A stretch of DNA of 64,000 nucleotides, taken from the NCBI GenBank assembly GCA_012295275.1, contig CM022665.1, forward strand, positions 26,474,001 to 26,538,000. The letters are read 5' to 3'. This document shows, one piece after another, positions 1 through 64,000 of the stretch; the first letter of the stretch is position 1, and every line of letters begins with the position of its first letter. A model generated the notes under the pieces. The model made no database searches, had not been told where the DNA came from, and saw only the letters and a list, made by a program, of their open reading frames with translations. The DNA is from Chrysomallon squamiferum. Lineage: Eukaryota; Animalia; Mollusca. A program made the position numbers and the translations under genes.

Positions 1-649
1 TGCAAATATAAAATAATGTGCATTATGTGTAAATATACAACGTATTTATTGCAAATATAATTAAGGGAAAATTTACGTATTCGAATCAGCAGAACTGAGT
101 GGCAGTGAAATAAATTTGAGAAAACCCGTTAAGAGCAGAGGGATCGTATGGATTCTGACAAAAGTGGGTTTGAAATAACCACAGAAGGTTGTTAATATTA
201 TCGAACATTGGAAAGAAGTGTTGGCTAAGTCGTATGCTGTGCATACGATACACATACTTTAACATTACTCTGGCTGAAGTATGCTAAGAATTATTCAGAT
301 TCAATCAATTGAATGCTGGTAGTCAAGGTCAATTATCTTTTTAACTTGTATCCGTGGACGATAAAATAACAATAATATTCGGTTTTGAAAATTGTCCATT
401 TTAAAAAGAAGCAATAGAATATGTTTAGAAAACAACAACAAATATATATATATTATTCTGGGCTTTCTTTCTCGTTATCTTGTACAGTTTAAATTACCAG
501 CATGACACTATACAAAATATTTCAAATATTATATGTGACTCTTTAAATAACAAAATTCTTTCTTCCATATTTATTAATAAAAAATAAAAAATAGCAAAAA
601 TTTGACCTGCAAATGGCTAGAAAGAAGTTTGTTTCAATTAACAGATGCG

Positions 650-850
650 ATGATTATTAAGTTTTGTTTTATGGTTGATATCTGATTAACAAACAGTATA
701 CATATATTTATTTCAGTCTATATATACATATGTAAATCCATGTATGATGATTAATGTTTTTGTTTTACAGTTTATATTTGATCCATAATCTTATACGATA
801 TACATATATTTATTTCAAATTATATGTGTATATATATGTGTATATATAGG
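650..850. repeat. Imperfect ~100-bp tandem duplication (2 copies)
   Basis: The unit ttaa..ttttgttttat/ac..tatatacatatatttatttca occurs at ~655-720 and again at ~750-820. Confidence 0.45.
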
Positions 851-1723
851 TAATTCCAGTCATACATTTACATATCCTAGTCTTCAAAGAGTGCTTTATA
901 TTAATGAATGAATAATATTAATAAAAATTATTATTTTAATATTGTTGAGTTGTGTATTAATTCGCAAATAATGTTTTCAAAAGTGTAAATTATATTATAT
1001 TAAATACACACACTTAACACATACAGTTTTTAAATTTAAAAAACAAAAATTAAAATTAAATATTAAAATTTAAAACAAACAAACAAACAAACCAAAAAAT
1101 GCCTATATATTTCCAGAAACATACACTCAGTTAATTTTCGAGGATGAATCGAAAAAAATGTTAGTATTTTTTTTTATGTTATTGGATGGTAGAATTTATT
1201 TTTAAAATTGTCTTAGAACCTTTAAAATATTCCAAAGTGAACGGAAAAACAATTAATTTAGCCATCATCAAACGTTATTTAATATTTTTTATTTATTATT
1301 TTTTATTTATTATTATTATTATTGATTCTACAATATTATTCTATGCGTATGAAAACGTGGCTGGGGGAAATAATAATAATAAAAATAATAATCGTTTGTT
1401 TATTTATTTATTTGTTTGTTTGTTTGTTTGTTTATTTATTTGTTTGTTTGTTTGTTTGTTTATTTATTTATTTATTTATTTTTCATTTTATTTTAAAATA
1501 TTATTGCCAGGCTCTCATCATATATAAATATAGTGGAACAAGAAAAGTTAAATGTCCATGAACTGACGTATCGTCTGTAGTAATCCAATAGCTGCTTTTC
1601 TAGTCATGGTGCGAAGATCTGGTGACATCTGTTGCATTTTCGTTTACAAGCTTGAAGCAGATAAAACTCTGATTTTAGCCCATTTCACTCACGTCAGCAG
1701 TCATATTACCATCACACTGTAGA

Positions 1724-2005
1724 TTAGACTAAACATTTTGAAATGAATACGATAGCAACTAGTACCAAGGATGATACGGAAGCTGAAAAATAAAATTAAT
1801 TTAATTAGCTTTCTAAGAAGAGCAGATGGAAATTAATAACAAATTAACCAAAGCAATGTTAATTATAATGACAGTTAAACAACAATACTATTATTTAAAA
1901 AAATAATAATAATAATAATAAATTAATAATTATAAAAGAACTAACAGCAGCAGTAATAGAGATATTAGTCATAGTAGCAGTAGTAGTAATTGCAGTTGTA
2001 GTAGC

Positions 2006-2052
<47 letters not shown>

Positions 2053-3021
2053 CAGCAGCAGTAGTAATATTTAGGTATCTTAATATGATTTTTTTAGAGA
2101 TTGACTGCATTATCAAAGCCTTGTATAATATTTTCCTAATAATTAGCAACAATCTTCATTTTTCTTCTTCTTTTTTTTCACCATAATTATATAGACAATT
2201 AAATGTGTAACATATTTTCTTAAACTTTAAGCCACATAACAATTTTTTTCTTACCTTTATGCATGTCATCTGCAACGTACGTTGTATTAGTCTTTGAGGA
2301 TGGAAGAGTTACATTTTTGTGAATATTTTTGAGACAAGTCCAAAATATCCCACTTTTAAAGTTACATTAATGCCAGAAGACAACACAGACTTTCTTATAC
2401 TGTGACCATCTGGCCACAGCAGCGTCATCTCAACTGGGTGTCTCTGACCGAGTCCAAAATGCGTCACGGGCTCAGAATCTGAACCAGGGTCAACTATCCT
2501 TAGCAATAATCTGTTGTCTGTCAGAAGTAGTTTTACGATGGCACCACGTGCTGGAGCGCCATTTTGTGTCATAGGCATTATTCTTAGCCAGTTATTTTGT
2601 TTTCCCTGTGACACGTGGTACACCGAGAGAGACTGTTTGTTGGCATCTTCGTTAAAGATGTACAGTTCCAGTAAACCATCTCTGTCCATGTCTGCAACTG
2701 TAGCACCTGTGGGGAAAAAAAAAGAAAAAAAGAAAAGGATAAAAATACCATCTGTAATTAGTGATGATCAAATAACTCTCTGAACTTAAAACAAATAGAT
2801 TAAATATATATTTTATAGTTCATACTTTTTTTTTTTTAGTAAACTTTGCTAATAATAAAGAATGATAACTGATTTAAAAATCTGAAATTTATTTTCAGTT
2901 GCATACACATATATACAAACATAAAATAATGATGTGGTGATGAAGATTATAACGATGGTAATAATAATACATCGATAGATTGTAAACCGTTTTAAAGTTT
3001 AAGTAATCAGAGTCCATCGGA

Positions 3022-3065
<44 letters not shown>

Positions 3066-4315
3066 ACAAGTCTACTGTACTGAAAATGTATTAAAGCAGT
3101 TTGTTTGTATGTGACACTTTAAGAAATCGTGTTCATTACTATGAACCAACCAAAACAAGATTTTCTTGAAAGTTTTTTTCTTTTTCTTCAGATACATCCA
3201 GCATTTGTCATAGAAATGAAAGAGAAAACCAGTACGTTTTGACTTGTTAAAAGCGAACAAAACACGTATTGTCAGGTCTGTCAGACTCACCTAGTGAAAA
3301 TACTGGTAATTCTTGTTTCTTTTTGTTTATAAATGACCTTAATGTCAGTGTTTTGGAAACATAATTGTAAACGGTAAAATGAAATAGCAGTTAATATATT
3401 ATCCACTTTCAAAATGATTATTTGCACAAACTTTTCTTTTTATTCTGAAAACTGCGATTCTCTAGAATTAATCAATTCAGAGACAAATTTTAGAAATATA
3501 ATAATGTTTTTACTACAGAAACAAAATTTCCTCATAAATAAAAATTTTGTATAGTAAACTGAATGTTTTGCATCTCGTTAAACATGTTTCTAGTGTAAAA
3601 TTTCATAATATAATTTCTGCTGTTATTACCAGTGGTTCATAAGAAAAAACCTTAATAAATATCAAGTCGGAACAGAACAAACCAAAAATTGTTTTAAATT
3701 CATATATATATATATATATATATATCATCTTAAAAGATTATATCATCTTTGATTTTTGTTTGTTTGATTTTTTAATTTTTAATTTATTTTTTTATTATTA
3801 TTTTTTAGTTATTTGTTAAAGTAGTAATTATTCTCGTAGATGTTTATTATCATCACCTTCATCATTATCATAAGTATCATTATTATTATTATCATCATCA
3901 TCACTATTATCATTAACATTATTATCTTCATCATCATCATCATTATTATTATTATTAAACATTTGCAATCGTTACGTGTTATGTGGCCACCAGAAAGTCT
4001 AGCATCTCCAGCACTTATATTTATCAATAAAATGTCATCTTCACTCGACTCTACTCTATACAATGAGTTTTCAGTTGTTAAGGAAACACCTGTATCAAAC
4101 GGTGACTGGTAAAACTCATTCACTAGTAGCATCTCCAAAACCCCGTCATTGTCAAAGTCTGCAACTATTACACTTTTCGCTAAAGACATTTCCTCAAACT
4201 GTTTTATAGCTTTATTCTACAAAGAAAAGAAAAGAAATAGAAAAAAAAAATAGCTTGATGTAAAAATTGCGAATTAAATTCTACATTAACAAGGGCAGAG
4301 CTTATGTTTTGGGTA

Positions 4316-4379
<64 letters not shown>

Positions 4380-5977
4380 AGACATACATACACAACATAC
4401 ACACACTCATACACATAAACATAAACACACAAAAACCGATGCTTATCGCATAAATATATGTATTTATGACCTTAAATTATGCTTGGATAAAACTAAACTT
4501 TCTAATTCGCCAAGTAAGCAAATCTTGACATTGTAAATTAGACTTTTATAAGCCATATATCAGTGAAGTTTCTGTATGAAGGATAAACAAGTACTGACAA
4601 TAGATTTGTAAACAGAGTCACCATTATTTGTTGTCCTGTGTCAACAGCTTTGGCATTGTTTTAATATTTACATGAACATAATTATAACGCCTCTAAACTA
4701 GTGCACTGTAATATTTCCTTATATATTTCATTGACGTTTATGTACATTTATCGTTTCACATCCTGAATAATATATATCTATATATCTATATCTATATCTA
4801 TCTACATATATGTATTTTATACACACACACACACACACACACACATACACATACACACATATAAATTCAAAGGTGTGTATTCAGAATGTGTTTACTAAAA
4901 ATATATACAGTGTTTTATATTCATTAATACAGGGTGTCCCAAAAGTAACCGAACCAGAAACTTAAATAAAATTAGATATTAAAAATAACAAATTTAATTC
5001 CATCTTTTTATGTCATTTTATGTTATCTTTTGTACTATTCATTTACTTCTGTCAGTAGTAGTATTTGGAATGATTTTTGTTACCTGATTGTAGTGTTCTT
5101 CGTGATCGAGACTTCTGTTTTAGCGCGCGCTACTGGACTCTCCATGGTTTGACTTGAAATGGTACCCTCACTCTTAAAAATGCAGTGAAGAACTTTAGAT
5201 TTAAACAAACGTATCTTCATTATTAAGAATTACTTGCAAGATCCCCGGATCTGACAACATCTGATTTCTTTCTATGGGGAGTTCTAAAAAACGCAGTTTA
5301 TGCTAATAAACCTAGGACCATTGATCAACTGAAACAAAGTATTCAGCACAAATGACACCAAATTTCAGAGTAAACTTTCCAAAAAGTATGTCGCAGTGTT
5401 GTCAAAAGATGTCGTGATTGTATTTAAGTTCAAGGTAGACATTTTGAACATTTGTAAATACTAAATATACAGATTAAATTTGTTATTTTTAATATCTAAT
5501 TTTATTTAAGTTTGCGGTTCGGTTACTTTTGGGACACCCTGTATATGCAAAAATAGTAATGATATTTTAAAAGTGATCAGTACGTACAAGAAACAGTACA
5601 TCTGAACCGGCATCATGTTGCATATATAACCTGTGCGAACCCATCATATTAGCGATGACAATGTCCACTAGACCATCGTAGTTTAAATCAGCAAGAGCAG
5701 CGGCAACACCATTTTCTTTTGTCCCGTTTATTCCTAAATAATAATAATAACAAAAACAACAACAACAGCAATAATAATAAGAAGAAGAAGAAGAACAACA
5801 ACAACAGCAATAAAAGTTCGTTAGAATTCATATGATAAACAATTAAACCATTAATCTCGTTTTATATTTGTTTATTTTTCATTTTAAGTAGTTGTGCTAA
5901 TTTTATTTATTTGACATACATATTTACATACGTCTTTATTAGTAGTAAATTAAATTTATTTTTTATTGAAACCGATA

Positions 5978-6015
<38 letters not shown>

Positions 6016-7363
6016 CTTATTATTTTTTCGAAGTTAAATGTTAGAACAGAAATGAAAAATGTTTATTTTTCAATGTTAAATTACCGATACATTCGCAGTC
6101 ACACACACAAACATTGACAGTCCGTCTGTATAAAGCGATTTCATAATACTGGTGATATTTAATCTCAGCAGACAGGCTCTGCTTATCAACTAAGACAAAT
6201 TATAAAGTTTTAATTTGCTGACGACGTCTGTTACCTGTTTGTGGTGCGATGTTATAGAACGAAACAAAATTGTTGTTTTTCAAAAGCTGATTCGAACCGC
6301 CGCGATATCCAGCCAAAAAAATATCAGATCTTCCATTTTTACCTAATATAGGTCCAACTGATAAACTTCTGGAATCTAAAAACATAGGTAGTTATATTAC
6401 ATAAAATAATATCATTCTCTTGTAAATATTTTGCACAAATGTTTTCCTCGCTATCTTTTTTCAATTCATTTTTATTTATGATGTTCTCGATAAAGGTATA
6501 TATCAAAGTTTTCAGGGGTCTCATAAAAATACAGGTCAAAGCTTTGAAGGTTTCTTACGTGTTATGATTAATCATATACTGTAAAAAAAAAAAAAATTAC
6601 ATTTTACATTTTTTTTTAAATTCATTAAGATTCGATTTAAGTATTAGGAAAAAATAATAAGTCTAAACATTAATTTTGTTTAATTTATACAAATAAATTA
6701 TGAACCTTTAAAAACTAAATGACGCATGGTTATTATTATTTATATATTTTTTTTTTACTTTATAATGTTCCAGCTTTCTTACTTTCAGTATGCGATAGAT
6801 TTGCTATGTTGGTAACATCATACAAGACTATGCGCTCTGTCCTGTTTCTATTCTTGTCATGTAAAACTTCAGTCTCTAACAATGCTAAACTCCCTTCAGT
6901 ATCTGTTAATGAAAAACAGAAGAATAAATAATCTTAAAATAGTAATCTGCAAAATTAGGATTCCTCACAAATGGTTATCAAATGAGTAATAGCTGATTAT
7001 ATTTCTTTATTGTTTTTCCATTATCGAGTCACTTGATCAGAAGTCTGTCTGTCTGCCGGTCACATGAATATTTTATACATAACGCAGTTGAAGAACTAAT
7101 TGATATTAGCATGATAGTTAGTAGTATTCAAGTTAAAACAGTACTAACAGACAAATATTTCTACTAGTTCACGTAAAGATGACTATTTATTTGATTTTAA
7201 ATAAGTATTTTGTTTGTAGCACTGAATGAACCGTTAAATATTAAAAGTGCTTGCTTTACAGTATATATTATTTTATTTAACAAAAGTTGTCCAAGTATAA
7301 ATGAAGACTTGCTCTCTCTTTCAGTTTCTCTGGGTTTCGTGTCTCTCTTTCTTTCTGACTAAG

Positions 7364-7410
<47 letters not shown>

Positions 7411-7658
7411 CCTCACACACACACACACAACACAAACATCACACAAATACAAGAATGAACGGTACCACCAATGTCTGAAATTAAAATTCCATATTTGCCG
7501 TTTCCATTTCTGTCTAAACAGTTCACCAAATGACCGTTATATGTAGCAGACAGTTTGCTGTTAATGTCGTCATTGAACACATCATCAAACCTAAATAAAT
7601 AAATTAATTAATAAGAACTATTTGAAAGAAAAACATTTTCACAAATATGCTGAAATAA

Positions 7659-7713
<55 letters not shown>

Positions 7714-9023
7714 TTTAAAGGCAAAAATGCGTAGCCTACAATATACTGATCCTCTTTCTTTATTATTAATAATCTGAATGACATATTTTAACAAACTATT
7801 AACAGGTTATCCACAATACTTTAACTTTTCTCAATAATAAGTAACAAATTAAACTATTAAAATAAAGCATCACAGTTAGAGAGCATCTTTTTAAATGAAA
7901 CTGTTAAGGTTTATTATAAGAAACGAAACATTTTATCTAAGAATGTTGCGAAAAAAAAAAAAAAAATGTATTGAACCTGTTAAATTCATTCTGCCAGCGC
8001 AGAAGACGATCTTTGTAAACTTTATGATTCAAATTCCTTTTGTTGTTGTTTAACAAATATATTTCCTCTTTTCCGTTACCATCTATGTCACAAACGCACA
8101 CAGAGTTAGTTATGCCTGCGAAACACACGCCATTTATTGATTATAAATATACATTAGTATGAAAATAGCTATGTGGATAGATAAGTAAATGAGAAAGAAT
8201 AAGATACGTATGTGTTAGCGTGTGTATGTGAATGCATGTATGTATGCGAGAGAAAGGAATACATATATAAACGCAGAGATACAGATACAAATAGATATAG
8301 GTATAGATATTTAGATAGACAGAGAGGTTGATTGTAAGAGATATCGAGAGAGAAGTTCATAAATGGATGTTCATCACTGAGATGGATTTCATTTTCAAGA
8401 AGAAATTAGTTCAGATGTAGGCAAATTAGGAGTTATATGAATCAATTCATGTGTCTATATCAAAAAATACCATATTCATCACGTAGTGATGCGAGAGAAG
8501 GTTTTGTTAGAATTAAGTCGATGTACGTCTGACTGGTGAAATCGTAACTGAGAACCACATTTGGGCCATTGGAACTGAAAATATGTGAAAGACTGAGATA
8601 ATACTTGAGAAGAAATGATAATATATTTCAGCTTACTCTTTTATAAAATGTATACTTCAGATTACCCTTAAAATTACAACTGTATATATATATATATAGC
8701 AAAACTCTTATTACTAACATAATAATAATGAATGATTATAGTGTTGTGAAGTGATATCGTTTTTAGCGTCCCTGCTAATTATCTTTCTGTAGAAATATGC
8801 ATTACCTAACTAGTATCATTTCCATATAACCATCTCCGTCAACATCGGCGACAGCAATATCTGTAATTGCTTGTTTGACACTGATACCAAGCTGCTGTCG
8901 CGTTCTGGATGTGAACATCGCCAGAGAAAAGGATCTCATCATTAGAACTGCATTTAATATGAAGCTAACACTGACCCACTGACGTGAAGCTCGACAAGAA
9001 GTCATTATGTAATCAGCAGTCAT
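1724..9023 (-). CDS. CRTAC1: Cartilage acidic protein 1-like (FG-GAP beta-propeller + ASPIC/UnbV), 10 coding exons; 1-nt frameshift in the penultimate exon
   Basis: Exons in transcription order: 9023-8806, 8574-8471, 8115-7977, 7590-7466, 6902-6783, 6375-6235, 5733-5588, 4216-3976, 2706-2255, 1782-1724. All are GT-AG with matching phases. Motifs: signal peptide ending SLA-MFTS, IAVADVDGDG, NGPNVVLSYD, CDIDGNGKEEIYLLN, CLDRNGNGKY, ADLNYDGLVDIV, ADFDNDG, NNWLRIMP..GAPARGAIV, EPVTHFGLG..WPDG, in the same order as vertebrate CRTAC1. As assembled it stops at 2309 (543 aa); with one extra A it gives 581 aa. Confidence 0.88.
1975..2066. repeat. (GTA/GCA)n trinucleotide microsatellite
   Basis: Direct read; it produces the spurious poly-Thr ORF 1895..2152. 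Confidence 0.9.
4322..4375. repeat. (CT)n microsatellite
   Basis: Direct read. It is one of many simple repeats (TA, CA, AAT, poly-A) across the window. Confidence 0.9.
4930..5541 (+). mobile_element. Non-autonomous Tc1/mariner-superfamily deletion derivative (DD41D/rosa-like), 612 bp, in a CRTAC1 intron
   Basis: 69-bp terminal inverted repeats (CAGGGTGTCCCAAAAGTAACCGAACC...) with 2 mismatches and a TA target-site duplication at 4928-4929 and 5542-5543. Internal 5236-5457 translates ARSPDLTTSDFFLWGVLKNAVY...GRHFEHL*, a transposase C-terminus with in-frame stops. Confidence 0.9.
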
Positions 9024-9653
9024 CTAGATGATAAATATTACTTAATAATATTAATAACGACGATTTTGACGATGACGACGACAACGATGGTGAAAACAAC
9101 AAGTTATAAAATGGTAAGACGGTAATTAATTTGTGTGTGCCTTTAGCACTGGTGACGCGATGTCGTGCATAGAACTACGGCAGAACTGACCCCTAGTTTA
9201 TTAATGCAAATAAAATAATAATAATAAATTATTTATTTTTTTATTTATTTTTTTAAAATAAAATATTAACTGTCAGAAACATTAGTTAACACATGTTTAT
9301 AATAATATTTATCCTAAAAAAAAAAAAAAAAAAAAAAAAAAAATGTCAAAGATGAAGAAAATCTAGTAAAAGTATAACAGGAAATATATAATATGTACCT
9401 GGAACTGTCCTACAGAATCTGGAATAGTAATAAATTTTCCATCCAAATTGAAGAATTCATTGAATTAATAATACTTATATATTTAACGCATATTGTTTAG
9501 TAAGGTGGCAAAGTTTTTATAAAACAGTATATAATGAATTAAACAAAGACGTCAGCGTGCAGAGGAGAACGAGTTCTGTACATGATGAGACTGTTTCCTG
9601 AAGTATCAGCAGACTGTGCTGATAAAATATTAATGATTCTGTTAATTGCTTAC

Positions 9654-9800
9654 CTGGGGTCAGAGTGTGTGCACGAAAAGAACACCACAACAAACTGGTG
9701 AAGAAGGTAGTGGACTGGAAACCACTGGAGACTGATGTTTATTTAACGATAGCCAAGTACATCGTTTAATCAGCGACTCTCGTGATACGTTTCATTCAGA
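9654..9800 (-). other. Probable non-coding first exon of the CRTAC1-like gene
   Basis: Strong donor CCCCAG|GTAAGC at 9654/9653 in a GC-richer patch. The ATG at 9023 is immediately preceded by an acceptor TAG. A possible 20-nt UTR mini-exon lies at 9418-9399. Confidence 0.45.
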
Positions 9801-9852
9801 AGAAACCAGCTGCCATCATCAGTCCTTGGAGTTTCACTTTAGTACTTGGCGT

Positions 9853-9883
<31 letters not shown>

Positions 9884-9984
9884 TTATTATTATTATTATC
9901 TTTTTTAATTTTTTTTTTATAATTACTGTGATTTTTTACCCACAAAACGCAGTAAAAAAAACCCCATTTTTAATTCAGTTACGT

Positions 9985-10160
9985 GGTTTCATACATAAAA
10001 TTAAGGACCATGTGAATAGATGTAGAAACCCTGTCCCACCATGCATTGGGCTACTCTCTTTTTTTTAAAGACAAGTAGCAAGATATCTTTTATGCACACC
10101 TTCCCATTAACAGAAAATCAGATGCCTTTCCCATCAGTTATACCCAGCATAGCGACTGAA
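9985..10160 (+). mobile_element. Decayed interspersed SINE/MITE-like repeat; further decayed copies near 10395-10460 and 27265-27470
   Basis: The string ttaaggacca..agaaaccc..gggctactctct..tagcaagatatctttta..ttccca..acag resembles the 27265-27470 segment and an abundant gastropod repeat I recall from memory (unverified). Confidence 0.4.
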
Positions 10161-13100
10161 CAAAAACCAACTTAGTTTAAAAAAAGAAATATTGTATATC
10201 CGACATAATGAGTTCAAGTATCTGGTTAAAGGTGCACGGACTTGGTAAAAATAAAACATCAGCAAATATTCATTTGAATCTTTCATGAAAAAAAAAAAAA
10301 TTATATTTCATTAAATGAAACAAACAGCAGCTTAAACCACTTAACAATTATAAGACTGTTTTGAAAATAATCATATGTGATCAAACTATCTTGAAAGAAA
10401 ATCTGCTAGTTTCATTACAAGTTTTTCTTTTCAACCTCAAGCAAGGGATCTTTCGTAATTTAAAAAAACCCACCCAAAAACCATATATGTATATATATTT
10501 TTTTAAACAGCTGGAAAAAGAAAAAATGTCTTAAAAATGTTATTACATCAATAGGTATTAAGGCACAGGCATATTTCAATCCAATAATTGATGGTGTCTG
10601 AAGTCATACAACAATTCAAAAATAATTCTTCTTTCAACAGTTCTTCAGGCTTCAGATAAAACAGATAGAAAATGATCATACGTTTTATGTACAGAGGTCT
10701 CCAGATCATGGGAACTTATTTGCATTGATTTTTTTTTTTTTAACACTCCTACCTACAAGCATTCAAAATCAGAATTCAGGTCTTTCGTTCACAAGCATAT
10801 TTTTTAAAGGTAATTTTCTTTTTTTGCAGCTTTCTCATGTGGAAGGTCATGGCAGTAAACACACACAATCATATTTCAGCAATGCAGATTTAATGTGCGA
10901 ATCTATTGATATCATTTTGTATGGGATTTATTTCAAACATTCAAATACATGTTTTACAAGATATACAAATTTTAAAAACATTTACATTTTGTGTGAAATA
11001 AAAAAACAAAATCTTTTTATTTTGAAACATATTTAATTGATAGTTGTGATGTATTAAAATACAAGAAAAAGCTGAAAAAGAAAAATATGTATACAACAGA
11101 AATCAATGGTTATTTTTTACTTTCTGACAACTTTGTATTCCTAGACATAATTGCCAACCACCAATATAAATTCTATAAAAAATAAACTATGAAAAATATA
11201 CACTTAAAAAACTCATATAAAACAAGAACAGTTTTTATTTTAATTTTTAAAAAAACTGACAGAAGCATATTTTACTGATTTTTTATTTTTATTTATGTTT
11301 TAATATATTTTTAATATTTTTTTATTTTAATTTTAGAATACATATTTATCATTTACATGTGTATGTATAAATGTTTTTTTATTTTGAATTATTTTTAAAA
11401 AAAAGAACAAAACACTGTCAGTCTGGATACCAGATATTTTTTAATTGTTTGTTCTTTTTAAAAGAAATCATGTTTTATGGATCTTACAGATATTACACCT
11501 GTAACATATTTTATACAGATCCATTCACTTTTGTCAAGTTATTTACTTTATTATGAACTCAATTCCAGTAACATGGAGAAAAATATAAAAAAAAAAAAAA
11601 AAAAAATTAAATTAAAATTAAAAATAATTGACTAAAATATTATATATCTAAAATTATATACACACAAGCACATATTCAGTTTATTTTTAATACATCATAA
11701 TCATTTAATATTTGTATGAATGATAATAAACCATTTATTTAAATAAATTGGCAAAAGAAAAAAAAAAAAAAAAAAAAAAAAAAAAGATATCAGAAGAGAT
11801 AAAGCAATACAAGCTATCATTAAACATGCCTTGCTGAAAAATATGTATTTTCAATTTCTAACAAAATCTTTCTTCAGATTTGTGCATCATATACTTCTGT
11901 ATGTAAATGCCTATGTGTCTGTGTGTGTGTGTATATAAAAACTTGTATGTTTTTAAGTTTTTCTGTTTAGAGAAATTACAAAACTGGACAAAATATGAAC
12001 TTTCGTCCAACAGCTTCCTAAAAACTAGGATTATGGGGGAAAAATAACAGTAGTTGATAAATATTATTAAAAATGAATAACCATCAACTAATGTATGTTT
12101 GTAAATATAGACCCAACAACAGTACAGTATTTATTTGAAAATATTTACATCACTCAGTAGATTATAATTTACAAACAGGTTACACTATACGTAGGCTTTT
12201 ACAAAAACATGCATCATAAAATTTTGTCAACAAGATCTAACAGCTTGGCAGCATGAAATACTTGATCAGTTAATTTCATAATCAAACACTTAACATCACA
12301 GATGTAACACAACATAAACTATGCAGAGTTTTACAGGCAAAGAATAACTGTACAGAGGGGGAATGAAATTGTAAAATATATTTAGTATTATTATCTGCAC
12401 CAAATTATGCTTTAATGGTTCTGTTGTTAAAGTTTGAATGTCCAGTTGGTTTGACTGCTAAGTAATCTTTTATTCTGAACAATTCACCAAAGCTGTATTT
12501 ATTTATTTTTACTTGTTTAAACTAGATTTTATGAAAAAATTCAACAATAGTTTATTGTATATGAATAATATATAAGCTCATAAAATAATTATATATTATC
12601 TTACATGTCATTTGTAAGATGAAATATAACATGCTTTCTGTGTAATATACTGAAGCAAGAATTTTTTTCAAGTTCTTTTTTTCAAGTTGTTTTTTTCAAG
12701 GATTTTTAGTGATCATTTAAAGGCACTGTCTAAAAAGGCATTGTACAACAGTATTAGATTTAACTATAAATTCTGAAAAACTATTCTTTTTTTTTTCATT
12801 TTTACCAATCTACTAAAATGATTTAACAGCAATAATTAACAAACTGATGAATCTATATACAATACCAAATTGTGCTGAAAGAAAATTACCTTATAGGTAT
12901 TGTAATGGTGTGACCAATTCGAGTACTTTCAAATAATATTTTTTTTGCTCCTAATAATACTGCTGTTAATAACAGAGTATAACAGTCATATAACATTGCA
13001 CATAAGACTGTGACCAAATAACTGGCAATGGAATAAATAACAAGAACCCCCCCACAAAAAAAAACCACCATTTGACTTTTTTTCTTTTTTAAATCCTTAA

Positions 13101-13792
13101 TATGACAAACAGTCAATTTTTTTTTTTTTTAATGATCATAGATAAAACAAAACTGAGGAAATCTGTTGGTCTTTTACTGGTTGTAAAACAGTAGCTTCCA
13201 TGCATCTGTTCATATTTTTTGATTGTCATACTTTATTATTATCAAAAAGTTGGCAGTAAAAAAAAATACAACAATCACATTGAAGTTTCATACAAAAAAA
13301 TATATTTTTGTTCATACCATTAAAATGTTATTGAAAAATATCATGCTACTAGTCAATCAAAATAATGTTCATGTAGTTAAAGGATACATAAAATTTCTCA
13401 GTTGCTAATGTTATCTTAAACAGAAGTGTAATTTTTTTTTAGCAAATTTATATAAATATATATTTATTTATTTACATGCAGCTATGCAACTCATACATAT
13501 GAATTTTATTATATCACTATTCATGGACAGACTGTTAATATGTTTTATACAATTATTTAAGTATTTGTAATTTATAAAATATAAAAGCTAACGTTTGTTA
13601 GTATATTACTGTCAGCAATTCATCTATATATTCTGTACTACTAACAAGATCAACAGAGCAGGATTTTGACATAATCAAACTATCCTACAGTTTAATACAA
13701 AAATCCTAACTGATGTTTCATTTACCTAGAGAGCTCTGTTAATCTTTTTCCATTTTTCAGCAAGAAATATACAGAAGCAAAAATTGTTATAT

Positions 13793-13838
<46 letters not shown>

Positions 13839-14997
13839 GTATATATATATACATGTACATATATTCATTTAGATAGGTTGTAGGTTTTATTGACACATAA
13901 TAAAATATATAATGGATTACATGTCTACAAAGGAAGGGCAGCACAGGCTTGGGTTCTCAGTGAACAGACTTCCAAGATATTCTTTTGAGATATTATGTAG
14001 CTTTATTTAAAACTTTATAGAGATCTTTACAGATCATACAGCTTTGGGCTCTGCAACATGAAAACTTGCCCTGAGTATCAATAAAAACATGCATAAAGAG
14101 TTTATATGTTCATGTGTTTACAATGTGTATGGCATCTGTTCATAAAATAATATTACAGAGGTGAACAGGAAGATTATATATATATATATATATAAATCAC
14201 TTATTTTTAGAGCTCAGTTTTCAAAGTAAATTAATACCTGATTCATATTAACTGTATAAAACATTTGTTCTTTAATAATTTTCTATCAAAAGGCAAATTT
14301 TGTAATAAAATAGAATTTTATATATATATATATACATATGCACTATCACAGATATCATGGCCAAGTGAAAGACAACAAATGTTACAAATTTACTTTTGAC
14401 TATTTATAATAAATAGCTTTAGAGCTACCGAAGTCATTACTATCCAGATGTCACTGGGTATTTCTTGTTTTCAAGTGTCCCATTTAAATTAAGCTACTGA
14501 ATATTATTTTATTTACTATTAACCAAAACAATATTTTGAGTTTCACAACACGTTAATTAACTGGACAGGACACACATTTTTACTATCAGTTTTAATGTTT
14601 TATTAATTTTAGAGGTAGATGTAGAGTATGCATATTTATTAGTAAGAGTGTTTTGTTATGTAAAGAATAATAAGAAGATGATGAAATAAGAAATAATAAT
14701 AATAATAGAAGAAATAAAATATAATGAATCTTTAAAACATATAAAAACATACATTTATAAAAGATGAATTTATTTGTATTGTAAAGGAGAAAAAAGAAGT
14801 AAAAACTTAAAACTTAGTACCCTAAACCATTAGTACAAAATAAGACAAGAAATTCAGATTGCAGATTGATAGGTCTGTTTACAGGAAGACTATAAGTAAA
14901 AAGTATTTAGATATCTACATATCTAACTAAAGCAATACAATTTATGTAATAATTTTTATAAATTTTGATTTTAGTTAATGCTGCTATCACTAAACAA

Positions 14998-15028
<31 letters not shown>

Positions 15029-15649
15029 CGTGCGCGCATGCATGCACACACACTTATTTATTACTGTTGTTATTAATACAGATAACTCATTCACAGAAAA
15101 ATACAGACATTCACACTATATGGGGAATTAAAAAGAAGTTAAAATTACTAAGAAAAAAATGTAACAGATAATTAGGTGCACAATATTTAATATTGTTAGA
15201 AAATTGAGTATATCAGAGAGAAGAACAGAACTCTTCATTATATGTAAGTAAGACAAATACAAATAATAATAAATGATGAGCATGTCAAAAGTAAAAACAC
15301 TTTACAAGTTAGTAAGATACCTGAAATATAAATAAAAATAAAATGTGAAATTATGCATCAGTGGTAAAAATTGTATTTAAATCTTTAAAAATGAATACCA
15401 AGTATTTATTAACAATTTAATTTATAATAATGCTGGATGGATATTAAAGTATTCTGTGTAAAAAAAAAAAAAAAGTAAAAAAATAAACGTAAAAAGATCT
15501 CCCACACTACATAAACTAACTGATGAATTTATTTTCCATTTTCTTATAAAAATTAACTGAATAAACACAGTAAGTTAAAGAATTTAAATCAATGATATAT
15601 TTCCACTGAAAATTCATGATAATTTTGTTCGCTTTTATTAAATATGTAA

Positions 15650-15739
15650 TCTATACATCCTTTCTTTATATATAATACATACATCTTTCTTTAGATTTAA
15701 TTCATACATCTTTTTGTTATATATAATTTATGTATTTTT

Positions 15740-15777
<38 letters not shown>

Positions 15778-15830
15778 TTTATACATGTTTCTTTGTCCAT
15801 ATAAATTACATATACTTCTTATGTAGTTTA
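15650..15830. repeat. ~26-bp degenerate minisatellite
   Basis: A unit like atacatctttctttatatataatt is repeated about 5 times. Confidence 0.55.
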
Positions 15831-16344
15831 TCTTTTTCTTGATGATCATAAATAAATTTTATCTTTTTAATAATTTATTCAGTAAAATAAAAATGAAAAA
15901 TGCATAATCAGCTTTAATATATATATATATATCAAATTATATTTCTTTACTAACATAACATACATTAATAGTAATGAAAATATTCTGAACATGATAAAAT
16001 ACATCTTATGTGGAATGGTCAAATAAACAAACCACATTTTATATTCTACAAGTTACATTATTTATCAATCTTTCATCTTTGCTCTCATTTCCAAAAAATT
16101 TAAAATGGCCACCTCCATGGGTTGTTTTATGTTTTCACATATTAATATTATAAATACTGGTGAAAGGAAAACAGCTTTAAAACAAACATTTGAAAATAAC
16201 AAAAGAGAAAAATGAAACACTATTTTCTCCAGGTAGATTTTAGAAGTAAGAAGAAACGCATGGCAAATTAAATGTTAAAATTATTAGTAACGATTTACTG
16301 TGAATATAACTATGTTAATGAGATTTTCTATGTTATAACGGAAA

Positions 16345-16694
16345 TCAAAACTCTTCGATGACTGTGAATTTATCTGCTTCTTCAGAACAAAGCAGTTTTT
16401 CTCTCGTCTGTTTATCTACACATGTAGTTGCTCGTCTCAGTGGAGACATAGGTTTCTTCCCAGCTTCACAACCTGCAGCAGTTGACTTAGGGCGAACAGC
16501 TGAAAACAGGGGAAAACATTATTAACAGAAGTTAAAAGTACTGATAGTAGACTTAGAACAGTTAGCAGCAACTAAATAAATAAATAAATAAATAAATAAT
16601 AGTAACAGTGATTAAAGAAATAAAAACAGTTATAATAATGAATATTACATTAAAATCATAACTTACAGATTTTTAAGAAATAAGTACATATATA

Positions 16695-16728
<34 letters not shown>

Positions 16729-18189
16729 TTGGACTAAGAATGAATAGTAGCAAATAATTTTTTTTTTTAGTAAATATGTACTGTATTTTATATTAAAACC
16801 ACCCAGAAGTTGATTTAAATAAATAAATAAATAAATAAATAAAATATTATATTAAAATTTCATTTATTATAGTAGGTAATTAAGCTAAATTTCAGAGCCA
16901 AAACTGTGCAAAAGCTAACATAGAAATACTAAATAGTACATTTACATGATCAATATGCATTTAGGATAAGAATTACAATGTAAAAGTATTATGTAAAAGT
17001 ATTACTTTCATAATATTTCAATTACACATATTTTTGTTTTTGTTTTTTCTCTTTTTTCTGTCAGTATATTATGCTTGTTATTTAACATTAGAATTCAATT
17101 TAAGAAAAAAGTCAAGTTTAATAATAGTAATAATAATAATAATTTTAGGAAGACAGTTGTATACTACAGATTTTTTATTTTTTATGTTTTTTTTACAATA
17201 ATTTCTAATAACTATTCAATTCAAAATTGGAATGAGTAAACATGCCAAATACTATAACTACAATTAAAATAACAAAACAATTTCTAGTCACAAACTGAAG
17301 TTTAAATGGCAGGCATAAACAATAAATATGTAAAACAAATTATATATAAATAACCATAATATAATGATATTTAATAATTAAATAATTTTGTTAATTTCCA
17401 ATTACTTATTAATGTTGGTCAGTTGTGTTTAATTTTGTTCAAACAGTCAATAATAAGTATCAAAAATAGCAGTCTTTACTGGGAATAATAACAGAATAAG
17501 GGATGATTTGTATTATCTCAGTGTTAACAGTCTCATTGGGAAAATTATTCTTCACACATGTAAACATGTCAGAACAATTAAATACAAACAGAAAGTAAGA
17601 CAACACACACACATATTCAGATATCAAACAGTTTGTAACCTGTTCCCATTATAAGTTATTTTTTAAAACAATTGTTGTAAAAAAAAATTAATATATCTGT
17701 TTATCTCTGCATTTGATAGCCTCTCCACTGCTTATAAATTTCTGAATTTGAATAAATAAATGAATGCTAATAACATTTCATCATTCAAATACATCAACAT
17801 GATACTAATCTATAAGTGTATTGCAGCTTATGGTCAGTTTACATGGATTGAAAATAAAAGAGGTAAATTTAAATTTTTTCTAATTCACTTATTTTATTCT
17901 AGAGAATCAAAAAGAACTAGTATCACAATGGTGACATGTTTACTTTTAATATATCACACAATATATAACAATCATATTAAGATTAGTATAAATTTATGGG
18001 ATCAATGAATTTTTAAATTTTTTAAATTAAAAATGTGAGTTTGTAAGTAATAAAAGGATGGGGAACAAGCAACCCGCCCCCCCAAATATATTAAATTCAC
18101 TGATTCTAGAACAAAGTTATAAAAATAAATAAAGTATTGCAGGTGCAAATTATAATTAAATTTAACTTCATGTTTTAGAAAAACGTAAA

Positions 18190-18230
<41 letters not shown>

Positions 18231-19440
18231 TTAAAAATAAGTAAGTATAGCAAACAGTTCATGCATGCACCAATATACATAACCTGACTACTTCTGAATT
18301 CAAACACAAACATCATTCTTGTAATTCTAAAGATATTATTAAGCAAAAAGATTATAAAGGCTTTCTACTTTTAAACATACATAATTATCTTGTTTATTAT
18401 TTTTTTAAATTTGTTAGTTTCTTAAATCAGTTAAGTTATGTTGTTCCCCCCCAGACACTACAATATCCCAACAATTATTTTTTTTACTGATTTAATAAAT
18501 CTGATATAATGAAATAAATCAGAAAATACAAAATTGTAATTTATGATAAAATTAAATATAAAATTGTAATGAATGACCAAATACATGTTTTAATATTTTT
18601 AGGGCTAATTTAAATAAAATTATCATTTTCTAACCCCAACATGCCTCATCTTACCAGAAACATAAACTAACAAATGTTCTAAAACATGCACAAAACTATT
18701 TCATAAATCTTCAAATATACACACCCCAGTGATATAAATAAATAAACTGAGACAGGAAAAGAATAGAAAGTAAAAAAATAAAAACAAATTCAAATTTTAA
18801 AAAAGTAAGAATAATTTGAAAGTAGGCATGGAAATGCTTTGTTCACTGACTGCACTCATATGCCAAAACAATGCAGTTGTTTAATTTTGTTTTAACTGAG
18901 ACAAAAACAACAACATGGCTGTGAGGTTAAGGCTAAAATTTGGACACTATATACCAGTCATGCTTATTGGCTCATGCATAGGAGTGTACTATACCTGTAT
19001 GAGATGAGAAGCCTGAGAAAAGTGAAACACCTGGGTCAATATTATGTTAATAATTAATAAAGTTCATACTCTACCATGCCATAAGTCACAGCAGCAGAGA
19101 ACAATATTTTGTATCTTTTTTTCAAATGGAAGGGCTTATAAACTGGCAAAACTAAAATAAAGCCAATAATGTTGCTTATGGTATGGTAAAGCACTGAACA
19201 ATTTTATGATGATAATGAAAACTACAGCTGAGAATTTGTTAAATATTTGTTAAACAAGTTGTTTGTTGTTTTTATTATAAATATTAGTAAATTATTCGTT
19301 TTGGTTGATGAAATTCAGGTTATCAATTTCTGAATATGTATTTCCATATTTGATTCAGATTAAACAAATAATTCAAAATTTGGCCAATCAAATCTTTAAA
19401 TGTGTAATAATATTGTTGTTTCCAATTTTTTTTTTTTTTA

Positions 19441-19471
<31 letters not shown>

Positions 19472-19952
19472 TTTAAATACTAATACAAAATCAAAAAATC
19501 ATTATTACTGTAAACTTTTATTTTACATTTTACTTTTAATAATTTGAAATCAGTACACTTAAGAGTTAACACATTCTCAACTACAGTGATCATTATCAAA
19601 TAAAGAACAAAAGGAACATTATAATAAAATATAAAATATATGTGTAACATTTTCATGCAGTAATCTGTAGATGATGGTATGCATACCTCTAGGGTTGATG
19701 AAAAACAAGCTGAAAAACTAGTTTGAAAAACATTAAACACTTTATTTACTGGGTCCATCCACTCTAACTGGTTTATCAAATTAAAACAGATAGTTATTTC
19801 AGGCGGTAACTTGTTTTTGGACATTTTTATATAAATGCTGACATTATATTTATGACCCTTGTTTCAGTTTTTTCCCTTCTATTAGGGTGTACACACACAC
19901 TTATACATGTACCATATAGGAAAAATTCAGAATAATATCATACCAATTCTAA

Positions 19953-19997
<45 letters not shown>

Positions 19998-22900
19998 TAA
20001 TAATAATAATAAAATTATTTAAACATGTGAGTTTCATTATGTAATATGATTAATATTTTCAAAACAGACATGATAAATTAAACACTTTCTATTTAAGAAA
20101 TGTATATGAACAAGAGAAATTAATAATAATAATAAAAATATAAAAAATATAAAAATGTTTTATTAATTTCCATTCAGAATTACTGGTGCCATAGGATAAC
20201 ATGGTCATAAATAAATGACTTATTTATCTGTTAAGTACCCCATGTTTCTGAACATGCAAATTTAAGATGTCAGTACTTGTAATTTTGTTAACGAAATGTA
20301 TAGCAAGTTGAAAATAAGTATGAAACATATCTAAACTAATGGACAAAAACATGAAATAATTTAAAGTGAATGTAAATAAATATAGGTTGTCCATTCAAAT
20401 ACTGATCTATGTAGATAATAAAATCAAATAGAGATATATGAAACAAGATCAGTAGGAAAACATAAAAAAGTAATGATCAAAACATAAATAGTAAATGAAA
20501 TAAATTACATTTAATAATAAAAATAAATAAACAAACAAACAAACAAACAAACAAACAAAGAAATAAATAAGCAAGCAAGCAAGAAAGTAATTAACTAACT
20601 AAATAATTCAGGAAATACAAAAATAAACAAACAATACTAAAATGTGTAATAAACTAATGAACTTGTGTATTACAGTTTTACAGTTACTACAAAAATTCTG
20701 GTAAAATGTAAAAAATAAACATTAAAATTGCTTTCAAATAAATCACACCACAGAAAATACATATACTGAAAAAAGAACTTACTCAAATTCATCTGCAAAC
20801 AGCAGGAAAAAAGGTAATAAGATATTTTTAGTAATATAAACAGCTCATTTTATTCACTCACTTGCAAATTACATATGAATTGTATTATGACTATCATTAC
20901 AGTATTTGTTAAAATTAAACAAAATATATGTAAAACCTATGACTGACACCTTGTAACTATTAACATTAAACCAAAACTGTTTTTTATGGTAAAACAATAA
21001 TTTGATTTCACAACATTAGAATTATGCAGAAAACTGAAAACAAACTTATAACTGGAAGAAGAAAGAGGAAAAACAAGAATATATGTATGTATGTATGTAT
21101 GTATGTATAAAATGTATTGCTAAAAATGTTTACAACTGCTATCACAACTATACAAATTAAAAAGTTATAACTTCAGATAAAATGAAAATTAGAACTAAAC
21201 AGGGAAAAAGAAGTCATAACTGAAACAACATCAAGAACATTTAAAAATGAGCTTGTCATACTAAACATTAAACATTTATAATTAATCAGTTATTATTTTC
21301 AATGAAATATTATAAATAATACTAATAACAACAACAACAACAATCATAATAAAATTTAAACAATTAAAAAGTTGGAGAAAAAGGAAAAAAAAAGAAAGAA
21401 AAAAAGTAGAATCATGATGTGAATATTATATACTGACAGCCATAGAAGGTGAAAATATGAAGCAAATTCTATTCAGATACTTTATTATGAAAACAATACT
21501 TTCTGGAAAGACATGGAAAAGTGCAAAATGTTGGTAACATCCTTTAATTTTAACCATCGCTTATTGTGCTTGGCATATCAAATAGTATGTATGATAATAT
21601 GGTACAAAACGTGAGTACTGAGTTTGGCCTCCGTGGGTGGCACAGTAGCATATCATGGAGCAGATAACCCTGATGATAAAGTCTTGGGGTATCGGTTCAT
21701 ATAAGTGAACCAAATTTTTCTCCAACTGCTGAAGAGTTTTCCATCCAGAGTAATTATCCCATTGTATCCTATACATGTTTTACAGAAGCAAAGTCAGGTC
21801 GTGGAAGAACAGCAATGTGTTGTTGGTGCCAGGCCATGGTGAGTTTAGCCATGTGAGGCTTGGTGTTATCATGTTGTAAAGTCTATAAATAAATGATGGT
21901 TAGCTGCCATATGGGGCAGCGTGTTGTTTCCAAGGACCTCATCTTTATAAGTTTTGACTTTGTAAAGTCCTCAGAAGATCAAGATGTGAAGGTGCATCTT
22001 TCACCATGTCTCTGCCCTCTGACATAGCTGAGATTAAATCTGGACTCATTCACAAAAAAGATTGTGTCATATTTTAAAGAATTCTGCTTTCAAATAATAA
22101 GATGCTTCAACAAACGCACAAAGTATGATTTTAAGTGACCTTCCATCCAATTGCATTCATTCTGCATTTCACACCACTTTGCCACAAAAACAAGATCTGG
22201 CTGTCAGTATGTATGAAATGTCTTGCTAGAATACAACAAATATGTCTCTGCATTGATACTTGTATTAAAACAAACCGTAATTACCATATTATAAGAAGAA
22301 AAAAATAAAAGGCGGAACAGTAAATAAGAAACAAATATTTTGACAAAATAGTTTGTATCTGTGATGACACCTCTATTAGAACAGAGCAGAAATATTTCAG
22401 GAACATTTTTTAAAAAGATGTTACAACATTAAAGATAATGAGAAAAGAAAAAGAAAAAGATTAAATTTTAAAACTATTTTTGTGACAAACAGTACCATAG
22501 TAAACAAAAGCAGTTTGTACCCAAAATAAAAAAAAATATTATGTAACAGATTTATGTTCAAACAGACGCTGTATCCAGTGTGTTGATTTAATATTAAAAC
22601 TACATGTTGAAGATCCCTTATCTGAAATGCTTGGGACAGAGAATGATTCTCTGATTCTAGGATAGAAGGAGACAAGTAAAATCTAAACACAAAACTCACT
22701 ATATTTCATATATAGCTTGTACAGATAGCATACAGGTATACTATATATTTTAAATGCATTTGTGCATGACATAAAGTCTACATATATCAGAAAATAATAA
22801 TGTTTCAGCTCTCAGCTGCTTAAAAAGGATTTTGGATTTCAGAACTTCTGAGATAAAGGATCCACAACCTATAAACACTAAAGCTTATTCCAAAGGTATT

Positions 22901-25900
22901 TTAGAAGAATCAGATTACAACATCAACACCAAAAACATTAATGATAGTTTATGATATAAATGTTATGCCAATAAGGACAGTCCTATGCAAAAATCATTCA
23001 GATCAATTCCTCTCTTAATTTACTTTCCACATTTATTTAAATATTTTATTTATTGTCGTATTAATTTTATTTTCTTGCTACAAGAAAAGTTATTACTAGC
23101 CCTCTAAAGCTACTGCAAAAGCTACAAAAAAATAAAAAAATAAAAAAATAATTAAATTTATATTCACAAGTAAACTTTATTTTAATGAGCTTTTATTTAA
23201 ATGTTGTATTATTAGTGCAGTGCATTATATATAAATCAGTTTTTTTGCATTATTCACTTTTTCTTTCAAACTGCTGTCTTAGAACTGTTCAAAGGAATGC
23301 ATATATCAAATTTTTTTTTTTTTTTTACTTAGTCTGAACAAATCAGGTAAATATCAACAATGTCCTAGATTGATAAACTAATAGTAACACAAAAGACATA
23401 TGATTTGTGAAATTATTTCCCTTGAACTACAAATTTTTACCAACTTGTATAATAATAAATTGTAAATTTAAAACTTGAAAAACAGTATATTAAAAATTTG
23501 AAAACTGTACAGTAATAAATTATAAATTTGAAACTTGTATATCAATGAGTTATAAATTTAAACCTATATTATCTACAACAGAACTTAAATCAAACGTGAA
23601 ATACACATTCATATAAATTTAAAGATAATTTGTGTTGATGTTGTTTTTACTGTTAATAGAAGATTTTTGAAAAGTATTATTATTTTTTTTTTTTACAAAC
23701 AGAATTCAGAGAAGCATATCAAAATAGATGAATACAAAGAAACTGCAAACTGCAATGTTACCATAAATAATTTTAGAATCTGCAAGTATTGAGGAGCATG
23801 CCATCTGGTTCCTCACCAACACACTGATTCCTTGATACATTGTCTGTGAGTGAGATATCTACAGCAAACAAAAATGTCACATCAATCTTCCTATTTCCAT
23901 GCATGCCAATCACTAGAGAATTTGGGAGAAACATAATACAAGAAACACAAAAAAAAAAAAAAAAACTGTGATGTTACTATGTATTAAAAAATAACAAAAA
24001 CTTAAGTGTAGTAATTAACTGATGTGTGTGTGTGTGTGTGCGCGTTTGTAAAGAAGTATATGCTTATATATGTGAAAATAACTGTTACTGTGGTAAAAAA
24101 AATCACCATAAATATTGTTTTAAAATGTATGTTGTGTATGTAAACTAATGCCCAAAAATAAATATAATTTTTCATACTTCATCTGGAAAATATTATTCTT
24201 GGAAATCTGAAGAAATAAAATTCAAAAACAGAAAAGCCAAGCTACACAGTTTTCACAGATCAGAAAAGGTTAAAAAAAAAATAAAAAGGAAAAAAAGAAA
24301 TCAAAGAAAAGAATATAATATCATCCATACTTATACATAATATCAGAGTTTATAGAAACATAAAAAATAATCAGTATATTTTTAAATAAGATTATACACT
24401 TACTGCTTGATCTCTTTCTGCTAATGTATTTCATAGTCTTAGCTCGGCGAGCATGTGTCTTACGGGCAAACACAGTATTTCTCATGATAATGGGCTTCTC
24501 TGATGCTTGCCTAGATTCTTCTGCCAAATTTTCAAAAAAGTCTGAAAAAAAAAAAAAGGAAAAAAAAAACAAGAATAATTTCAAAATGTAACACATTTCA
24601 TTAAAAAAAAAAAAAAAAAATAAATGTATAGCTCTGTATCAGTAGTTAATATATTAAGTTTTTTTTTTTAAAGGCATATGTGTTTAACATAATAAGACAA
24701 CTGAAGTGTTTATGTTGAAGTTTGGTGCATGTACACATATTTTATTAATACTACATATACATAATAAATTGCAAAATACATAACTCCAGAAACAGAATAG
24801 AAAATAAAGTTACAGTCATAGCTTTAGTCACAGCTCACTTTGAAAATACTGTACACAAATTTAGTTAATTCACCTTTGAGTTTTCTGACATTAACGACCA
24901 TCTCCTCTTTTGCTTCTTCGTCAAATTTGTTTCTTTTGTTCTTGACGGCTTTCTCCAGTCGACGTAGGGATCCTTCTGCCTCCTGAAGTCTCTTTTCAGC
25001 TGCTAGCCTTGCTTTCACCTCCTCCTGGAGATCAGTTTTAATTTTAATAATAAAACTTGTTAGTATGTATCACCAACCACAAGAACCTTACTACAGACAA
25101 TCTTTTGAATAATTCAGGTAATTTATTATTTGTATGCAAGCTGTGAATGTCAGAGGGGTAATAATTAATTTGATATCACTGACTCTATATACTTGATGTT
25201 TAGCTGTAGTGTTTCACAAACAATGATGAACACATTGCAAATAAAAAGCATTTTAAGGTTCCTTCATTTTGTATTCCACATTTATAAGAGACATTAATTT
25301 GTGTGTATATACAAATATATGTATGCATGAATGCATAATTATCATGTTTTTATAAAATAAAATGATCACATTTGACTGTTGCTTCATTTTTGTAACTTTC
25401 TTAAGACTAAAATATACATACTATTATGCAGATTTGTAATAATGAAATACTTTCTTTTAACTGGACTCTAAATCTTAATTGTTTAATTAATTATAACATG
25501 TTGTCAGAAAATGTAAAAGAGAAAAATAGAATTCAAACAAGAGAATCAAATGACATATCACCCACACTTATAATTATATGAGATTTTATACAAATATCAA
25601 AAATAATTTACCTTTAATTCTTGTTCTGTCATTTCTTTCTGAGTTGCAAGATCCTAAAAACAAAAAGAAGAAAAATTTAAATACAACAAAATATTTTTCT
25701 GTAATATTCTTATAACAGTTAACATGAAATTCAGATCTATCTGTTACTAATAACAACTTGACATACAAAATATATCAGTTATTATGTTTCAAACAAAAGA
25801 GGCATATGGTAATCATACATCGTTTAAATGTTTTTCTTTATTCAATTATGTTTTCTGAAGTTAAACAGGTCAGTATAGCTGCTTGTATCATTGGCTGGGT

Positions 25901-28900
25901 TTTCCTGTGAATTGTCACAATTAGTTACCTGCTTTATGTTTAAATGATTTTTGAGAAACAATTTCTGAAAAAAATAATCATTTACTAATAACTGAATGCC
26001 ATTTTTATTCAAATGTTTATTATTTCATAAAACCAGAGAGTTTTGACTGAATTAAGCATTTTACTAATCAAACCATTAGTTTAAGAAGATAATAAAATAA
26101 CTAATTAAATGAAAAACCTGAATAGTCGTTTTCAGTTCATTGGCAGTGTCAGTGAAATTCAGTTTTTCCTCTTCCAGCTGAACTGTTCTTTCTTCATTTT
26201 CTTTCAGTCTGTATTTAATAAATAAATAAATAAATAAATTAGTATGTGAATCAAAAAAGTTAGTAAATAACTTAATAAGTACTGACAGAAAAAATGAACA
26301 ATGTTATCTTTATCTAAATGTAATGGATGGAACTATATTGATTTACAAACTATGTTACTTTCAAGATTAATTATAAAGAATTAATTATTAACATTAAAAC
26401 ATTTAAGGATAAAGATAATCTCTACATACATAATTAAAAAGCAGGTATGTATCACCTGTTATAAAAATGAGTAGTAATTACATTTTATTTAAAAACCAAC
26501 AAAAAGAAACAAAGAATTGTCTCCTCTTAGATCACGAAATGGATGATTTAGGGAAATGTAGGCTGTCCTTGGAATTCAAAATTAATATCAGAAGCAGTGT
26601 TTTTTTTCTTTTTTTCTTTCTTTCTTTTTTTTTTTTTTTTTTTTTTGGTTTGAATTGATTACCAAATGTATTTTCAGCAACTATATAAAGGTATAAAATT
26701 TATACCCATTAAAGACAATGTGCAAACTGCAAAATCAGTAAGGAAAGAAAAACATTCTAGTATTAAATTTCTAATAACATTCTATAAAAACAACTTCATC
26801 TCACTTGAGCTCTGCATCAGATTTGGCTTCCAGGAGTGACTGTGTTTTACTTTCTATTTCCTGTAATTTGCTTTCCAGCTCCTGTTTTTCTTTAGACAGA
26901 GTTGAAGTGGTTTTTTCAGTAACCTTCAGTTCTTGTAATATTGCTTGTCTGTCATTGGCAAGAGACTGGTGTAAAAAAATTTAAAAAATAAAATAAGAAA
27001 TAAAAAATAAAACACACACACATACATATATAAATAGAATAATATAATAAAATAAGATATATTATTAAAAAAAACATACTAAGTTAGCATATTTATATAT
27101 CCAACCAATTGAAAAAAATAAAAAGAATAAATAAATTAAAATAAAGAGAATATATGGCCATTATTAATTAATTTAAATAATGAATCTGTGATTAAAAAAT
27201 ATGTATTGTAACACCTCAGCATATTTTATTATTAATGATTATTAGGAATAAAGTCATTTTATTTTCAGACAAGAAAATCTGTTACCATTCAACTGGATAT
27301 TCTTACTGATTAATCCCACAGTATTTTTAATATACACTTTGACACAGATAGTAAAACATATATCATAGCTATTGGTATGACAGTCACTGGACTATAACAG
27401 AAATTGGAAATAATCAAATGGATGCTGATGATGATGGATTCTGGAAACCATCACTTTGCTGACTAATGCTCTTCCACATCACAAGAGTCCAATCCAAACA
27501 AAACTTTAAAATCTGATTTAAGAACCTCTGAAGAGAAAGTATGTGTACTAACTTCCAAAGCCTGCTGTTGCTCATTGAGTGTGTCTGCTAAACGAATTCT
27601 GTCCTCGTGCAGGGCTGTCATTATATCTGTGGTGTCTTCCAGCTCTCTGTGTAAAATATACACAGGTTCAACACAGTTCTTAGACAATACACATACACTG
27701 ATTTGTAAAGTACTGATTATCAGTATTAGCATTTTAAATATAATTTTTTAAAACCTATTCCACAATATGTTACTTTATAATATTAAACTGAAAAAAAGAA
27801 GAAAAAAAAAGAAGGTAACTTGTATGAACAAACAACAAAAAAAAGTATGTTGCTCCTATCTGCTAATTGTTTTAGTACTTTAAAATTAAGTTCATTATTA
27901 TTATTATAATTGCAACGGTAATTGAATTCCTTCTCTTTTTTTCAAAATATAAACTTACTCTTTTATCTTTTCATATTCTTCCTGCAACTCCTGGGTGAAA
28001 ACCTCCATCTTCTCTTTCTCTTTTTCCAGTTCCTGGTTCAATCTTTCCAGCTCCTGATACATATTTTCAATTAAACTGTTATATAGTATAAACATAAAGC
28101 CTAATTACATTTTGTTTTCGTTATTTGTTAAATTTTCTTTAGCAACCTTTGTTAACAATAAAGTCAGACAATGAAATAAGGTGGAAAAAACATCCTGACA
28201 ACAACCACAATTAAAAGTGAAAGAGGCATATGGTAACCATAGATTGTTCAAATGGTTTTCTTTATTCAATTAAGTATTCTTGAGTTAAACAGGTGTAAAA
28301 TAAATTAATAATATAACCCATAACAAAGTAAAAATAATATGAATTATTATCAACTACAAACCTCAGTTCTCATTTTTTCTTCAGATAAAGCAAACACTTC
28401 TGACTGAAGCTGATCTAAAAAGAAAATGTATACACAGAAATAAATTAACATCTGCTATCAAACTGATGCTACTACTAGTGAAGAAATATATTACAAATAT
28501 AATGTATATATACTGTCACTACAACAGCACAAATTTTTGGATAAAGCAGTTGTATAACAAAATTAATAAAAAATTTGTTAACAGCACAACACTACTGTAA
28601 TTTCTTACCAATGTAATACTGTTTTTCTCAGATAAAATTAAAAGAATTTTCATCTAAAGTACAATAACAATGTAATTTCTTACCAACATAATCCTCTGGG
28701 AAAACTAAAATGAATTTTTATCTGAAGCACATTAATATAATATAATTTTGCACAAAGTAACTCTGTTTTTCTCTGGATAAATTGAGAGAAATTTCAGTGA
28801 AAGTACTGTCATTTCTTACCAAAGTAATCCTGTTTTTCTCTGGACAAACTGAGAGAAATTTCATTAAAAGTACTGTCATTTCTTACCAAAGTAATCCTGT

Positions 28901-30628
28901 TTTTCTCTGGCCATCTGTAGACCCTGACTTTCTAACTGACGAATCATCTCATCAGCAAGAGTCATATTCTTCCAGGTTCTGTGAGATAACATTATTACCA
29001 CATATCATTATTAATACTTATTATCAACTGGTTAACTGAGTACATTATGGACACACAGACATCCCCCATCACCAATCCACACACACACATTACAAATACA
29101 GAAAAAATGTTACTACATATATAGTAAACAAATTAAGAAAAATATCAGATTTTATATAGATCAAGTTGACACCCTCCTTGCCAAAAAAGAAAGAAAATAT
29201 TTAAAAAATCTGAACTGTGTAAATTATTAGACTTAATCAATATAAAATAAATAAACTTAGAAAAATATGACAGGTTTTTTTTTGTTTTATTGATATGTAA
29301 CCAATCCACAAAACAAAAACCTTAAACAAACCTATCTCTGTGTATGTGTGTGTATGTAAACTGTATAAATAAACTACTTTTAAACTTACACTCGTCTAGA
29401 CTTTTCCATGATTTCCATCCACTGTGATCTTTCATACTCACTCTCTGCTGCTAGGACTAGTTGTCCCTAAAATTAAAAATAAAGCCAGATAAATTTTAAC
29501 ACACAGATTCAATGGAAGCAAACTATTAATAGGATATCTGAACTTAACAGTTATAAATATAACATTCAAATTTCAAGTACAAAATGACCTCCCTACTAAA
29601 AAAAAAAAAAAAAAAGTATATATCTATATATATTTTTTTTTTTTAACAAACTAGAAAAAATTATATTGTATTGCATTAATATAATGCAAATTCTACAACT
29701 TTTGATGCAATTATTTATATAAAAGGTTCAGTTTCTGTGAACACAGATATATATATCTAATCCTTGTTTATGCCTTTATCAAATCCGTAATTAAAAAAAT
29801 AATAATTAAAACAATCTTTACCTCTTCTTACTAATTTAACCATACATTTTAATAAAATAACTAATAAACATTTTCTCTACAATGCTGTAATTAGAAAACA
29901 AAACAAATTAAACTGTTTTATTTTATCCTGTATATAACATTTTATTTTTAAAAACTGAGAACATTTTTTTTTCTATGAATGTATTACTAATACAAGAAAA
30001 TTATTGTTGTTTTTTTCATTTTGATCAAAAGATGCAAAAACAAACTACTCTATTTTTTTTTTTTTTTTTTTTTTTTTATAAATGTATAAGCCAGTATTGT
30101 TCCAGAATATTTATTATTTGTGTTGTCAAATTGTTTTCTGTAGGTTTCTTCATGTTATTATTATTTTTTTTTTTTGTTATCTGGGTTTTTTTGTTGTTTG
30201 TTTTCTTCTTTTTTGTGTTGTTTTTCTTAGTTTTGTAACTGTTTCCTTTTACTCAGGAAAATATTACATACATGTGCCTTGAATGCAGACATCTGGATTA
30301 ATTATGTTATTTTCCCTCAAAGCATGACATCATCAGCTTTAACTATATTACACAGACTTAATTTGTAACATGGTGGTCTTCACAAACAACAAAGACACTG
30401 TCCAACTATCTAATTACAGAGGTGTAGATACACAGCTTCTATAGAAAATTCTCAATTTAGCTTGCCCTATTTTAACTTTTTTTTATTTTTATTATTTTTT
30501 TTATTTGTTTAAGCAAACAGGTACATTTAAATGTGTCAGACAATTGTTTATCTGTGGTTTATCAGAAACTTAGTGAACAGGTGTGTCTTTAATTATGGTT
30601 ACCATGTTCTCAAGAGGAAAAATCAGAA

Positions 30629-30660
<32 letters not shown>

Positions 30661-33600
30661 CTCTCTCTCTCTCTCTCTCATTATAACTTCTGCTCTGATT
30701 ATATACAGTAAAATTGAAGAGCCTAATTTAAGATCTCCAGACATGTTTTATTTCTGTATGTTCTTCTTTGTTAGGTTTTTGTGTTTTAAATGTGGACAAA
30801 AGAACTTTGTTTCTGTCTGTGGTCATACATCTCTATAATTAGCAGAGGCAGAGAAATGTGTGATACAACTGTTTATCTTTGATTTATCAAAAACATAGTG
30901 AACAGGTGTGGTCTTTAATCATGGTCACCATGTACACAAGAGGAAATACCAGAAATTATTTTTGTTTTTTAAGTTAAAATGTGTAAATTAATGATGGAGT
31001 CATCGTGTACAAAAAAGGAAAAAGATGAAACAAAACAATCAAAAAAAAAAAAATAATAATAATAAAAAAAAGGGAGAAAATTTATTTTAAAAAATAAAAA
31101 TAAAACAATAATAATAATAATTTTAAAAGATTTTAAAAATAAAAATGGAATTGTAAAATTAAAACAGACAATGTAATATCCTCTCTGGTCATGTTTTCAC
31201 TTCCTATGCAATTACAGAGTTAAAGGTCACCTTATATCACACAATGACTGCTGTGAATTTGTAGATGGAAATTATATACTGACTGCTATCACACTGCTAG
31301 ATGGGTGTGCCTATAGCATCAGTTCTCTCTTCTGAAACTGATTGTACTGACAGTAAAGATAAAGTCATTTAGCTTCTTTGTTTACCTTCAGATTACTGCT
31401 TTACAGTTCAGTTTAGATCTGTAGATGGTTTTAATTTCGTTCTTTCTTACTCTTTTTTTCTTTGTTGAGGTATACATTTACACCCAGAGTAAAACATAAA
31501 AAACACTATTTCACAAGCTGTTTCACCTCAGAATATCTTTTTTTTTTTTAACTTTAATGAAAAACATAAAAAAATATTACTTGACAGGCTGAAATACCTT
31601 TAAGGTTGAATGACAGTGAGATTAAAAGATGATGTCAGCATCATATATTTTTTTTTAATTTTCATTATTTTTCTTGAAAATTCAAATAAAAATTTAAAAA
31701 CATAACTTCTGAGCATTAATCAGTAAATATTTCTCTTTTTTAAACTTTTAATAATACATCTGAAAAATAGTTATAATCTCACTTTTCCTTGGTCTGTTTT
31801 CTTTGTTACTGTATCTATTTTGACCCAAGTAAAAACAAAATGGTTTTATTACCAGGCTAAAGAACCCAGTGAAATTAATCTTCAGTGGGAATAGTAACTG
31901 AAACAAAATACAGTATAAAAGGCTGCGTATTTGTGAATAATTTTCAAATATCAACACAGCACAATGTAAAACTGCACCAAGTCTGAAAATGTCAACTACC
32001 AAATATAACAAAATGAACTGAATAACAGTACAGTACAGTGCAATGCAGAATAATATAATATGATATAATATATATTTATATGCCAAATCTATAAATCTTA
32101 TTTTCTTTAGATGTTTTTTCAAAAATTTCATTTTAAACATTAAAACAACTTTTTTTTATATATACATACACAATATGATAATTTTATTACTAGATTTAGT
32201 GGAATTCACATCTAGACAATTTTTAATAAATAAAATTCAGTACATAATTACTTACATTGACTTCTTGACTGTTAATCTCAATACAAAATGGATGTCCTGA
32301 TTCTTGGACTGCCTGGAAGGTACATTCACCCAAGGGAAAAATACCCTGAACAAAAATATTGATATATATATATTGGAAATAGGAAAATCTATACAAGCAT
32401 ACATAGATGCACATATACTTGTATATGTGAGGTGATGTTTTACTCAACAAACTTTGTTCCTTTTTAACATTAACACTCTCATACAGGTTCTTCTTCTATA
32501 TGTTTTAAGTAGATAAGATAATAAACAAACTATGGAAGTAATATTTAATATATAGATATTTCCATACTGTATTTGTAATACATATTAAACAAAATAAATG
32601 AATATGTTTCGTGGCAAGACATATTAAACTCAACTACAGTCTCAGCAACCACTTACATTCTACAAATCATATATATTTACACACACACACCCCCACACAC
32701 ACACACGTCCTATAAGATATATGTATTAGAACTGGAAGAGATAGATGTGCAGAATATTACTTGTTAGTTTTGTAGGCTGATAAAATTATCTATCTAGAAA
32801 CAATACAGTGAATACTGCTGTAAATTATTAATGTTCTACATTTTTTCCAGTAACATTTTATTTGTAGACATAAAGTTTTATGCTTATTTTTAGTTAGGTG
32901 TAGAGTGGTTTACCAGGCTGCTAACATGTCAGGTCATCAAATACAGTAATTTTACCTGTTCGTCCTGGATTTGGGTTAGCATGTACAACTAACAGGCATA
33001 TATTAATCTGTTACATAAACATATGCATGCTACTGACTTGTGGAGTTTTATACCAGGTGAAAATGGATTATTCAGAAATTAACTGCAAAATTTCTGATTA
33101 GTACTGAACAATGAATGCAAAATGCTATGACCATGCTGTCCATACATCCAACAGATTTCAGAAGTCTTTTATTAAAAGAATTTTTTTTAAAAGTTAACAA
33201 AATTTTTAGTAACCACACTCTGTCGTAAAGTATAATTCTAAATTTTATTGTAAATTACATAGTATTTACATGTGTTTTTGCTTATTAATTAAACAACAGC
33301 TATAGGATATTCATATAAGATTAACACACACACATACTCAGTATTATAAATGTATCATAAATATACCTTTGGATGAATATTGAAGTGCTGACGTCTATCA
33401 AATTCTTTTCTTTCACCTTCACAGTAGTAGAATAAAAACCCATCTTTTACCATGAAAAATCTGAAACACAAGCAAGCATCTCACTACAAGTACAGAAAAA
33501 AGGAATTAGAATTAATGTGTTATTATTTAATTTATTTTTTAAATATGTTTATTTTGTCCACCAGTTCATACTTATAATTTAACAAAGAAAAGAATAACTG

Positions 33601-33677
33601 TGGCAAAATGAATATTTTAAGGTGTTTTTTGTTTTTGCTGAATTGAGTTTTCTGATGTTAAATATGCTTTAAATATC

Positions 33678-33709
<32 letters not shown>

Positions 33710-36700
33710 TAATCAGTTAAAATAAATACAATATATTTAAAATTATCTTTCTCCTGATTATTTGATTACTACTGAAAACTGGATGCATTAAGGTAGCACC
33801 ATGTTGTCCATATATTCTACTGCGTTATAAGTAACATTTTCTTGTTTGACAGGTCTTTTATTAAAACAAATTTGCAAGTTAAATAATCAGCTCTGTGCCC
33901 CTTTCTACTTTCAACCTACATATACAAAATAAACCTACTGTCTATTCAATCCATGAACCAATGAACAAAAGTACTGTAAATAGATTTCTAATTAATGTTT
34001 GGAAAATGTTATACAGTGGCTGTTTAACTTAAATTACTACAGCAGTTTAATTACAGGTAGCTGAAGTATTAGGTGAGTCTAACATTCCAGATGAAATGTG
34101 TTTTGTTACAAAGGAAAAAATGGGGAATGCAACATTTTATATTCTTTCTCGCCATTACATTTACTAAAATGTTCTAATAATAATACCTACAAAAGCATGC
34201 AGTATATCTGGATTACCTCTTTATTTTAAGACAATGAATATTATCCTGTAACTTTACAGTTTATTTATTACATACATGTCAAAACAAATAACTGCATAAA
34301 CACAATAATAAGCATGTACATTCTATTCTGACTATAGTGTCACTCTTAAGTATTCCCACTCAAGCTGTGTTAATTTTGAGTGAAATGAAATGGTGGTCAG
34401 CTAGTTATATTTATACCAGACCACCATTTAATGTCTTTTTGGAGAAGGTGCATGCTTCAAAGAGGGTTTTTTTAGGAATCTTTCCAGTACATTTGCTCCA
34501 CATCTGCTGAAATTCATCAACATGGAGCACTGGATGTTTAAACTGGGGTCAAATCAATGTCCAGCATTCCAGAAAACAGAACACCTGCCTGGACTGAGAT
34601 TTTTGAGAGAACACACTGCTTTAATGTTTTGTTGGTAAACATTCAACAGAGCATATGATCAATGTGTCAGCTGGACTGTTAAGAGTTTATTTTACAAAAT
34701 CCTGCTTAATACAATTACAGGAAAAACTGCACGAAGCTATAGTAGACACAAAATGATAAATAATTTTTATTAAATTTGTTTAACAGTGAAATAAAATATA
34801 TAAAATTAATTTAAAAATATATAAAAAGTATGAAATAAGTACCAGTACTGACATTACACACACACACACATATGTATGTACCATATTAATTTCTATTTGC
34901 ATTCAATTGTCATAATCAAAAATAATATTTGAAAATATTTAAATTTAATTGAATATGCAATAACAAGTAGTACAGCTTGGTGTCAATAGAGAACATAAAT
35001 AATAAAATTATCATGAAAGTCAATGCTTATAACTGTTATTTATCTTCTTCTGTGAATACATCGTTATCAAATGTAAATTATTAAATAAATTTCTGTTAAA
35101 GAAACCAGAAGTAGAGAGGAAAATATTAAATAGATAAATGTTCTGAATGAGCAAAGCAAGAAGAAATAACAAATTTTAACTGACATTAGATTAGTTAACA
35201 TGTATGTATGTATGTATACACCGACACACACACTAGTTAATCTCATGTCAATAAAATTTCTATATAAAAAACAAACTCTAAATACCCTAGTTACCTTTGT
35301 AGCTACTGTTTAAAATAAAGACAGAAGATATTGGGAAATTGTTTAAATATTATATTTAAAATGTTTATTGAAAACATATCTACAAAATTTATAATTGAAA
35401 AAAAAGACACAAATATATAAAAGAAGGAACACAACATAATCATGACTATCATATTTAATCTAAATGGTGTGGTTTTTTTTGGGGGGGGGGGTTATTGTTG
35501 TTTTTTAACAAATAAAGAATAAAAGATATTTTCAATAAACACATTTAGTTCCAGAGTTCAGTTTCATTAAAGTTCTGTTATTTTTCTTTTTATTTCTTTC
35601 AGAAATTACTTTTTACAACCTTTGTCCTTTGTTATTCTAATATTTTACAAATGAAATAGATGTCACACTGACTTTAAACAGATGAAAAAGTGCACAATCG
35701 AAAGTTGAATATATTCACTTTTAATAAATGTTTTAACAATTTTCACATTTTCTTTTTTTATAATGAATTTGAGGCAAACAAAATGCCAGTGTCTACCTTT
35801 TAGATAAAAAAAACAAATATAGTGTTTATTTAAGAGTGTATTCATTTTCATCAGTGAACAACAAGGAAGTACTATTAACTTCCTTGGTGCACAAATAACT
35901 TGACCCACAAAAACGCTGGGATATGCATTATTAAGATAAGAAAACTACAGAATATTTTTTATTTAAAAATTTAAGTTTTTGTTTTGTTTGTTTTTTCCCC
36001 CAAATTTTATTATTTCAGATTTATTTTTAAGTTATATAGTACACAATTATATAGAATGTTTTAGTGTTATACTTCAGTTATATATAAAACCAAACCTGTG
36101 CATACAAATACTATCAGTAATTATAAACAGTAATCTTCCACAACAATATTTTTGTTAAAAACAAAACAGAAGTTGAGTATAACGTGACATAATGGTTATA
36201 CAGACCATGACCAGTGTAATGTAGTAACAACATGTGATGCAAAAACAAAATTCAGTTTAACATTATTTTTTTGTTTATGTCATGATGTAATTTATTAATT
36301 AAGTTTGCAAAAATATTTTATTACTACTGGCTATTATTATAATTATGACAAAGTGCACTGTGATAATCATTAAATCATAACACCTTTTGTAATATCTCTG
36401 TTAATCAGAACATCCTGTTGTTTTAATGAAATGTTAGCTTTCAACCATTCAACACATATTTTAACATGATGATTAACACATTATTTAGCCTTTGAATAAT
36501 GTCAAACAAAAATTAAAGGTTTGGTTCCTGTTTTTATTAGATCAGGTTTGAGATCAGTTATATTTATAGTTATAGTACTTGAAAATATATCACACTGTCA
36601 GTTTTCTTTTGTATTTCCCACTCCAACCAGTATTAACACAATATACAAACTTTATAGTTTTTAAAGAAAACTGAAAAGTAAGAATATCAAAAAGTTCTCA

Positions 36701-37288
36701 TACACAAACAATATAATTATATAAGCAACAGTTGAGGGGGGACATTATTCAGCAGTTTAATGTGAGTTTCTTAATAACTATTTTCTTCTTCTTTTTAATT
36801 TTTTTTTTTTTTTTTTTTTTTTAAATGCAATTTATAATAGTATTTGTAAAAAGTTAACAGCATCAAACATTATGATGGTATGAATTACATATATAATCTT
36901 CATGACATGAAAATCTGTAGACATGGTCACGATTGTGTTCATTGAATTCTGCATATATTTCCTACAAGTTGTTAAAAAAGTATGCTATGGTCATAATCAT
37001 GATAATGGTGTGAATTTATGAGGGATCAAATATGCGTTTGATTTATATATTTCTTCACCTATCATCAAAACCTTGCAAAAGCACACATACACTACATACG
37101 ATACGATGGATTTCTGTTTATAGCACTGAGGACAATATATAGCTGAATATGATGTATCTGTACACTTACCTTCTTGCCCACTTGCTCGACTTGTGTCCAA
37201 AAGGTCTTTTACACAGACTTCCATAAATTTGTATTCTTGACGCCCAATCTCCTCGTTTACACTGAACTTCTGGCATATTGTTGTTCAT
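16345..37288 (-). CDS. PLEKHD1: Pleckstrin homology domain-containing family D member 1-like (N-terminal PH domain + long coiled coil), 14 exons, ~483 aa
   Basis: Exons: 37288-37170, 33460-33367, 32345-32256, 29466-29390, 28978-28887, 28414-28362, 28053-27959, 27646-27553, 26965-26805, 26208-26118, 25653-25612, 25024-24874, 24541-24404, 16499-16345. Total 1452 nt, all phases consistent. Translation includes IQIYGSLCKRPFGHKSSKWARRFF..FNIHPKGIFPLG..LAAESEYERSQW..VTWKN..LESQGLQMAREKQ..EVKARLAAEKRLQEAEGSL..FFE..KPIIMRN, colinear with vertebrate PLEKHD1. Confidence 0.92.
21610..22100 (-). mobile_element. Decayed Tc1-like (DD34E-type) transposase fragment in the last PLEKHD1 intron
   Basis: The minus strand gives IFFVNESRFN, YKDEVL, LQHDNTKPHMAKLT, VLPRPD, TLQQLE..IPQDFIIRVICSM..HGGQTQY across frameshifts and stops. 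These correspond to the FSDESRF / QQDNARPH / WPSPD / GGHTRY motifs of Tc1. Confidence 0.75.
22603..22871 (+). mobile_element. pogo/Tigger-type MITE (~269 bp)
   Basis: Imperfect terminal inverted repeats CATGTTGAAGATCCCTTATCTGA and (reverse complement) TAGGTTGTGGATCCTTTATCTCA, with TA on both sides. Confidence 0.65.
23427..23570. repeat. ~29-bp minisatellite, about 5 degenerate copies
   Basis: A unit like aaatttgaaacttgtataataataaattat is repeated in tandem. Confidence 0.6.
28590..28910 (-). repeat. 67-75-bp tandem array copying the 3' end of PLEKHD1 exon 5 and its splice donor (5 units)
   Basis: The core tttcttaccaaagtaatcctgtttttctctgg recurs with the exon-end/donor junction at 28887, 28820, 28753 (donor mutated), 28684 and 28609. 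Confidence 0.85.
30530..30957 (+). repeat. Pair of ~100-bp diverged direct repeats (30530-30630, 30855-30957)
   Basis: The string atgtg..caa.tgtttatct.tg.tttatca.aaac.tagtgaacaggtgtg..tctttaat.atggt.accatgt...caagaggaaa...cagaaat occurs twice. Confidence 0.7.
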
Positions 37289-37289
37289 G

Positions 37290-37651
37290 TCAATAACAGC
37301 ATTTCCAACAACTATTTTAAATTAGTCATAATACCATATCGCAACTTGAACTCCGTGTTTAGACAAACTGGCGTATCCTATCCAGACTGGATACTAAACC
37401 TTTCACTTCCCTGTTGCTTTTTTACCTAAGGACCGATTTACAAATATACTACGCCAATTTGTAACGAATGTGCCAGTCACTGATTTTATTTCGTTTCGTT
37501 TGTGTTTTATTTTTATTTAAGTTATTAAGTAACTAAGTATGTAAATAAGTAAGTAAATAAATAAATAAATAAATAAAACTTAAGTATTATTTCATTCTTC
37601 TTATAACTGAAATAGCAACAACAACAATAACAATAACAATAAGTGAATAAC

Positions 37652-37682
<31 letters not shown>

Positions 37683-38460
37683 TGTTACCTTTACATCTAA
37701 ATATTACAATTGAAGAGAAAAATGGTAACATGAACTTAATCACATTTCTAATAATCCTTTCCGAATAATTCTGGAGCACTTTTGTATTTTTACACAATAA
37801 GTCGATATATAGATTTATTTGATTAAAAAATAATTTTAATTTATGTGCAGACATGAAAGTCGAAATATATCAGTTTTATTTATTTCTCGCATACAATATG
37901 ATCACAGTTAATTGTTTTGCAAATGAATATAATTCAGTTAAATTATAAACCGAAATTATTTTTGTAATACTGTTTTGCTTTCTCATTATTATTTTAAGAC
38001 AAAGGTACATACGTAGTTAAGTAATATAATATTTTTTGTAACATAATTATAATACATTAAATACTCATATTTAATTTCGAACTCACGTTATCTTTATTCA
38101 TTAGTTTCCTTTTTCTAAAATAAACATTAGGTGATAAAATATATTTTTATAAGAATTTTTTGAAGTATTAACATCATCATCGAAGCAAAATTAAATAAAT
38201 ATAATAATAAATAAAAACACAAAAAACCCACAAACAAACAAAACAAAACCGACTGATAAAATATTTTTACCCATTTGTAAATCAAATATCTATTAAGAAT
38301 TGCTTGGTTTAGGGTCAGTTTTCATGATTCGGATTTCGACCTGTAAAGTGTGGTCATATGTAAAACAAGCTTTGAGTGAAAAGTGCGTCTGAGTCGTCGG
38401 CGCCTTTGTGTTCATTTCAGAAATTTCAGAAATTTTGAAAGAAAATCGACGATTTTAGTG
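37290..38460. promoter_or_regulatory. Probable divergent promoter region shared by PLEKHD1 (-) and HDAC1 copy A (+)
   Basis: CpG-retaining patches at ~37240-37500 and ~38320-38460 sit between CpG-depleted gene bodies. A candidate non-coding exon ends at the donor TTA|GTGAGT (38457/38458), and an acceptor lies at 41080, just before the HDAC ATG. Confidence 0.5.
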
Positions 38461-41109
38461 AGTTAAAGATAGGATACATTTATAATATTATGTCTTATTT
38501 GATATTACACATGTTTCTTTTGTATTTTTCAGTGATTGTTGCAATTAGATGCCGAATTTGAAGCCTTTTCAGAGAATTTTTTTTTTTCAAATAACACGAC
38601 TAGTCAGCGAATATTAGAATGCTTAACACTTTTTATTCCAAAAGATAAATATGTGAAAATTGTATGTGAAGCTTACAATATAATATCAACATTTAAATAC
38701 GCAAATAGCGTTTTAGATAAACAGGTAAAAAAAATAAATAATAATGCATCGTTTTAGACTGGTCACTACTATTCCAGAACTAGCGCCTAATCTTTGTAGA
38801 CTAGTGTTCTAGGCTTTCAAATCCTTTGTCAGGTTTGCCATTAAGGAGAATTTGTAATAGGTTAACAGTTTCTTGAAAATAGTATGCATGCCTTCTGTGA
38901 AATATATTGTACATCAGTTGACAACTTAATATTACATTTGATAATACATTTGATGGTATTTTAAAAGCTAACCATTAAACTTGATTAAGAATATGCCTAT
39001 TGAGACATGGTCAGTTCAGCACTGGAACATCAAAATATCATGGCAGACCAGAATCCATGAAGCTTAATGACATATTTGAGAATGAATTGACTTATTCTTC
39101 TTAAATTACTTGTATATCTTACATAAGAATGATGAAAAAAGATGTCCCTAATGTTACATTTGTAATTTTCATCCATAACTGTCTTGAGTCTGATCACTTG
39201 AGATTTCAAAATCATAAAAATGGCCATTTGTTTACAAATCGAACAAGAACATGCTGTTGTATTCAGTAATGATTTAATTTTTATAGGTCATTCAACAAAA
39301 TTTTGTTTTACTTTTCAGGGTTTGGTTTTGTCCATAAAAAATGTTGAAATGTAGCAGTTTTCAGCCACACACCTTTATTGTCTTCAACAGTGTTTAATTT
39401 GACAAAAATAAGCACTTATTTATGGATTTGAAATAGCTGTTATGTCCTTAATTTGAAATAGCTGTTACGTCCATGGCTGTGTTCTGAACCCTCAATTTTA
39501 TAAATATTGCTATTGTTTTTCTAACTTTATCTCTCATGTTGTTTGGTTGACTAATTCATGGGATACATTTTATATAAATTAACTATCACACTTCAATACT
39601 TCATCTTTTCACCAGATATTAAAGATGAAAGTATCGAAATGAGAAAAAAGTCCCTGCTTTCTAAACTGATACCGAAATCAAAATTTTTTATTTGTTTACA
39701 AAATATCATTAGAATATATTAAATATTAAGCCTACTAAAAAACAACAGTAAAGGCATAATGGTATAAAATTAATGCCTTAATTCCAAAATTAAATTTAAA
39801 ACTTGTACAACTGTATTAAATAAATATTGTGATGTACTTATTTGTATCAAAGAAAACTGTTAATCCACTGGCGATGCATAGATGTTCAGAAGCCATACCT
39901 GAGTGTATCTGAAGACAGGGATATAATTTTAGTTCAGTAAATGGAAGACACATTTTATAAGTAGAAAATCAAAGGAGAAGCTAGATGCAGTAACTTTGGG
40001 ACCAAAACATTTCAAAATTGTTAATTTAAAATGTGCCTATAGCAGAACATTTTTTAGAAAGCAAATCTGTCTGCTCTGTGATGCTGTTTGTGATAACATC
40101 ACAACTACTAAAAAATGGTGGTTTTTTCTAATTCAAAATTGTGTTTTTGAGGAATTTATTTAAATTCTTAATAATGAAATGATTTAATTCAGTAATAAAT
40201 GTTCAAACTACATAATTTAATATTTACTTCCAAAACAGTTTGTGGTGTTTTTTTGTGACAGTATCCAAAAAGTAGATGCATAATGTAGATCTTATCATTT
40301 CATGATTCATGCAGCATTTCACATGAAGTAACAAACTGCAGCCAATTCTGTAAAATAAAAGAATAAAAATGTAGTAAATAATAAAAACCATCAAAAGCAA
40401 CAACTGAATAACATACTAAAATATATCCTGCGTTTTTTATTTTTTAAACTTTTTTTTTTTCATCTCCATTTGGCACTGTTCAGATGTATTTTTAACAATG
40501 TTTATTGTAATAGTAGAAGCAGAAATTTTATCAGTCAGAAATTAAGGTTGGGTTAGATTTTGAAAACATCATTGGCAGATTTCAACTACTAAAAGTGACA
40601 TACTAAACAAATGTAATGTTAAACAATTGTCACGATTGAAACCATCATTAACTAATGGGAGGTAACTGTTGAAACTCCAATATCAAAAACATTTTATTTA
40701 ATCTTGTAATTCACATGACATGACTTAAAAGAAATAAATACAAATTTTAGTGATAATTTCAAAGATAATTCTTGACCAAGTTAATTTTATCCTGATATGG
40801 AACCAAAAATGCACTTGAATGTTTTCCAGATATTTCATATATTCAACACATGTTTTGGATGTTTTTTATATATTTAGTTTAAGAATTTAAAATCTGTTAC
40901 TTTTTTCTTTCTTTTTTCAAATTAACAGTAGTATTAATATTTGAGTTTATGTGTGTTGCTATGTGTGCTCTGATTAAGTTTTGTTTTATTAAGCTTTATC
41001 TAATTTTAAAAATAGTTTTACTTATTGAAGGATTCTTCTGCAATCACGTGTATTTTATTTAATTTCTTTTTTTATTTAAGATTTTGAACACTTCATCTGA
41101 GATTTCAAA

Positions 41110-42648
41110 ATGACCACACAACCTCACAAGAAAAAAGTGTGTTACTATTATGATGGAGATATTGGAAATTACTACTATGGGCAGGGCCATCCCATGAAGC
41201 CCCACAGAATACGAATGACACACAACCTGATTTTAAATTATGGCCTGTACAGGAAAATGGAGATATATCGACCTCACAAAGCCACTGCTGAAGAGATGAC
41301 AAAGTTTCACAGTGACGACTATATCAAATTTCTTAGAAGCATTCGTCCTGACAACATGTCTGAATACAACAAGCAGATGCAGAGGTTTAATGTTGGCGAA
41401 GATTGTCCAGTCTTTGATGGCATGTATGAGTTCTGCCAGCTGTCAACAGGTGGTTCTGTAGCAGGAGCCGTCAAACTGAACAAACAAGCAGCTGACATTG
41501 CTGTCAACTGGGCAGGTGGTCTTCACCATGCCAAGAAATCGGAAGCTTCTGGTTTCTGCTATGTCAATGACATTGTTCTTGCTATCCTGGAATTGTTGAA
41601 GTATCATCAACGAGTGTTGTATGTTGACATTGACATTCACCATGGTGATGGTGTTGAGGAAGCTTTCTACACAACTGACAGAGTGATGACAGTATCATTC
41701 CACAAGTATGGGGAGTACTTCCCAGGAACCGGTGATTTACGAGACATTGGTGCTGGTAAAGGAAAATACTACGCAGTAAATTTCCCACTACGTGATGGTA
41801 TTGATGATGAATCTTTTGAACAGATTTTCAAGCCTGTTGTGACTAAGGTAATGGAGACATATCAACCTAGCGCAATTGTCCTTCAGTGTGGAGCAGATTC
41901 ACTTTCTGGAGACAGATTAGGCTGCTTCAATATTACCCTTAAAGGTCATGGAAAGTGTGTTGAATACATGAAGAAATGGAATCTTCCCATACTGCTTTTA
42001 GGTGGTGGAGGCTACACAATAAGAAATGTTGCTAGATGCTGGGCCTTTGAAACATCTGCTGCTCTAGGTGTTGAAATAGCCAATGAATTGCCATACAATG
42101 ATTATTTTGAATACTATGGGCCAGACTTCAAGCTTCATATCAGTCCCTCAAACATGGCTAACCAGAATACACCAGAGTATTTGGACAAAATCAAAACTAG
42201 ACTGTTTGAAAATCTAAGGATGTTGCCCCATGCACCTGGAGTACAGATGCAGGCAATCCCTGAAGATGCTGTACCAGATGATAGTGAAGATGAGGACAAA
42301 GAAAATCCCGATGAACGTGTTTCCATGAGAGCCAGTGACAAAAGAATTGCTTGTGATGAAGAATTTTCTGACAGTGACGATGAGGGAGAAGGTGGCCGAT
42401 GTAATAGGCAGAACTACAAGCCAAAATCTAAGAGACCACGCACAGAAGAGGAAAAAAAAGAAGCTGAAAAATTAGCTGAATCAAAAGAAATAAAGAAGGA
42501 TCAAGAATCAAAGGAAGAAATTAAGCCAGCTGCTGATGAAACTGAAGAGAAGATAGAAGAAAACAAAACTGAGATGTCTAAGACTCCAACTGAAATACAA
42601 GCTGGTGATGCTAAAGAACAGACTAACTCTCAGGAACCTCAGAAATAG
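41110..42648 (+). CDS. HDAC1: Histone deacetylase 1/2 (class I, Rpd3 family), copy A, 512 aa, intronless CDS
   Basis: Near-canonical sequence: [39 protein letters not shown], and a tail with [13 protein letters not shown] and KRPR. Confidence 0.97.
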
Positions 42649-45600
42649 GACCATTAAATTACATTATCATTTTTTCTTCAGATTTTATAATGTACATGCA
42701 TGTTATGGCTTGTACTTTATTTCTGGTTTTTATCAAGTGCAGCTAATTAAAAAAAAAAAAAAATTCTATTCAAATTATTTTATTTCAATGAAAACATTAA
42801 AAGTTTAGGTCAGAATAATAGCATCAGGATACAGAAAGATTATGTAAACTAAGATAGTTACGGTGATGGTCAAAGTAAAGTAAATTCACATTTACTGTCA
42901 TGTTGGCATTTTATCATCTACTTCATAATTACATTAGCTATGACCATCCATTTTTGTGTACAGTTGTTAATATATTTCAATATCTTTTATCACTTTCTTA
43001 ATTGTATCTAATCATTGACATTCTATATATATATAATAACTATTGTAAGCTGCATTATTGTTGTCAAATGTACTCAGGAGAGCTATACATTCATCCAGTG
43101 GTATAAATAAATAAATCCTTTTAAAATTAATTTTGAATAATTAATAAACAATAGCTGCAGCTTTCTGAAACAGATCTAAACAATGCAGTATAACATTATT
43201 AACATAGCTTAAAATGAAATAAACTTACAGTATGTTTAATAAGAAAGAAAATATAATATTTCCTTAACAAAAATGTATGGATATTTAAATTATTTTTAAT
43301 ATTTTTAAAACAAAACAAAAAATGGTGTCTTTTCTTGTCATTGTAATGCAATATTAATAATTACATACAAGTACATTCAGTTTTATGAATTATGCTCATG
43401 GTAGCAGTACATACGCACACACATCTTATAAATGTATTTTTAATTCAATGTCTGGTTCATTATTTGGAACTGTACATTTGTTGATTTTTACTTTTTTCTT
43501 AAAATTAAAATGCTTTTTGACCTAATACTTTTGTATAGCATTTTGTACATGAATAAAAAGTCACATTGACATGATTCTTATTATCTTAATTGTTTAACTT
43601 TGAAAAAAAATTAAATTAAAAAAACAAGCAATCTGTATAAATTTGTTTCAAGCAATTTAATTTTTTTTTAGTGTTTATTGATTTATTAGCATTGATGTAT
43701 ATATGTATAAACATGTACATGTTCAGCTAACATTGATTTTAAACATTTTTCATCCCATCAACTTCATGTACATGTATATCGAGAATTTAGTGTTAAGTAT
43801 TTAGTCAGGTAAAATTAAAAAAATTTTTTTTTTTTTTTTTTTAATTGATCTTAATAAAAAAAAAATGAATTCAATCTATGAAATGTGTATGTTGTTTTTT
43901 AATTTTCATATATAATTATTTTGTTTCTTCATTTTTAATGTAGATAGAATTTTCATTATTTTGCTGAGAAATCCTTAAGGAAGCTGAAGATTCAAATACA
44001 GAAACTCTTGTTTGATATGTTACAATATGTATTATAAATCATTTGTTTCTTACCTATGATTAAGGCAGTGTAAAATATTCACAACTGGAATGACCATTTT
44101 GGCCTCGCATGCAGATTTCCAATTTGATTCAGTTCTTCTGGTTATATCTGGAAAACCAAAGGAAGAACTTTATGAAAGGTAATTATGATATTCAAATTTC
44201 CAAAAAATACTTCCCTAACACATGTAATTTGGCATAGTTTTTGTTAGTTGAATAATTGTTTTTGTAAATCACATCAGTTATATGTAATTTTTCCTAAAAA
44301 ATTTTTTTTTAAATGGCATTTATCAGTTAAATGTTTTAAGATAGGTCTGAATTTTAGTTATTTTAACAAAGAAAGGAAAGATGTAGGTGGGTTTTACTGA
44401 TTTGTACTAAATGTCTGCTAGAAAAAAAAAGTTTAATTTATCAAATGCTAAATAGCTTATGATTATTAGCTAATAATAAAGTAACAGGTATATGGAGGCC
44501 AACACTGCCCTTTTTATTGCAACAATTTTCATAATTATGAACAATGACAAAAATTCATCACAGACTGAGGATACGGTAGTTTGTAAACCCCCACCAAAAT
44601 AAAATAAAGTTCAAACTAAATACATTCTACTTTCTTCCATATTATATTTTATCTTTTGCTCTCTAATTTTAATAATTAAGTGTAACAACAAAAAATAACA
44701 ATTGGTATATATCTTGACACAACTATTTCTCTAGTTGCAAGGCAGACCAGTAAGAGTTTCATTAGTGTGAAAAATTATAGTTCAGTAATTCAATATTTAC
44801 AATATGTTAGAAAAAAAAATTGGAAGTACAAAGAATTTTATTACATCGTGTATTTCTACTGCTATAGATTGGCCCTACATTTTAAAACATTTCGTTGTAT
44901 AAAATAGTGTCATCATTCCTACTTCCTTGTGACCTTATCGTACTTTATTATTAATTTGTTTTTTTAGATATAAAATATGTATTTAACCATTTTGTATCTA
45001 CCACTTAAGTCATACTCTAACACATTAGATATAATTTATTTGTTTGTGGTGTTTTGCACATATAGTTGATTTCGTTTCCATCAGATCACACTGGATTCTC
45101 TTCTTTCTTCAGTAAACCTCAGAATCTACAAATACGTCATTAAAAAGGTGTTAACTTCATCCACTGACAATCATACTTCTATAATTCTTGATAACAATTT
45201 TCAAAATATATTTTAGGTTAACAGCAGTGTTATAAAACACTTAAATGGTAAGAATTCATCTAGAAAACCAGGAAAATTAAATCCACTTCTAAAATTTCAA
45301 ATCCTCTGATATTTTAATAAAAATATACTAGGTCAGTGACAGTAACCCACTTAACACTACTTTTATACCCACTGCTTCTCACTTTTTCACAAGTTTTTGT
45401 CATTTAAGAAACAAAATATGGTAAATGTTTAAAATTCCACTTGTAAAGGCACGTTAATTAAAACTCACTTGCCTACAGCTCATTTATTTCAGATATCACA
45501 ATTTTTTGTTACAAATGATTTATCAAAACAGAATCAGATTTTAAAAAGTCAATTAGCATTTTGTATTTAAATTTGCTGTGCAAGAAAGAATCACTTGCTC

Positions 45601-45699
45601 TGCTGAACACTTAGCAATCCTGTTTCATAATGTCTAGGCTACCATTAGTGAATGAAAATATTCACATGCTCCATCTATAATACGCCAAGTTATACTAGA

Positions 45700-46110
45700 A
45701 TCTCCTGTATATCATCATGTTTTCTTCAATCCAGTGTAATACCAGTGTTGAAGTCTACAACAAGCAAAACTGTGTAGTTGGATGCTCATGATCATTGTTT
45801 TTCTGAAATAGACAGGAACAACAGATACTGAATTTAAGCAACCATTTCCATTGTACTATGCATTATTTAATTTTTTTAAATTTTTACAGCTTGGTCACAG
45901 TTCAGTGTTACAAATATATAGTTTATGTTGGTTATTATTCCAAACAGCAGTGTAATTATTCCCAAAAGTCCAAAATTGGCCTTAGTACATGGTCAAGCTT
46001 TGTCTCAGTAGTGAAGATGTTAAAGCACTTAGCAGGAAAACAGAATTACAAAACAACATAAATCTCTGGTAAGTACTCAAACTCCAGCTTATTGCTACAT
46101 TATTCTAATG
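45700..46110 (-). mobile_element. Possible highly decayed LINE (CR1/L2-like) endonuclease remnant
   Basis: The minus strand gives FTTETKLD (~46009-45992) and, ~250 nt later, TVLLVVDFN (~45770-45745). These resemble the ETxL and GDFN motifs of APE-type endonucleases; there are many stops. Confidence 0.35.
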
Positions 46111-47379
46111 AAAGCAACTTGCATCCTAAAGTTACCAATACATCATTTAGTGGACGTGTGATCTGTGAACACAGTATGAAAATTACAAGTATCTAGTATA
46201 GTTCTAGTAATCAAATTACAAAGTTTTTTTATTCCCTGTAGCTATGAAATCAGTTTTTTCACTGGAAAATTCTAATGACCAAACCAGAATGATCCTCCAA
46301 ATATTAGGTTGTAAATGCAATGGGACTATTTATCTACTTTTTATAGCTGAGAGTTGACCTTCTGATTTCCTTAACAAACAGAACATTTTGAGGTTTTTTT
46401 TTTGTTTTTGTTTTTTCTATCACACAGCCCAGTGTCATTTTAAATTTATTTTTTCTATTACCACAAGCAAGATTCAGTAAATTAACTAGTATATAATGAA
46501 AGTATCAACAGTTATTTAAGAACAAATTAGTAACTTTTACAAACAATAACTTAAAAATAATAATAATAAATTATGAGAGAAAGAAAGAAATTATCAGTGC
46601 ATTCATGTTCCTGTGTCTCTTAATGCAACCTCCATGGGGTTACATCAACTCTGAGACCTACTAACATAATACTTAAAGTTTGTTTTTATTTTATTATTTA
46701 TTATTCATTTTTGGTTGTTGTTTTTTTTAACTGCACTAAATTAAAGTAATTTATTTTTAAGTCAATTAATACTATAATAATGAGACGAATAGGAGTAAAA
46801 ATCACATAAAAACACGGACGCTATTTTATCGTAACAACAAACAAAAAATAAAATAAAATGATTTCAGTGTACTAAATATATTAAAAAATAAAAGTGCAAG
46901 CAAATTATATTTTATATTCAATCTTCTGTAATTAAATTCTGATTTGAAGTTAGCCATGAGTGGTTATTATTATATTTATTATTATAACTCCCTATCCAGC
47001 AAAACCGAAATACATGAAGTTCTGTATTTCATAGACGCGGTACAAAATCCTTTGTTGGCTCTTAAATTAGGTATTAGAATTATTTTCATCTTTAGTTTAC
47101 TTTAATATTGGATTTTTATACAAAAAATTAATATTTAGAAGAAAAATACATTTTCGTTACTTATTTTTAAATGTATTTACTTATATTATTTTTTATGAAT
47201 GGGACGATTAAAGTTTTATTATTCGGAACAAGGTAAATATACATAAACGTACCACATTAATTCAACCCCACTTTTTAAACTCACCAGAAAAATTAACTGC
47301 GAATGTTTTGCTAACTTTGTCAAATTTGAGATGTATATACTCGGTTTGGCAATACTGAATACTGTTTGTTTTAATTACA

Positions 47380-47654
47380 AAGACTGGATTAAAAAATATG
47401 CATGATGCAAGCGTAATTGCCTGTAGCAGGTTTTGAACTTAATTATAATTACACGGCATGACGCAGTTTTGTCGGAAAATGCCGATACCATTTTCAAGAT
47501 CGACGACGAATTTTATTGGTCGACTTGATTTATCACATATTTCACATTCGAACGAAGTAGTACGCGTTAGCAGAGTAACACAAGTAATAATTTATATAAC
47601 TAGTGTTTACGTTGAGTTTATCATTCTATGTATTTTGAAGAAGAAAAAGAAAAA

Positions 47655-47705
<51 letters not shown>

Positions 47706-48375
47706 TTTGATCTAATATAATAAACATACATGTATATAATACTTACCTAATTTGTACTCCCATGTGTCCAAAATTATGAGGCAGAGGACATTTTATTAAC
47801 TCCAATGACGTAAGATATGATCCATTACCGCAATTTTAATCAAAATCTGAGTTGTGGTTAATTTTTATTTTTATTATTATTTTTATTTTTAAACTGTGAT
47901 GACCAGTCATGGAACAACCATCAGCACCCCTCCCCTAAAGAAGATAAAATTAGTTGCTGATTTCCATAATATTTCAAGCTTCATGGCCCAAAAATGAAGG
48001 TCTGTCAATGGTCTGATATTTCCAAACAGTATTGATCACACATAGTTATCTAACAGCCTTGCTGCATGTAGCAGAATTTACTATTTAGTACATCTGATAT
48101 GGTATGTGCGTTCTATTACACTTATTTTGCTAATAATAATTGATTTTGAAACAAATAATAAAAACCTTAGAATTTTTAATACAAATTTTTGAATATTATA
48201 TTTCAGTGGATAAACGATACCTTTGTCACCAGCCAATTTTAGGTACAAGCATCGGACAGTTGTATTTAATATTACTCTGCCTGTGCGTTTTTTAACACAG
48301 CTCAGATAACATTGGTCGCTCGCTCGAAAACAACCCGACAATCTGAGAGCCAGGAACTTACAGAGAAGGTAAGAA
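47380..48375 (+). promoter_or_regulatory. Candidate promoter / non-coding first exon(s) of HDAC1 copy B
   Basis: CpG-rich patches at 47400-47610 and 48250-48368, a strong donor GAAG|GTAAGA at 48368/48369, and an acceptor tttcag at 51887 just upstream of the ATG. Confidence 0.4.
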
Positions 48376-50086
48376 AACAACTTCTCATCTTTTAGAGATC
48401 CAATTTATAGAAAAAAAGTACTTGTAAATAATTTTAAAATAAATGTGGCATATTGTGAGATTTTTTTCTTTGGGTTATTTTAAAAGCTAGGAATCAACAG
48501 TAAAATTCAACCCCAAATTTGAATTTTCTTTAATGTGAACGTGACTTCCACTATGTCGTAAACAATGCATAATTTTGATCGAATGTTTTATTTTTATTTA
48601 GGCAAGCTTAAAATAAAGAAAATAAAGGTAAATCATCCGGATGAAGAGATAATTAAAATTTGAATATTTGTTTAAACAACAACAACAAAAAAAATTCAAT
48701 TGCATTAGGTTAATTAATGCTATTATGTATATTTTATTAAATTGTAACGCACACACGCACTCGTACGCACATAGACTCGCAACTATTGCTTCTTCTTCTC
48801 AAAATAAAAATTTGAAGTTTTAAACTTGTTTAAAATATTGAACTAATCCCAGATTATCGAACTGATAATTATGTACACTGCCGTTATTAATTTGGAACGT
48901 ATTATCGGTTTCAGGTGGACACATTTATTAAATGGCTGTACACATGGACTTGGTCCTGAAGAAAAAAAATATTTGTACATTTATAATTAATATCTTGTTA
49001 TCTATGTATTTATTTAGTTATTCACTGTATTTTCGTTTCTTTTTCTCTTTGCCTTTCTGTAATTTGCACTGCAATGTTTATTTCCCTAGACTGAAATGTA
49101 CCACTGTAATACATTTGCTCATGCGATCATAATGACGTCGGCGTACGCTGAGAAATCACAAGAAAAAAAAAATATATATATATTTTTTTCTTTTTCTTTT
49201 AAAAAGAGGAAAAATTACAAGAACAGAAAATAAATAATAATAATAATAATAATTAAAAATAAATAAACAAATAAATAAAAAGAAGAAGAAGATAAGTGAA
49301 GATACTGAAATAAAGCCTTACACCTCGTGAAACTCGATAGCCTTTGTCATACACAAAATTGATAAGAAATTCTTTATTGTCCAAAATCAAATGAGTTCAT
49401 CTGGGGAAATATTTAGAGGCAAAGAACTGGAAAGCCTGAGTATTTCAGACGCTAACTTCTGCAAAACAAAGTCAAAGGGTCACATGGCTCCTATAATATA
49501 ATGAAAAGGCGCAATTTCTCCTAACCCTATGTTGGCAAGTCTTATTGCTGTAATACATATAATATTGGGGTTCGGTAGACTTTACCACTTTAATTTTGAT
49601 TTTCCATACAACATTTAATCGATACAGCCGATTGTACACACATACATTATTTGTAATACTGAAACTCGCTTGTAGATCGCTGCATCTTTGTTTACGAATA
49701 ATTTTATTAGCACTTCAGGTTTCATTTTCTTTTTCTTTATACTGACCCTGGTTCGGGGTCGGCTCAAGAGTATGTGATGCGTTCAGTGGGAGCTGTAGTC
49801 AAATTAATAAAAGATAGTTATTAAATATTATTGTTAGTAAAAATTAAGATAATATCTTGTTCATTTATTCACTGTCGAGCAGTAGATATGTCCTTTTAAA
49901 AACATATATAGATTTTACAAATACGTATATCGGCGGAGTGGAACAAAAGAAAACTGAATATACGTCGACCAGAATAAACCAGTAAGGAGAGGATAAAGAA
50001 CCTCGAAAAATGGCCGTCGTATTCATTTAACTGTTGCAGACCACTCCTAGCCCACGCTTATATCTTGTAAATGGTTGATTGGTGTT

Positions 50087-50133
<47 letters not shown>

Positions 50134-51920
50134 TTTCATATATTATTTATTGATATCAGAAAAAGTCATTCCCCCCAAAAAAAAAAAAATAAAAAAAAAA
50201 AAATATATATATATATATCCCATTAGAACTAGACTGTAGGTGTATAAAATAAAATACCAGCGGAGAAATAAGTAATTAGGATCATTATAACATGTCGCAT
50301 CCATTTCATAGTAAATAAAGGCTCAAGATAATTGTAACGATACAGTCTACATGAAACAATCGGCATCGATTAAGCATTAAGTAAATAAAGCGATTTGTTT
50401 TATTGTTTATTTATTTATTATGATCATTACAGTTATTATTACTTTTTAAAACTTTATTTAATTATTTATTTTGCTATTAAGTTTGTTTTAAAAAAATATT
50501 TTGGAAAAATAATCTGAAACGCAAAAGCATTCGGCATTGTTGATCATAAATGGATAAATAAGTTTCTAATAACTTAAAACACGCTGTTTTGAATAATACA
50601 TGTATCCTATTAAAGTATTAAAATCTTCTTAACTGTCATGAATATAAAGTTAATGTTACAAGAAATGAAAAATAGAACAATGGAACAAAATAAATAAATA
50701 AACAATTACAAAAATTAAGATTTTATTTTTATGGGTATTTCTTAGTAGTAAGTTTTCATATACCAAAAAACAAGTTTTAATCATTTGAAATCATATAAAA
50801 ATGAATTCAGTAAAACTAAAATGTTATCTATCTATCTATATAAATTAGATTTTCGTCATCTTTATAGTGTTACTGGAGAGGAAGCGTTTTTATCTTAAAT
50901 CACGTTTATTGTGATTGCATCATCCATTTTGTTCATTATAATTTTTTGTTCAGAAGCATTCGACATGTAGGTGTCGATCGTTACGTGATAATTATACGAA
51001 AATGGTATCCCCATTTTCTGACACCCTTGATACGCCCCTGAATTACACCAAGCTAATTACTTTTTTAAATCAGCTGTCATAAATAATTTGACTGAAAGTT
51101 ATACAAACATTAGGTTGGCTGAATGTTGTAGTTATTTTAACGAACTTTTGTTGATTTCTTGCTGTGTAACCATCGAATTAAAACTTCAATGTTTGAGGTG
51201 AATTTTTTTTTTTTTTTTTTTTTTGATTTTGATTTTATTTTCTAATACTAATTAAATAAAAAAAAAAAAAAAAAGAAGAAAGAAAAATTTACGACACCCA
51301 TTAATGTTTATTTGATATTTACGGATAACAAATACGTTATGGCAAAAATGTTCATATTGAGTGCATCAGGATATTACGACTTCATAAGCAATAAAAATGA
51401 CGCATAATTTTAGAATTTAAAATAATGATAATAAAAATAATAATAACGCGATAATCTCTTATGTACAAGCAGATATGTTTATGCCCATCAAAGCCCAACT
51501 GGAATGAACACCTGAAAAGAATGATAATAAAATATGTTTTTTAAATTGATGACCACATTGATGTCAACTGACACATGCTAATAACAATATCACAGTAACT
51601 TTAATACCCTAGCAGGGCATCCTGTGTTTATTAGGCCATCAGGTTGTGGGTACAAGTCGATTATTACAGAACAATTATATAATGGAAAATATTCATAAAA
51701 CCACATTATTTTAATAAACGTATTACCTTTGAGCATAGTAGAAGCTACCTGTAATAATCTTTTCCTTTAACGAACAAAACAACATCAAGAAATTTGTAAA
51801 ACTAAAAGGTTATTATTAAAGAAATACGTTTTTGGTAAACGTTTTATTTTTAAGTGATGTTTAAATTTTAATGTTTCATAATTTCAGATTTTGGAAAGTT
51901 CAGCATTTAAGACGACAGAA

Positions 51921-53486
51921 ATGACGACTTCATCTTACAAGAAAAAAATCTGCTATTATTATGATGGAGATATAGGAAATTATTATTATGGGCAGGGTCA
52001 TCCCATGAAGCCCCACAGAATACGAATGACCCATAACCTAATTCTCAATTATGGCCTATATAGAAAGATGGAGGTTTACAGACCTCACAAAGTTACTGCT
52101 GAAGAAATGACTAAATTCCACACAGATGAATACATAAAATTTCTTCAAAATATTCGTCCTGACAACATGACACAGTACACTAAGCAGATGCAGAGATTCA
52201 ATGTTGGTGAAGATTGTCCAGTCTTTGACGGCATGTTTGAGTTCTTCCAGCTGTCAACAGGTGGTTCTTTAGCAGGGGCAGTGAAGTTAAACAAACAGGA
52301 GGCTGACATTGCTGTCAACTGGGCGGGAGGATATCACCATGCCAAGAAATCGGAAGCTTCTGGTTTCTGCTATGTCAATGACATTGTTCTTGCTATCCTG
52401 GAATTGTTGAAGTATCATCAACGAGTGTTGTATGTTGACATTGACATTCACCATGGTGATGGTGTTGAGGAAGCTTTCTACACAACTGACAGAGTGATGA
52501 CAGTATCATTCCACAAGTATGGGGAGTACTTTCCTGGCACCGGCGACTTACAAGACATCGGTGCAGGAAAAGGCAGGTACTATGCAGTAAATTTCCCTCT
52601 GCGTGATGGTGTGGATGATGAATCATTTGAACGAATCTTCCAGCCAGTCATTACCAAAGTCATGGAGATGTTCCAACCCAATGTCATTGTTCTAGTTTGT
52701 GGCGCAGATTCTCTCTCAGGAGATAGATTAGGCTGCTTTAATCTCACTATAAAAGGGCATGGAAAATGTGTTGACTACATGATGAAGTGGAACCTTCCCA
52801 TACTGCTTCTAGGAGGTGGAGGCTACACAATTAGAAATGTTGCTCGCTGCTGGGCATACGAAACGGCCGTCGCCCTCAACATGGAGGTAGCTAATGAGCT
52901 TCCTTACAATGATTATTTCGAGTATTACGGACCTGACTTCAAGCTTCACATCAGTCCATCAAATATGACCAATCAAAATACTACTGAGTATCTGGACAAA
53001 ATCAAAGCCAGATTATTTGAAAACCTGAGAATGCTGCCTCATGCACCAGGCGTGCAAATGCAGTCGTCGGAAGAATCTATCTCTGACGAGACTGAAAATG
53101 AAACTGAAAACAAAAACAGAATTGACAAACGAATCTCAATACGTAGTCCCGACAAGAGAACCACAGGTTTCCAGGATATGCTGGACTACAAACATGACAA
53201 AGGTGGTCGGAGCAACAAGAATTACAAACCAATAACTAAACGTCCACGAACTGATGACAATGATAAAGAGAAAGAAATGGTTATCGAAAATAAAGAAGCG
53301 AGGAAAGAAGCAGAGACAAAGGAAGATGTTAAGCCCAGTGCAACCGACACCGAGATGAAAATGGAAGAAAACAGCGAGGTCTCTGAACAAGAAGCAGAAA
53401 GCCCAACCATTGAAATAAACGAGTCGTCAACCACAGAGGAGACTCAGAAATTAAACCAAGAGATGACGGTTCAGGAAGATCTTTGA
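51921..53486 (+). CDS. HDAC1: Histone deacetylase 1/2 paralogue, copy B, 521 aa, intronless CDS, divergent C-terminal tail
   Basis: Colinear with copy A at an offset of exactly 10811 nt through the catalytic domain. The true start is ATG 51921 ([14 protein letters not shown]), not the TTG at 51891. The HH pair, DxH, the D of GADS and the GGGGY tyrosine are retained. Confidence 0.95.
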
Positions 53487-53612
53487 TAATGGGGGCTTCG
53501 TTTAAATTATATTTTGTGGTATATTATCACCTCCATGTTCGATTTTTGTCAAGAAAAATAGATAACTTTTTAAATGTAACGGGTGATTTTTCTTTAAAAA
53601 AAAATAATAATA

Positions 53613-53652
<40 letters not shown>

Positions 53653-55022
53653 AAATAAAATAATCTTTTGACATAAATAAATAAAAACGAAAATTTTTAT
53701 AAAAAGAAAACGACATCAACAAAAAGAAGTAGAGAAATAAAGATGGTTGACTGTAAATTCCGGCGTATTCAAAAGTGCTAGTGAGAAGAAAAAAATGTTT
53801 CTTACATGATTCACTGTCTACTCATTTGTGGTTATTATTTTCGTTTATTTATTTTCTAACTTACGTTGTTATCATTATTATTATTATTATTATTATTATT
53901 TATCTGGAGTTTTTTAAATTTTTGTTTCTTTTTATTATTATTTTATTTTATTTTTTTTAGGCATGTAACGTCACAAAAAAGACTGGATCACGTGGAACCC
54001 ATGCTAAAAAATTTGAAATAACATTTAGGAAATAAAATATAAGATAAACTGTGTACGTTTATGTTGAGTTATCTGAGGAATTACGGTTTGGTCTGTACGT
54101 ATTCTTGCGTATTGAACAGCCGCAGTTAGCTTGTTTTCTGGAACATTTCGATCGATATTCACACAGCCGCTGGCTATGGACGTCAGTGTGCGTGTAAAAG
54201 CTTCCATTTAATGGAATGCTACCATGGGCCAGGCTGTGGTCAAGCCCATGTAAGGCGTACATGTAGTTTTAATTTTTTATTATTACGTCCTTTTCATATA
54301 CTGAAATGGAGTATTACTGGCAGCTTGGATCGGCTGAAAAGACGTTTCTTTATTTTTATTAATTTTAAAACTGATGTATTATTGCCTCATTGACAGTAAT
54401 TGATGTTTAAATATGTGTACATCATTCAGATTTTAGTAATCACTAGTCCATAATGGGTATTTGGTACTGTAGCAGTTGGGATGGTGTTTGTGCGTTCACA
54501 TTAGTTCATGTGTAGAATAACGTTTGGGGTATAAAATTCCAGTGTTTTGTGATTAAATATGATGCTAATTCAAACTAAAAAGGCCATAAAAAAATAAAAA
54601 TTATAATTGTATAATTATTAAAATAAGCAAAATAAAACGTGCCATGTTTTCTTTTCCCACAACTTAATTTCTGAAATTTTTTTTTCTTTTTTATCGTTTT
54701 TTAATTAATTTGATCATTTACGTTTGTTTTTATAACTTAAAATAAATGAATCTCGATGCATTTTTTTTTTTTTTTTCTTTAGTTAAAATCGGGTCCATTT
54801 GTTTTGAAGTTTCTGTTTTGTTGAAATTTGCTTACATGTGTGTAAATTTTCATTTTATTAATATTTCCAGCAGATCATTTATAAGTTTCATTATCATTTA
54901 CCAATGTAATATTTTTATTTATTATATTTTTTACCTTTTTTAGGTTTTTTTTTTTTTTTTTTTTTTTAAAGACAAATACTCAGGTCTGGTATTTCTTACT
55001 TAAGTCAGAAAAGTTTTAAGAG

Positions 55023-55057
<35 letters not shown>

Positions 55058-56645
55058 TTTAGTTATGTAATTTGTTTATGTTCATGCATGTGTTTCCACT
55101 AGCTACCATAACATAGAAGTAGAGCAGTCATTTTGCATTTAATCATGTGCCTATCATTTAAAACCATTGCTTCTATCATTTTGGATCTGTCTTTGCAATT
55201 AAGAAATTAAGCATATCAATGTATGTATATCAATTTCTTTATATAGATGTTGTGCTACGCATAACAACGATCAGTATAGAGTCTTTTATTAGACGTAAAA
55301 AATTATTTTGTTTGAACTCTTGCAGATTAATTTTTTTTTTTTTCCTATAATTGTCACATGAATTTTTGACCATCATGTATTCTGAAGCTTTATTGTTGTT
55401 CTCACATTCGGTTTTCTATAAACACATTTTTATTTCAACTTTCAGCTCATGTACTTTTATATAATCAATGTAATTTTCAGTTTAAAAAATTCTTTGAAAA
55501 CCCTTCACTTGTTTTGAGTTTTATTTTATTTTATAACTATAGTTACATGGTTTATATGTATATAATTGAATTATTTATTATATATATTAAAAAAAAAAAA
55601 AAAAAAAAATAAGAGCAAAATTCAGTTAGATTCTATTTCAAAATGCTTATATATACCAAACAGAGGAATTTATCAAAGCCAAAACTTGATTTTAAACAGA
55701 TTTGCAGAATTTTATCACAAGCCTAGTGGAGGGCTTTTGGAGTTGTGGAATCAGCCTTGAAAAAAAGTATCTGGATCTGAACAATCTATGATTGCCAAAC
55801 AAAAAAAAAAAAAAGTTTTTGAACTGGTCTCAAATGGCATGTTTTCAGCAAAATATGTTCTTTTACAGTAAAACCTGAATTGCTCTATCTGCTGTTTATT
55901 ATTTACATTTAATCTTCAACAAAATCAAAATATTCACACTTACAAATAGTGGAAAAAAATTTATTTACAAAATATGAATCAAACATATTAGTTAAATACA
56001 ATAAAATAATTTACACCAACAAACCACTACTTTTTTAAGGTTATAAAATTCAAATATTGCCAATATTTGTGAGGAAAACTATATTCAACAATTTGCATCA
56101 ATCAGACATCCTGCCTGGAAATGTACTGGAAAACATTTAGTACTGGATGTAAACATCACTGTTAAAAGTAACAAATTATCAAGTCATCTTTTCTTCAATA
56201 ATATATTGAATAACAATCGTTAAAAATACTTCCTTAACCACTTGGATCTTGGCAGTTACTTATTTTGTAACACCATAAGAAACTTATTTTAGTAAATCCT
56301 TCCAAACATCACTGAAGGAAAAAATTAATGATAAAAGCAAATAGAGATTTTATTAAAATGGGCTCCTCTAACTTACTAATTTCTGATAAAAGGAAAAGCA
56401 ATGCAAAGTGACAATTACTCCAAACTTGCTTTTAAAATATTTTTGAGGTAGCAAGGGGGAAAATAACAGAAGAAACAATGAATTGCATAGTATCGTTATA
56501 TTTCTTTTAATTAACTGATGGTTAATTATGCTTTCAGAATGAAAACAAATGTACAGAAAACACAATTTAAGTCTTAACATATCTGAACTATTTAAATAAG
56601 ATGATGGTATCTATTTTGTTCTGAAAATTTATTGTTCCATCATGA

Positions 56646-59600
56646 TTATGGGTTTTGCTTCATTGAAGCAGGTAAAGGTGGTGCAGGTGGAACTCCAGAT
56701 GCTGCTGTTGCTGCTGGTGTTGACGATATAGGAGATATGCTGCCACTGGACTGAAATAACAAATATTATTGCTAATTAAAATATAATTAATTGAAGGAAA
56801 AAGTATACAAATCACATTTTAACTGAAATGAAATAGATTCTTTGATGTTCTTGTTATTACAATCACAGATGATATTTAATCTGCTGCTATTTAGTTAGAG
56901 TAATTCGCTTTGAGCATCAAGGATTTGTTCCCAACTAGATTTTCTTTTCTTCTTTTTTTTAAATATATTTTAAAATCTACTAATTAATGTTTAAGTCAGC
57001 TGTCTTATTAATAATAAAATGTGTATTTATCTGATTATATATGAAATATAGTTAAACAAATTTTATCAACTAAACTAATGGGAACCCAAAAGGTCTTTGT
57101 GAAATACAAATAAATTAACCTGAACTGTTTCTTCTGTTGATGATTCTGTTTTTGCCTCGTTCTTCTTTTTCTTGATGCAAACAACCACAACAATAATTAT
57201 TATTATCACTACAAGTCCACCACCTAATGAAAATTTTAAAGAAAAAAAAAGTATTTTCAATTTATTTTAAAGAATGAAAACATCTAAATTCAGGATTTCA
57301 GAAAAATGGGGTTGCCATCTTTTGTGGCTATTGGATGTAACATTTAAGATGAAATCAGTTACCCTGGTGAATCTTGGATGATAATTTCTCTGTGAAGATT
57401 TAGAAATGTTTCTTATAAATTGTTATAAAACTGCAGCATCAAACTTTTGTTTCAAGGTATATTTTTTGAAATATAAAATGATATCAACTATATTTAAGAA
57501 ATTCCCTATACAGTTGATAACCTGAAAAAGGATCAACAGACAAAAGCTAAATCTGCTAATATTTTGTTTGATTCAATTGCCCAGTAAAAATTACAACAAC
57601 TGATATTAATAAAATAAAATATATCTAACCTCCACCACCAGCAATCATTCCTAGTGGCAGTCCTCCTTCCTTTCCACCTGAAGCTGGCTTACTTGAAGAT
57701 ACAGCTTTTTTTATAGCTGGACAGATCAGATTCTCTGGATCATCACCAGAATCTGTAAGTTAAATAGATATCAGTGACCTATAAAAATTATCATCTTACT
57801 TATGAACATCACAAACATGAAAATTTTAACCCATTAGACTGACAGTTTTTAAATTATCAGAAAACAATGATAGAAGCATTATTTGGGAGTTAAAAGAGTT
57901 AATACTTGTAGAAGGTTAACGAAAATGCTTATCGAAAATGCTTTTTATATATATATATATATATTAAAATATGAAAGTAGGACTTACTTATTGTATTACA
58001 GGTTTTGTCAAGTGAGTCAAGAACTTCAGATATAGTGTAGCTAACATTATTAGCATCCATTACAACAAATGAAACTTCATATTTCCCATTGCTCAGTTTT
58101 TTCACACTTTGAACATAAACATGAACTTTGGACTCAGTAGATCTTTTCCTTCGGGCAGTCTTAGTCACATCTGCTGTATTAGAAGCCAAGTCAGGAAACC
58201 TTCCATAGCTGGAAACAAAATCTGTCAACCAGGCTTTTAATTCATCCATGTCAGGTGTTACAGATGCAAACTGAAGAACAACCAAACAAGCCTTTTTGTC
58301 TACACAACTTTTGTCTTCTTGGTCAACTTTGGTACACACAGTTGAGAGAAGGAGCAAGAGTTGGTAGCACAGGATTTTGTTAAATACTGACAGTGAATGC
58401 CAGACCGATCAGATGGACATTTACAGATGTAGGTTCGATGCTTGTCAACACATGTACCACCAGCATAGCATGTAGAATCAACACAGTCATCTACACTTTG
58501 GCCGCACAATTTCCCAGTCCAGCCAAACTTGCACACACATTTATACCCCTCTGATTTCAGTTCATCTGGAGTACACACACCACCATTTAAACATGAACTG
58601 TGTGAACAGATGTTGTTCCGAGAGTCACTGATCTCACAGTGTGGGCCACTGAAACCCTTACACTCACAGGAAAACCCACCAACTTCATCAATACATTTCC
58701 CTCCATTAAGGCAAGTACTGTTGTTTTTGTTAACTAAACAGTCATTGATGTTTGAACACTTATAGCCATCTCCTTCAAAACCATCCAAACATTGGCAGAA
58801 TTCATATGTTTCATTCTTTTTCACACATTTTGCATTTGAATTGCATCCCTTTCCATTTTTCATACATCTAATTGATCTTCTGATTAAAATGGTGATTTTT
58901 CTGGAAGATATTTGCTGTGTCTGCATGTTCTTTGCCTGGATAGTCACTGTTACAGACGTGGAAGTAACTTTATCAAAAGTTTTGGCCAAGACTAAATGAG
59001 AATTATTTTTAATTTCGAATAAACTTAAATCATCATCAGTAATTTTAAAAACAATATTTTCTCCTAGTGTTTTGTTGACATTGTACAGAGCACCAATCAT
59101 TGTCCCAGCAGGAGCATCCTCGTTAATTCTTGTATCACTGATAGTAATATCTGGCAGCTGGAGGGCGTTAAGGTCAATACCAGTAATGGGAAAAGTAAAG
59201 ATCTCTTCCAGAGACAGGCTAGGCTGACCATTATCTGTAGCCTTGATAGCTATCTTCAATTCTGGATTTGGTTTGTCCATTTGCTCTGTAGGTATTGGTT
59301 TTATTAAGATTAACTTGGTCTTGTTTTTAACCTGAAAATAGTCCAACAAAAATGTATTACATTAAGGAAATTCCTCCCTACATTAAATACCTGTTAATGT
59401 AATTTGGTTTGTTTCAATAAAAACTAATTATAATGTCACTTTATTCATTTCAGTAGAACAAGTCATCCCTAATGTGCAAAGAAAGATAAACCTGAACCTA
59501 AATATCTTTATTTCATTTATGTAGTTACTATTTTAATTCACAAAATTCTAATACTTAATCTCTTCAGTACCAAGGTGGGTAACGCTGTATGTCAGCAAAC

Positions 59601-60061
59601 AACTGAACTGTGGTAAAAGAAGATACCCAATCATCATAATGGACTGATAAAAATGTGACACTAATACATCAGAGATTCTGTTATAACTTAATATATCTGA
59701 ACTATTAAAGCCATCACTAAAGATACTTAAGAGGTTCAGACAGACAAAGACAGGGAAGCAGTAAACAGCATTTACAGAACAAACTGACAAAAGCCTGTCT
59801 GTGTTAAATTAAAACTAATATATGTCCCCCCCATCCTCCCTCAAAAAGAAAAAAGTGCAGTGGATTAATTTCCAATACCTGTATCAGATCAGAATTAGGT
59901 CCCTTTGTGCTAAATGTGTGTTTCTGTCCATGGTCTGGGTCTTCTGCTGTCAGACTGCCAATCACAAACCCAGCTTTTCCCAAGGCAGGAAGAACAAGTG
60001 GAGCATCCAGTCTTATGGCTGTTGGTTTTTCATTGACATCATCTACTGTTATTGTTAGTAC
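56646..60061 (-). CDS. Cadherin-repeat + EGF-repeat single-pass membrane protein (3' portion; 5' exons not seen in the window); 1-nt frameshift near 58310-58330
   Basis: Exons: 60061-59879 (VDDVNEKP..AEDPD), 59331-57988 (ATDNGQP, INEDAPAGT, four EGFs plus a partial fifth, then a juxtamembrane domain with RRKRS), 57752-57630, 57223-57120 (transmembrane GLVVIIIIIVVVVCI followed by KKKK), 56750-56646 (PPAPPLP, stop). The total of 1859 nt is 1 nt short of frame. Confidence 0.88.
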
Positions 60062-60644
60062 CTAAACAAATATATTAACATTATAAAACACTGTACTGCA
60101 TCAAGATTATAAGATACAAGTCTGTTTTTAATAATCTTGGTAAATAACATTCATTCAAAAATTTAAATCAGTAAAAAGGTAAGATATTAAAAAAGTTACT
60201 GAATTGCACTGATCTTGTTCAAATAGTAATAAAGTCTTTCTTTTTTTCTTTCTTTTTTTTTTCCTTTTTTACCCCCACTGAAATCCACAGGCGTCCATCC
60301 CAAACAAACAACAAGAATAAAAAAATGTATGTACATGCAGTTAAGTCTCAAAAGCAAACAGTGTCAGGATCAAGTAAAAAGTTTGGTTTACAACAGTGTT
60401 TAGTTATCTGGTGTTTGACATTTAGATAGTTGATAATTCACAGTGGAAATTATTTAGTTTTAGGGGAATTCCAGTTTAATGAGGGTTCAGGTTTGGCAAC
60501 TTTCACTGTGTATCAAGAAATAAATCAGTTTATTAATAATTATCATACTTTAATACATATTGTTAACATTATTATTCAAGTCTACAAAAAGAATAATAAA
60601 ATAAACTGAATACTTAATTTACTAAAAGAAAAATAATCACAGTG

Positions 60645-60677
<33 letters not shown>

Positions 60678-63442
60678 ATTGGTATGATTTTTGTATGTAA
60701 TTATAACTATTTTGTAACAATAATGTTATAATACCCCATAAAGACTTTTATTTCCACACTTAATTTATTACATTATACAGGATTTTTTTTTTTTTATTGC
60801 TCAGAATGGCAGTTATGTCTTTTAACACCATTAGGTTTTCAGTTTAGTACAATTACGAATATAACTAGAATGGACAACCCACAAGTGATAGCTGCATATC
60901 GAATGGAATGAGAATATACCCAAAGGCTATCACACACACACACACACACACACACACTTTTCATCTGTATCATAATAATTTATTATTTATTTAAATTACT
61001 GTCTTCTTTGTTGTAAATGTACCAGTGGCCTTCACATTAAGGCCATTTTCTTTTCATCAGATACGAACTGGACAAAACAACATAGGTCGCTGACCGGCCA
61101 GACAAACAAAAAATAAAGTAAACCATCTAAAATTTTGCCAAGTGTCGATCTACTATTTGATATAATAATAACTGTATACAGATTTTACATTTAAGTCAGT
61201 TTTTTCAGTGTATACAGTTTTTCTCATCTACTGACCAACCTAATTGGAAAAACAAATAATCAGAATTCATCAAATTTGTATGAATCGATAAAACGAATCG
61301 CACCGTAATACATCTAAATCTTAACATTAGTCTTCGGTTGTATTTCGTGCTGTACAACTGTACAGCTTAAAATCGATTTGTAAGGGATTTTTTTATTTAC
61401 TTATTCTAAACTATCTAAAATATTACGATCAGAAAACTATTAACTATGATATAATTATTTTGTTAAAAAAAGAAAACAAAGATTGACCAAACCGTAATAC
61501 TTCTAAACTTTAAAATGAAACTACAATGCACTGCGAATTTATGTATTAATTGCCACAAACTCCTCTTACTCGTTGCACGTTTTCCACCCTTCTTTCTAGT
61601 ATATGAAGGAATGAAAAGAACACCTCTGTAACAGTGACATTAAACGCAATCAGCACTTTTGTCTGTACATCGGTATTTTTTCCTACGTCTCATTCGAAAT
61701 TAGGTTGTACCGGAAAAAGGGCATAATGATATAATTTTTCAGTTTTTATTTGTCATATGAATTATTTTCAACGGTAACAATTTTGAATTTAAGGACACTG
61801 TTATATAAACATAATTATATTTTATTTTATGATTAAGTAACATTTTGAAATATTTCGCATTAATATACGGAACTTGTTAATTTATATTCAAACTACAATT
61901 TAGGCTGTAGTTTAAAATATCGTCGATCAAAATGAAAATGAATTAAATGTCAAGAGTCATAATGTTAACTTATAGAGCTGTATTTAAAGAAACGCAGGAC
62001 TATTAAGATATTTTAAATTTAAACAACTTCTATTTAAAAAAATATTTATCATGATACATTGATAGTCCGTTCACTAAAACATTTTAATACTATTTTAGCG
62101 ACTGATTATGGCTCCGTCACTGTACCGGTATTTATTTTTACCATAATAAAGGCCGGCTTTTATTTATTTATTTTTTTATTATTATTTTTATTTTTTCTGC
62201 ATGTAAACAGTTTATTAATTCCAATGCATTTCCTATTAATGCTAAAGTTCATATACTGTCACTGCTTATTTAACCGCACATGCCTTACTGGAATTTATAT
62301 AAATATTGTATAAAATTGACTAATTATAGGAAAAACTGTTACGGTCATAAAAAACCAAGCTATGTACACACTGCACTATATTACAGATATTTGCACACTC
62401 TGTGTGTGTGTGTGTGTGTGTGTGTTATTTAACAACAAAATGGTTTCTTCTTTTACAGATTTTTATTATATTTTCATTAAATTAAGATAAAAAAAAAAAA
62501 TAATAATATTATAAAAAACTTAAGCACTGACTTTGGCATTGTGATATATTAGTTTAGAACAACAAAATAAAACAATAAAAAACCCCAAAAGAAAACCCAA
62601 GATATTGATTTTAGTCATTTAAATTTTACATACACATATAACTAAACTAAACACCATGCAGAATAACAAAACCATAAATATGTTTAGACTAAGTATCACT
62701 AAAATACACAACAAAGGGCACAATCATGGAAAATGTAGCCCCATGTCCCATGCAAGACAGTGAGGATAACTATCTAGTTAACTATCTGACTGACTAAACT
62801 AACTAAAACTGTTCAGTTTGTGCAGACATTTTGTACAATTTCACACTTCAGGTTATCTTCTGTTTTCATACCGTCTTTGATATGGCTTTAACTATTAACC
62901 TTTTATTTTCATTGCCAGTACTTTCCAAATGGTTGTGTGTAATTCTTTTCTATCCATAACTTGTCATTTAATTTCAGTGTCCTTCTTCAAAATACATGTT
63001 TTTTCAGTTAATTAACAACAATAATGAAAGTGATTGTTGTAAGAGAAAAGAAGTAAAATTAACATCCAGTGTAGTAGGTGGAGGGAATGAGTGTTAAAAA
63101 TAAAACGTTCATCAAGAAGTTAAGAAGATCTATGTTCTTTTATCTACTGCAGAAATGTAATGTTGTCTTTATTTACAGTTTTATAACTTGCAAAACTAGT
63201 ATTAAATACTTGATATAAACATGTATTATTTACAACAGTAAATGAGTGTACTGCAGTGCAAAATATATCTGAAATGCTTTTAAAGGAATGATCATGTATA
63301 TAAGTATTAAGTGTCTTAAAATAATGAAAAATCTGTGGACATGTTTAAAATCTGAGCTACAAAACACAGATATCAATTCCAATGCATGATTGTAGATTGA
63401 AAAAGAACTATCCTGACATTAAAATGACAATAAATGCATGAA

Positions 63443-63476
<34 letters not shown>

Positions 63477-63478
63477 TA

Positions 63479-63521
<43 letters not shown>

Positions 63522-64000
63522 TTTATTATTTTTACATTTTCTCAGAAAAATTATTAATCTTTAACAGAAATAAGCACTGGTTGTGAATGACAGCTGAAAC
63601 TCGTATTTTGAAATATTTAGCATGACAAATATCATCCATTTAAAATAAATGCAACATACAAAGCAAACTTTATTGTTTCTTAGCAGACTGACAACATATG
63701 TCTGCAAAATTTCAAATCATACTGGGGTTTTTTCTTCTTCAAATAAGAATATCCAGGCAAAGATGGCTTCATATTTGATTTTATCAGAACCATAAAGATA
63801 AAATAGAACAGAAATACTTTGACTACAGATAATTTTATGTTTTTTGACAATATATTAGTTTATTTCACATTTATTGATGAGTAATAAGATAATTAAAAGG
63901 GGAAAATGAAGCAACACAAATACAGCAATAGAAATAAATTTGCTATGGAAAAGTTCTATTAAAAGGAAGCATTAATCTGTTACATAGGATTTTATTGCTC

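Follow-up and report, generated by a model that had tools for sequence, protein, structure and literature searches.

Two HDAC1/2 genes in the window

The locus of Chrysomallon squamiferum described here raises the question of whether the second of two HDAC1/2 genes still does the work of an ordinary histone deacetylase or has taken up another job. The window, that is the whole stretch of 64,000 nucleotides that was analysed, was found to contain both genes, copy A and copy B, on the same strand with about 9.3 kb between them (Table 1), and no third HDAC1 copy was found in it by tblastn of both proteins. Neither copy had an exact match in the protein collection. The core of copy A was identical to the ENA protein P0024 at 351 of 353 positions and to Haliotis at 340 of 353, and the cores of the two copies were 89% identical, with 43 differences across codons 1-382. 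Copy B was found to contain the Hist_deacetyl domain (PF00850, E 3.7e-89) and the arginase-deacetylase fold. Positions are given in copy B numbering, to which 1 is added for the human HDAC1 position.

Both coding sequences were intronless, yet a 5′ UTR intron was predicted for each. The predicted splice acceptor of copy A has its AG ending at 41080, and the presence of homologous predicted acceptors 29-33 nt before the ATG in both copies would fit the tandem duplication, at the genomic level, of a gene that already had a leader intron. The ENA contig also yielded a full-length B protein (P0323), hinting at an intronless coding sequence there too.

The region 37100-38460 upstream of copy A was found to be CpG-rich. 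It contains a candidate donor on the + strand at 38458 and an apparent minus-strand exon end at about 37165, and is possibly a head-to-head promoter common to copy A and an upstream gene. On the minus strand, a gene encoding cadherin and several EGF domains was found to converge on copy B (58300-59361, with smaller exons to about 56650), and exons of an ASPIC/UnbV-domain gene (PF07593 match) were found at 2309-4216. Among the repeats of the window were a 72-nt inverted repeat with arms 97% identical and several short repeats, either direct or in tandem (4927-4998/5473-5544, 28559-28913, 30529-30630/30854-30956, and 25796-25870/28220-28294).

Table 1. Features of copy A and copy B, in positions of the window
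Feature	Positions	Strand	Basis
Copy A, canonical HDAC1/2, intronless CDS, 512 aa	41110..42648	+	ORF
Copy A counterpart of the identical tract	41523..41720	+	alignment
Copy A tail motif (13 residues), kept	42346..42384	+	S420/S422 = human S421/S423 via +1 offset
CpG-undepleted domain around copy B, CpG o/e ~0.9-1.4 outside CDS core	47000..55000	.	vs 0.12-0.36 over copy A gene body
Candidate untranslated leader exon of copy B, donor AG/GTAAGA with GT at 48369	48270..48374	+	consensus match alone
Alternative candidate donor for copy B leader exon	49982	+	consensus match alone
Predicted splice acceptor (AG ends 51887) and 33-nt 5′ UTR part of copy B	51870..51920	+	homologous to acceptor of copy A
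Copy B, divergent HDAC1/2 paralogue, intronless CDS, 521 aa, uninterrupted ORF	51921..53486	+	ORF, domain match, model
Codons 104-118 of copy B, 0/11 synonymous differences from copy A, three B-type replacements Y106F, C109F, V117L	52230..52274	+	p 2e-6, window picked post hoc
F109 (human C110), next to pocket residue F108, helix 105-124; Phe in 3/3 B sequences	52245..52247	+	alignment, model
L117, variable, not diagnostic; L/L/I in B clade	52269..52271	+	alignment
Y138 (human L139), foot-pocket gatekeeper position; Tyr in 3/3 B sequences	52332..52334	+	alignment; role PMC13325672, PMC11532494, PMC7700698
198-nt tract identical to copy A, codons 139-203, with HH pair and two Zn ligands	52334..52531	+	0/45 synonymous sites differ
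V259 (human Q260), near-invariant Gln ending strand 255-259; V/V/L in B clade	52695..52697	+	alignment, model
Copy B tail residues 414-426, motif of copy A replaced	53160..53198	+	alignment

Substitutions in copy B

Four substitutions relative to copy A had been pointed out by a sequence-only reading of this locus, and the codon changes were found to be exact: C109F (TGC to TTC), V117L (GTA to TTA), L138Y (CTT to TAT) and Q259V (CAG to GTT), which are 4 of the 43 differences. The catalysis set was intact, as had been stated, with the His-His dyad (H139/H140), the D-H-D Zn ligands (D175/H177/D263), the tyrosine of GGGGY (Y302), and D98, F149, F204, C150 and R33 all present. V259 lies four residues ahead of the Zn ligand D263.

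The four sites had also been taken to be highly conserved. This held for L138, C109 and Q259, each of which was conserved in 117 of the 118 close homologues (P0003-P0120, with the fused proteins P0001 and P0002 excluded), the sole exception at all three being the B orthologue of Gigantopelta, and it failed for position 117, at which V (93), A (13), I (11) and L (1) were found. P0001, P0002 and P0121 are fused or repeated proteins that head some match lists through their summed score. Among 150 diverse class I representatives (50% clustering), position 138 in its motif context contained L in 103, M in 13, W in 10, F in three and Y in one of 130 rows, and position 259 contained Q in 126, C in five, S in one and N in one of 133 rows, with V or L in 0/133. 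Position 117 was Leu in 47/126 of these rows. The residue Y138 was found in three of the 318 site-covering homologues (337 fetched proteins), all three of the B clade, and no further B-type fragment was found among short proteins in the 120 listed of 659. C109F alone was present in six unrelated short fragments and is thus a weaker marker than Y138 or V259.

By these counts the changes rank from Q259V, the rarest, through L138Y, which is rare, and C109F, which is moderately so, to V117L, which is ordinary. Apart from V117L, the substitutions are rare outside the B orthologues instead of being common in other HDAC1s. V117L was rejected as a diagnostic change, the position being freely variable and occupied by Ile in the ENA B orthologue, and about 19 changes beyond those listed by the sequence-only reading were found to be fixed across the B clade. 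The loss of the tail motif and the tract of likely conversion, both described below, had likewise escaped that reading. The Leu139 gatekeeper and the Gln260 of canonical HDAC1/2 are replaced in copy B by Y138 and V259, and for this reason copy B was filed as a divergent paralogue and not as a canonical HDAC1.

Four basic residues were found to be replaced by uncharged ones in each of the three B sequences (R76Q, R211Q, K241Q and K288M), with a possible change of nucleosome or partner contacts. Separately, a Cys was found at the Gln260 equivalent in the unnamed class I HDACs P0298, P0300, P0395, P0416, P0448, P0449 and P0464, several of which contained a Met gatekeeper; the proteins of the P0298 type form another group altering this site.

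Orthologues and age of copy B

The best single-domain match to copy B was the Gigantopelta aegis protein XP_041352977.1 (P0003), followed by a second B orthologue, the ENA protein P0122, which was found by the region search and has the full-length cluster mate P0323; P0322, an unrelated member of the P0122 cluster with 53 aa, was ignored. All B proteins contained F106, F109, E127, Y138, Q211, V255 and M288, with V/V/L at position 259. In the trees, one of which was made from the core only and without Lingula, in which an anchor motif was missing, support was 100/100 for the B clade, 99/91 for the A pair, and 96/90 for the clade of the five A and B sequences against other molluscs. Descent from HDAC1/2 was also reflected in S112, which is kept as the Ser113 of HDAC1/2 and is Tyr in HDAC3.

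The duplication came before the divergence of at least three sequences: by the tree it predates the separation of these lineages and, given the present sampling, postdates the split from abalones. P0024 and P0122, the longest contigs of which were both 399,283, suggest a possible second tandem A/B pair, and no A-type protein of Gigantopelta aegis was seen among the clustered matches listed. Splits within the peltospirids, the vent snails to which Gigantopelta aegis belongs, are given as 66 or 116 million years (PMC7736800, PMC7895826), dates that indicate only the possible depth of the duplication.

Structure and foot pocket

The model of copy B, built from 109 diverse rows, had a pLDDT of 97, an rmsd of 0.5 A to HDAC2 and a TM of 0.97, and a model built from 40 close homologues (pLDDT 45) was discarded. 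The foot pocket of HDAC2 is described as Y29, M35, R39, F114 and L144, with S113/S118 nearby (PMC7700698, PMC9387782). The equivalents in copy B, placed by spacing, were Y23, M29, R33, F108, Y138 and S112, of which only position 138 was changed. The claim that L139 is a foot-pocket residue with an aromatic counterpart in HDAC8 agrees with these papers. The further claim of a remodelled foot pocket stood for L138 and went too far for the rest, five of the six listed residues being unchanged: C109 adjoins one of the listed residues, V117 varies freely, and Q259, though close to the active site, is absent from the lists. The only mention of Gln260/263/265 of HDACs that was found in the accessible literature was a docking hydrogen bond to Gln263 of HDAC8, which we take to be the equivalent of position 259.

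Position 138 corresponds to Trp141 in HDAC8 and Phe141 in HDAC11 (PMC13110267). The long-chain deacylases of HDAC11 clade B contain a Phe/Tyr gatekeeper, and F141T abolishes the deacylase activity (PMC13325672). In HdaH of Vibrio cholerae, Tyr135 of SGGYHH lines the decanoate, and the de-decanoylase activity was only weak (PMC11532494). The difference in pocket size between HDAC8 and HDAC1 is given in both directions within PMC7700698. An aromatic residue at position 138 together with a kept Gln was found in 14 diverse class I rows, which argues that the aromatic gatekeeper alone is not enough for a new activity.

Residues equivalent to Y14/G16/H38 belong to the ELM2-SANT interface (PMC3710971). 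These corepressor-interface residues and the basic K30/R269/R305 were found to be kept in copy B. The three basic residues presumably bind inositol phosphate.

Rates of evolution and gene conversion

The dN/dS between copy A and copy B was 0.054 (dN 0.073, dS 1.36; bootstrap 0.03-0.08) for codons 8-382 once the identical tract was left out, far from the value near 1 that would have spoken against a working gene. A pseudogene was rejected on this value and on the open frame. In the relative rate comparison with Haliotis, 30 changes were found on copy B and four on copy A (p 6e-6), and the excess on copy B held with four other outgroups and in the ENA pair. The paths in the core tree were 0.133 between copy B and the ENA B protein and 0.006 between copy A and the ENA A protein, copy B being about 20 times faster. 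Copy B is thus constrained, but far less than copy A, and its faster evolution fits relaxed constraint as much as specialisation. Among the three B sequences 39 core sites were variable, which was counted against a specialised reading, and none of these was found in codons 139-203.

Codons 139-203 lie in a tract of likely gene conversion between the two copies, judged from the alignment: its synonymous differences (0/45) contrast with a pS of 0.70 downstream, and a run of its length was reached in 0/20,000 permutations. The tract starts with the last base of the Y138 codon, directly after the two bases that define Tyr, and codons 135-137 just before it all differ silently between copy A and copy B. 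Homogenised stretches beside fixed functional differences are the signature of selection against conversion (PMC3924837). Codons 104-118 and the tract edge at Y138 would resemble this signature, and the edge is only suggestive because it is a single event in one genome and about one in eight of the A/B differences are B-fixed sites.

At codons 126-135 (52296-52324), copy B contained Q126/A128/V132 as in copy A, whereas P0003 and P0323 contained R/T/I. A 23-nt run identical to copy A is present within these codons, flanked by the B-specific E127 and Y138, and may be either a second short conversion or a change common to P0003 and P0323.

C-terminal tail, CpG content and expression

S421 and S423 of human HDAC1 are phosphorylated by CK2. 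The tail motif S-D-S-[ED] was found in 111 of the 118 homologues, in copy A and in P0024, and in none of the three B sequences (copy B, P0003 and P0323), so that the C-terminal S421/S423 phospho-motif of canonical HDAC1/2 is absent from copy B. Phosphorylation of these residues promotes the activity of HDAC1 and its association with proteins (PMC1613246).

The CpG/GpC counts were 124/142 in the surroundings of copy B and 35/139 in the gene body of copy A (Fisher p 1e-8). In the oyster, genes of low CpG o/e tend to be methylated and expressed as housekeeping genes (PMC3840415), and by this pattern the expression of copy B is likely more restricted than that of copy A.

Of 173 sampled words of copy B, a share of 0.95-0.96 was present at contig level in four metatranscriptome runs of one study. 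Only 10.3% of the 31-mers of copy B were also present in copy A, which rules out copy A as the source of these words; carry-over of DNA could explain them. The tract junction words made up only 3.6% of the words of copy B, so that the shares of 0.95-0.96 would be compatible with a polishing error in the tract. Run X5 (share 0.12) was rejected as evidence for copy B, its share being about the 0.103 that is common to both copies, and run X6 (share 0.98) may be the source of the assembly itself.

Function of copy B

Copy B is almost certainly a real and old gene, and most likely a functional one, given its low dN/dS, the words in the RNA runs and the closeness of its model to HDAC2. A decaying duplicate or an assembly artefact would agree with the faster evolution of copy B and with the 198-nt identity, which could be a local polishing error; for the gene this explanation is very improbable and largely refuted, since the frame is open in three lineages, the dN/dS is 0.054 at a dS above 1, independent orthologues are present and B-specific words occur in RNA runs.

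Y138, F109 and V/L259 became fixed in the B clade, from which the tail phospho-motif disappeared. Because the gatekeeper swap and the tail loss are common to two related proteins, the job of copy B likely differs from that of the ordinary copy. Judged from the residues, the chances are about even that copy B is a specialised class I lysine deacylase with a repacked product pocket, an altered preference for both acyl chains and inhibitors, and changed regulation. It would be an old tandem HDAC1/2 duplicate kept under purifying selection with all of its Zn-binding and catalytic residues, and its catalysis would follow the normal Zn/His-His/Tyr mechanism. With Tyr as gatekeeper and no polar residue in the place of Gln260, the product (foot) pocket would be repacked, and a shift in acyl preference and benzamide binding is proposed. 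Copy B would probably dock into ELM2-SANT corepressor complexes, given the kept interface and basic residues, with no need of tail phosphorylation. Conversion may keep codons 139-203 in step with copy A, selection preventing the overwriting of Y138, and the CpG-undepleted gene body may point to a copy B restricted by tissue or condition, with copy A as the housekeeping copy.

A narrower version of this proposal, drawn by analogy and unlikely as a whole, is that copy B is a medium- or long-chain lysine deacylase, borne by corepressors, which in the ancestors of vent snails converged on the aromatic gatekeeper of HDAC8, HDAC11 and VcHdaH. It would include freedom from tail phospho-control, a tissue-specific switch-on, possibly in symbiont-hosting tissues, and a conversion stopped at the gatekeeper codon.

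The same substitutions could also have arisen as a compensating repack, Y138, F109 and V/L259 being fixed in an early phase of relaxed selection, so that copy B would be an ordinary histone deacetylase differing in expression and tail control. This regulatory subfunctionalisation is possible, if on the doubtful side: the fold and five of the six listed pocket residues are unchanged, the bulky gains Y138 and F109 are paired with the loss of a long side chain (Q259), faster evolution continues across the surface, and the CpG state differs between the copies, but three near-invariant sites were changed and then fixed in kind over three lineages while 39 others varied, and the B-type residues are exactly those spared by the conversion pattern. 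An attenuated or nearly inactive HDAC1 that serves corepressor complexes as a scaffold, or competes within them, with Tyr138 blocking product exit and the loss of the Gln and the tail lowering turnover, is quite unlikely. The channel mutations R35K and C152A do impair the activity of HDAC2 (PMC10680841). The activity-promoting tail sites are gone, the basic surface residues are neutralised, and the conservation of codons 139-203 could come from conversion instead of selection; however, D98, D263, G299-Y302 and R33 lie outside the tract and are kept in all three B sequences, and pseudo-enzyme HDACs are typically without the Tyr or His residues.

No description of a histone deacetylase of Gigantopelta was found in the literature covered, from which subscription journals are mostly absent, and the main texts of the vent-snail genome papers PMC7736800 and PMC7895826 contained no mention of an HDAC or deacetylase, although their supplements may list the gene. 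Among the matches listed on HDAC1 duplication in molluscs, nothing concerned the A/B pair, which is apparently undescribed. Since the active sites of HDAC1/2 hardly vary among animals, natural changes of the gatekeeper and Gln260 in an HDAC1 scaffold are rare. The pair and the three orthologous B versions therefore form a ready-made experiment on the acyl-chain and benzamide selectivity of class I HDACs, and the pair also probes whether HDAC1 can dispense with tail phosphorylation. It is, moreover, a compact candidate case of an essential chromatin enzyme whose copies stay divergent in spite of gene conversion. If copy B were indeed a long-chain deacylase, it would show how nature switches the acyl specificity of HDAC1 with two or three residues.

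Comparison with known systems

A lineage-specific second copy was also reported for hdac1/2 of Dimorphilus gyrociliatus (PMC12153100), for which, unlike copy B, the accessible text of that paper reports no divergence of the active site. The Gigantopelta protein XP_041352977.1 was 81% identical to copy B overall and the ENA proteins P0122/P0323 about 77%, with V or L at position 259 and L or I at position 117. The automatic name of XP_041352977.1, 'probable histone deacetylase 1-B', is silent on its divergence and is also borne by canonical mollusc HDAC1s. The red/green opsins, treated by the Teshima-Innan model (PMC3924837), resemble copies A and B in their homogenised stretches beside fixed functional differences; unlike the opsin duplicates, copies A and B are close to synonymous saturation over most of their length and homogenised in short stretches only, as seen in a single genome.

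HDAC8 contains an aromatic residue (Trp141) in a class I fold at the same position as Y138 of copy B. Its identity to copy B was about 41-42%, and HDAC8-like rows keep the Gln, whereas copy B keeps interface residues of the HDAC1 type. HDAC11 clade B and VcHdaH contain GGxHH with an aromatic x (F141 in GGGFHH and Y135 in SGGYHH), as does copy B in AGGYHH, and the gatekeeper of copy B is thus of the HDAC11 type. These proteins belong to the class IV lineage with an extended hydrophobic pocket of 17 A, whereas the distal pocket residues Y23, M29, R33, F108 and S112 of copy B are those of HDAC1/2. Membership of copy B in class IV was rejected, none of the 50 listed fold matches being class IV and copy B nesting in the mollusc HDAC1/2.

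Copy B was closest to HDAC1/2, with 85% identity against 62% to HDAC3. Human HDAC1 (4BKX) and HDAC2 (3MAX) superimpose on it with an rmsd of 0.5-0.7 A over about 367 residues, and their catalytic, Zn and channel residues and S112 (human S113) are retained in it. Unlike the metazoan HDAC1/2, copy B is a fast-evolving tandem paralogue that contains a Tyr gatekeeper and a Phe at the position of C110, with no equivalent of Gln260 and no S-D-S in the tail.
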